Of a stretch of DNA of 46,676 nucleotides, positions 1-46,676 are shown one piece after another; position 1 is the first letter of the stretch, and each line of letters opens with the position of its first letter. Position numbers and translations under genes: made by a program. This stretch comes from a virus (lineage: Duplodnaviria; Caudoviricetes), in IMG/VR virus record IMGVR_UViG_3300025519_000053, positions 1-46,676 of that record. One strand, 5' to 3'. The notes beneath the pieces were generated by a model. The model worked only from the letters and a program-made list of their open reading frames with translations. It made no database searches and had not been told where the DNA came from.

Positions 1-43
1 CGTTTGAAAATTATCAGATATAAATAATTAGGAGGTTAAATAA

Positions 44-277
44 ATGAAATATAAATACAAAGTTGGTGATAAAGCAATTGTTTACCAACAAATTTGTGGT
101 CATCAATTTGAACTTGGCTCCATTGTCACAATTGTGAAGTTTTCTTCAAATAGTGATTATTTTCAAGCAAATGATGGAAAGAATACTTGGTATGTCTCTA
201 GGGATGAAATTTTTCCTTATGATCTTCTAAAAAATAAAATTTTGGAGGAATTACGAAATGGAGAATGTACTTATTAA
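44..277 (+). CDS. Hypothetical phage protein
   Basis: 77 aa ORF with AGGAGG RBS, downstream of a repeated promoter element. Confidence 0.75.
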   Translation: MKYKYKVGDKAIVYQQICGHQFELGSIVTIVKFSSNSDYFQANDGKNTWYVSRDEIFPYDLLKNKILEELRNGECTY

Positions 278-386
278 TGATTTTGTTGATTAACTTGTAA
301 GAGTGATAAATGGTAAGTTGTTGGCATGAAAACGAAAATTATTAATCTATAAAACGAAACTCGAAACTCGAAAAGAGGTTGATAAA

Positions 387-905
387 ATGAGTATAATTGA
401 TGAACAAAAAGAAGTCGTAGATCGTTTAGCTAAAGCATTAGGATATATCGATCTTGCAAAATCATCTTTTATGGTTGGCGGATTTGTGTCGGAATATAAT
501 GCGAAAGATAGTTTAGAAGAAGTCGCTAAACAAATTCGTGAGGAAATTGAGATCCATAAGAGTCATATCCGTAGATTGACAAAAAAATATTGTAAGTTGA
601 CTCGTAACGAGATAATCGAAAAAGCGAAACGAGAAGTAGAAGAGACACGGAATGATCCAATTAAAATGGAAGGATTACTTGCGACATTTGTAGTAGATAA
701 AGAAGAACGAACTGTAACTACTTTATTAGCATCCGTTTCAACTGGAATGGTTGAAAGAAAAGGTATTGCTAAATGTCACCCAGATGATTATTTCAATGTT
801 CATATTGGTAAGATTATATCTCTCCGGCGTGCTCTAAGACTTGAAGTACCTCTTGAGTATTTGAATGTGCCACATCCGGCAGAATTTTGTGAAGGAGGAT
901 TGTGA
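387..905 (+). CDS. Hypothetical phage protein
   Basis: 172 aa ORF with GAGGT RBS. C-terminal GIAKCHPDDxFNVHIGK..LRRAL segment resembles Bacillus phage hypothetical proteins. Confidence 0.75.
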   Translation: MSIIDEQKEVVDRLAKALGYIDLAKSSFMVGGFVSEYNAKDSLEEVAKQIREEIEIHKSHIRRLTKKYCKLTRNEIIEKAKREVEETRNDPIKMEGLLATFVVDKEERTVTTLLASVSTGMVERKGIAKCHPDDYFNVHIGKIISLRRALRLEVPLEYLNVPHPAEFCEGGL

Positions 906-1099
906 TAATGGAGAGAGTATCATTGGAAAAATGTAAGTGGTGTAATGGAACGGGTAATGGAGCATCCCACATTATGGATACTTCATATCCATGTCCCGAT
1001 TGTGAAGGAACAGGTTATAAAGAAGGAAAAAGAGCCGAACTGTATCTTGATTATTTGATGGAAGAAAGACATAAAGAAGAAATGAACAAAATCAAATAA
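902..1099 (+). CDS. Small DnaJ-like zinc-finger protein
   Basis: Two CxxCxGxG motifs (CKWCNGTG, CPDCEGTG), GGAGG RBS, overlap with upstream stop. Confidence 0.7.
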   Translation: MIMERVSLEKCKWCNGTGNGASHIMDTSYPCPDCEGTGYKEGKRAELYLDYLMEERHKEEMNKIK

Positions 1100-1151
1100 T
1101 TGGTAATATTTTCGAAAATCCGGATCTACTGGAGGTATTTAGACTCAAATA
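1095..1151 (+). pseudogene. Remnant of a YopX-family C-terminus
   Basis: Reads IIGNIFENPDLLEV, matching the GNIYENLELL ends of the two YopX genes at 42 kb. No upstream body is present. Confidence 0.5.
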
Positions 1152-1215
1152 AAAGCACTGGATGGATTGCAAGCGAATGACGGAAGTGAAATACCGAAAG
1201 TGAGGGCAAAATAAT

Positions 1216-1470
1216 ATGTACCCGGTAACGTTACACAGACTTACGAAAAAAGAAATACAGCAAGCTGTGGAGGACTTGCAGAAACGCGGATATGAACTGA
1301 TTTCACCTATTACGAATATGAGCGAATGGCGGAAGGATTTTGAATACACGCCTGACGGAAGAAGAAGATTTGCCGGCGTTAAGATGGTTAACAAATGTTG
1401 GATTGCAAAAAGGATGAAGGTGGTAAAAAAGGTGATAAATATCGGCCTGTCGTTACGGTGCTTAAAGTAA
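1216..1470 (+). CDS. Hypothetical phage protein
   Basis: 84 aa ORF with GAGGG RBS. Confidence 0.6.
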   Translation: MYPVTLHRLTKKEIQQAVEDLQKRGYELISPITNMSEWRKDFEYTPDGRRRFAGVKMVNKCWIAKRMKVVKKVINIGLSLRCLK

Positions 1471-1658
1471 AGCGAGGTCTACCGACAAAAATTACGGTGA
1501 GCGGCCAAGAGTACGCGCTTATCCACAAAAACCAATATAGGGGAGTGAGAAAATGACAAGATTATCGAGTACAGATTTTGAAAGTTACCAAAACGGTTTG
1601 GTTATCTATTTAGACGAAGAGTAGCACAATACGGATACGTTAAGAAAGGGAGATAAAA

Positions 1659-1868
1659 GTGGAAGATAAATTACTTTATTATGTTGTACCAACTGATGAT
1701 TTTAATGCAGAAGGTAGAATTTTTTATAAGGGAGAAAAATACCCTATATTTGAAAGAAATGGCCGTTCTTTATTAGTTGCGGAGAATGGAGAGTTTAATT
1801 TTACACACGAACTTATGAAACAGGTAATTGACGCTTGGGAACTAAACATCATTGAGGTCCCTGCATAG
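1659..1868 (+). CDS. Hypothetical phage protein
   Basis: 69 aa ORF with AAAGGGAG RBS and GTG start. Confidence 0.7.
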   Translation: MEDKLLYYVVPTDDFNAEGRIFYKGEKYPIFERNGRSLLVAENGEFNFTHELMKQVIDAWELNIIEVPA

Positions 1869-1903
1869 TTCGATCATGATCTGCAAATGAGCCGGAAGGG
1901 AGA

Positions 1904-2188
1904 ATGAAAATGACAAGATCAATAAGTACAGAGATAGCGGAAAAAATAATGATTATGATTGCTAAAAATATAAATGATCGTATTTGGAAAGGATATGAAA
2001 CATATGGGCAGACGCTAGATGACTGCCCAGACGATGCTTATGACTGGGACCAGATGATTATTGAAGAATTACTGGACGGGTTGCAATATATGACGAAAGA
2101 AAATGCCATACTGCGTAAAAAATTGTCGGCGGAGACCATGGAAAATTTAAAATTAAAAAGATTGCTGGGGAGGGAAATGAAGGAATGA
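1904..2188 (+). CDS. Hypothetical phage protein
   Basis: 94 aa ORF with RBS, coupled to dut by an ATGA overlap. Confidence 0.7.
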   Translation: MKMTRSISTEIAEKIMIMIAKNINDRIWKGYETYGQTLDDCPDDAYDWDQMIIEELLDGLQYMTKENAILRKKLSAETMENLKLKRLLGREMKE

Positions 2189-2691
2189 GTATCAAAATTA
2201 AACGATTGCATCCGGATGCAGTAATTCCGAAATATGCACATGCCGACGATTCAAGCTTTGATCTTGTTGCTGTGGAAGATGTCATTGTTATGCCAGGCGA
2301 GACGGCATTAGTAAAAACAGGACTTGCATTTGAAATACCAGCAGGATATGAATTGCAAGTGCGACCACGTTCAGGCATCACGTTAAAAACGAAATTGCGC
2401 GTGCAACTGAGAACCGTCGATGCAGGATACAGAGGCGAAATCGACGTGATCGTCGATAATATTGCCGAGGATCCGTTTGGAAATGTTGTGTCGTATCTCT
2501 CGCATATTGATGGGAACGATTATCGGGCGGACGGCGAAATCTATCCGAATGAAACGTACATCATCCGCAAAGGAGACAGAATTGCTCAAGGTGTTATTGC
2601 TCCGGTTGCTAAAATGGAGTTTGAAGAAGTAGACGAATTAAGTGATACAGATCGAAGTAACAAAGGATTTGGAAGTACAGGGGTGAATTAA
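2185..2691 (+). CDS. dut: Trimeric dUTPase, motifs degenerate (possibly inactive)
   Basis: Motifs FDL, PRSG, VDAGYRGE, GDRIAQ and GFGSTG present, but several usually invariant Gly residues are replaced. Confidence 0.9.
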   Translation: MSIKIKRLHPDAVIPKYAHADDSSFDLVAVEDVIVMPGETALVKTGLAFEIPAGYELQVRPRSGITLKTKLRVQLRTVDAGYRGEIDVIVDNIAEDPFGNVVSYLSHIDGNDYRADGEIYPNETYIIRKGDRIAQGVIAPVAKMEFEEVDELSDTDRSNKGFGSTGVN

Positions 2692-2732
2692 AATAAAAAA
2701 AAGACCAGGCTTTTTCAAAGGAGAGAGAATTG

Positions 2733-3350
2733 ATGAACTTACAAAAATTATTTAAATCACAAGCTGAATTAGATAAACGAATTGTTGAAAAGAAAGGATT
2801 ACAGGGAGTTGATTTACTTCCAAATTTAATCTTGGCACTACAAGTTAAACTTGGAAAATGTGCAAAAGAATGGTGCAGATTTAAGTTTTGGAGTCATGAT
2901 CAAAAACCAAGAACAGAAATACCGATTGATTGTCTGTATTGTTGCGGTAAAGGTTATATGAACCATGGTGAAGTTTTTGAAGATGGAGAACCTTGGCCTT
3001 TCAAAAGGTATGATGGGTCTATTGTTTACGGATATAAAAATACTTTACTTGAAGAATATGTGGATTGCCTGAATTTCATTTTGAGTATTGGGTTGGAATT
3101 GAATATACCAGTAATTTACGGAATGGAAACTAAATGGGGTGAATTAACATCAGATGAAACGGATATTACTCAGCAATTTTTATTAGTTTTCGAAAATGCT
3201 AATAAACTAGTACATCCTGACGATTGGATTAATTTATTTGAAGAATTTTATATTCTAGGCAAAATGCTAGGCTTTACCTGGGAACAAATTGAACAAGTCT
3301 ATTTTGAAAAGAATGAGGAAAACCATAAACGGCAAGAAAACGGATATTGA
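2733..3350 (+). CDS. Dimeric (dUTPase_2/MazG-like) dUTP diphosphatase, motifs degenerate
   Basis: EWxxFKFWS, LLEEYVDCL and KNEENHKRQENGY motifs. Acidic residues of the first motif appear replaced by Lys. Confidence 0.85.
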   Translation: MNLQKLFKSQAELDKRIVEKKGLQGVDLLPNLILALQVKLGKCAKEWCRFKFWSHDQKPRTEIPIDCLYCCGKGYMNHGEVFEDGEPWPFKRYDGSIVYGYKNTLLEEYVDCLNFILSIGLELNIPVIYGMETKWGELTSDETDITQQFLLVFENANKLVHPDDWINLFEEFYILGKMLGFTWEQIEQVYFEKNEENHKRQENGY

Positions 3351-3361
3351 GGTGAAAAAAG

Positions 3362-3493
3362 ATGATTGTAAAAAAAGAATGGCGCAGTAAAAAGACAGTT
3401 GGAAACATATTTACATCTCCATTATACATTTACACTGGATACTTTCTTTTCGGGGCTATTCCGATTTATATTCGTAGGGAATTAAATTTATAA
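3362..3493 (+). CDS. Small hypothetical protein (43 aa, MIVKKEW...YTGYFLFGAIPIYIRR)
   Basis: Translated by hand; GAGGTG RBS. Below the ORF-track size cutoff. Confidence 0.6.
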   Translation: MIVKKEWRSKKTVGNIFTSPLYIYTGYFLFGAIPIYIRRELNL

Positions 3494-3549
3494 AATAAAA
3501 AAAGACTAAGATTTCATTAGATTATTTATCAAAAAAATGTTAATAACGA

Positions 3550-3576
3550 TTTACGTCTTTAATATTACAGATATAA
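3550..3576 (+). promoter_or_regulatory. Repeated phage promoter TTTACR-N12-YAGATATA
   Basis: TTTACG tctttaatatta CAGATATAA, upstream of the AAA ATPase. Confidence 0.75.
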
Positions 3577-3620
3577 ATAAAATGTTAAATAAAAAATTAA
3601 ATAATCGGAGGTAATATTTT

Positions 3621-4670
3621 ATGTCAATTGACCTTTTAAATCTTGAACCTGTTAAAGCTTCTACTGATTTGGCTTCTTATACAGCTTTTATTTATGGAAC
3701 TCCTAAAATTGGTAAGACAACTTTTGTCCATAAACTTTACGGAGATCGAGTTTTATTTGTTGCAACAGAAAAACGTCATAAAGTATTAGTTGGTGCTAAC
3801 GTCCAATATATTTCTTCTTGGGTTGAATATTTGACTGTTCTTTCTCAGCTACGAAATAAAAAAGTTAAAGAGAGATTTGATGTTATTGCTATTGACACAG
3901 TTGAGAATCTTTATAGTATGCTTGAGACTTACATTCTTGCTAAATATGGAAAAACAGAATTTGGCCAAGTTGAATGGGGTAAAGATTGGGTTGACTTGAA
4001 AAATGATTGGAAAAATAACCTTCAAATGATTGAAAAACTTGGATATACTCCAGTATTTATTTCTCACGCAACTCAAGTTACAACAAAAATTCCTGCAGCT
4101 GGAGTATTGCAAGAACAAGTCAATGATACTATGACTTTAAAAAGTGATAAGAAAACTGGAGAACAATATTATGAATTTGTCAAGTATGTCCCAGATTTGA
4201 AAGATAAGGTTATGGCACCAATTAATAAGATGGTAGACAATATCTTATTTATGACAGTTACAACTGACGAAGAAGGAAAAGAACACCGAGTTATTCATCT
4301 TCGTGAAACATTACAATGGCAAGCTGGTTCAACATTTACTGACATTGCTCCAGTAATTCCATTAGATGCTGAAGCTTATAAGAAAGCTGTTAGAGATGCT
4401 ATTGAAAAAATTGATCCATCTCAACGTAAAGATGAGAAAGAATCAATTGGTATGGAAGAACAAAAGCTCGACTTTGATGAATTAATGAAAGAAGCAAAAG
4501 AACTTGGAGTTCAATTCCATAAAGCTGGTCGTATGGAAGAATTACAAAGAATTGTTGATGAAGTATTTGGTGCTGGAAATAAATTAACTGATGCTAAGAA
4601 GCATCAAGTTCAACCATTATTTGTTGCTGTCCAAAAAATGAAAGAAGCATTAAATATTGGTGACGAATAA
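3621..4670 (+). CDS. AAA_24-family ATPase (SPbeta YorG-like, Sak4-like)
   Basis: Walker A GTPKIGKT, Walker B IAIDT, FISH motif. Confidence 0.85.
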   Translation: MSIDLLNLEPVKASTDLASYTAFIYGTPKIGKTTFVHKLYGDRVLFVATEKRHKVLVGANVQYISSWVEYLTVLSQLRNKKVKERFDVIAIDTVENLYSMLETYILAKYGKTEFGQVEWGKDWVDLKNDWKNNLQMIEKLGYTPVFISHATQVTTKIPAAGVLQEQVNDTMTLKSDKKTGEQYYEFVKYVPDLKDKVMAPINKMVDNILFMTVTTDEEGKEHRVIHLRETLQWQAGSTFTDIAPVIPLDAEAYKKAVRDAIEKIDPSQRKDEKESIGMEEQKLDFDELMKEAKELGVQFHKAGRMEELQRIVDEVFGAGNKLTDAKKHQVQPLFVAVQKMKEALNIGDE

Positions 4671-4699
4671 TATAGTTATCTAAATCTAAAAAAGCTAAT

Positions 4700-4726
4700 A
4701 AGAGGACTTTTTATAGTCCTCTTTTC
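4700..4726 (+). terminator. Intrinsic terminator-like hairpin
   Basis: AAGAGGACT-loop-AGTCCTCTT followed by TT. Confidence 0.6.
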
Positions 4727-4763
4727 TAAACCAAATACATCTTGCTTAGGAGGAATATAATTT

Positions 4764-7133
4764 ATGACGATTGTTGTTAAAGACAAAGGTAAAGATCGTG
4801 AAAGACGAATGGAATTTGAAAGAGAAAGATTAGTCTCATTTATCGAACGAGGACTTAAAGGTTTGAAAGTCCATCCTGAAACTAAAAAGAAATATATTGA
4901 GAAGATTATTCGTCTTGTTGAAAATAGAGAAGAAATTGAAGCTAAAGAAATTACGAAGCTAATGATTCAAAATTCTCTAGTTCTTACTAATGATATTAAA
5001 GACGAAAATGGACATGTAACACCAGAATATCTTGGAAATACTGATTGGGATAAATTTGCTCGATATGTTAAACTTCAAGAACTATATAAAAGAGCTTCTA
5101 AAAATCGTTCATATGATTCAAAAGATAAGTATGGAGATTTCTATGGATTAGTTGTTACTCTTACTGAAAAAGGTTTATATACTCCTGATTTGCTCAAGAA
5201 CTACAGTCGAGAAGAATTAAGAAAAGCTGGAGAAGCTATTGTTCCAGAAAGGGATGAACTATTTAATTTTTCTGGTCTTCATTCTTTGGTAAATAGATAC
5301 CTTGTTAAAGATTATGATAAGTCGATTTATGAACTTCCTCAAGAAAGATTTATGATTGCTGCTTTACATTTAATGATGGTTGAGGAAGAAAATCGAATTG
5401 ATAAAGTAATTGAATTATATTGGGCAGTCTCAAATCTTTACCTAACACTTGCTACACCAACATTAACTAATGCTGGTAGAGTAAAAGGTGGATTATCGTC
5501 TTGTTTTGTATTGACAACTGAAGACAGTCTTCGTGGAATTTATGATGATAATACTGATATTGCTACATTCTCTAAGAATGGTGCTGGAATTGGAATTTAC
5601 TTTGGTAAGTTGAGAGCTTCAGGATCAGATATTCGTGGTTTTAAAGGTGCTTCATCCGGAATTATTGGATGGATTAAACAATTAGATAATACAGCTGTTT
5701 CTGTTGATCAATTAGGACAACGTAAAGGAGCAATTGCTGTTTATCTTGATATTTGGCACAAGGATATTGAAAACTTTATTGATTTGAGACTGAATACAGG
5801 AGACAAAAGTCTTCGAGCTTATAATGTATTCACTGGCTTATGTATTCCTGATGAATTTATGAGGCAGGTTGAAAAACGTGGAGATTGGTATTTATTTGAC
5901 CCTCACGAAGTAAAGAAAGCTATGGGATTTAGCCTTGAAGATTATTATGATAAAAAGAAACTTGGGGACAAAGAAAAACCAAATTCTACTGATCATGCTT
6001 GGACTTATCGATACTATCAGTGTGTAGATAATAATGAACTATCTAAAAAACGTATTCCAGCAATTGAATTAATGAAGAAAATCATGCAAGCCCAATTGGA
6101 AACTGGTATCCCTTATATGTTCTATCGTGATACAGTAAACCGAAATAATCCAAACAAACATCAAGGGATTATTTATTCTTCAAATCTATGTTCTGAAATT
6201 GCTCAAAATATGAGTCCGTCTACAGTAACTCAAGAAAAAATTAATTGGGAAACTGGTGAAGTAATTATTACAAAGCAAATTGGTGATCTTGTAACATGCA
6301 ATTTGTCGTCATTAGTTCTAAATAATATTGTTCGTGATGATGTTCTTGAACGAGTGATTAATATTCAAATTCGTGCATTGGATAATGTTATTTCTCTTCT
6401 TAGGGTTCCTGTTCCACAAGCGCAATTTACAAATCTTAAATATCGTGCAATTGGTGCCGGTGAACAAGGTATAGCTGCAACATTAGCTCAAGAAAAAATT
6501 ATGTGGGATAGTGAAAAAGCTGTTGAATATATTGGCAAGCTTGAAGAAAAAATTATGATGTATTCTATTAAAGCTTCTGCTTTACTTGGAAAAGAAAAAG
6601 GTTCATACCCAGTATTTGAAGGATCAGAATGGAACACTGGTGAATGGTTCGAAAGACGTGGATTAGATTCTCCAGAATGGCTAGAAGTTAAAGAGTTGGC
6701 TATGAAACATATGAGGAATGGATACTTGAGGGCTGTTGCTCCAACTGGTGGTACATCGGTTATTGCTGGTTCAACACAAGGAATTGATCCAATATTTGAC
6801 GTTATCTTCTTTGAAAGAAAAAAAGATTTTCAATTGCCAATTGTAGTCCCTAATCTTAACCAAAAAACATGGTTCTATTATAAACCAACAATGAAAATGG
6901 AATTTGAAGGAGAAAAACAACTAGCTCATATGTGGGCAATTAAACATAATAAAGTTAGACAGAAATTCGTTGACCAAGCAATTTCTCATAATTTATATAT
7001 TCCTCAAGGAATTAGAGCAAAGAATTTTCTCGAGCTCCATTTAGAAAACTGGAAAAGTGATGTCAAAACTTCATACTACACTCGAAGTTGGAATCAAAGG
7101 CATGAAGATTCTTGCTTAGCATGTTCTTCATAA
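4764..7133 (+). CDS. nrdA: Class I ribonucleoside-diphosphate reductase alpha subunit
   Basis: ATPTLTNAG, LSSCF, SNLCSEI, TCNL, APTG and C-terminal CLAC motifs; N-terminal ATP-cone-like segment. Confidence 0.97.
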   Translation: MTIVVKDKGKDRERRMEFERERLVSFIERGLKGLKVHPETKKKYIEKIIRLVENREEIEAKEITKLMIQNSLVLTNDIKDENGHVTPEYLGNTDWDKFARYVKLQELYKRASKNRSYDSKDKYGDFYGLVVTLTEKGLYTPDLLKNYSREELRKAGEAIVPERDELFNFSGLHSLVNRYLVKDYDKSIYELPQERFMIAALHLMMVEEENRIDKVIELYWAVSNLYLTLATPTLTNAGRVKGGLSSCFVLTTEDSLRGIYDDNTDIATFSKNGAGIGIYFGKLRASGSDIRGFKGASSGIIGWIKQLDNTAVSVDQLGQRKGAIAVYLDIWHKDIENFIDLRLNTGDKSLRAYNVFTGLCIPDEFMRQVEKRGDWYLFDPHEVKKAMGFSLEDYYDKKKLGDKEKPNSTDHAWTYRYYQCVDNNELSKKRIPAIELMKKIMQAQLETGIPYMFYRDTVNRNNPNKHQGIIYSSNLCSEIAQNMSPSTVTQEKINWETGEVIITKQIGDLVTCNLSSLVLNNIVRDDVLERVINIQIRALDNVISLLRVPVPQAQFTNLKYRAIGAGEQGIAATLAQEKIMWDSEKAVEYIGKLEEKIMMYSIKASALLGKEKGSYPVFEGSEWNTGEWFERRGLDSPEWLEVKELAMKHMRNGYLRAVAPTGGTSVIAGSTQGIDPIFDVIFFERKKDFQLPIVVPNLNQKTWFYYKPTMKMEFEGEKQLAHMWAIKHNKVRQKFVDQAISHNLYIPQGIRAKNFLELHLENWKSDVKTSYYTRSWNQRHEDSCLACSS

Positions 7134-7174
7134 TAAAGAAAAAAATAGAGAGATAAAACTCTCTATTTTTTTAA

Positions 7175-7201
7175 TTTACATCTTCAAAAAGTCAGATATA
7201 A
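7175..7201 (+). promoter_or_regulatory. Repeated phage promoter
   Basis: TTTACA tcttcaaaaagt CAGATATAA, just after a terminator hairpin (7141-7172). Confidence 0.75.
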
Positions 7202-7240
7202 ATAATAATGTTAGAAGTATTTAATAGGAGGATTGAAAAT

Positions 7241-8281
7241 ATGAAACTAACAAAAAATATTAGAGTACTTAATGAAAATCTTGATAATAAAGCTCCACGT
7301 ATGTTTGATGATGTTAGTGGAATTTTATATTGGGATGATATTAATAATCAAGTATATTATGACATCATAAAAACTATGAGAGAACAATTCTGGATCCCAG
7401 ATGAAGTAAGTATGGCTCAAGATAAACAACATTGGACAACAATTATGACTGAAGAAGACAAAGAATTGTTCCGTAATGGAATTGGTGTTTTAGCTTCTTT
7501 AGATTCTATTGCAACTTACTTTGATAAAATTGCATCAGACTATATTCGAGACTCAGCTATTAAAGCTAATATGGCCTTTATTGCAGCAATGGAAACAATT
7601 CATAATGAATCATACACATACACACTTGCTTCATTGGTCCCGAAAGAAGAAGCAAAAGAGGTATTTGAACGACCTAAAAAGAATCCTTTCATGGTTCGAA
7701 GGAATAGGATTATGATGAATCTGTTTGATGATTTTTTGGAAAAAAGAACTATAGAGTCTTTTGCCAAAGGATTAGTTTCTATGTCTGCTCTTGAAGGTTT
7801 ATGTTTTACAAATGGATTTACTCCTTTCTATCATTTCAATCGTGAAAACAAAATGTTTGGTACTGGAACAATTATTCAATTCATCCAACGTGATGAAGTA
7901 CAACATGCATATTTCCAATCAATATTAGTACGAGATATTATGACTCAATATCCAGAACTAAATACAGAAGAATTTTCAGAGTTTATTTATAATTTTTATG
8001 AAGAACTTGTTAAGTTGGAAAGAGAATTTTGTGAAGACCTTTATAAGAACCACCCTCAAGTAGATATTGAGGAAATTAAAGAATATGTTGGTTTTCGAGC
8101 TAACTTGCTCCTTGATAATTTAGGTTTGGATAAAATATTCCCTGCTAAGAAGAATCCAATGCCATGGATTACAGCATTTGATCCTGATAATTTGAACAAT
8201 ACTAAGACGGATTTCTTTGAAGATAAAGAAACTAATTATGTAAAGTCTACTGAAGTTTCTAATGGTTGGGATGAACTGTAA
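7241..8281 (+). CDS. nrdB: Class I ribonucleotide reductase beta subunit
   Basis: FWIPDE, ETIHNESY, LEG and RDEVQH dimetal/Tyr motifs. Start moved to the ATG after AGGAGG. Confidence 0.95.
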   Translation: MKLTKNIRVLNENLDNKAPRMFDDVSGILYWDDINNQVYYDIIKTMREQFWIPDEVSMAQDKQHWTTIMTEEDKELFRNGIGVLASLDSIATYFDKIASDYIRDSAIKANMAFIAAMETIHNESYTYTLASLVPKEEAKEVFERPKKNPFMVRRNRIMMNLFDDFLEKRTIESFAKGLVSMSALEGLCFTNGFTPFYHFNRENKMFGTGTIIQFIQRDEVQHAYFQSILVRDIMTQYPELNTEEFSEFIYNFYEELVKLEREFCEDLYKNHPQVDIEEIKEYVGFRANLLLDNLGLDKIFPAKKNPMPWITAFDPDNLNNTKTDFFEDKETNYVKSTEVSNGWDEL

Positions 8282-8423
8282 TTTTCAGGAATTTCAAATT
8301 GTGATATAAATTAACAAAGAGAAGAATGGAAAAACATTATATATGGGCATTGGCTTGAAAGCCAGTGCTCTTATATTAGATTTAAATATAAGTACGAAAA
8401 TAATTATAAAAGAGGAATGAACT

Positions 8424-8849
8424 ATGAGTCCTATACTTTTAGTAATTAATTCAATGTCTGGAAACACAAAAACATTTGTTGATTTTTTCAAAAAACATTG
8501 TTCAAGAGAAGTTGTTATTTGTGAGGATTTTTCTAAATCTATAGAAGAATATGATAAGATTGCTTTTGGTTCATTTACTTGGGGTAATGGGAAGATTCCA
8601 AAGAAAATGAAACAATTTTTGATCGATAATCATCATCTTCTAAAAGGTAAAGAAGTTTTTGTATTTGGTAGTGGAAATTCTATTTATCCTAAATTTTGTG
8701 GAGCTGTAGATGGTATCATAAAAATATGTTCCGACAGTGGTGCAAAAATAATTGGATCATTTAAATTTGAACAGAGATTTAATGAAGATGATTTTTCCGA
8801 TCAAGATATTGATAATTTAATAGAGACTATCGAAAAATGGAGTGATTAG
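8424..8849 (+). CDS. nrdI: Flavodoxin (NrdI-like partner of RNR)
   Basis: SMSGNT FMN loop, GSFTWGNG, FGSGNSIYPKFCGAVD; follows nrdB. Confidence 0.85.
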   Translation: MSPILLVINSMSGNTKTFVDFFKKHCSREVVICEDFSKSIEEYDKIAFGSFTWGNGKIPKKMKQFLIDNHHLLKGKEVFVFGSGNSIYPKFCGAVDGIIKICSDSGAKIIGSFKFEQRFNEDDFSDQDIDNLIETIEKWSD

Positions 8850-8935
8850 AACAAAAATTCTATTTTTTATTTTAAATTTACTCTTTTAAAGAACAGGATA
8901 AAATAAATAATAATTAAGAAAAAGGAGAGAAAAAT

Positions 8936-9136
8936 ATGGAATTTATTGCCTGGATAATTACTATTATTGGATTTATATTAATATTTCTTTTAGCACTTTT
9001 TGTACCAAGCTATGCGATCAAAATTGGTATTAATTTGGCTTTTGGATATGACTTAAATTTATTTGGAATCTTTCTCCTAGTATTTGCTGTTGTAATGATT
9101 AAAACTTTGTTCTTCAGTGAAAATAAAGAAGATTAA
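8936..9136 (+). CDS. Small two-helix membrane protein
   Basis: Hydrophobic 66 aa ORF with AAAGGAG RBS and a downstream terminator (9143-9171). Confidence 0.75.
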   Translation: MEFIAWIITIIGFILIFLLALFVPSYAIKIGINLAFGYDLNLFGIFLLVFAVVMIKTLFFSENKED

Positions 9137-9173
9137 TTAGTCAAAAAGATGGGTATTATCCCATCTTTTTTAT

Positions 9174-9200
9174 TTTACATTTTAAACAGTTCAGATATAA
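9174..9200 (+). promoter_or_regulatory. Repeated phage promoter
   Basis: TTTACA ttttaaacagtt CAGATATAA. Confidence 0.75.
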
Positions 9201-9227
9201 TAACAAAAATTAGAAGAGGTGAAATAG

Positions 9228-9713
9228 ATGCCAAGATTATATAAATGTTATGGAACTTGTAACCAGAAATATCCTAAAGAGGAAATGAAAGTTTTCAGTG
9301 GAAAAAATTATTGCCCTTCTTGCTATGAGGATAAAAAACGTGAAGATCAAGAAAGAATTAAGCTAAATCAAACTATATCTAAATGGTTTAATATATCATT
9401 TCCTAATGGTCATATGTTAAAGCAAATAAAGACTTTCAGAAGTGATCCTTATAACTATTCGTATAAAAATATTAGACTTACTATTGATTATTGTTTTTTA
9501 AATAAAAAAATAAAACCTGAACTTAAATTTGGAATTGCTTTCATCCCCTACTATCATGATGAAATGGTTGAGTATTACAAAGAACTTAATAAGAAGAGAT
9601 CTCAAACAAAAATTAGAGAGGAAAAAATTATTAGGATTAAGTTAAAGCCTTTAAAGCTAGAAAATAAATATAGAGAGAAAAAACTTATTAATATGGAGGA
9701 GTTGTTGAAATGA
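9228..9713 (+). CDS. Zn-finger replication protein (YorH-like; possible helicase loader)
   Basis: CxxxC...CxxC N-terminus, GIAFIPYYHDE motif, coupled to the helicase gene. Confidence 0.65.
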   Translation: MPRLYKCYGTCNQKYPKEEMKVFSGKNYCPSCYEDKKREDQERIKLNQTISKWFNISFPNGHMLKQIKTFRSDPYNYSYKNIRLTIDYCFLNKKIKPELKFGIAFIPYYHDEMVEYYKELNKKRSQTKIREEKIIRIKLKPLKLENKYREKKLINMEELLK

Positions 9714-11308
9714 CTCAATCTGTCTCAACTACTAATTTTAATAATAGTACATTGAATCCATTAAGAGCTGTTTATTCTGTTATTGGTAATCTTTGTAAAA
9801 ATCCTCAGCAACTTAGAGATCCTGAAATATATTTATCAGAGAAAGATTTTGCTCATGAATTTCATAAAATTATATTTTCAGCTATTCATAACCTAGCCTT
9901 TTCAAGTGGAGATACTACTAAAATAGATGAAATAGATATTGATAACTATTTAGCTCCATATCCAAAACTTTATAAGATTTGGGAAAGACATAATGGAATG
10001 GAATATGTCCAAGATTCTATTGAACATGCGAACCCAGAAACTTTTAAAGCAAATTATGAGAGACTAAAGAAATTTGCTTTACTAAGACACTATGTTGAAA
10101 GTGGAATTGATGTTTCTGACATCTATGATTACAAATCTCTTGATTTATCAAACCACGATAAAGGCATGAAAAAACTAGATAAAATGACAGTTCAAAACAT
10201 TATTGAGCATTACACAATGAAAATTCTTAGGATCCGAGATGAATTTAATGTTGGTCAAGAATCTAAAGACTTTAAAGCTGGAGACGACTTAGATACATTG
10301 ATTGAAGATTTGAATAAAGAACCAGAGTTTGGCTATCCATTTAAAAATGGATATTATAATTCAATTTTCCGAGGAATGAGAAGAACTAAATTCATGTTAA
10401 GATCTGCAGGAACTGGTGCTGGTAAAACTCGTCAAGCTCTAGCTGATATGTGTAATGTATCATGTGATGAAATTTATGACTTAGATAAAGGGAGATACGT
10501 TTCTAATGGTCCATCTTATCCTTCTCTATTTATATCAACTGAGTTAGAAAAAAGAGAAGTTCAAACTATTATGCTTGCTTTCATTTCAGGCATAAACGAA
10601 CAAGTAATTAAAGATGGAAGATATTCTTCTAAAGTAAGAGAACGACTTGAAAAAGCTATTGAAGTATTAAAACGAGCTCCAATCTATTGTGTTTATGTAG
10701 ATGATTTTTCAATTACTGATATTGAAATGATTATTGAACGTCATATTATCGAACACAACGTTCAATATGTTTCATTTGACTACATTCAAATGACTCCAAA
10801 ACTTTCAAGAACTATGGCTAATTCTTTTGGTTTAAATCTACGTGAAGATCAGATTCTTGTTCAATTTTCAGCTGCATTGAAAAATTTGGCCAATAAATAT
10901 AATGTGTTTATTGAATCATCAACTCAATTAAACAGGAGTGCCAAAGAAGCTGAAAATCGTAATACAACTTCACTTCGTGGAGGATCTGCAACAGCAGATA
11001 AGGTTGACTATGGATTAATGACCTTCAGAGCAACACAAAAGGACCATGATAACTTAAAGCATATTTTAGAAAAAGGATTTTGTAAGAAACCTAACTATTC
11101 TCATTGGATCTATAAAAATCGTTCAGGAAGGAATAATTGCATTATTTGGACCTATATGGACTTAGGAACAATGAGAGAAGAATCTTTATTTGCCACAGAT
11201 ACTGACTACAATTTAATTACTGATATTAATCAGACTATTATTGATTACGACGAAAATATTGAGGAGCCCGTTCAAGAAATTGAGACAATCTACAATTTAG
11301 ATTTTTAG
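9710..11308 (+). CDS. dnaB: DnaB-like replicative helicase
   Basis: SAGTGAGKT P-loop, FISTE, FDYIQ, STQLNR, KNRSG. Confidence 0.92.
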   Translation: MTQSVSTTNFNNSTLNPLRAVYSVIGNLCKNPQQLRDPEIYLSEKDFAHEFHKIIFSAIHNLAFSSGDTTKIDEIDIDNYLAPYPKLYKIWERHNGMEYVQDSIEHANPETFKANYERLKKFALLRHYVESGIDVSDIYDYKSLDLSNHDKGMKKLDKMTVQNIIEHYTMKILRIRDEFNVGQESKDFKAGDDLDTLIEDLNKEPEFGYPFKNGYYNSIFRGMRRTKFMLRSAGTGAGKTRQALADMCNVSCDEIYDLDKGRYVSNGPSYPSLFISTELEKREVQTIMLAFISGINEQVIKDGRYSSKVRERLEKAIEVLKRAPIYCVYVDDFSITDIEMIIERHIIEHNVQYVSFDYIQMTPKLSRTMANSFGLNLREDQILVQFSAALKNLANKYNVFIESSTQLNRSAKEAENRNTTSLRGGSATADKVDYGLMTFRATQKDHDNLKHILEKGFCKKPNYSHWIYKNRSGRNNCIIWTYMDLGTMREESLFATDTDYNLITDINQTIIDYDENIEEPVQEIETIYNLDF

Positions 11309-11329
11309 TCAGAGATATTTTCTCTGACT

Positions 11330-11356
11330 TTTACATTTAGATTGTTTCAGATATAA
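11330..11356 (+). promoter_or_regulatory. Repeated phage promoter
   Basis: TTTACA tttagattgttt CAGATATAA, after hairpin AGTCAGAGA/TCTCTGACT. Confidence 0.75.
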
Positions 11357-11374
11357 TAACAAAAACTGGACGGG

Positions 11375-12424
11375 GTGACATGGGTGGATGCTAATGAAAT
11401 AAAACAAACTCTTAGCAATAATGATCTCATTAGTTTTCTTAATGACCTTGGTGCCGAACCTCAAAGAAAAGGAAATAACATACATTGCAAAACAATTTGT
11501 CATAATGGACATAAACATAAACTTATATATTTTGGTGACTCAAAGTTATTTAGGTGTTTTACAGGAAATTGCGGGTCTATGGACATTTATGGATTGGTAG
11601 GTAGAGTCATGGATTTAGATTTTTATGACTCTTTTAAATATGTATGTATGAAGTTTGGCATTTCTTATAAAAGTGAATTTTTTGAAAGTGATAGGATTGA
11701 TAACTCGTTTTTTCAAAAATTTAAGAAGAAAAAAGAAAAGATTGACTTAAAAAAATTAGATAAAAAAATTTTAGACTCTTATTGGGATTTGTATCATAAA
11801 TCATGGATTGATGATGGGATAAGCATTAATTCTATGAAAAAGTTTAGTATTAAATTTTCTATTATGGATAATCAAATTATTATCCCCCACTTTGATATTG
11901 ACGGAAATTTAATTGGAGTGAGAGCAAGGAATCTTAATCCTGAACTTGTTGAAGATGGGAAAAAATATATGCCAGCTTGTTGGAAGAAAAAAGTTCTAAA
12001 ACATCCTACTGGTGAATCATTATATGGTTTAAATATTACAAAAGAAAATGTAGAAAAGTATAAGACTATAATTCTATTTGAGTCAGAAAAATCAGTCCTA
12101 CAATTAGATACTATGATTCCGAATATGTCTATTGGGGCTTGCTTAAGTGGAAGTAATATGACTTTTCATCAGTTAGATATTTTAAAAACTTTGAATATTG
12201 ATGAGGTTATAATTGCTCTTGATAAAGAGTATGAAGAAGTTGGTTCTCAAGAAGAAAAATTTTATGCACAAAAAATAACGAGAGTCTTTATTGACAAACT
12301 GGCTCCTTATTATAGAACATCAGTTATTTGGGACACTGAAGGTTTATTAGATTTAAAAGACTCCCCTACCGATAAGGGTTTAGAAGTGTTCTCTAAGCTA
12401 TTTGAACAAAGAATAGTAGTTTGA
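11375..12424 (+). CDS. DnaG-like phage DNA primase
   Basis: N-terminal Zn-binding CH...CFTGNC, LYGLN, TOPRIM FESEKS and ALDKE. True start may be GTG 11384. Confidence 0.9.
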   Translation: MTWVDANEIKQTLSNNDLISFLNDLGAEPQRKGNNIHCKTICHNGHKHKLIYFGDSKLFRCFTGNCGSMDIYGLVGRVMDLDFYDSFKYVCMKFGISYKSEFFESDRIDNSFFQKFKKKKEKIDLKKLDKKILDSYWDLYHKSWIDDGISINSMKKFSIKFSIMDNQIIIPHFDIDGNLIGVRARNLNPELVEDGKKYMPACWKKKVLKHPTGESLYGLNITKENVEKYKTIILFESEKSVLQLDTMIPNMSIGACLSGSNMTFHQLDILKTLNIDEVIIALDKEYEEVGSQEEKFYAQKITRVFIDKLAPYYRTSVIWDTEGLLDLKDSPTDKGLEVFSKLFEQRIVV

Positions 12425-12451
12425 TTTACGTTTTCTCTTAAGCAGATATAA
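12425..12451 (+). promoter_or_regulatory. Repeated phage promoter
   Basis: TTTACG ttttctcttaag CAGATATAA. Confidence 0.75.
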
Positions 12452-12486
12452 AAAAATTGAGAGAAATAATCAAGGAGGAAACAATA

Positions 12487-14241
12487 TTGAAAATAGAGCA
12501 GATTGGAAATTATGATGGGGATATTATTTCGACAATCCTTAGAAATAGAGGAATTGAAGATGTTGATTTATTCCTAAATCCAAACGATAAAGATGATTTG
12601 GATGCAATGAAGTTGGCTAATATGAAGGAAGGAGCTGAAATTACTTTATCTCATATAGTGGTTGAAAATCATATTGGAATACTGGTTGATTCTGATGCAG
12701 ATGGCTTCTCATCTTCTTCAATAATTTACCAATATTTAAAAAAAATAAAACCAGATGCTAAAATAACTTATTTTTTGCATGATAGTAAAGTCCATGGTTT
12801 AACTGAAGAGATTTTAGAAAAAATAGCTGACTCAAATATTGACTTATTAATAATTCCAGATGCTGCTTCCAATGATGATGAAGAAATTGCCAGGATTTAT
12901 TATATGGGAATTGATGTCGTTATTATTGACCACCATGAAGTAGAAAAAGAGCCTCGATTTGGAATTTTAATTAATAATCAGTTATCTCATAATGAAGAGA
13001 CAAACAAAAATCTTGTCGGTGCTGGTATGGCTTTTAAATTCTGCCAAGCTATAGACTCATTTCTAAAGACAAATAATACTGAGGATCTTTATGATTTAGT
13101 TGCAATTGGACAAATTGGAGATGCTTCAGATATTAGTGAAAATGAAGTAAGAAATTTAGTTTTTAAAGGGATAAAGAATATCAATAATCCATTTATCAAA
13201 CTTGTTCTTGAAGGAAGCTTTGATGATATTAACACTGTGGCTCCAAAAGATCTATCGTTCTCCATAATTCCATTGATAAATGCTGTTGTTCGAGTTGGAA
13301 CAATGGAAGAAAAAGAGCTATTGTTCCGAGCATTAAATGGAATAGGTACAGATGAAGTTTGGATAGTTCAAAAGAAAAAGAAAAATAAAAAAACTGGAAA
13401 ATTTGATAATATTACAGTCAAACAAAATATTTATGAGCATGCTTATGATATTTGTAAAAAAGTTAAGAATCGTCAAGGTTCATTGGTAAAAAAAGTTAAT
13501 GCTGAGATTGAAAAGACTCTTGATTCAACCGGTGGAATTGCAATTGGAATTGTACCTAATTCTGATGTAGGATCAGTTACTGGTTTAGTTGCTAATAAGC
13601 TTGTAAGAAAGCTTCAAAAGCCTGTTATCTTAGTCCATTATATTAAAAATAATGAAGATAAAAATGGCAAATATATTGGTTCTGGACGTGGTTATGAAAA
13701 AGTCCTCCCCTCTCTCAAAGATTGGTGTCAAGAAACAGGATTAGTAGAATTTGCACAAGGACATGCTAATGCTTTTGGTATATCAATCTTTGAAGAAAAT
13801 TTTGAAGATTTCAAAAAGAAACTCCATGAAGTAAAACCTTCTGAACATATCTATAGAGTAGACTTGCATATAAAAGGTAAAGTTGAGAAACAACCTATTA
13901 TTGAAGTAAATAAAAACAAGCATTTATTTGGTGGTAAAGTACACGACCCTCTCTTTGCCTTTACTGGAATTAAAGTAAGAAAAGACTTTATCAAGCAAAG
14001 AGGATCAATGATCACCTTTTTTGAAAATGGTATTGAATTTGTAATGTTCTCTGCCCCACCTGGATTATTCGAAAGTTTAGTTAACAACTTCGATCAATAT
14101 ATTACTATGGATTTTGTAGGCATTCCTGGCGAGAATAATTGGGGCGGCAGAAAAACAACTAGGATAATTTTAGAAGACTGCCAAAGAAATGAATCTGGCG
14201 AAGTTGAAGAAGAAGTTACAGTTGATAACATAGTCTTCTGA
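12487..14241 (+). CDS. recJ: RecJ-like DHH-family ssDNA exonuclease
   Basis: DSDADG, IIDHH, GSGR and GHANAFG motifs. Start set at the TTG after AGGAGG. Confidence 0.92.
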   Translation: MKIEQIGNYDGDIISTILRNRGIEDVDLFLNPNDKDDLDAMKLANMKEGAEITLSHIVVENHIGILVDSDADGFSSSSIIYQYLKKIKPDAKITYFLHDSKVHGLTEEILEKIADSNIDLLIIPDAASNDDEEIARIYYMGIDVVIIDHHEVEKEPRFGILINNQLSHNEETNKNLVGAGMAFKFCQAIDSFLKTNNTEDLYDLVAIGQIGDASDISENEVRNLVFKGIKNINNPFIKLVLEGSFDDINTVAPKDLSFSIIPLINAVVRVGTMEEKELLFRALNGIGTDEVWIVQKKKKNKKTGKFDNITVKQNIYEHAYDICKKVKNRQGSLVKKVNAEIEKTLDSTGGIAIGIVPNSDVGSVTGLVANKLVRKLQKPVILVHYIKNNEDKNGKYIGSGRGYEKVLPSLKDWCQETGLVEFAQGHANAFGISIFEENFEDFKKKLHEVKPSEHIYRVDLHIKGKVEKQPIIEVNKNKHLFGGKVHDPLFAFTGIKVRKDFIKQRGSMITFFENGIEFVMFSAPPGLFESLVNNFDQYITMDFVGIPGENNWGGRKTTRIILEDCQRNESGEVEEEVTVDNIVF

Positions 14242-14298
14242 TCATAGCAATTATAATAGTCATAACAGTCATATCTATTAGTCATGATTGTTATGACT
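14241..14298. repeat. 9-bp-period array of palindromic TYATRA units
   Basis: aTCATAGca aTTATAAta gTCATAAca gTCATATct ... gTCATGAtt gTTATGAct. Confidence 0.55.
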
Positions 14299-14808
14299 TT
14301 TCTTGAATATATTCCACCACTTTTTCTTCTTCTTGCCAGCTAATAGCTTTTTAACTTCCATTGTCTCTTTCAAAGAAAGCATAAGAGCTTTATCTCGTTC
14401 TTCTATCTTATTTGATATATATTCCTTTGTCTCTTTCAGTTCATCTAAAAGAGCCTTATTCACTTCAGACTGGATTTTTATGAACTCTTTAATTTCGTTT
14501 ATATCATCTGACAATGAATCAATGTTATAACTTTTCGAACTACCAGAATCTTTGTTATAAACAGTTATAGAAGTTATGCTTGATACAACTTTTTCTACTG
14601 CTTTTTGTACACTCATATTAGGTCCATTCTTGAGCTGAATTATTTTCCTAAACATATTTATATCTTGGTCTGAGAAGACTAATTTTCCCTGGTTATTCCT
14701 TGCAAACCTATAACCACAAGCTTCTACCATTAAGTAATATTTTTTGATAGTGGAAGGAGACAGGCCCACAGCTTTGGCTACATCATCAATTTTAACGTAG
14801 ACTCCCAT
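14278..14808 (-). CDS. MerR-like HTH plus coiled-coil protein (DUF3967/RacA-like) with a basic WW tail
   Basis: VAKAVGLSPSTIKKY HTH, coiled-coil C-half, KKKKWWNIFKK tail, GGAGG RBS on the - strand. Confidence 0.8.
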   Translation of the reverse strand: MGVYVKIDDVAKAVGLSPSTIKKYYLMVEACGYRFARNNQGKLVFSDQDINMFRKIIQLKNGPNMSVQKAVEKVVSSITSITVYNKDSGSSKSYNIDSLSDDINEIKEFIKIQSEVNKALLDELKETKEYISNKIEERDKALMLSLKETMEVKKLLAGKKKKKWWNIFKKSHNNHD

Positions 14809-14890
14809 TACTCAATTCCTCCAATCATATAATAGTTATAACTATTATAACATAATTAAAAAATATATTGAACTTATTTTTTGATTTTAA

Positions 14891-14917
14891 TTTACATTTT
14901 CCAAAGGTCAGATATAA
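14891..14917 (+). promoter_or_regulatory. Repeated phage promoter heading the nucleotide-modification cluster
   Basis: TTTACA ttttccaaaggt CAGATATAA. Confidence 0.75.
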
Positions 14918-14977
14918 ATACAATGTGAGAGATATAAATACTCTCAAAAATAAATAAAGAAATCGGAGGAATAAATT

Positions 14978-15478
14978 ATGACTCAAGTTACCAAAAATAA
15001 TTCCACTAAATTTTTAGGAAAAGAACGTTTAGAGAAAAGAGGAGACATTCATATAAAACATGATGTTTATATTGCAAGTCCTTTCTTTAAGCCTGACCAA
15101 ATTGAAAGAGTTCAATTAGTAGAAGATCTGTTGGATCGTTTAGGAATTACTTATTTCTCACCTCGAAAAGTATTAGTTTGCCCTCCAGATGCAACTGAAG
15201 AACAGAGGAAGAAAACATTTAAAGGAAACCATGATGGAATTCTTCAATCACGAGCTGTTATTGCAATTACTGATGGAAAAGATGTTGGTACAATTTGGGA
15301 AATGGGAGTAGCTTATCAAGCTGGTGTTCCTGTTATTGGCGTAGCATTAACTCTTGGAGACAAACCTTTCAATCTAATGTTAAGTGAAAGTTGTTATTCA
15401 ACATGCCGAACAATTGAAGAACTTGAAAAAACTTTGACTGATGGATCCGAGATTTATTATGAAGGAAAAATTGAATAA
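14978..15478 (+). CDS. Nucleoside 2-deoxyribosyltransferase / nucleotide N-glycosidase family (MilB/DNPH1-like)
   Basis: VYIASPFF, YFSPR and DGKDVGTIWEMG (catalytic Glu) motifs. Confidence 0.88.
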   Translation: MTQVTKNNSTKFLGKERLEKRGDIHIKHDVYIASPFFKPDQIERVQLVEDLLDRLGITYFSPRKVLVCPPDATEEQRKKTFKGNHDGILQSRAVIAITDGKDVGTIWEMGVAYQAGVPVIGVALTLGDKPFNLMLSESCYSTCRTIEELEKTLTDGSEIYYEGKIE

Positions 15479-15644
15479 TCATATATCGGAAAATATGATT
15501 TAGTTGTAAAAAGGACAGAGAGATTAATATTTTGAATCTCTCTTCCCAGATCTTTTTTGAACACCATTTAAAAAGAAAGATTAAATAAAAAATCATTTAA
15601 AAACTTATTTAAAAACTTATTTAATATTTTATTGGAGGAAGCTT

Positions 15645-15911
15645 ATGAAGATATTGAAATTCAAACAAAACAATTGTACTCCTTGCAGAATAGTAGATCA
15701 ATTCATTAAAAATGATTTAAATACTGATGCTGATGAAACTTTAATTTTGTTCAGTGGAGATAATCGAGCAGATGATCTAGCTGTCAAATATGGAGTTATG
15801 CAAACACCAACTATTGTCCTTGTCAATGATAATGAAGAAATTATTGATATTGTTCGTGGAGTTGATCAAGAAAAAATCAGAAGCATCTTTGAGAAACGAG
15901 GACTTATCTAA
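15645..15911 (+). CDS. Thioredoxin/NrdH-like protein
   Basis: CTPC active site and YGVMQTPT cis-Pro loop. Confidence 0.88.
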   Translation: MKILKFKQNNCTPCRIVDQFIKNDLNTDADETLILFSGDNRADDLAVKYGVMQTPTIVLVNDNEEIIDIVRGVDQEKIRSIFEKRGLI

Positions 15912-15962
15912 CAGAAGATTAATTTTTTCTTAATCATTATTATATAATTGGAGGAATGAAAT

Positions 15963-16511
15963 ATGTCATCATATTTTAATCGAGGAAAAGTAAAATATCT
16001 TGGGAACCCTATGATCTTAGGGTTGGGTGAAATTATTAGATATAACAATAGGCCAAAAATTAAGAACGAAAATGTTGCTGAACACTCTTTCTATGTCATA
16101 ACTACTGTTTTAAAAATTGTAAAAATGTATAACCTCAGTGATGATGTTAAAAATAAAGCTCTTGAATTTGCAGCAGTTCATGATATTGGAGAATGTTTTT
16201 TAGGTGATGTACCATATGATACTAAATTAAATAATCCAACTTTATCAGAAGTTCTTGAAGAAGCTGAAGTTATTGCTTTAGAACAAAATATGCCAGAGTT
16301 TTCTGAATCATATAAACAGTTCTTAAAAGAAGAAAAAGAAGAAACTGTAGCTTACTTGGTGACTAAACTTTCTGATGCTGTTTCTGTTCTGCAATATTCA
16401 AACCGTGAATTAGAGCTTGGAAATAGAACACCTCAAATGAAGGATATTAATGAGGATGCTCAACAACGAGTCACTAAATTGATTGAAAAGCTTGAAAGTA
16501 AGATCAATTAA
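15963..16511 (+). CDS. HD-domain 5'-deoxynucleotidase / dNTPase (YfbR-like)
   Basis: RYN, ENVAEHSF, HDIGE..GDVP and KLSD motifs. Confidence 0.88.
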   Translation: MSSYFNRGKVKYLGNPMILGLGEIIRYNNRPKIKNENVAEHSFYVITTVLKIVKMYNLSDDVKNKALEFAAVHDIGECFLGDVPYDTKLNNPTLSEVLEEAEVIALEQNMPEFSESYKQFLKEEKEETVAYLVTKLSDAVSVLQYSNRELELGNRTPQMKDINEDAQQRVTKLIEKLESKIN

Positions 16512-16537
16512 CAATTTCATTAATTGGAGGATAAGTT

Positions 16538-17915
16538 ATGAATTATACTGGAAAGAAAATTGCTATACTTCGAGGTTATCCCTAGATTGATTGATGGAGA
16601 ATCAACAGCAGTGGAAGAAATGTTCCGATGGGGTCTCCAAAATGATGTTGATTTTCATACTTACTATTATCATGCTCCATGGAAAAGAAAAAAGCCAGAA
16701 TACAAAGATGGATACACTCATAAGTATACCATTTTTTCAAGGGACAATATTAATGAAATTGTTAATGAAATAAATAAAAAATATGATTTAGTAATTCTGA
16801 TTAACCCAGCTAAACCTCACAGTGGACTTAAAAAAGAGGACGTTATTGAGTTCCATAAGATGTATAAAAGACTCATCCCAGTGAAAGTACAAATGCAACA
16901 TACATCTTTTGTGAAAGCTATGAAAGAAACCCCTTTTTGTTGGTCTTATATAAATGAATCTGACGCTATTTATAATCACTCTGATGAAAGTTATTATATG
17001 AATGCTTTAGTTAAGAGGCTTCCATCAAAAAGAGATCGAGCTTTCCCAATGCACTTATGGACTGATGTAAAACGATTCAAAGATTTTTACAAAAATACAA
17101 AACGTGAAAAGAATCTAACTTATATTGGAAGATTTGTATTGTATAAAGGTCCAAAAAGACTTTTAGATATTTCTGAGGCAGTTTATGAAGCTGGAATTCA
17201 ACCAGTCATTTATGGAATGGACACAAGAATTGGCTGTAAACAACAAATTTTAAGCCATCCAAATTGTAACAACTTATTACAGCCAAATTTACCTAAAAAT
17301 GAAAATCCTATTGTTCCCACTTATGGAAGAATTAAACGTGAAGAAGTTTTAAACAAATTCAATAAAAGTTTATTTGCTTGTACTCTTTTTAAATTCAAAA
17401 GAGATATTGATAAATCATCCTATGGAGATAGACTAGAATACACAATGCAAGAAGCTATTTGTTCTGGGGCCATCTTAGTTGTAGATAAAGAATGGGCTGA
17501 AGAATGTAAGACTATTGACGGAGTTAAATATATCGATATTCCTAACTTTGCTATCTATATGGACGAAGAAAATCCATATGAAGCAATTCAAGAAATGAAA
17601 AAGGTTGCTAAAGATCCAGATTTACAACAGTTATATCGGGATACAGCCTTCAAAGTTCTATTAAATGAGTATGATAATTCTGTTGTCCTTCCTAAACTTA
17701 TGACTCAACTATTCAATATTACAAAAGATCCTTATAAGTTTAAAGGAGATTTTGAACTTGTTGAATATCTTACAAAATCGACTTCTAAAGCTGAAAGGTT
17801 TATTGAACTTTATGAAGAAGGAAATTTAATGCCTATGTTTCCTGGTGCAATTGAAGAAAATAAAATATCGATCTTTACTGGAAAATCTGGTAAAGCCATC
17901 AAAGAAGTTGTTTAA
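16538..17915 (+). CDS. DNA alpha-glucosyltransferase-like GT-B enzyme, split by a +1 frameshift after codon 15
   Basis: QH, DAIYNHSD, YIGRFVLYKG and RLEYTMQE..SG line up with T4 AGT as recalled (QH, DVIFSHSD, WIGRTTTWKG, SLEYTHLE). GGAGG/ATG 16538 gives MNYTGKKIAILRGYP-stop; the main body is in the +1 frame (ORF 16560-17915). Confidence 0.8.
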
Positions 17916-17941
17916 GCAGGATGATTCCTGCTTATTTTTTT
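17914..17941 (+). terminator. Intrinsic terminator
   Basis: TAAGCAGGA-loop-TCCTGCTTA followed by a long T run. Confidence 0.75.
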
Positions 17942-18000
17942 ATTTTTTATTATGATTGTAAAAATTTAGATAACTATTTGGTCTATTTTTTACTATCCGA

Positions 18001-18027
18001 TTTACATTTCTGATATGACAGATATAA
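18001..18027 (+). promoter_or_regulatory. Repeated phage promoter
   Basis: TTTACA tttctgatatga CAGATATAA. Confidence 0.75.
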
Positions 18028-18065
18028 AAGTTATGTGAAATAAATAGTTGGAGGTTATAAAAGTT

Positions 18066-18503
18066 ATGACAAAAGAGATCTCAACTACTTCCCCTAAATT
18101 TATAATCCTTGAAGGTGTCGACAGGTCGGGCAAAGGGTCTATGCAAAATGCAATTGATAAAGCTACTAAATATAAACATTTTGTAATGGATCGGGGACCA
18201 ATAGGATTCATGACTTATTGTGTTCTATTTAACAAGCCAAAAGATCTTTATACAGAATACCAGCATATGGAAAATGTATTTAGTCAAATTCCTAATATTT
18301 TAATGATATATCTAACTGCTTCAACTGAAGAATTAATAGATCGTTGCATACGTACAAATCATGAGATATTAGATTTTGATCTTCATAAAAAAGTCTATGA
18401 GAGTTATGTTAAAGCTTCTAAAATCCCATCAATCACTATAGATACAACTGAAAAGCATGTAGATGAAATTGTTCAAGATTTAATTAAAGAGGGGATCCTA
18501 TAA
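18066..18503 (+). CDS. Thymidylate-kinase-like dNMP kinase
   Basis: ILEGVDRSGKGS P-loop, VMDRG, IYLTAS. Confidence 0.8.
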   Translation: MTKEISTTSPKFIILEGVDRSGKGSMQNAIDKATKYKHFVMDRGPIGFMTYCVLFNKPKDLYTEYQHMENVFSQIPNILMIYLTASTEELIDRCIRTNHEILDFDLHKKVYESYVKASKIPSITIDTTEKHVDEIVQDLIKEGIL

Positions 18504-18955
18504 TGGATAAAGTGACTATCTATACTGATGGTGCTTCTCGTTCGAATGGGAAAGAAAATAATATTGGAGGCTATGGTGTTGTTCTTCAATATAGAGGTCA
18601 TACCAAAGAATTGTATCAAGGATTTAGAAATGTGACTAATAATCAAATGGAATTAAAAGCTGCTATTGAAGGTCTTAAAGCTATGAAGAAATTTAATATT
18701 CCAGTTGAAGTAAAAACTGACTCAGCTTATTTATGCAATTGCATTAATCAAAAATGGTATGTTAAATGGATGAATAATGGATGGGTAACCTCCAGTAAAA
18801 CGCCAGTTGAAAATCGAGAATTGTGGATTGAACTTCTTGATTTGATTGATAAATTTGCTTTTATTCAATTTACAAAAGTTAAAGGCCATTCTGGCGAACC
18901 AGGAAATGAAAGGGCTGACGAATTAGCAAATAAAGCAATGGATGAGATGATATGA
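18503..18955 (+). CDS. rnhA: Ribonuclease HI
   Basis: IYTDGA, TNNQMEL, TDSAY, KVKGHSG..GNERADELA. Confidence 0.96.
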   Translation: MDKVTIYTDGASRSNGKENNIGGYGVVLQYRGHTKELYQGFRNVTNNQMELKAAIEGLKAMKKFNIPVEVKTDSAYLCNCINQKWYVKWMNNGWVTSSKTPVENRELWIELLDLIDKFAFIQFTKVKGHSGEPGNERADELANKAMDEMI

Positions 18956-19551
18956 AAAACATAATCTTGGATCGTAAGAATACAACTTCATTTGACCCAA
19001 ATTTCAAGGTTCCAAGAGAAGATTTAGAAGAGATTCTTTATTTAGCTGGTAAAGCTCCTTCATCATGGAATCTGCAGCATTGGAAATTTTTTGTTTTTGA
19101 AAGTAAAAGTTCAAAAGAACAGCTCTTACCAATTGCTTACTATCAGAAACAAATTATTGATTCTAGTGCTGTTGTAGCAGTTCTTGCTGACACTGAGGCT
19201 AATCTAAATTTTGACGATGTTTATAATCCTTTAGTTGAAAAAGGATATATCAATGATCTTATTAAAACAAAGATCAAAAGTCAAGTCGAAAGAGCTCATG
19301 AGACTTCTTATGATTCTTTAGAACAAGCTCTTATCAATGCTCCATTAGCAGCAATTACATTAGTTTATGCGGCTGAATCAAAGGGATATAACACTGGAAT
19401 TATTGGTGGATTTGACAAGGAACGATTTAAAGACACATTTGATGTTCCAAAAAATTTGATCCCTATCATGCTTATTCCAATTGGAAAGAGAATAGCTGAA
19501 CCACATTACAGTGAAAGGTTTCCTTTGGATAGAACAACTTTTTGGCTCTAA
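18952..19551 (+). CDS. Nitroreductase-family flavoprotein
   Basis: KAPSSWNLQHWKF, IGGFD, MLIPIGK. Confidence 0.9.
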   Translation: MKNIILDRKNTTSFDPNFKVPREDLEEILYLAGKAPSSWNLQHWKFFVFESKSSKEQLLPIAYYQKQIIDSSAVVAVLADTEANLNFDDVYNPLVEKGYINDLIKTKIKSQVERAHETSYDSLEQALINAPLAAITLVYAAESKGYNTGIIGGFDKERFKDTFDVPKNLIPIMLIPIGKRIAEPHYSERFPLDRTTFWL

Positions 19552-19574
19552 ATAAAAATTTATGCAAAAAATGA

Positions 19575-19601
19575 TTTACATTTTTATTTATATAGATATA
19601 A
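19575..19601 (+). promoter_or_regulatory. Repeated phage promoter
   Basis: TTTACA tttttatttata TAGATATAA. Confidence 0.7.
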
Positions 19602-19666
19602 ATATAATGATGAGTTATTTAATAACTTATATAAAAAATTATTTAATTAGTCGGAGGTTATTTATT

Positions 19667-20656
19667 ATGCCAGTCAATAACAATCTTGAACCTGTAAAAT
19701 TACCAATGGAATTTCGTTTTGGTGAAGAACCAGATTTTGAATTTGTCAATGATTTAGAGAATATTAATGTTACTTTAGTTGACCATACTCCATGGGAAAA
19801 CATTGTTAAATACCTTCCTGGTTATGTAAATGCAACTTGGTCAGATGAACCTGGAAAACATTATGATATGAAACAAACAGCTGATGACATTGAGAAAGCA
19901 TTCACTTTCAAAACTTTGCCTTCAATTTTAGAAACTATTCGTTTAACTTTTCGAATTGAAGGAATTTCAGTTCAAGATGTGACCCATTTAATTCGTCATC
20001 GAACTTTTGCATTCTCTGCTCAATGTACAGGCGATCGTTGGTTAACTCATCATACAGCTGTAGTTCCAGAATCAATTCAAAATTCTCCTGAGTTTTATGA
20101 ACGATACAAAAAATTGACTTATGAGTGCAGGAAATTATACCAAGAAATGATTGACTCTAAGAAAATTTCAATTATGGATGCACGATTAATTCTTAATAAG
20201 AACCATGATAATTTCTACTATGCAAGTTGCAACTTTAAAGATCTTCTTGGATTTATTAAACAACGTATTGATCGACAAATTCAACCAAAATCAGATAATA
20301 TCATTGCATATCAAATGTGGCTGTCAGTATGCAGAGTTTATCCAATTGCACACTTGAATATTATTGATTTTGAAATGCCATCATGGCACTATATTAAAAA
20401 TGCTCGTACAGGCCATGCTACCAATCTTTATTTTCCAGAAGAAAACAGTGACATATTTGAATGGAACGAAAAAGACTTTATCTATCAAGCATATCGTGAA
20501 GATATTAATGGAACTAACCCTCCAGAAGGTCCTACGGTCTTCCAAAAAATGTTTGATGAGTATAAGAAAGAACTTGAATCACTTGCTACTAAATCTAAAA
20601 AATATATGGAAGAACTTCGTGGAGGTAAGTTAAATGATAAAAAGTTTTCAGTATGA
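19667..20656 (+). CDS. thyX: ThyX-like flavin-dependent enzyme, Cys-variant motif
   Basis: LE..TFRIEGIS, HLIRHRTFAFSAQCTGDR and DARLIL motifs. Start set at the ATG after GGAGG. Confidence 0.8.
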   Translation: MPVNNNLEPVKLPMEFRFGEEPDFEFVNDLENINVTLVDHTPWENIVKYLPGYVNATWSDEPGKHYDMKQTADDIEKAFTFKTLPSILETIRLTFRIEGISVQDVTHLIRHRTFAFSAQCTGDRWLTHHTAVVPESIQNSPEFYERYKKLTYECRKLYQEMIDSKKISIMDARLILNKNHDNFYYASCNFKDLLGFIKQRIDRQIQPKSDNIIAYQMWLSVCRVYPIAHLNIIDFEMPSWHYIKNARTGHATNLYFPEENSDIFEWNEKDFIYQAYREDINGTNPPEGPTVFQKMFDEYKKELESLATKSKKYMEELRGGKLNDKKFSV

Positions 20657-21089
20657 TTTACCAGTTGCTGGTGAATTATTAGTTTCAAAAGATACTGAGG
20701 AAATGGTTCTATTTGAGCCATTCCTCTTGATTAATCCAAGAACTGATGATAAGTTTCCATCTTCTGACGAACCATATTATACAGCTTTAGAAATGCAGTT
20801 AAGACATTTATTGTATAAATTTCTTAAAGGATGGATAACAAGTGAACGACAGGTTATCTTTTCAAGTGACGAATGTATTTCTACTGTTCACTTTATTTTT
20901 GATGAACATAAAGAAGTAAAACAAATTAATGTTTTTCAGAGATCTTCTAATCTATTGAATCTTGAAGATGATGTGATGTTTTTTAACTATTTCATCAAAA
21001 AGTATCTTAAACCTGAAAAAGTTGACCTTTCTATTTTTGTGAGCATGCCTCATTTATTCAAGAATAAGAAGAAGAAAGTTGAAGATTGA
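20634..21089 (+). CDS. Minimal thymidylate-synthase/dCMP-hydroxymethylase-fold protein
   Basis: R-Q..., CISTVHF, FQRSSN..EDD and SMPH echo the ThyA C..Q/QRSxD..N/H motifs in only 151 aa. Confidence 0.6.
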   Translation: MIKSFQYDLPVAGELLVSKDTEEMVLFEPFLLINPRTDDKFPSSDEPYYTALEMQLRHLLYKFLKGWITSERQVIFSSDECISTVHFIFDEHKEVKQINVFQRSSNLLNLEDDVMFFNYFIKKYLKPEKVDLSIFVSMPHLFKNKKKKVED

Positions 21090-21090
21090 T

Positions 21091-21160
21091 AGTTATAACT
21101 GATATGATGATATATCTTTTTTAGATATAGCTGTTATAAAAGTCACAAAAGTTATAATGA
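21091..21160. repeat. 9-bp-period TYATRA-like array
   Basis: gTTATAAct gATATGAtg ... gATATAGct gTTATAAaa gTCACAAaa gTTATAAtg. Confidence 0.45.
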
Positions 21161-21240
21161 GAACATATGTACGGTTTTAATATTATGATAATATTCACAA
21201 ATAAGACTGTTTCCAGTCTTATTTTTTTTATTTTATTCCA

Positions 21241-21267
21241 TTTACATCTCCATAAAATCAGATATAA
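21241..21267 (+). promoter_or_regulatory. Repeated phage promoter
   Basis: TTTACA tctccataaaat CAGATATAA, upstream of dnaE. Confidence 0.75.
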
Positions 21268-21305
21268 AAAATATGTGAAAATAAATAAAGAAATGAGGTA
21301 ATAAA

Positions 21306-24300
21306 ATGGCTCAATTACAACCTTTCGGAATTCATAATCATACTGATGCAAGTAATTTCCGACTCAGAGATTGCATAAATCGTCCAGAAGAACTTCTAGA
21401 TTATGCTTTAGAACTTGGTTTGCCAGGTTTATGTATTACCGATCACGAAACATTATCTTCACATGTAAAAGCACATAGATATTTAGAAAGTAATCGAGAC
21501 AAATTCGGTGAATTTTGTCTTGGTTTTGGTAACGAAATATACCTCGTAGATAAAAATGAAGTAGAAGAGAAACGAAAAGTTAATGATAAGATTTCATTCC
21601 ACCATTTTATTTTAATTGCAAAAGATAATAAAGGATATGAAGGTCTTAGAAAGTTATCATCAAGAGCTTGGTACAATTCGTTTTTCTATCGAGGGATGGA
21701 GAGAGTTCCTACTTATAAAAACGAGCTAATGGCTCTTATGGAGGAATATCGAGGACATATTATTGCGACGACAGCGTGTGTAGGAGGAGAATTACCACAA
21801 TTATTAATCAAATATCATGATGAGCCAACCAAGGAAAACAAGTTGAAAGTTCATAATTTTATTGTTTGGTTAAAAGGCGTTTTTGGTGATGATTTATATT
21901 TTGAGTTGCAACCATCCCACAACAGAGACCAAATTGTTGCTAATGAAATGCTTTTAAAAGTCTCAAAAGTATATGGGGTCAAATGTATTGTTTCAACTGA
22001 TGCTCATTATCTAAATCGATCATATGCTCCGGCACATGAGATTTACCTTCGTGCCAGTGAAGGAGAGCGAGAGGTGGCTGAGTTCTATTCAACAACGTAT
22101 GTAATGAACCGAGAAGAATTACTTGAATATTTCGACAAGGAACTTCTTGACGAGCTTATTAGAAACACTCATTTAATCATGGAAAAAATTGAACCAATTA
22201 CTTTTAAGCAAGAAGTGAAAATTCCAAGAGCACATATTCCGGAATTTAAACTTAATCCTTTATTCGAACCATTTTATGACAAATATGAATACATCAAAAA
22301 GTACTCTGAATCTAAATATGAAGTTGATCGTTATTATCTTCACTTAATTGCAGAAGGAATGATCTCAAAAGGTGAAGAATTGAATGAAACAAATTTAAAC
22401 AGAATTAACACTGAACTTAGTGAACTCTATCACATTACTGAAAAACTTAATCAACCAATGTCATCTTACTTTGTTTTAACAAAAGAAGTAGTTGATTTAA
22501 TGTGGGAAGTATCGTTAGTTGGTGTTTCTCGTGGATCGGCAAGTTGCTTCTATTTGAATTACTTATTAGACATTGTTCAAATTAATCCTTTGAAATACAA
22601 CTTACCTCATTGGAGATTTTTGTCACGAGAACGGCCAGAATTCCCTGATATTGATTTGGACACAGAAGGGTCGAAACGACAAGAAATAATTTCTTTAACT
22701 AAGGAAGCTTACGGAGAAGAAAATGTTTTAAACATGGGAACATTCACGACTGAGGGTACTCGATCAACAGTTCTTACTGCTTGTCGTGGATTAGGAATTG
22801 ACAAAGATATTGCCCATAATATTGCAAATTTGATACCTACAGAAAAAGGTGGAATTTGGAGTTTAGATGAATGTTTTAATGGAAACCCAGCTAAAGGTAA
22901 AAAACCAGCTAAAGATTTTATTGCTGAAGTAGAAAAATATGATGGATTAAAAGAAGCAATGTTGTCAATTGAAGGTTTAATTTCGGGTCGTGGTCAACAT
23001 GCTTCAGGAGTTATTATCTTTCCAGATGGATATGTTACTCAAAATGCAATGATGAAAACAACATCTGGTTTGCCTATCACTCAATTTGATATGAACGATT
23101 CTGTTTATATGGGAGCTCTTAAACTTGATTATCTTTCAATCAATGCATTAGACAGAATTAGATCTGCAATAGATCTTCTTCTTGAACATGGGAAAATTGA
23201 ATGGCAAGGAACTTTAAGAGAAACTTATAATAAATATTTCCATCCTGACGTACTTGAAATGGAAGCTCCAGAAATGTGGGATATGTTATTTGAAGGACAT
23301 GTTTTAAATGCTTTCCAATTTGAAACAGCAGTTGGACAACAAGCTTTAATTAAAATAAACCCAAGAAACTTTGAAGAACTATGTGCTGGTAACTCCTTAA
23401 TGAGATTGAGTGTATCAGATGGTGAACAACCAATTGATAAATATATTCGATTTAAGAATGATATTAGCTTGTGGTACAAAGAAATGGATGAAGCTGGTTT
23501 AACTAAAGAAGAACAAAAAGTATTAGAAGATTTACTTCTTGATCGATATGGAATCTGTGATACACAAGAATTTCTCATGCAGCTTGCCATGAGTCCAAAA
23601 ATTTCAGGTTTTACCTTAACACAAGCAAATAAATTTCGTAAAGCTGTCGCTAAGCAAAACAAACAATTAATTGAAGAACAAAAACAAATATTCTATTCTC
23701 AGGGTGAAAAAATCGGAACTCGAAAAGAATTTCTTGATTATGTTTGGAACAAAGAATTAAAACCTCAGTTCGGCTATTCATTTTCACTCCCGCACATTGC
23801 TGGGTATACATTAATTTTGATGATTGAGATGAATATTTGTTATCGATTTGGTCCAGTTTGGTGGAAGACAGCTTGTTTGTCAGTAAATTCTGGTCTACTT
23901 GGTAATAGTTCATCTGGAACAAATTATGGAGCTATTGCTAAAGCAATTGGAGATATGAAAGGTGATATTCTTCCTCCAGATATTAATTTATCAAATATGG
24001 GATTCACTCCATTAGAATCTGAAGGAAAAATCTTGTTTGGATTAAAACCAATTTCTGGTATTGGAGTAGATGATATTGAAGCAATCATACAAAATCGACC
24101 ATTTAAAAGTTTTGAAGATTTTTATGAACGAATGATTAAGACTAAGATTCTTTCAGAGGCTAAAGGTGTAACATTAATTAAATCTGGATGCTTTGATAAA
24201 TTCAATCCAGATAGAAGACAATTAATGATTGAGTATGTAAAATTAGTAACTCCAAAACGAGAAAAACTCACAATGGTTCAATTTCCATTAATTTCTCATT

Positions 24301-25097
24301 TAGTAGATAAAAAGAAATTTTCTAAGGAGTTAGAAATTTATGAATTTAGGCAAAAGATTCAAGGACGAAATAAAGTCCCTATGAATAAAGAAATTGAAGA
24401 TCAATTCATCAAAAACTATTCAGATAAAGTCAAATATGACTTTGTTGATGGACAACTTAAAATTGATGAAAAAAGTTGGAATAAGTTCTATGGAAAAGAA
24501 ATTGAAAAATTGAAAGAGTGGGTCAATTCACCTGAAGCTGCAGAATTATTCAATAAAGTAAAAATGCAAGAATTCTGGAAAAAGAATTGTCGAGGAACAG
24601 TTGAGTCGTGGGAGATGGAAACAAATTTATTCTATTCTGATAAACATGAATTAGATTATATGCCAATTGAAAAGTATTTTAATATTGTAGATTTTGAAAA
24701 ATTGCCAAAAGAGCCAGTTATAACTGGTTATAAAAGTTATAGAGGAAGAAAAATTCCTCAATTCAAAATTGATGTTATAGCAGGGACAGTTGTAGATAAA
24801 AACAAAGGAAAATCTCTAGTTTATGTTTTGACTACCACAGGTGTCGTAACTGTGAGATTTTCAAAAGGACAATTTGCTTATTATAACAAAAAGATAGTTC
24901 GTGTTAACGGTAAAGAAAAACAAGTATTAGATGATAGTTGGTTTAATCGTGGAACTATCTTAGTTCTTGTAGGTTTCCGAAGAGGAAATGAATTTGTCCT
25001 AAGAAAGGCAGGCAGTCAATTTAATCACACAACAATGAAAATACTCGGATACGACAAAGAAAAATTATACCTTCAAATAGAAAAAGTCAAGGAGTAA
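21306..25097 (+). CDS. dnaE: DNA polymerase III alpha subunit (family C)
   Basis: PHP motifs HNHT/TDH/TDAHY, RGSAS, PDIDLD, GQHASG, KLDYL, YSFSLPH. Confidence 0.97.
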   Translation: MAQLQPFGIHNHTDASNFRLRDCINRPEELLDYALELGLPGLCITDHETLSSHVKAHRYLESNRDKFGEFCLGFGNEIYLVDKNEVEEKRKVNDKISFHHFILIAKDNKGYEGLRKLSSRAWYNSFFYRGMERVPTYKNELMALMEEYRGHIIATTACVGGELPQLLIKYHDEPTKENKLKVHNFIVWLKGVFGDDLYFELQPSHNRDQIVANEMLLKVSKVYGVKCIVSTDAHYLNRSYAPAHEIYLRASEGEREVAEFYSTTYVMNREELLEYFDKELLDELIRNTHLIMEKIEPITFKQEVKIPRAHIPEFKLNPLFEPFYDKYEYIKKYSESKYEVDRYYLHLIAEGMISKGEELNETNLNRINTELSELYHITEKLNQPMSSYFVLTKEVVDLMWEVSLVGVSRGSASCFYLNYLLDIVQINPLKYNLPHWRFLSRERPEFPDIDLDTEGSKRQEIISLTKEAYGEENVLNMGTFTTEGTRSTVLTACRGLGIDKDIAHNIANLIPTEKGGIWSLDECFNGNPAKGKKPAKDFIAEVEKYDGLKEAMLSIEGLISGRGQHASGVIIFPDGYVTQNAMMKTTSGLPITQFDMNDSVYMGALKLDYLSINALDRIRSAIDLLLEHGKIEWQGTLRETYNKYFHPDVLEMEAPEMWDMLFEGHVLNAFQFETAVGQQALIKINPRNFEELCAGNSLMRLSVSDGEQPIDKYIRFKNDISLWYKEMDEAGLTKEEQKVLEDLLLDRYGICDTQEFLMQLAMSPKISGFTLTQANKFRKAVAKQNKQLIEEQKQIFYSQGEKIGTRKEFLDYVWNKELKPQFGYSFSLPHIAGYTLILMIEMNICYRFGPVWWKTACLSVNSGLLGNSSSGTNYGAIAKAIGDMKGDILPPDINLSNMGFTPLESEGKILFGLKPISGIGVDDIEAIIQNRPFKSFEDFYERMIKTKILSEAKGVTLIKSGCFDKFNPDRRQLMIEYVKLVTPKREKLTMVQFPLISHLVDKKKFSKELEIYEFRQKIQGRNKVPMNKEIEDQFIKNYSDKVKYDFVDGQLKIDEKSWNKFYGKEIEKLKEWVNSPEAAELFNKVKMQEFWKKNCRGTVESWEMETNLFYSDKHELDYMPIEKYFNIVDFEKLPKEPVITGYKSYRGRKIPQFKIDVIAGTVVDKNKGKSLVYVLTTTGVVTVRFSKGQFAYYNKKIVRVNGKEKQVLDDSWFNRGTILVLVGFRRGNEFVLRKAGSQFNHTTMKILGYDKEKLYLQIEKVKE

Positions 25098-25137
25098 TAT
25101 CTCTAGATTTTTATTTAAAAAAATATGCAATAAATTA

Positions 25138-25164
25138 TTTACATTTTTATTTAAGCAGATATAT
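25138..25164 (+). promoter_or_regulatory. Repeated phage promoter
   Basis: TTTACA tttttatttaag CAGATATAT; its flanks closely resemble the thyX promoter region. Confidence 0.7.
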
Positions 25165-25227
25165 ATAATATGAGTTAAATAAAAAATTATTTAAAAAAAT
25201 ACATTAACCAGGAGGAACTTAACTATT

Positions 25228-25593
25228 ATGTCTCTTCAATTTATGATTGATTCTCAACTTAAATTTCAAAAACATATGGGTTATGATTTAGATTCTATGG
25301 ACTTAAAAGAACGAGCCAAATATATAAAAGAACAATCTCTATGGGCTACTGATGAACTTCATGAAATGATTCATGAAGTTCCGTTTGCTAAAGATTGGTC
25401 CTCAAAGTATTCAGAATGGGAACCAGAAAAGCTCGAAATTCAAATGAAATTATCAAAAGAAGAATATATTGACTTCCTTCATTTTGCTATAAATGTTGGT
25501 CTGGCTCTTGGTTTTCGAAATGAAGAAGAAATTATTAAGATGTATATTTCTAAAAATAAAATCAACTATGAAAGGCAAGAAAATGGATATTAA
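25228..25593 (+). CDS. MazG-like dimeric dUTPase/dCTPase
   Basis: DELHE, KDW, EEYIDFLHF and KNKINYERQENGY, with acidic motifs intact. Confidence 0.85.
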   Translation: MSLQFMIDSQLKFQKHMGYDLDSMDLKERAKYIKEQSLWATDELHEMIHEVPFAKDWSSKYSEWEPEKLEIQMKLSKEEYIDFLHFAINVGLALGFRNEEEIIKMYISKNKINYERQENGY

Positions 25594-25654
25594 AAATCAG
25601 ATTGTTTCTTGTATGTAAATTCTTTTAATTCTTATTGATCGGGGGCATTTAATT

Positions 25655-26266
25655 ATGGGAAAAATGGATGAAATGATTATTGTCGCACCACATTATGAAG
25701 TTTTTGAAAATGAAAAGCTTTCATTCCAAGGAACTCTTCAAGATAAGACAGTAAATAAAATTATTAAAAATATTTCAAATACTTATGAAGTAATGAGGCG
25801 TGGAGATGCTGAGGAAAATGAAAAATTTAAACAACCTATTCCTTATGCTGTTATAAAACGAGGGGATGAAGTATTTGTTTATGAAAGATTAAAAGGAGCA
25901 GGAGAAAAAAGATTGCATAGTAAACTTTCAATTGGTGTTGGTGGTCACATGAATGAAGTTCCAGGAGAAAAAGATTTTAGTAAAGTTCTATACAAGAATC
26001 TTTTACGAGAAATTGAAGAAGAATTGATTATTGACAATAAAGAATTTAAAGTGGCTCCAATTGGACTTATTAATGATGATGAAGATGAAGTTGGACGAGT
26101 TCATATTGGAATATTGGTTTCAATTGAGGTTCCAGAAGGTACGGATGTTCAAGTTCGTGAAACTGAAGAACTTCAAGGGCAATTCCTTCAAATTGAAAAG
26201 TTAAAACAGAGGAAGTTCTATGAAAGATTAGAAAATTGGTCAAAAATTGCTATTGATATTTTATAA
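25655..26266 (+). CDS. NUDIX-like phosphoesterase (YmaB-like)
   Basis: KQPIPY, SIGVGGHM, REIEEEL, GRVHIG, LENWS. Confidence 0.85.
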   Translation: MGKMDEMIIVAPHYEVFENEKLSFQGTLQDKTVNKIIKNISNTYEVMRRGDAEENEKFKQPIPYAVIKRGDEVFVYERLKGAGEKRLHSKLSIGVGGHMNEVPGEKDFSKVLYKNLLREIEEELIIDNKEFKVAPIGLINDDEDEVGRVHIGILVSIEVPEGTDVQVRETEELQGQFLQIEKLKQRKFYERLENWSKIAIDIL

Positions 26267-26316
26267 TCAGGAAGATTTTCTTCCTGATTAATTAATTATT
26301 AATCGGAGGATTGATT

Positions 26317-26604
26317 ATGATTAAAATTACTTACATTTATAAAGAAGATAGTTTAATTGCCCCATTCTTAGATCGACAAATTGATGAAGCCAATTTAGAA
26401 GGTTATGAACTTGAAAAGATAAAACTTGATGATACAGTTGCTGAAAAATATCAACTTGTAAGATGGCATACTATTATTTTTTCAGATAAAAGAGGAAATG
26501 AACTTGTGAGATATAATAAAGCATTTGATTCTAAAACTCTCGAAGATTTATTACATGAAGCAAAAGGAATATTATCAAATAGATTAAAGGGTGTTTTCTT
26601 ATGA
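26317..26604 (+). CDS. Hypothetical protein, possibly Cys-less thioredoxin-like fold
   Basis: GGAGG RBS; AEKYQL...TIIF..GNELVR resembles a thioredoxin C-half but CxxC is absent. Confidence 0.6.
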   Translation: MIKITYIYKEDSLIAPFLDRQIDEANLEGYELEKIKLDDTVAEKYQLVRWHTIIFSDKRGNELVRYNKAFDSKTLEDLLHEAKGILSNRLKGVFL

Positions 26605-27152
26605 TTTATGTCTTATTAGGTCCAACTTGTTCTGGTAAGTCTACAACTCTAAAGCAACTTGTTGATTTTGGTTATGAACCTATTATAACTTATACAACTC
26701 GGCCAAAAAGAAAAAACGAAGTAGATGGAAAAGATTATTATTTTATTTCAGAAAGGCAATTTAACCACTTAGACAAATTCAATTTATTGATAGCAAAAAA
26801 TACATTTAAAAATGCTTTTGGAACAGAATGGCATTATGCTATCAATCGTCAAGATGTTGATTTAACTAAAGATTTGGTAGTAATTGTTGATCCTAAAGGC
26901 TATCGAGATTTAGTTAAAACCTTTGGAAAAGAAAATGTAACAAGTATTTACTTGAATACAAACTATGAAATTAGACTTATTCGTGGATTGAACAGACAAG
27001 ACCAAGTAAATGAGTTGTATAGAAGATTGAATTCTGATGAAGAAGATTTTAAAGGGTTTGAAAAAGAAGCTGATTATATAATTACTGAGATCACCAGAGT
27101 TGGTGTTCTGAATGAAGTTCTAAAAATAATTTATGGAGGTAAGAAAACTTGA
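26601..27152 (+). CDS. Guanylate-kinase-like NMP kinase
   Basis: GPTCSGKS and YTTRPKRKNEVDGKDYYF motifs. Confidence 0.88.
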   Translation: MIYVLLGPTCSGKSTTLKQLVDFGYEPIITYTTRPKRKNEVDGKDYYFISERQFNHLDKFNLLIAKNTFKNAFGTEWHYAINRQDVDLTKDLVVIVDPKGYRDLVKTFGKENVTSIYLNTNYEIRLIRGLNRQDQVNELYRRLNSDEEDFKGFEKEADYIITEITRVGVLNEVLKIIYGGKKT

Positions 27153-27700
27153 AAAAACTAGTACTAACTTCTCCTTTGCCGCCCTCAGTAAATAATTACT
27201 TAAACTATAGAATTTCTAGAAGAGGAAATAAAAGATTTGTTCAAGCTTATCCATCAGAAGAAACAGTCTCTTATAAATCTTTTTTTGTTGATTATGTAAA
27301 AGACCAAATACAAGAACAGAATTGGAAAAGACCTGAAAAAGGAAAACAAGTTTATGTTAAATTAACATTCTTTTTGGATAGGAAAAGAAAAGATGTCAAT
27401 AATCTTCTTAAAGTCCCTTTTGATGCTTTAACTGAGGCTGGAGTTTACTTTGATGACGATATAGCTTTACCTATTGCAAAAAGAATTTATATTGATTCTA
27501 ATAATCCAAGAATTGAAATTGAAATATCTGAAAGTGAAGCTATTGGTGTTTTTGATAATCAAAAAGAATTTGAAAAATTCGTGGAAAATAACTGCAAACT
27601 TTGTAAAAAAGATGAAAATAAATGCACAATATTGAAAAGATTATTAGATAATAGAATTATTCCAGAAGTAGAAAATGGAGTTTGCACCAAAAAGAAATAG
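27149..27700 (+). CDS. rusA: RusA-family Holliday junction resolvase with a C-terminal Cys cluster
   Basis: PPSVNNY and KDVNNLLK..DAL...DDD motifs. Confidence 0.85.
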   Translation: MKKLVLTSPLPPSVNNYLNYRISRRGNKRFVQAYPSEETVSYKSFFVDYVKDQIQEQNWKRPEKGKQVYVKLTFFLDRKRKDVNNLLKVPFDALTEAGVYFDDDIALPIAKRIYIDSNNPRIEIEISESEAIGVFDNQKEFEKFVENNCKLCKKDENKCTILKRLLDNRIIPEVENGVCTKKK

Positions 27701-28294
27701 CGAAAGATAAATGTCAGTATATAGTGATTTATTTACCAATAATCATTATATGCTGATATTTTTTTATAAATTGATGATAAATAATATGAAAGAAAAACAA
27801 AAACTAATAGTTAAATAGTAAAATTTTGTCTTTTTTAACTTAATTGACAATCTTTGTATCTCCATAATTTATTCATAAATTTATATAAAAAAAGTCTAGG
27901 AATAATTTGTCTTCTTTGGTATAATATCTTTTGCTTCTTATTTCTTCACTATAATAATCATGTTTATATCATGATCTTTTATCTTTTTCTTTCCTATTTT
28001 AACTATTCTTTAAGTTCTTAAGTTAATTAAAAGCCTTTAAAAATTGTGGCTATTTTGCTAGTTTATTAGTAAAATTTTCACAGGAGGTTTGTCACAGATC
28101 TCAATAAAAACATGTATAATAATTTTTTTAAAACGTGGAAGATGGTTTGGTTATTCTTAGTCATATCTTGAATATTATGAAAAAATCAAATAGAAGAAGG
28201 TTGATCTCATAAATCCAGTTGTTTATTGACAAATTTGTTGAAAATGAAAAAATTCAAAAAATGCAAAAAATGCAAAAAAGTTGTAAAAAAACTA

Positions 28295-28323
28295 TTTACG
28301 CGAACATACATTCGATATATAAT
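28295..28323 (+). promoter_or_regulatory. SigA-type promoter with phased A-tract UP region
   Basis: TTTACG-N17-TATAAT preceded by repeated (T)GCAAAAAA. Confidence 0.7.
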
Positions 28324-28368
28324 AATAATAGAGAGAGAAATAAAGAATAAAAATTGGAGGTAATAAGA

Positions 28369-28548
28369 ATGAACAAATTGATTATGGATGTCGTATTAGA
28401 GGCTTGAAAAGAGAAGGAGATCGAATTAGATGCTAGTTCTTTAGAGGATTTCGAAATGTATGATGAAGAAAAATTGAATGAAGAACTAAAAAATTTAATA
28501 AAAGAACAATATCCTGAATTATGGCCAATCAAAAAGTTCTACTTATAA
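28369..28548 (+). pseudogene. Paralog of 30759-30938 with an in-frame TGA at codon 13
   Basis: MNKLIMDVVLEA*KEKEIELD...IKEQYPELWPIKKFYL; the intact copy has GGA at this codon. Confidence 0.75.
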
Positions 28549-28549
28549 A

Positions 28550-28580
28550 ATAAGAAGAGCTTCGGCTCTTCTTATTTTTA
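28550..28580 (+). terminator. UUCG-loop terminator (duplicated at 30942)
   Basis: GAAGAGC TTCG GCTCTTC followed by a T run. Confidence 0.85.
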
Positions 28581-28628
28581 TTTTATACATATGAAATCTA
28601 TATCATAAAAAATTTTTTTGAAATTCGA

Positions 28629-28655
28629 TTTACACTTTCCAATTTTCAGATATAA
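28629..28655 (+). promoter_or_regulatory. Repeated phage promoter upstream of the sigma factor
   Basis: TTTACA ctttccaatttt CAGATATAA. Confidence 0.75.
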
Positions 28656-28693
28656 AAACTATATAAAACAAAATTAAATCGGAGGAATGGAAC

Positions 28694-29287
28694 ATGTTAA
28701 AAACTATTTTATTTTCTGATGGGGCTTCTAAAGAAATGACATTTGAGGAAGTAAGAAAACAATTTATGCCTCTGATAATTAAAGTTATGAAACAAGCAAA
28801 CAATAAATTCATCTATAATCAAGTTGAAGAAGAAGACTTTAGACAAATTTTAGAAATTGAACTTTGGAGAGGATACGAACAGTATGACCCATCAACTAAA
28901 AATTGCTTTACAACTTATCTATATCCTAAACTCAAAAAAGGTGTAAGAAATGCAACTTACCATCGTTATGCATTAAAAAATCAAGGAACTACAATTTCAA
29001 TGAATTCGGGAATTGGGGATGACGATCTTAAACTTGAAGACTTATTATCAACAGACGATACATCAATGGATAATATTGCATTTAATGAATTACTTGATAT
29101 TATTCGTAAAAATGTTGATGAAGACGAAAAAGATGCTTTGAGAGTTTTATTAGACAGAAAAGAGTTTTCTGTTCAAGATTATGCTAATAAATATGGAATC
29201 ACTCGCCAAGCTGCTAACCAACGAGTAGTGAAACTTCGTAAAAAACTTCAAAAAGTTATTTCTGAACAATATCTTGAAATCATTTAA
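28694..29287 (+). CDS. Phage sigma-70-family RNA polymerase sigma factor
   Basis: Region 2-like IELWRGYEQYDP..FTTY, ISMN..LEDLL, and region 4 HTH YANKYGITRQAANQR. Confidence 0.8.
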   Translation: MLKTILFSDGASKEMTFEEVRKQFMPLIIKVMKQANNKFIYNQVEEEDFRQILEIELWRGYEQYDPSTKNCFTTYLYPKLKKGVRNATYHRYALKNQGTTISMNSGIGDDDLKLEDLLSTDDTSMDNIAFNELLDIIRKNVDEDEKDALRVLLDRKEFSVQDYANKYGITRQAANQRVVKLRKKLQKVISEQYLEII

Positions 29288-29436
29288 TCTCTTTATATCA
29301 TTATATAAAAGAAACCTATCCTTGTCAAAGGATAGGCTTTTTATTTTCTCATCTTATGAAATCTATGAACGGATAATTGCTAAAAAACTTCAGATTTTTA
29401 TTTAAAAAAACATTGAAGAAATTAAACAAAAAATTA

Positions 29437-29465
29437 TTGACATTTATAAGGTTTCACTTTATAAT
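29437..29465 (+). promoter_or_regulatory. Consensus SigA promoter of the partition operon
   Basis: TTGACA-N17-TATAAT. Confidence 0.8.
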
Positions 29466-29503
29466 TTTTAATAGTGAAAGATTAATAATTGGAGGGTTGA
29501 CTA

Positions 29504-30328
29504 ATGGCAATTATTGTGGTGGTAGATGTAGGAAACTTTAGTACAAAATATGCTTACCAGGATGAAAAAGAGATTAAATCAAATTCATTTCCATCATACT
29601 TACATCAATATAAAGAATTGGAAAATGTTGAAGGGATGCAAAGAATTCAATATAATAATCTTGACTACTTTGCTGGAGAGAAAGTAAAAGCTTTTTATTT
29701 TGGTAGAGAAGAACAAATGTATTTTGGAAATACCAAAAAAGGGCACCATGAAGCACAAATTAGACTTGTTTATGCTTTATATAATGTATATAAAGAAACA
29801 GGAATGAATGAGTTTAATCTAATCCTTACATGTCCTTATGAAAGTATGGAGGTAGATAAAAAATACTTCACCAGCAATTTTGAAGGAAAAAGAGAAGCTC
29901 AAATTGATAATGAAACTTTCAAGTTTAGCGTAAATAGAATTATAATGGCAGCTGAAGGATTGGGAGCTTTCCATTTTTCCAAGTCTCCAAACTGTGTAAT
30001 TATTGACGCAGGTTCAATGACACTAAATATACTATACTTAATTAATGGATCAATTAGTAGAGAGGACAGCCACACATTAAATGGTGGTACAATTCATAAT
30101 AGTGTTTTCCAATTAGCATCAACTTTTGCTAAGACTTGTACAAATGTAGACTATGATTATCCAATTATTTGTACTGGAGGGAAGGCTAAAGAAATGAAAG
30201 AAGTCTTAGAACAATTAGGTTATTCTGAAGTTTCAATTGCAGACTTAAGGAACCAACCAACATATTATGTCAATTCAGTTGGATTGCTTATGAAGTATGG
30301 CAAAAAGTTTGAGGAGATGTTTTCATGA
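29504..30328 (+). CDS. ParM/StbA-family actin-like ATPase
   Basis: VDVGNFSTK (phosphate 1), AEG, IDAGSMT (phosphate 2), TGG. Confidence 0.85.
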   Translation: MAIIVVVDVGNFSTKYAYQDEKEIKSNSFPSYLHQYKELENVEGMQRIQYNNLDYFAGEKVKAFYFGREEQMYFGNTKKGHHEAQIRLVYALYNVYKETGMNEFNLILTCPYESMEVDKKYFTSNFEGKREAQIDNETFKFSVNRIIMAAEGLGAFHFSKSPNCVIIDAGSMTLNILYLINGSISREDSHTLNGGTIHNSVFQLASTFAKTCTNVDYDYPIICTGGKAKEMKEVLEQLGYSEVSIADLRNQPTYYVNSVGLLMKYGKKFEEMFS

Positions 30329-30612
30329 GACGTAGACAGGACACCTTCTTATATCAAATAAATTTCAATAGGAAGAAGTATCCTGAAATCTGCGAGGCTC
30401 TTGAAGAGGCTAAAAAAAATAACGGAATTGCTTTCTATCTAAGAAAATTAATTTCAAAGGATATTGAAGCTAGGAAGAAAAAGTCCTATATCCCTAACCA
30501 ACAACAACCTGAACAAATCGAAGAACAAGAGATAAAAATGAATCACCAACACTATTCTGAGAATAAGGAATCATCATTGGATCTCCCAGATGATTCTGGT
30601 GGATTCTTATAA
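30325..30612 (+). CDS. Putative ParR-like (ribbon-helix-helix) adaptor
   Basis: Coupled to ParM by ATGA; beta-helix-helix-like N-half and disordered acidic tail. Confidence 0.6.
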   Translation: MRRRQDTFLYQINFNRKKYPEICEALEEAKKNNGIAFYLRKLISKDIEARKKKSYIPNQQQPEQIEEQEIKMNHQHYSENKESSLDLPDDSGGFL

Positions 30613-30683
30613 AAAGCAGCTAAATGGCTGCTTTTATTTTAGAAAAAATTTTGAAAAAATTGCAAAAAATTTGCAAAAAACTA

Positions 30684-30712
30684 TTTACAAGAACATTCAT
30701 TCGGGATATAAT
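30684..30712 (+). promoter_or_regulatory. SigA-type promoter with A-tracts (duplicate of 28295)
   Basis: TTTACA-N17-TATAAT. Confidence 0.7.
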
Positions 30713-30758
30713 AATAATAGAGAGATAAATAAAAAATAAAAATTGGAGGTAATAAAAA

Positions 30759-30938
30759 ATGGAAAAATTTATTATGGATGTTGAATTAGCAGATGGAACA
30801 GAAAAGGAAATAGAACTAGATGTTAGTTCTTTAAAAAGTCCTGATTTATATGATGAAAAAGAGATGTTTGAAGAAATAAGAAATTTAATCAAAGAACAGT
30901 ATCCTGAATTATGGCCAATCAGAAAGATTTGGATGTGA
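30759..30938 (+). CDS. Small acidic protein (59 aa)
   Basis: MEKFIMDVELADGTEKEIELDV...IKEQYPELWPIRKIWM with GGAGG RBS, own promoter and terminator. Confidence 0.75.
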   Translation: MEKFIMDVELADGTEKEIELDVSSLKSPDLYDEKEMFEEIRNLIKEQYPELWPIRKIWM

Positions 30939-30941
30939 ATT

Positions 30942-30968
30942 TGAAGAGCTTCGGCTCTTCATTTTTTA
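30942..30968 (+). terminator. UUCG-loop terminator
   Basis: TGAAGAGC TTCG GCTCTTCA followed by T6. Confidence 0.85.
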
Positions 30969-31085
30969 TATGAAAATTTCTAAAAAATTTCAAAAAATTT
31001 GCAAAAAAGTGTTTACAAATTCTTCCAATCGTGATATTATATTAATAGAGAGATAAATATAAAAAAATTCAACTACCGAGGAGAG

Positions 31086-31847
31086 ATGAAAATGAGAAAT
31101 TTAAAGTTTGGCATCGAATTGGAAGTAGCAACAAGAAAATCAAGAGAGGAAGTTATTGAAGCATTAGAAAATGCAGGAATTAATGTTAAAGGTTCTTATT
31201 ACGGAAGCCCAGTAAATTACAATTCATGGAAAGTTCAACCAGATTCTTCAATTAATGGTTGGGAAATTGTTAGTCCACCACTTACAGATTTTGATGAACT
31301 TAAAACTGTGGTTTATATTTTAAGGAAAGTATTGAAAGTTCGTTGCAACAGGAAAACTGGTTTACATATACATCATGATATTAGTGATTTTAATATTACT
31401 CAAATTAAAAACTTATATAGACTTTATAATAAATATGAAAGTAATGCAATTTATTCGATCATTAATCCATCAAGAAGAGAAAATTGGTTTTGTGGTCCAA
31501 TTTCTTCAATTATGGAAGATATTGAAAAAACCTCAAATATTGAAGAATTTAAAAATATTGATCGTTACCGTTACTATAACTTAAATCATAAGTCATTTAT
31601 CAAGTATGGAACTATAGAATTTCGTCATCACCAAGGAACAACAGATATTAATGAAATTATCGCATGGATTGAATTGACTCATAAATTAGTTGAAACAGCA
31701 GAAAATCTTCAAAAAATGACTCCGATCCAATCAAAAAATAATGAGGAAGCTCTTGATGAAATGATTGAGGAAATTGGACTTTCAAATAATAAATTAGTAG
31801 TAAGACAGCTCAAAAAAGAGCAACGTTATGTATTTAAAATCTCTTAA
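31086..31847 (+). CDS. Putative amidoligase (COOH-NH2 ligase type 2)
   Basis: FGIELEV, PDSSI..WEIVSPPL, TGLHIHH, GTIEFRHHQGT. Confidence 0.88.
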   Translation: MKMRNLKFGIELEVATRKSREEVIEALENAGINVKGSYYGSPVNYNSWKVQPDSSINGWEIVSPPLTDFDELKTVVYILRKVLKVRCNRKTGLHIHHDISDFNITQIKNLYRLYNKYESNAIYSIINPSRRENWFCGPISSIMEDIEKTSNIEEFKNIDRYRYYNLNHKSFIKYGTIEFRHHQGTTDINEIIAWIELTHKLVETAENLQKMTPIQSKNNEEALDEMIEEIGLSNNKLVVRQLKKEQRYVFKIS

Positions 31848-31981
31848 AATTATAAGGCTCCTTGAAAAAGGGGCTTTATCTTAATAATTAATATGCATTA
31901 AAGATGAATAATTTTTTTGTATATGGTACTTTATAGGAGGCATAAGTAATCATAAAATTGTTATATTCGAGGTGAATAAAT

Positions 31982-32200
31982 ATGAATGCAAAAGAAAAAT
32001 TAATGAAAATAAAGAATGAAGGAATATTCACATCTAGTCAAACTTTTGACCAGTTCGTGTCTGACTTATGCAAAAGGTATTCAAGAATTTATAAAGAGAT
32101 ACTTCCAGTCAATGATTATGATTATATTATTAAGAAATTGGAAGAAAAAGGAATTATTGATGAAGAAAACGAGACAGAAGGCTCCGATTCAAAAAAATAA
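31982..32200 (+). CDS. Hypothetical protein
   Basis: 72 aa ORF with GAGGTG RBS. Confidence 0.7.
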   Translation: MNAKEKLMKIKNEGIFTSSQTFDQFVSDLCKRYSRIYKEILPVNDYDYIIKKLEEKGIIDEENETEGSDSKK

Positions 32201-32222
32201 AGTATATTTATAGGAATCTAAT

Positions 32223-32249
32223 TTTACGTTTCCTTCTAAATAGATATAA
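32223..32249 (+). promoter_or_regulatory. Repeated phage promoter
   Basis: TTTACG tttccttctaaa TAGATATAA. Confidence 0.7.
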
Positions 32250-32285
32250 TTGTAATGTAATTTAACTACTATTGGGGGAAATAAT

Positions 32286-32858
32286 ATGACAATAACTTTT
32301 ACAACCGGTCTTATGGGCTCAGGAAAATCAAAAAAATTAATCGATCAATTTAAGAAAGATCCTTCTTCTTGTATTGCCTTCTCTACCAAAATAGATGGTG
32401 ATACCGGAACCCTTGGAATTATTAAAAGTAGGAGTGGGGAATTTATTTTTGGGATTAATTTAAATGCTAATCAGAAAGATGAAGTCATATCAATTATAAA
32501 ATTATTTTTTTCTAAGCCTAGTCTTGATACCATTTATATAGATGAAGTTCAATTCTTTGATGAGCCGACTATTTCAAAAATTATAAATTTATTTCACCAT
32601 AGTGACATTAATCTTCATTTATTTGGACTTTCAACCACTTTTACTGGAGAACCTTTCGAATCATCTAATTTTTTATTAAATTCAAATAAGCTTAAACAAA
32701 TTATTAAACTTCCTATGACATGCCAGTATGAAGGATGTAACTTAGAAGCAGAATATAATGCTAGAATAGTTGATGGAAAAGTCGTCAGGACAGGCAAGAC
32801 TTTTGTGGAAGAAAAAAGTATGTATCTTGCTTATTGTAAAAAACATTATTTTAGTTAA
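32286..32858 (+). CDS. tdk: Thymidine kinase
   Basis: GLMGSGKS, IKSR, IDEVQF, FGL..F, Cys lid and YCKKHY. Confidence 0.85.
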   Translation: MTITFTTGLMGSGKSKKLIDQFKKDPSSCIAFSTKIDGDTGTLGIIKSRSGEFIFGINLNANQKDEVISIIKLFFSKPSLDTIYIDEVQFFDEPTISKIINLFHHSDINLHLFGLSTTFTGEPFESSNFLLNSNKLKQIIKLPMTCQYEGCNLEAEYNARIVDGKVVRTGKTFVEEKSMYLAYCKKHYFS

Positions 32859-32977
32859 GAATTTAAAAAAAGCCCTTTTTAGGGCTTATTTTTTTTGCTT
32901 ACTTTTTTTACTTATATTTATTTTTTTACCTTTTTAGGTTATAATTAAATAATAAAAGCAATAAGGAGGCGAAAAAA

Positions 32978-33331
32978 TTGAAAATAAGGATCAGAAAAGA
33001 TGCCTTAGAGTTGTATGTACAAGAAAATACAAACTGGGATGGGACTTATATAGGTGAAGACAAATGGGAACGTGTTATGGAGAAAATTGCTGGGAAAGAA
33101 GTTGAAGTTGATACAGAGACTTTATTTAAACATGAATTCAATACTAAGCCAATCCCTGGTGTTTCTAAAGAAGGAATTAGAATTATGGAAGAATATGTTG
33201 AGGAAGTAATTGACGATGAAAGAAGGGGCAAAGCTAGATGCGAATTTTGTGAAGAAGTATCTAACTCAATCAAAGTTTGTACTAATTGTGGGAGGTCTGA
33301 TTATCTTGATCCATTTTTTGATGAATATTAA
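32978..33331 (+). CDS. Hypothetical protein with a C-terminal zinc ribbon
   Basis: AAGGAGG RBS; CEFC...CTNC. Confidence 0.8.
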   Translation: MKIRIRKDALELYVQENTNWDGTYIGEDKWERVMEKIAGKEVEVDTETLFKHEFNTKPIPGVSKEGIRIMEEYVEEVIDDERRGKARCEFCEEVSNSIKVCTNCGRSDYLDPFFDEY

Positions 33332-33335
33332 GTAT

Positions 33336-33400
33336 AAAAAAATCCCCGACCAAATCGGAGGAAACGGCAGGGCAAGCATTAATTGCTTAACTCAACTACC
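33336..33400 (-). ncRNA. Candidate small RNA (about 65 nt)
   Basis: Minus-strand TTGATT-N17-TAAAAT (33435-33407), internal hairpin, terminal hairpin with U tract. Confidence 0.4.
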
Positions 33401-33444
33401 AAGACCATTTTACAATAATTATTGAGATAAATCAACACTTCATA

Positions 33445-33471
33445 TTTACGTTTCTTCTTCTCCAGATATAA
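33445..33471 (+). promoter_or_regulatory. Repeated phage promoter upstream of the rep operon
   Basis: TTTACG tttcttcttctc CAGATATAA. Confidence 0.75.
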
Positions 33472-33502
33472 TATTTTCACAAATTAAGGAGGAGGAATAA
33501 AC

Positions 33503-33886
33503 ATGAATCTAAAGGTATTCAAAATTAATGATTTAGTTATGTTCGAAAAAGTTGTAAATGGAAATAATGGGCTCGATCTTCAAGAGATCGGGTTACTGAC
33601 GTTTTTCTTAACAAGAAAAGATGATGAACAAATTCTTAAAACTCAACTTCATGAGGTATTTGGAAGAAGGAGACTTGAAGCAGCCTGGAAAGGACTACAT
33701 GATAAGGGTTATATGTTTTCAATCCTTGTTCAAGGTTCAGGTTCAAGATATTACTTATATTATGTAAATTACCAACCATTCACTAAAGAAGAAGTTATGA
33801 AAACTGTTTCAGAAGTGTCTTTAAACCATGATATTAAGAAGGTTGATGCAAAAGACAATTTACGACCCACTGAAAAAGGGTTATAA
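33503..33886 (+). CDS. Hypothetical winged-helix-like protein
   Basis: Strong RBS; LDLQEIGLL...AWKGLHDKGY resembles replication-associated wHTH proteins. Confidence 0.7.
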   Translation: MNLKVFKINDLVMFEKVVNGNNGLDLQEIGLLTFFLTRKDDEQILKTQLHEVFGRRRLEAAWKGLHDKGYMFSILVQGSGSRYYLYYVNYQPFTKEEVMKTVSEVSLNHDIKKVDAKDNLRPTEKGL

Positions 33887-33889
33887 TAA

Positions 33890-33997
33890 ATAAAAATAGC
33901 CGAGTTGGCGCTCGACTATTTTTGGAGCAGTACCTGCACACCGACCAAAGTATACTGGGTACTTTTATTATACTGTTTATTTGGTTTGCATATTTTT
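33890..33997 (-). ncRNA. Candidate antisense RNA controlling repA
   Basis: Minus-strand TTGTTT-N17-TACAAT with extended TG (34032-34004) and terminator hairpin at about 33892-33922. Confidence 0.55.
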
Positions 33998-34048
33998 ATG
34001 TTTATTGTAGCAGATACTGCTCCTAAAAACAAGAAAGGAGCAGAAAAA

Positions 34049-34900
34049 ATGTCTCGATATTTTACGACAAATAATATGGACTCATTAGTATTCTATCAAG
34101 TGCCAAAAGTTTTATTGGTAGGTGATAAATACAAATCTATGAATCCTAACGCCATGAAACTTTACATAGTTTTGATCGATAGAATTAAACTCAGCATGAA
34201 AAATAATTGGAAGGATGAACTTGGAAGATATTATGTCCGATTAAGTATTGAAAAAGGTTCAGAGCTTCTAGGATTTTCCGACTCTACTTTTAAAAGAGCT
34301 AAAAAGGAATTGAAAAATTATGACCTTTTAGAAGAAAAAAGAGAGGGGATGAACAAGACAAATCTCCTTTATCCACTCATGCTTGAATATACAAAAGAGG
34401 ATATTTACAGAATAAATAGTGAAGTTGATGATTTATTAGAAGAAACTGAAAAATCAGCTCAAAGATATGAGGAATCATGGAAGGGTCAAAATGAACTTTC
34501 CAAGAGAGGTCAAAAAGAACTTTCCGAACAGGTCAATTTGAGTCATCCGGATAGGTCAAAAAGAACCACTATTAATAATAATATTATTAAGAATGACTTT
34601 AATAATAATGAGAATATATTTGTTAACAATTTGTTAACAAGAAAAGAGGAAATTATCAATAATTTGGTTTTAGAATACATGAAAAAAGGATTATCAAAAC
34701 AAGTATGTTTTATGGTTTTAAAAGAAGTAGAACAAAATCCTGATATAAAGAACTTTGGTGGTTATTTTAGAAATGCCTTAGAAAATGCTCTTTATAAACA
34801 TAATATAAAACATGGAAAAATCGATCCTTTTGAAAAAATAAAAGGTATTGCAGAAGAAAAAGATTTGCCATTTTATAATTGGTTAGAAGAAGAAGATTAA
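34049..34900 (+). CDS. repA: RepA_N-family replication initiator
   Basis: FYQVPKVLL, AMKLYIVLIDRIKLSMKNNWKDELG, ELKNYDLLEEKREG. AAAGGAG RBS precedes ATG 34049, not the TTG at 33905. Confidence 0.88.
   Translation: MSRYFTTNNMDSLVFYQVPKVLLVGDKYKSMNPNAMKLYIVLIDRIKLSMKNNWKDELGRYYVRLSIEKGSELLGFSDSTFKRAKKELKNYDLLEEKREGMNKTNLLYPLMLEYTKEDIYRINSEVDDLLEETEKSAQRYEESWKGQNELSKRGQKELSEQVNLSHPDRSKRTTINNNIIKNDFNNNENIFVNNLLTRKEEIINNLVLEYMKKGLSKQVCFMVLKEVEQNPDIKNFGGYFRNALENALYKHNIKHGKIDPFEKIKGIAEEKDLPFYNWLEEED
34484..34640 (+). repeat. Iterons and AT-rich segment: probable replication origin inside repA
   Basis: GGTCAAAAWGAAC-like units at 34484, 34508, 34531 and 34554, then an AT-rich run and TTTGTTAACAA twice. 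Confidence 0.75.
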
Positions 34901-34920
34901 TTGATTTATAGCCAACTAAG

Positions 34921-34948
34921 TTTACGTTTCTTTGACAATTAGATATAA
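34921..34948 (+). promoter_or_regulatory. Repeated phage promoter (13-nt spacer variant)
   Basis: TTTACG tttctttgacaat TAGATATAA. Confidence 0.65.
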
Positions 34949-35002
34949 TATTAATAAAGAGAAATTTCCAGTTTTAGGAAAAATTTTGGGAGGAATTGGT
35001 TA

Positions 35003-36913
35003 ATGAACAAAGATATTATAAGAGTATTGGATGATAGAGAAAAAAGTCGTGAAAAAATTTCTGTTTGGTATGGATCAAGAGATAACTACTATCATGGATT
35101 AAAAGAAGTCATTGCTAATGGAACTGATGAAATAATTAATAACTTTGATGAAGGAACTGTGACAGTTGAACTGCATGATGATTTACAAACAATAACTGTA
35201 AAAGATACAGGTCGTGGAATTCCAATTGATGGAGAGACTGATGGAGTTAAGAACTATGATCTTTTATTTAGAACTTTATTTGCTGGAACTAAATACGATA
35301 CAACAGAAGAAACCACAACTGGAACTAATGGTGTTGGTAATACTGTTTTATGCTATACATCTTCTATCTTTTATGTTGAGTCTTGTTACAATGGATATAG
35401 GAATACATTGAAATTTGAGAATGGTGGATATATTGCTCAAGACTTAAAGAAAGAAAAATGTGATAAAAATTTGCATGGTACATCAATTACATTTAAGCTT
35501 GACCCAAAAGTCTATCCAAAAACAACATATGATGTGGAAGAAGTTGAGTCTATTATAAAACGATTTGCAGTAAGCTCTTCTAAAGTTAAATTAGTCTTCA
35601 AATATAAAGATAAAATAAAAGAATTCTATTACGAAACAATTGAAGATTATTATAAAGAATTAGTTGGTAATTCATCAACTTCACCAATTGTTACTTCTCC
35701 TAAAGTTTTATATGACGATGAAGGAGAAAAGAATAGCATAAAACTAGTATTCTCAACCACCCCTGAACCTATTCAAGAGTCTTACTTAAATTTAACTTAT
35801 TTAGCTGAGGGTGGAAGTTTTAATGATGGAGTAATTGCTGGAATTCGAAAGTTTGCTAACAAGTATTGTAATGATAACAAATTATTTCCTAGAGGAGTAT
35901 CTTCTTTCTCAATGTCTGATGTTGAATCTTCTGTAAGTTTTGTTTTGGTAGCTTTATCAAATAAAGTTGAATTCCAAAATCAAACTAAACTTTCAACAAA
36001 TAAAAAACTCTATAAGAAGATTGCTCAGAAGCATGCTGCCCAATTACTAGAAATTTTAAAAGTTGAAGATGAACCTGGCTTGAAAAAATTGATTAATCAT
36101 TTATTGACTGTACAAAAGCACAATGCTGCCTCACTTAAAGCTAAAAAAGCTTTAAAGAAAAAACTTACAGAAAAAGTGGAAGGTATTGGAAACAAAGTTG
36201 AAAAACTTGTTGATTGTAAAAGTCATGGACAAAATTCAGAATTGTTCATTGCAGAAGGTAATTCAGCTCTTGGGTCAATTGTCCTAGCTAGGGATGCAAC
36301 ATATCAAGCAGCGTATCCATTGAGAGGAAAAATTTTGAACTGCTTGAAAGCTGACTATACAACTATCTTTAATAATCAAGTTATTACTGACCTAGTTAAA
36401 GTCCTTGGCTGTGGAATTCAGACTGACAGAAAAAATAAAGACCTTGAAAATTTTGATATTAAAAAATTAAGATTTGGAAAGATAATTATAAGCACTGATG
36501 CTGATCCAGATGGTAATCAAATTGCTTGCTTAATTATTACTATGTTTTACAGGCTGATGCCAGAACTAATTAAACAAGGATATATCTATATTGCTCAGAC
36601 TCCGTTGTATGAAGTGAAACTTAAAGATGATACAATGGTTTACTTATACTCAGAAAAAGAAAAAGATGAAAAACTTTCCACTTTACAAAATGTTAAGACA
36701 ATTTCTCGTTGTAAAGGTCTTGGAGAATTGGATGCAGAAACAATGTCTGAAACTGCAATGAATCCAAAAACGAGAAACTTAATTCAAGTGAATGTTGAGG
36801 ATGCGAAATCAATGATTAGATCCCTTGAAACGTGGATGGGAATTGATTCAGATTCAAGACGTAAGTATATATCCGAAAATCTTTGCAATTATGTGGATTC
36901 TGTGGATTTATAA
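35003..36913 (+). CDS. gyrB: Type IIA topoisomerase B subunit (GyrB/ParE-like)
   Basis: EVIANGTDE, DTGRGIP, GTNGVG, EGNSA, PLRGK, DADPDG, KGLGE. Confidence 0.95.
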   Translation: MNKDIIRVLDDREKSREKISVWYGSRDNYYHGLKEVIANGTDEIINNFDEGTVTVELHDDLQTITVKDTGRGIPIDGETDGVKNYDLLFRTLFAGTKYDTTEETTTGTNGVGNTVLCYTSSIFYVESCYNGYRNTLKFENGGYIAQDLKKEKCDKNLHGTSITFKLDPKVYPKTTYDVEEVESIIKRFAVSSSKVKLVFKYKDKIKEFYYETIEDYYKELVGNSSTSPIVTSPKVLYDDEGEKNSIKLVFSTTPEPIQESYLNLTYLAEGGSFNDGVIAGIRKFANKYCNDNKLFPRGVSSFSMSDVESSVSFVLVALSNKVEFQNQTKLSTNKKLYKKIAQKHAAQLLEILKVEDEPGLKKLINHLLTVQKHNAASLKAKKALKKKLTEKVEGIGNKVEKLVDCKSHGQNSELFIAEGNSALGSIVLARDATYQAAYPLRGKILNCLKADYTTIFNNQVITDLVKVLGCGIQTDRKNKDLENFDIKKLRFGKIIISTDADPDGNQIACLIITMFYRLMPELIKQGYIYIAQTPLYEVKLKDDTMVYLYSEKEKDEKLSTLQNVKTISRCKGLGELDAETMSETAMNPKTRNLIQVNVEDAKSMIRSLETWMGIDSDSRRKYISENLCNYVDSVDL

Positions 36914-37086
36914 TCCTTGAAGGCTAAAATTTTGATGACTCTTAGGATTAGAAATTGAATACGTGGAAATCATCAATTGATGATCTCTGCGTATTTTTTT
37001 AATAAAAAAAGTGAAAAAAAATTGCCTTATGTGATAAATTCAAGTAATATAATATTAGTAAAGGACTTAAAAAGGAGTGATTTATA

Positions 37087-37494
37087 GTGTCTCAAATTGA
37101 AACATTGACGTTTGAGAAAAAACACGTTGAATCAGTCACTATAACTTCAGAGAACATAAAAGATCCAAAGAAACTATCCGAATTTCTGGAATTAAAGTGC
37201 AATATTATAACAAAGAAAAGTGCGAATCGACCATGGTTGTACCTTAAAGATTCTGATACATTAAAGACATTAGGAGGAATAAGGCTTAACAAAAATTCTA
37301 TTGGAACATTTTATATAGACACAAATTTGAAAAGTCCTCTTAATGAAGAAATTTTTGGAGTTGTAAGTAAGAAAAATAAAAACTTCATCTCAAATAGAAT
37401 AATTGTAAATGATTTAAAGACTTTAGTTCGTATTTGTGATTTAATCAATAATTTAATGAAAGAAGGAAAAATATACACTGGAAAACGGAACTAA
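37087..37494 (+). CDS. Hypothetical protein inserted between the topoisomerase subunit genes
   Basis: AAGGAGTG RBS, flanking terminators and an upstream SigA-like promoter. Confidence 0.7.
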   Translation: MSQIETLTFEKKHVESVTITSENIKDPKKLSEFLELKCNIITKKSANRPWLYLKDSDTLKTLGGIRLNKNSIGTFYIDTNLKSPLNEEIFGVVSKKNKNFISNRIIVNDLKTLVRICDLINNLMKEGKIYTGKRN

Positions 37495-37595
37495 GCTGGA
37501 TAATTCCAGCTTATTTTTATTTGTAAATTATTTAAGAATTGAAAAATATATATACGAATTGAAATATCTTTTATATAATAGTTATAGAAGTATAA

Positions 37596-37622
37596 TTTAC
37601 GTTTTCTTTAAATCAGATATAA
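37596..37622 (+). promoter_or_regulatory. Repeated phage promoter
   Basis: TTTACG ttttctttaaat CAGATATAA. Confidence 0.75.
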
Positions 37623-37689
37623 ATATATAGAAAAGATAAACAAAAAGGTTCTCTACTATTTTGTTTAATGAAGAAGGGGATAGATAAAA

Positions 37690-39696
37690 ATGGCTGATTC
37701 AACTACTACTGTAAAAATTGAAAATCTTATTCAGGATAATATGATGAACTTCTCAGCATATGTTCTCCTTGATAGAGCTTTGCCAGATTTGAGAGATGGA
37801 TTAAAACCAGCTCACAGAAGAATTTTATGGGCAATGAATCAAATGAATGCAACTAAATTTACAAAAAGTGCAAATGTTGAAGGTGAAGTTTTTAAGTATC
37901 ACCCTCATGGTTCAACTTATGGGACAATAGTTGGAATGGTTCAAAAAGATAGACATTCTCATCCATGGTTGGTAGGTAAAGGAAACTTTGGTAATTATAC
38001 ATCAAGGGACTTGGCTCCAGCAGCTAGTCGATATTCTGAAGTTAAACTTTCTGACATATCGATTGATATGATGAAAGATTTTGATAAGAATATTGTAGAT
38101 TTTGTTGATAATTATGATGGAACATTAAAAATTCCAGAAGTTCTTCCAGTGAAATTCCCAACAATATTGACTTATGCTCAATCTGGAATTGGTGTTGGGT
38201 TTAGTTCTTCCACTCCATCATTTAACTTGATTGAACTTTGTGATTCAATAATAAAATATTTAAAAACAAACAAGAAAACTACTCTTGTTCCAGATTTTGC
38301 AACTGGAGGTTTCATCATAAAAGAACCTGAAGTTTTTAAACAGATAAATTTAGAAGGAATTGGAACAGTAAAGATTCGAGGAAAGGCTGAAATTAAAGGA
38401 AATGAAATTTTAATAACTCAAATTCCATATTCAACAACACGAGAAGCTATTATAGACAAAATTGTTGACCTTGCTAAAAATGGAAAACTTAAAGAAGTAA
38501 CTGATGTTAAAGACTTAACTGGTCTTAAAGGAATGCTTATTACAGTTATAGCAAGACGAGGAACAGACATGAATTTGCTTTTAGAAAAACTTTATCGATT
38601 TACACCTTTACAATCAACATACAGTTCCAATATGAATATTCTAGTTGACAATCTCCCTAAAGTATTAGGGGTCTGGAGCATCATTGAAAAATGGCTTGAA
38701 TGGAGAAGAAACTGTCTTCAAAGAAGTTTATCATATGACATTAAAAGAATGAGTGAAAAACTCCATATTCTTCGTGGACTAGAAAAAGTTCTTCTTGATA
38801 TTGATAAAGCAATTGACATTATCAGAAAGTCTAAAGAAGAAATGATCGAGAAAAATTTGCAATCTTATTTCAGTATTGACGAAGCACAAGCAAAAGAAGT
38901 GTCCAATATGAAGCTTCGAAATATCAATAAAGATTATATCATTAAGAAAATTAAAGATATTGACAATCTTGAAAAGAAAATTGAAGATTATAAAGATATA
39001 GTCAAAAATGAGAAAAGACTTAATAATCTAATAATTAATGATTTAGAAGAAATTAAAGAGAAATATGGAATACCAAGACAAACAAAAATAATTGAACTCA
39101 CAAATGTAAAGCCAATTAGACTTGATCAAGAAGAAGTTCCAGACTATCCAGTAAAGGTATATTTGACTAAAGAAGGATATGTTTATAAATTTAAAAATTT
39201 TGATCAAGAGCCATCTTTGAAACCTGGAGATAAGATCATTCAAATTTTTGAAGCTACTAATAGGTCAGAAATTATCATGATAACTGATGCTTGTATGTCA
39301 TACAAAATTGAATTGAGTAAGATTAAAGATACAAAGAATAATTCTCTAGGGACTTATTTGATGAATATCTTTGAAATTGAAAATGAAAATGTTGTTAATT
39401 ATACTATATATGATGATAAGAGAAAATTCTTGATTATTGCTTATAGGAATAATCGAATTGCTAAAGTCGATATCGAAGCTTTCTCTGGTAAGAGAAAAGT
39501 CTTAAAATATGGTTATAAAAAGAGTCAAGAAGTTGTTGATATGATTACTCTTGGCAAAGAAGCAAAGTTGAGACTAAAAACAACTAAAACAACAGTAGAA
39601 GTCAATACAAAAGATTTGTCTACAGTTAGAAGTCGATTGACACCTGGAACTTATGCTACAAGAAAAGGAAAGCTTGAAAAAGTAGAAGTGGTCTAA
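37690..39696 (+). CDS. gyrA: Type IIA topoisomerase A subunit (GyrA/ParC-like)
   Basis: RALPDLRDGLKPAHRRIL, YHPHG and catalytic AASRY; shortened C-terminal domain. Confidence 0.95.
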   Translation: MADSTTTVKIENLIQDNMMNFSAYVLLDRALPDLRDGLKPAHRRILWAMNQMNATKFTKSANVEGEVFKYHPHGSTYGTIVGMVQKDRHSHPWLVGKGNFGNYTSRDLAPAASRYSEVKLSDISIDMMKDFDKNIVDFVDNYDGTLKIPEVLPVKFPTILTYAQSGIGVGFSSSTPSFNLIELCDSIIKYLKTNKKTTLVPDFATGGFIIKEPEVFKQINLEGIGTVKIRGKAEIKGNEILITQIPYSTTREAIIDKIVDLAKNGKLKEVTDVKDLTGLKGMLITVIARRGTDMNLLLEKLYRFTPLQSTYSSNMNILVDNLPKVLGVWSIIEKWLEWRRNCLQRSLSYDIKRMSEKLHILRGLEKVLLDIDKAIDIIRKSKEEMIEKNLQSYFSIDEAQAKEVSNMKLRNINKDYIIKKIKDIDNLEKKIEDYKDIVKNEKRLNNLIINDLEEIKEKYGIPRQTKIIELTNVKPIRLDQEEVPDYPVKVYLTKEGYVYKFKNFDQEPSLKPGDKIIQIFEATNRSEIIMITDACMSYKIELSKIKDTKNNSLGTYLMNIFEIENENVVNYTIYDDKRKFLIIAYRNNRIAKVDIEAFSGKRKVLKYGYKKSQEVVDMITLGKEAKLRLKTTKTTVEVNTKDLSTVRSRLTPGTYATRKGKLEKVEVV

Positions 39697-39888
39697 TTTT
39701 AAGCCACTTCTTTTTCTATATTGTTTATTAGCATTTTATTAGACTATGTCATCAATAATAAAAAAATCTAAAAAAATATCTGAAAATTGAAAATAATTGT
39801 GTACAACCAAAAAGATATTTGATATAATAATTATAGAAAGATATAAATAAATAAAACTACTAAGAAAAAAGAAACGGAGGAATTTAAA

Positions 39889-40086
39889 GTGACTCATGAA
39901 GCCCATATGCTCCTTCTGAGAGCCCAAAAAGCAAGGACCTTATATAACACTGGTAAAATCAGTAGAAAGCAAGCAAAAGAAGAAATTGATCCTTATATAA
40001 ATTTGTTCAATAAGAAATCAAAGGAAATTGCAAAAAAATATAACCTAAAGCCAAAGTTAATCACTTTTTCATCATTTGTAAGATGA
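39889..40086 (+). CDS. Small basic hypothetical protein
   Basis: GGAGG RBS, downstream of TGTACA-N17-TATAAT (39800-39828). Confidence 0.7.
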   Translation: MTHEAHMLLLRAQKARTLYNTGKISRKQAKEEIDPYINLFNKKSKEIAKKYNLKPKLITFSSFVR

Positions 40087-40179
40087 AGATTGAATAGAAA
40101 ATAAAACTATTGAAGAATAGTCTAATAAAAGAATTTTGAAGATTTTGATGATTCTGAGATTTTCTAGGAGGTATTTTAA

Positions 40180-40824
40180 GTGGAAAATAGTCATTTTCAG
40201 GTAGCAAAAGAAGAGTTAAATTTTTATGGTCCAGATGGAACTTCATTACAAAACATATTGGCGATACTAATTGGTCCTAAAGCAAACCCAGAAACAACTG
40301 GTAAATTAGCAAGTCTTGGAATTAGCAGACTAGTAGATATGAGTATTGATGAGCTTAAAAAATTTGAAGGGATCGGTGAAGTTTCAGCTAGAAGAATTGT
40401 TTCTTCATTTGGGTTAGCAAACTATATAAGAAAGTTTAAGAAGGAAAATAATTATATTGTAAGAAGCCCAGAAGATGCAGCCAAATATTTCGAAGATTTA
40501 TCTTTGAAAAATCAAGAACATTTTGAAGCGATCTATTTAAATACAAAAAATGTTATCATTTCAAGAAAGATGATTTTCAAAGGATCTTTGAATGCTAGCA
40601 TTGCTCATCCAAGAGAAGTTTTTAAAGAAGGACTTCGATTAAACTCAGCCTCAGTTATTGTCTGCCATAATCATCCTTCTGGGGATCCTTCTCCTAGCAA
40701 AGAAGATATTGAAGTAACTAAAAGACTTTCAGAAGCTGGAAAAATGATTGGGATTGAATTACTCGATCATATTATAATCGGTCAAGGAAAACATGTTTCT
40801 TTGAAACAAAAAGGTTACGTTTGA
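40180..40824 (+). CDS. radC: RadC-family JAB-domain protein
   Basis: HhH GIGEV, HPREVFK, HNHPSGDPSPSKED, LLDHIIIG. Confidence 0.95.
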   Translation: MENSHFQVAKEELNFYGPDGTSLQNILAILIGPKANPETTGKLASLGISRLVDMSIDELKKFEGIGEVSARRIVSSFGLANYIRKFKKENNYIVRSPEDAAKYFEDLSLKNQEHFEAIYLNTKNVIISRKMIFKGSLNASIAHPREVFKEGLRLNSASVIVCHNHPSGDPSPSKEDIEVTKRLSEAGKMIGIELLDHIIIGQGKHVSLKQKGYV

Positions 40825-40885
40825 GTCTCTTCAAGACCCAAACGTAACCAGACTAAAAATTATTTCCTAAGGAGAATATACCAAA

Positions 40886-41104
40886 ATGGGGAAAATTTAT
40901 CAACTACCTAGCCAAAAAAATTTGTCACTTCGTCAAAAGATTGGTATCTTAATTTTAATGTCATTAGAAGTCCTATCTACGATTTATTGGGAAGTAAATG
41001 AATACTTTGGAATTGATGGTCATGTTAGTGATCGTATATGGTTCTATGGATTTTATTCATTTTGTGGTTTGGTGACATTATTTTGTTGGTTGATAACTCA
41101 TTAA
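40886..41104 (+). CDS. Small membrane protein
   Basis: Two hydrophobic segments and AAGGAG RBS. Confidence 0.65.
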   Translation: MGKIYQLPSQKNLSLRQKIGILILMSLEVLSTIYWEVNEYFGIDGHVSDRIWFYGFYSFCGLVTLFCWLITH

Positions 41105-41164
41105 AAGTAAATAATGACAATGATGGATATATCATTAAATCATTTATCATATAGGAGGTTAATT

Positions 41165-42040
41165 ATGATGACTGTATTTTTGGGGATTGTTTGGTTTGTA
41201 GGTGGAATTGCCTATCTTGTGAAGTCTATTATTTCATCATATAAAAAAGATGGAAAAGGGAAGAAAAATCTGAAAACTGCTATTGGACTTCTTGTTTTGT
41301 CTATTATGGCAGCTGTTGTTTATCAAGATGAAAAAGAAGAAGCAACTCAGGCTTCTTCTGATAAACCTGCTGTAAGCCAAGAGCAACAACATAAGACTGA
41401 GAAAAAAGAATCCAAAGAAGTCAAAAAAGAAGTTAAAGAAGTTAAAAAACCAGCCGAAAAACAGCTTTCAACAACTTCTGAAACTATGTCCAAAATTAAA
41501 GTTGGAATGACTGTAGAAGACTTTCAAGATGCGTTATCAAAAGATGTAAATATCAAACCTGATTTTATTCCTAATGATCTTCGACTTAAAGGACGATTTT
41601 ACAAAACGAAAGATGGATATATTTTTGTAAGTTATGATGGGGAAAATGTTACAGAAGTAAAACCTTTCAAAACTTTAGATGAAGGTAAAAAATATACTGA
41701 TAATAAATCAGCTGAACTTGATGCTAAAGAACAAGCTTCTAAACCAAAATTAACTTTGTCTAAAGAAAATGCAATTGCAAAAGCAAAAGCTTATATTAAC
41801 TACGCAGCATTTTCTCGAAAAGGTCTTATTGATCAATTAAAGTTTGATAAATTTAGTGACGAAGATGCAACATATGCAGTTGATCATATTGAAGTTGATT
41901 GGAATGAACAAGCATTAAGAAAGGCTAAAGCTTATATGGATTATACTTCGTTCTCAAGGAGTGGATTGATTGAACAACTTGAATTTGATGGATTTACTTC
42001 AGAACAAGCAGCATATGCTGCAAATAAAATTGGATTGTAA
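41165..42040 (+). CDS. Ltp-family surface protein (superinfection-exclusion-like)
   Basis: N-terminal TM helices and two C-terminal Ltp repeats (AKAY...FSRKGLIDQL / FSRSGLIEQL). Start set after AGGAGG. Confidence 0.85.
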   Translation: MMTVFLGIVWFVGGIAYLVKSIISSYKKDGKGKKNLKTAIGLLVLSIMAAVVYQDEKEEATQASSDKPAVSQEQQHKTEKKESKEVKKEVKEVKKPAEKQLSTTSETMSKIKVGMTVEDFQDALSKDVNIKPDFIPNDLRLKGRFYKTKDGYIFVSYDGENVTEVKPFKTLDEGKKYTDNKSAELDAKEQASKPKLTLSKENAIAKAKAYINYAAFSRKGLIDQLKFDKFSDEDATYAVDHIEVDWNEQALRKAKAYMDYTSFSRSGLIEQLEFDGFTSEQAAYAANKIGL

Positions 42041-42066
42041 TTAAATTGTGAAAGGATGAATAAAAA

Positions 42067-42447
42067 ATGAAAGAAATTAAGTTTCGAGGAAAAAGAGTTG
42101 AAGATAATGAATGGATATTCGGATATTATGTTTTAACACATGATAGTCATAGAATAATTTATGAGGACTATGAAGGGCTTTATTACGAAGAGGAAGTTAT
42201 TCCGGAATCAGTTGGACAATATACAGGGCTCATAGATAAGAAATACAGAGAGATTTATGAAGGGGATCTTGTTAAAGTAGAATGGCGCTATGTCTCTGAT
42301 ATTGGCACAGTTAAATATATTAGAAGTGGATTTTTTGTGAGTGGTATGAAACGGCCTATGTCTATTCCTTTAGGCAGTATTTCAGCAACTTGCGAAATAA
42401 TCGGAAACATATACGAAAATCTGGAACTATTGGAGGAATCTAAATGA
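42067..42447 (+). CDS. YopX-family protein
   Basis: MKEIKFRG, GQYTGL.D..REIYEGD, IGNIYENLELL. Confidence 0.9.
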   Translation: MKEIKFRGKRVEDNEWIFGYYVLTHDSHRIIYEDYEGLYYEEEVIPESVGQYTGLIDKKYREIYEGDLVKVEWRYVSDIGTVKYIRSGFFVSGMKRPMSIPLGSISATCEIIGNIYENLELLEESK

Positions 42448-42845
42448 GAGAGATAAAGTTTCGTTTTTGGAATAGGGAAGAAAATCAAATGATCAGCGGA
42501 GATACGTTGGCTTTTGAAGAATATGCGCCACTCTGCCACTTGCTTAGTCAGGAAGGGATAATGCAATACACAGGCTTAAAAGATAAGAACGGTCGCGAAA
42601 TTTATGAAGGTGACATAATCGTCGACGGAAGTGCACCTGGACCTGAATACGGAATCGGCGGTTACATGTTTACAAAATATGAAGTGAAAATGGTAAATGG
42701 TTGTTTCGTAGTAGAATGCATCCCTGATTGCGTGAACGATCACATTTTCGGTAGCTACCATTTGCTGTACGAAGTTATAACTGATGGATTTGCCGAAGTG
42801 GTTGGAAACATTTATGAAAATCTGGAACTGTTGAAGGAAAAATGA
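42444..42845 (+). CDS. YopX-family protein
   Basis: MREIKFR, MQYTGLKDKNGREIYEGD, VGNIYENLELL. Confidence 0.9.
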   Translation: MREIKFRFWNREENQMISGDTLAFEEYAPLCHLLSQEGIMQYTGLKDKNGREIYEGDIIVDGSAPGPEYGIGGYMFTKYEVKMVNGCFVVECIPDCVNDHIFGSYHLLYEVITDGFAEVVGNIYENLELLKEK

Positions 42846-43160
42846 ATGCTTGAAACGCATATCAGAAGCTTATCTGAAGCAGACATGTTTTTGTTATAAA
42901 CTTGTATGAAGAAAATAAAATCAAGGCTCATTTGGCGTGGTAAAGGCTGATTATCTATATTTTACAATAAGAAGAGTGCCAGTTAAAGAATTAAACAAAC
43001 AAACGCTCATTGAAATAGACTTGATGAAAATGTAAAAGCATGAAATCTAGGTAACTAATTAAAGTCACATTGTCGTGGATTGGATATGGAAAGCAAATTA
43101 TTACTTTTCATGCTTGAAACTATTAAGTGAGGTGAATAAAAATCATAAAAAAATTTTAAA

Positions 43161-43196
43161 AAATGTATTTACATGTAAATACATTTATGATATAAT
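43161..43196 (+). promoter_or_regulatory. SigA promoter overlapped by a perfect 26-bp palindrome
   Basis: AAATGTATTTACA TGTAAATACATTT; TTTACA-N17-TATAAT with extended TG. Confidence 0.75.
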
Positions 43197-43255
43197 TAAA
43201 TTATAAAGAGAAATAGAAATGAATTTTATCAATTAATTTTTAGGAGATGGCACAT

Positions 43256-43498
43256 ATGAAAGCAGTAAATGAAATGGATATTATTCTTGGAAACGTTAAA
43301 TGGAACAAGATGTTTGAAAGTGAAGCAGAATTAATTGAAAGGATGAGAGGTATAGATATAAACAAATACAAAAGAGATTGAAGAAAGGGTTATAAGTACA
43401 TCGAAGGATTTCAAAAAACGAAGGAGTTAAGTAAAGGTCAGCTAACTCAACTTAAAAGGTTAGCAAAAGAAATTTACAGGTATCATAAAGGATTTTAA
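43256..43498 (+). pseudogene. 80-codon hypothetical gene interrupted by TGA at 43379
   Basis: AGGAG RBS; the frame continues RKGYKYIEGF...TQLKRLAKEIY after the single stop. Confidence 0.6.
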
Positions 43499-43522
43499 AA
43501 AAATATTAGGAGGAATCTAAAA

Positions 43523-43672
43523 ATGAAAAAATGGGAAGTACATGCAATAACAAATGGAGAACAAATACGCCTGTCTGTTTCAGCGAGGACGAAAGGCAGA
43601 GCTATTTTTGAGGTGCTGTCAGAATATCCTGATCTGATCATAGACAGAGTAGACAGACTCCCTCAATATTAA
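43523..43672 (+). CDS. Small hypothetical protein (49 aa)
   Basis: AGGAGG RBS; MKKWEVHAITNGEQIRLSV... Confidence 0.6.
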   Translation: MKKWEVHAITNGEQIRLSVSARTKGRAIFEVLSEYPDLIIDRVDRLPQY

Positions 43673-43727
43673 GCGGCCACGTGCCACTTATTTTTTTTAA
43701 AAACCACTTGAAAAAATTTTAAAAACA

Positions 43728-43758
43728 TATTTACACGTAAATACATCAGTGCTATAAT
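43728..43758 (+). promoter_or_regulatory. SigA promoter with a related palindrome
   Basis: TATTTAC AC GTAAATA; TTTACA-N17-TATAAT. Confidence 0.7.
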
Positions 43759-43787
43759 TAAGTTCATAATGAAAGGGGAAAGGAAAA

Positions 43788-44171
43788 ATGAAAACAACTC
43801 GGACGTTTCGAATTGACGTAGATCTAGCTGAAAGGTTTAACAGAATCACTGATGTACTTATGGTTAATGGAAGTGAAGTTATTCGAAAATTAATGGAAGA
43901 ATATGTGGAAGAAAAAGAAGAGGAATTGAAAGTAAAAGTTGAAAAAATTATCGAAATGAGAGACAACTTTCCAAATAATGAGGAGGCTTACACCGTTGGA
44001 AAAGCTGAAAATGGAAAATACTTTTTTGCTTGGGGATCAGAAATTCCTTACAAGGAAAAGGTACCGAGCTATGGAATTGAAGATGGGGAGAATGGAATAA
44101 GTTGGCACGACACTGAGAAGAAAGCTATTCTGGAAATGAAAGAAGCTGTAAAGACTTGGAATTCAAAATAA
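43788..44171 (+). CDS. Ribbon-helix-helix protein with a C-terminal extension
   Basis: TRTFRIDVDLAERF...SEVIRKLMEEYV RHH pattern. Confidence 0.75.
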   Translation: MKTTRTFRIDVDLAERFNRITDVLMVNGSEVIRKLMEEYVEEKEEELKVKVEKIIEMRDNFPNNEEAYTVGKAENGKYFFAWGSEIPYKEKVPSYGIEDGENGISWHDTEKKAILEMKEAVKTWNSK

Positions 44172-44259
44172 ATAGTATATAATATAAAATGAAAACGGTT
44201 CAAGTAAGGCATTTATGCCATTATAATACCATAAATTACTATATATAGGAGGAATTAGA

Positions 44260-44856
44260 ATGAGTAAAGAAGTAAAAACTAAAAAACCGATTTATAAGAA
44301 ATGGTGGTTCTGGGTTATTGCTGTATTTATTGTTGCTGGAGCAATAGCCTCAAATGGAGGAAATGACGATTCTGCTGCAAAAGATTCTGGCGATAATAAG
44401 AGTTCTGTTTCCTCACCTAAAGCTGAGAAGAAAGAATATAAGATTGGTGACACCGTTAAAGTTGGTGATATGCAATATAAGGTTACAAAAACCTCAGCTT
44501 CTAAAAAAGTTGGTCCATCAGCATTACAGGAAACAGCAAATGGTACATTCTTAGTCATAGATTTAGATATAAAAAATAATGGAGATGAATCTGTAACGGT
44601 CGACTCGAGCTTTTTCAACCTGAAACTTGGATCCAAAACATATAAAGCTGATGCTGATGCAAGTATGTCAGCAAACCAAAAAGAAGACGGTTCTATTGAT
44701 AACAGCTTTTTCTTACAAGATTTAAACCCAGGATCTGAAATGAGTGGAAAAGTTGTTTTTGATGTATCAGAAGATGTTGCTAATTCTTCTGGTTTAAAAC
44801 TTCAAGTTCAGACAGGAACCTTTGGTACAGAAGCAGAAAACATCAATTTGAGATAA
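44260..44856 (+). CDS. DUF4352-domain membrane-anchored protein
   Basis: KKPIYKKWWFW anchor, YKIGDTVKVG, LNPG...GKVVFDV. Confidence 0.85.
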   Translation: MSKEVKTKKPIYKKWWFWVIAVFIVAGAIASNGGNDDSAAKDSGDNKSSVSSPKAEKKEYKIGDTVKVGDMQYKVTKTSASKKVGPSALQETANGTFLVIDLDIKNNGDESVTVDSSFFNLKLGSKTYKADADASMSANQKEDGSIDNSFFLQDLNPGSEMSGKVVFDVSEDVANSSGLKLQVQTGTFGTEAENINLR

Positions 44857-44946
44857 GTATTTTCCTCCTCGATTATGAGGAGGATTTTTATAGATAAAAT
44901 AGATCAGGTCTTTACCTACTATATTTTTGTATAAGGAGGACTAAAT

Positions 44947-45381
44947 ATGAAATATAAAAATGTTGCTGCTTATCTTAAAAAATTCCATAATGCCAAGGCT
45001 GTTATGGAATACACTGAGTTAGTAGACGGGATGACAATGGTGTGGGTAGAATTCACAGTGCTATTAGAGAACCTAGAATTAGTTAAGTATGAAACAACAG
45101 CAATAGAAATAGAAGCTGCTTTGTACGGTCCAAATAGAAACATAATTGATGATAACGAAAGAAATTTTTCCGTGATGAAATACCAGCGTGAACATCCTTA
45201 CGCAATGCGTAACCTAGTAAAAAACATGGAATTTGAAAAAATAAGAGATAAAGTAAAAATGATGTCTGTATACCGTGAATTTGCCGAACGGTTTGAGAAT
45301 AAAGGACCAGATACTGCAAAAGAAATTAAAAAGAAAATTGAAGAGCTGGAAGATGCTTTATCTAAAAAATTAGAGCACTAA
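44947..45381 (+). CDS. Hypothetical protein
   Basis: 144 aa ORF with AAGGAGG RBS. Confidence 0.75.
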   Translation: MKYKNVAAYLKKFHNAKAVMEYTELVDGMTMVWVEFTVLLENLELVKYETTAIEIEAALYGPNRNIIDDNERNFSVMKYQREHPYAMRNLVKNMEFEKIRDKVKMMSVYREFAERFENKGPDTAKEIKKKIEELEDALSKKLEH

Positions 45382-45400
45382 ATCATAAATAATTAGGGAA

Positions 45401-45754
45401 GTGAAATTCATGAATAAAGCTAATGAATCAGCAATCAAAAAAGTGAGAGATTGGCTTGAAATGGAAGGAAAATCCATTCAAGATCTTGCTGAGGAAGTAG
45501 GGATCAGTAAATCTTTAATGGAACATATTTTAACAGGAAAACGGCAATTTCTTCCAAACAGAATGGCTCAAGTCGCAAAAGTAATTGGGGTTACCGTTGA
45601 AGAATTGTTAGCTGAAGATCGTTCAGAAAAACCTTATGAGCTTTCTTTGCACGGGAAAGCCAATTCGAGGGATGTTAAACGACAGATGGAAAATATGTTA
45701 TTTGCAATTGAAGATTGTTTACGGATTGAGGAGATCAATCGTTCTGCTGGGTGA
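45401..45754 (+). CDS. XRE-family HTH regulator
   Basis: SIQDLAEEVGISKSLMEHILTGKR; the start may be ATG 45410. Confidence 0.85.
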   Translation: MKFMNKANESAIKKVRDWLEMEGKSIQDLAEEVGISKSLMEHILTGKRQFLPNRMAQVAKVIGVTVEELLAEDRSEKPYELSLHGKANSRDVKRQMENMLFAIEDCLRIEEINRSAG

Positions 45755-45777
45755 ATATTTATATATTTAAAAAAAAT

Positions 45778-45808
45778 AAGAGACCCCCGCAAATGCGAGG
45801 GCTTTTTT
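45778..45808. terminator. Terminator between convergent genes
   Basis: GC-rich hairpin CCCCGCAAATGCGAGGG with an upstream A tract and downstream T tract. Confidence 0.65.
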
Positions 45809-45847
45809 GCTATTCATGGTATATCTTTATTATTTTTGTCTACATCT

Positions 45848-46675
45848 TTATTTTACTCGCAATTTCTGTCCTACTCTAATAAGGTTAGGGTTTTTGATAC
45901 CGTTTAGGCTTGCTAGCCGGCTGACGGACGTCCCATATTTTGCCGCAATGCCGGACAGTGTATCTCCAGCCCTAACTGTGTAATACTGCTTTGCAGTGGC
46001 GATGCCGGAGATTTTTAGCTTTTGCCCCGCATAAATTTTATTCGGGTTGCTGATGCCGTTTAATTTTTGCAGGGTTGCGACGCTTGTGCCGTATTTTGCC
46101 GCAATGCCCGACAGCGTATCTCCGCGTTTAACCGTGTATGTTTTAACCGTTGTGCTGGCTGACTTGGCCGCCGAACTGGATGTTGTCAGCTTACTGCTTG
46201 TGGTGTTCACTTTTGCCGGCTTGACACCGGATTTTAATTTGCTGAGAAGTGCCAAGTTTTGCGCTGCCGTGCCACTGTAATTCGTAATGCCGTACTGTGC
46301 CGCCAACTTAGCACGAGCACTGAATGTTGCACTCTTGCCCTTGGATTTTAGGTAATCGACCAGGCTTAAGGATCCTATTTTTTTGACCACGCCTGTGCTG
46401 GTTGCGTTGTCGACTTTAGCAACGTTTGTGTACTTACCGGCATAGTCCTGGCTCACGTCAAAGTAGCCGGGAATCCCAGCAAACTTGTATGTGCTGGACC
46501 ATTGCCAAGCCCCTTTTTGTCCATTGTACCAGACTGGTGTCGGCTGTCCGGTTTCCGGATAAAGTGGGTACCTGGCAAGCCAAGGTTTATCTACTGCTAA
46601 TTGACCTGGTTTTAAGTACGTATTATAAAATGAGCTACCGGTATACAAATCTACCTTTGAATAGCCTAAAGATTT
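45848..46675 (-). CDS. Endolysin: GH25 lysozyme C-terminus plus two LysM domains (5' end outside window)
   Basis: WLARYP and AWQWSST GH25 motifs; two [20 protein letters not shown] LysM repeats. The frame stays open to the window edge. Confidence 0.9.
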
Positions 46676-46676
46676 C

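Follow-up and report, generated by a model that had tools for sequence, protein, structure and literature searches.

Near the start of a glycosyltransferase-like gene in the window, the whole 46,676-nucleotide stretch analysed here, a 15-codon reading frame ends at a TAG stop and the enzyme body continues in the +1 frame. Is this break real, is it shared by related phages, and could ribosomes cross it? The original prediction treated it as a prfB-like +1 frameshift cassette that gates the enzyme. The window is a 46.7-kb linear virus record (~55% complete, 31% G+C). The coordinates on which that prediction rests are all correct (GGAGG, ATG 16538, TAG 16583, the +1 body, TTG 16560, GAGGT and CCC), and the junction has the following features.

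16526..16530, plus strand: ribosome-binding site (RBS) GGAGG of the glycosyltransferase gene, from the sequence; anti-SD pairing -9.3 kcal/mol.
16538..16585, plus strand: zero-frame reading of 15 codons from ATG 16538, MNYTGKKIAILRGYP, to the stop TAG 16583-16585; encodes the first beta-strand of the family.
16560..16562, plus strand: TTG picked by gene callers, with a weak SD, which would give MLYFEVIP instead of the first strand.
16572..16576, plus strand: SD-like GAGGT, encoding Arg-Gly; its GAGG stops 4 nt short of CCC, and GAGGT stands 10 nt upstream of TTG 16587.
16580..16585, plus strand: CCC TAG, where the extra base lies and a +1 slip from CCC to CCU is predicted; in-frame relatives are one base shorter here.
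16584..17915, plus strand: GT-B enzyme body, T4 alpha-glucosyltransferase-like, 443 codons, open in the +1 frame from AGA 16584 to the stop at 17913-17915.
16587..16589, plus strand: TTG one base past the stop, from the sequence, a possible re-initiation start for a product without the first strand; anti-SD pairing -9.4 kcal/mol with a bulge.

The last of these, with GAGGT 10 nt upstream, had been overlooked in the original prediction.

The enzyme body matches PHROG 2888, alpha-glucosyltransferase (E 1e-48), gives profile matches to PDB entries 1y6f and 1xv5, and matches the GR1 protein UDY80704 at 88%. A wider profile aligns with T4 AGT from the first strand onward (E 1e-60). In the model of the intact homologue P0026 (pLDDT 93), the first strand is E7-13, and the T4 AGT chains are the top nine Foldseek matches to this model (TM 0.70/0.81). 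The KKIAILR of the zero-frame peptide corresponds to the first strand of T4 AGT. Since this peptide is the first strand of the family, it is a needed part of the fold. Both the P0026 model and the T4 AGT alignment thus agree with the earlier assignment of KKIAILRG to the first beta-strand, and the T4 AGT start quoted with it, MRICIFMARG, is that of PDB 1xv5 and aligns with the window strand. Judged from profiles and models, the predicted gene product is a T4 AGT-like GT-B glycosyltransferase with homology over both domains. T4 DNA alpha-glucosyltransferase (PDB 1xv5, 1y6f and 1y8z) has the same GT-B fold, with a profile match from the first strand, but contains ARGLEGCGVT where the window gene has RGYPRLIDGEST, and the window gene has ~55 extra C-terminal residues. 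The Ala, Arg and Gly of the first strand are near-invariant in the family. When the MLYFEVIP form is modelled, LYFE still forms a short strand, and confidence over the first 20 residues is 61 and 74, versus 93 and 84.

Within the family, sequences vary near a conserved ELEY-like motif (17400-17430). The window lineage has KRDIDKSSYGDRLE, as do the distant P0009 and P0014, and close relatives have KTGIDKSFYGDRLE; this difference is possibly a specificity variant. Phage G contains two AGT-like genes (L006 397-1779 and 5941-7350) that are ~30% identical to the window gene and lie near glucose-1-phosphate thymidylyltransferase and cytosine methyltransferase genes. The phage G products gp306 and gp313 stand beside T4 AGT as the closest known enzymes, and the identity to gp306 is 30%. 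Between the HD gene and the glycosyltransferase gene of L010, an ORF (739-1650) carries a motif that we take to be that of an NAD-dependent nucleotide-sugar epimerase/dehydratase. Because this ORF lies beside the glycosyltransferase gene, the sugar in that clade may not be glucose.

The window is collinear with Geobacillus phage GR1, with a near-full match for 35 of the 37 GR1 genes tested, and its closest named relative has Geobacillus as host. A tblastn control gives single-frame matches for 35 of 37 GR1 genes; this control also reads through the break at 16580 and is therefore blind to breaks near gene starts. The glycosyltransferase gene (16538-17915) lies among nucleotide-metabolism genes, and gene order is largely kept in related loci.

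14978..15478, plus strand: nucleoside 2-deoxyribosyltransferase-like gene (PF05014); adjoins the glycosyltransferase gene in L002-L004, L011, L012 and GR1.
15963..16511, plus strand: HD-family 5'-deoxynucleotidase-like gene (PF12917, phrog_7076); the next gene upstream.
18066..18503, plus strand: thymidylate-kinase-like gene (phrog_761).
19667..21089, plus strand: ThyX-like gene and 151-aa partner (PF02511, phrog_35203); the pair is kept in L002-L004 and GR1.

The HD-family gene is upstream of the glycosyltransferase gene in all related Bacillaceae-type loci. The ThyX-like gene overlaps the 151-aa ORF, and the two are candidate makers of a modified acceptor base. Fold and function searches with the 151-aa partner gave no assignment, and searches gave no support to a by-eye reading of ORF 20634 as thymidylate-synthase-like. 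No dCMP hydroxymethylase is listed in the GR1 annotation. The thymidylate-kinase-like gene encodes 145 aa in the window and GR1 and ~343 aa in L002 (6483-7514) and L003 (6559-7587). The N-terminal part of the longer version resembles a GIY-YIG endonuclease by eye, and the kinase part is only 54% alike. Runs X2 and X3 carry the same replacement of this gene as L002 and L003. A nonsense change in L002 (4062-4316; window 15897) removes four residues from a thioredoxin-like gene. An actin-like partition gene and a small partner are found at window 29504-30612, as in GR1, and suggest a plasmid-like temperate phage. Relatives of the glycosyltransferase also occur on ~85-kb contigs of Bacillus wiedmannii and Priestia megaterium.

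The extra base near the gene start is genuine. It is present in L002/L009, a strain 99.6% identical to the window (24 differences in 6506 nt), and contigs from runs X1, X2 (depth 2311, with other SNPs) and X3 cross the junction without an indel. X1 may be the window's own source, X1-X3 are bioreactor runs of one year and maybe of one campaign, and L001 and L008, identical to the window, may be its own DNA. A contig from X9, a compost run of another study, covers 16401-16942 with 16 differences in 542 nt and no gaps, and represents a 97% relative; its junction is judged from the gap count. Coverage in X8 and X10 lies outside the junction. Sequencing or assembly error, which the original prediction named as one alternative, is extremely improbable. 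The evidence for the base comes from contigs and not raw reads, so minority alleles are invisible, but the same base count in X2, X3, X9 and L002/L009 and the presence of the broken signature in ENA and Logan proteins from other lineages rule error out by way of independent strains.

Around the break, nothing separates the window from L002 over 1135 nt (15898-17032), versus 24 differences in 6506 nt overall, and their SNPs cluster in the gene at 14978. This pattern suggests recombination tracts. The SNPs in the body are two silent and two altering changes (R150S and N257I, both of which look derived) and are uninformative. Between X9 and the window there are ~60 differences; of the nine that were scored, five are silent and four altering.

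Most relatives do not carry the break. The 78 records (P0002-P0079) comprise nine with the broken signature, 65 in-frame, three distant in-frame forms and one without the N-terminus; among the 74 scorable records listed, therefore, 65 are in-frame and nine broken. The broken signature is a protein start ending ...EVIP-RLIDG, the +1 reading of xGA GGT TAT CCC, and the census took in 15 of 26 and 15 of 23 members of two large clusters. In the first search, all 22 cluster representatives are in one frame. The same holds for all six loci with DNA more distant than conspecific strains, so that an alignment of homologues finds no conservation of CCC-TAG. Their junctions read TAT CCT AGA (L004 and L010), TAT CCT CGA (GR1), TAC CCT CGG (L003) or TAT CCC CGN (L011 and L012), and TAT CCT AGA in one frame is the arrangement that the original prediction itself had set against its proposal. 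The junction Pro is the rare CCC in two of the six (L011 3995-4006 and L012 4524-4535), where it is the only CCC in the gene stretch. It is possibly a scar of base gain and loss, on cases too few to use. No relatives were found among the genome contigs or plasmids searched, and metagenome and viral scans returned no DNA of the P0030 or P0046 type.

Both alleles are found among close relatives. Three contigs from X4 and X5, 93-97% alike to the window, have one base fewer at 16580 or 16583, with 6-10 other differences and depths of 3.1, 2.4 and 6.0. X4 and X5 are thus in-frame and X9 broken at 93-97% similarity, and clusters too hold both forms. On the sequences compared, the junction is not a conserved regulatory cassette and appears instead as a segregating allele, the gene being unbroken in most relatives. 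The conserved prfB-like gate of the original prediction does not survive these counts, nor the 4-nt SD spacing and the UAG stop discussed below.

The nine broken records represent six distinct full-length bodies of at least three types, and four of the nine belong to the window's lineage. The broken P0030 is 48 residues from the window and 22 from the in-frame P0026. The broken P0046, P0047, P0049 and the fragment P0072 fall in a clade ~142 residues from the window; the three full-length members are 4-6 residues from in-frame clade members and 2-11 from each other. The breaks in P0030 and the P0046 group are read from protein; a TAG after CCC is putative there, and CCC CCG would read alike. 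A single clade of broken bodies is rejected (p-AU 1.6e-57), in a test on a quick tree with the tested group named after an earlier tree had been seen. The fragments P0062, P0064 and P0071 are left unassigned.

For the 5' end of P0046, identity with the in-frame version present in the P0046 cluster is excluded. Of its 13 residues, nine agree with the +1 reading of the window, compared with 4-6 for in-frame loci; GR1 also matches the window at 9 of 13. At least 4 of the 45 nt of the P0046 5' end differ from the window, a count back-read from protein; three of four differences are silent in the zero frame and one changes Lys to Arg. A window-like broken 5' end on a foreign body points to recombination in the conserved RLIDGEST block, and the close in-frame relatives of the window mean that the site has undergone a gain, loss or crossover at least once more. 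The P0046 form could also be a compensated allele that is started in the +1 frame. A one-base insertion had been offered as an alternative to recoding: the insertion stands, but not as a private accident, for it recurs on divergent backgrounds. All nine N-terminal breaks are at one and the same site. Breaks further downstream would give fragments that the clusters miss, and the constancy of the site is biased for that reason.

No decay is visible in the broken bodies. Private changes at columns with 85% conservation among representatives number 0-1 in broken bodies and 0-3 in in-frame ones, and dN/dS is 0.046 for the window versus GR1, 0.052 versus L003 and 0.055 for the intact pair GR1 and L003, although a recent loss would escape both tests. 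In X4, an in-frame junction occurs beside stretches that are 98.6-100% identical to the window (linkage is not shown), and the lack of decay may simply reflect a young break. The site of the break is more telling than these decay tests. One-base duplications in the body give a shift-prone codon followed by a stop in 25 of 1323 cases (nine sites), six of them CCC-stop. The gene's four 6-base A/T runs, where slippage is expected, lie elsewhere, and the run at the break is 2-3 C only. The choice of site is to be read with the caution that the finding was picked for its look.

Several translation signals are normal for the window and others are rare. ATG 16538 pairs with the anti-SD at -9.3 kcal/mol and TTG 16560 at -5.5, against a median of -10.2 over 40 other starts; the RBS of the ATG is of normal strength for this window, and TTG 16560 is without a good RBS, as first reported. 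CCC accounts for 6 of the 340 Pro codons in the window. Arg-Gly dicodons contain GAGG in 22 of 41 cases and GAGGT in only 2 of 41. At the RF2-type register of 3 nt, three of six positions pair with the anti-SD. RNA structure is neither significant nor conserved (z -1.29 for the RBS-junction region, -1.95 downstream); for a 3' stimulatory structure, looked for among nested folds, z is -1.95 in the window, 0.19 in GR1 and -0.99 in L003. A +1 slip at CCC would yield the exact family sequence RGYP-RLIDG.

As in prfB (RF2), a shift-prone codon is followed by a stop early in the gene, SD-like purines lie upstream, and a full-length product would need a shift. The site differs in having CCC-UAG with the SD at 4 nt rather than CUU-UGA-C with the SD at 3 nt. 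The RF2 internal SD lies 3 nt before the shift codon, according to the available text of PMC5009743 and PMC10798248. Because the stop is UAG and the product a glycosyltransferase, there is no feedback of the RF2 kind; autoregulation is absent here, as is the site from most orthologues. The prfB features present are thus the shift-prone codon and stop, and those missing are the 3-nt SD, the UGA feedback and conservation. The R-G-Y likeness to RF2 stems from a protein motif kept in in-frame homologues.

There is also a likeness to SPP1 gene 17.1 and the Listeria phage tsh gene: these too belong to low-GC phages with Gram-positive hosts and have a rare CCC, with re-pairing to CCU, ahead of a stop. 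These CCC-stop +1 shifts, cited in the original prediction, are documented in the text available of PMC6316719 and PMC5009743. The window and its strains share the CCC-stop site but not the two functional products: in SPP1 and Listeria phages the shift adds to an already complete protein and each product has a use, whereas the window site has UAG as its stop, gives a 15-mer without the shift and is polymorphic. For SPP1 CCC-UAA in B. subtilis, the portion of PMC6316719 available describes products compatible with a ~3:1 ratio. CCC-UGA shifts at 15% in E. coli pheL, at 1.9% in Salmonella and, for half of a set of 19 genes from E. coli, at >1% (PMC5009743, available text). No figure for the efficiency of CCC-UAG was found in the accessible part of PMC3082878.

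Taken with these analogies, the explanation that we tentatively prefer, at somewhat less than an even chance, is a segregating +1 allele that was spread by recombination or recurrence and is probably leaky through CCC-UAG slippage, lowering DNA glycosylation. Ribosomes would initiate at ATG 16538 and, with the rare CCC bound by peptidyl-tRNA-Pro, come to a pause at UAG. Most would terminate after 15 codons, and a minority would re-pair on CCU in the +1 frame, giving the exact family sequence and a normal enzyme; this slippage is proposed by analogy with SPP1 CCC-UAA. Repeated mutation, or recombination in the RLIDGEST block, would account for the spread of the broken 5' end. With enzyme levels lowered, glycosylation of the DNA would fall too, a benefit against hosts whose defences are aimed at sugar-modified DNA, as with T2 agt. 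By the same analogy with T2, both alleles could be held in one population.

A complete loss of function is one rival. In an effective null the enzyme would be off, with slippage too low, and the allele would have spread by selection for unmodified DNA, hitch-hiking or recombination. This is rather unlikely. It would be in keeping with the 65 in-frame records among the 74 scorable ones listed, with a phage at depth 2311 in X2 despite the break, with a break that X4 indicates may be young, with the strong selection of T2 agt nulls described in the accessible text of PMC12633550, and with CCC-UGA shifts that are often ~1% in E. coli genes (available text of PMC5009743). Nulls would, however, be expected more often at 6-base A/T runs or as nonsense changes, whereas this break lies at one of few self-correcting sites and is kept without decay across bodies up to 142 residues apart. 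Another rival, in line with the original prediction, is a selected programmed +1 frameshift, in which a sub-lineage SD-CCC-UAG cassette sets a lower enzyme dose and is now exchanged between bodies. All broken forms need GAGGT-TAT-CCC, which is present in one of the six in-frame loci with DNA; three of the four 5' differences between P0046 and the window are silent in the zero frame; and CCC-stop has precedent in Gram-positive phages. Against these points, the site is not conserved and near-identical relatives are in-frame, the SD misses the 3-nt register by a single base (PMC5009743 and PMC10798248, available text), UAG gives no feedback, and the count of three in four is small and biased by back-reading from protein. 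The broken 5' ends share descent, so the shared GAGGT is not independent evidence. A selected cassette of this kind is quite unlikely.

The +1 frame might also be entered at an alternative start, namely TTG 16560 (MLYFEVIP), TTG 16587 by re-initiation or, for the P0046 group, a start further upstream that may go with a compensating second indel, with the altered protein working. Gene callers do give proteins of 451 and 461 aa, the M-start of the P0046 group gives a normal length, LYFE remains a short strand in the model, and an SD-like element precedes TTG 16587. Yet the SD of TTG 16560 is weak and the codon lies within the translated 15-codon frame, the modelled confidence drops to 61 and 74 over the first 20 residues, the strand loses its near-invariant Ala, Arg and Gly, and the TTG 16587 product is without the entire first strand; such a start is very unlikely. 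It is rather unlikely that the 15-codon 5' end with GAGGT-TAT-CCC-stop is a portable recoding module, swapped onto bodies up to 32% divergent under balancing selection and giving a partial modification state. If it were, it would be a third state between on and off that could evade both restriction enzymes and modification-dependent nucleases, and a programmed frameshift caught still polymorphic.

The preferred leaky allele has two further parallels. The T2 agt contingency locus, as described in the available text of PMC12633550, involves the same enzyme family, single-base indel alleles and a plausible defence trade-off: loss of agt escapes TgvAB but exposes the phage to McrA/BC. T2 indels lie in A runs (counted at 6 or more), whereas the run here is 2-3 C, and here the break makes a self-correcting site that is common to several lineages. 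Both states are found among close relatives, as at a contingency locus, and a repeat of at least 6 bases at the indel is absent. The 'Savior' indel with compensatory frameshifting (PMC5009743, accessible text) is similar in that an indel lowers expression and slippage would keep some product; it differs in that the indel lay in a homopolymer, was selected by a drug and occurred in a virus of another kind. By analogy, the window case likely belongs to this class of indel plus compensatory frameshifting and not to conserved cassettes. No compensatory-frameshift case in a phage DNA-modifying gene was found in the open literature searched. The same searches gave neither a paper on GR1 nor one that describes recoding in a DNA glycosyltransferase of a phage, and the portions available of PMC13326640, PMC13313380 and 10.1101/2024.12.16.628780 contain nothing on such recoding.

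Each ingredient of this locus is already known, and their combination in a phage DNA glycosyltransferase was not found in the literature searched. Databases give the broken alleles as 451- and 461-aa proteins with a wrong N-terminus, a mis-annotation. Known phage CCC-stop shifts set the ratios of structural proteins, and the agt switches known so far work by all-or-none slippage in A runs. Even as a plain null, the allele would show that an AGT-like gene is polymorphic between on and off states in phages with Gram-positive hosts, which is of modest interest. If it is leaky, a common self-correcting indel would join both kinds of system in a heritable dimmer on genome glycosylation. The natural one-base allele pairs would then make partial modification in the face of opposed defences testable as a stable strategy, and would likewise open to test the route by which an ordinary indel becomes a programmed frameshift.
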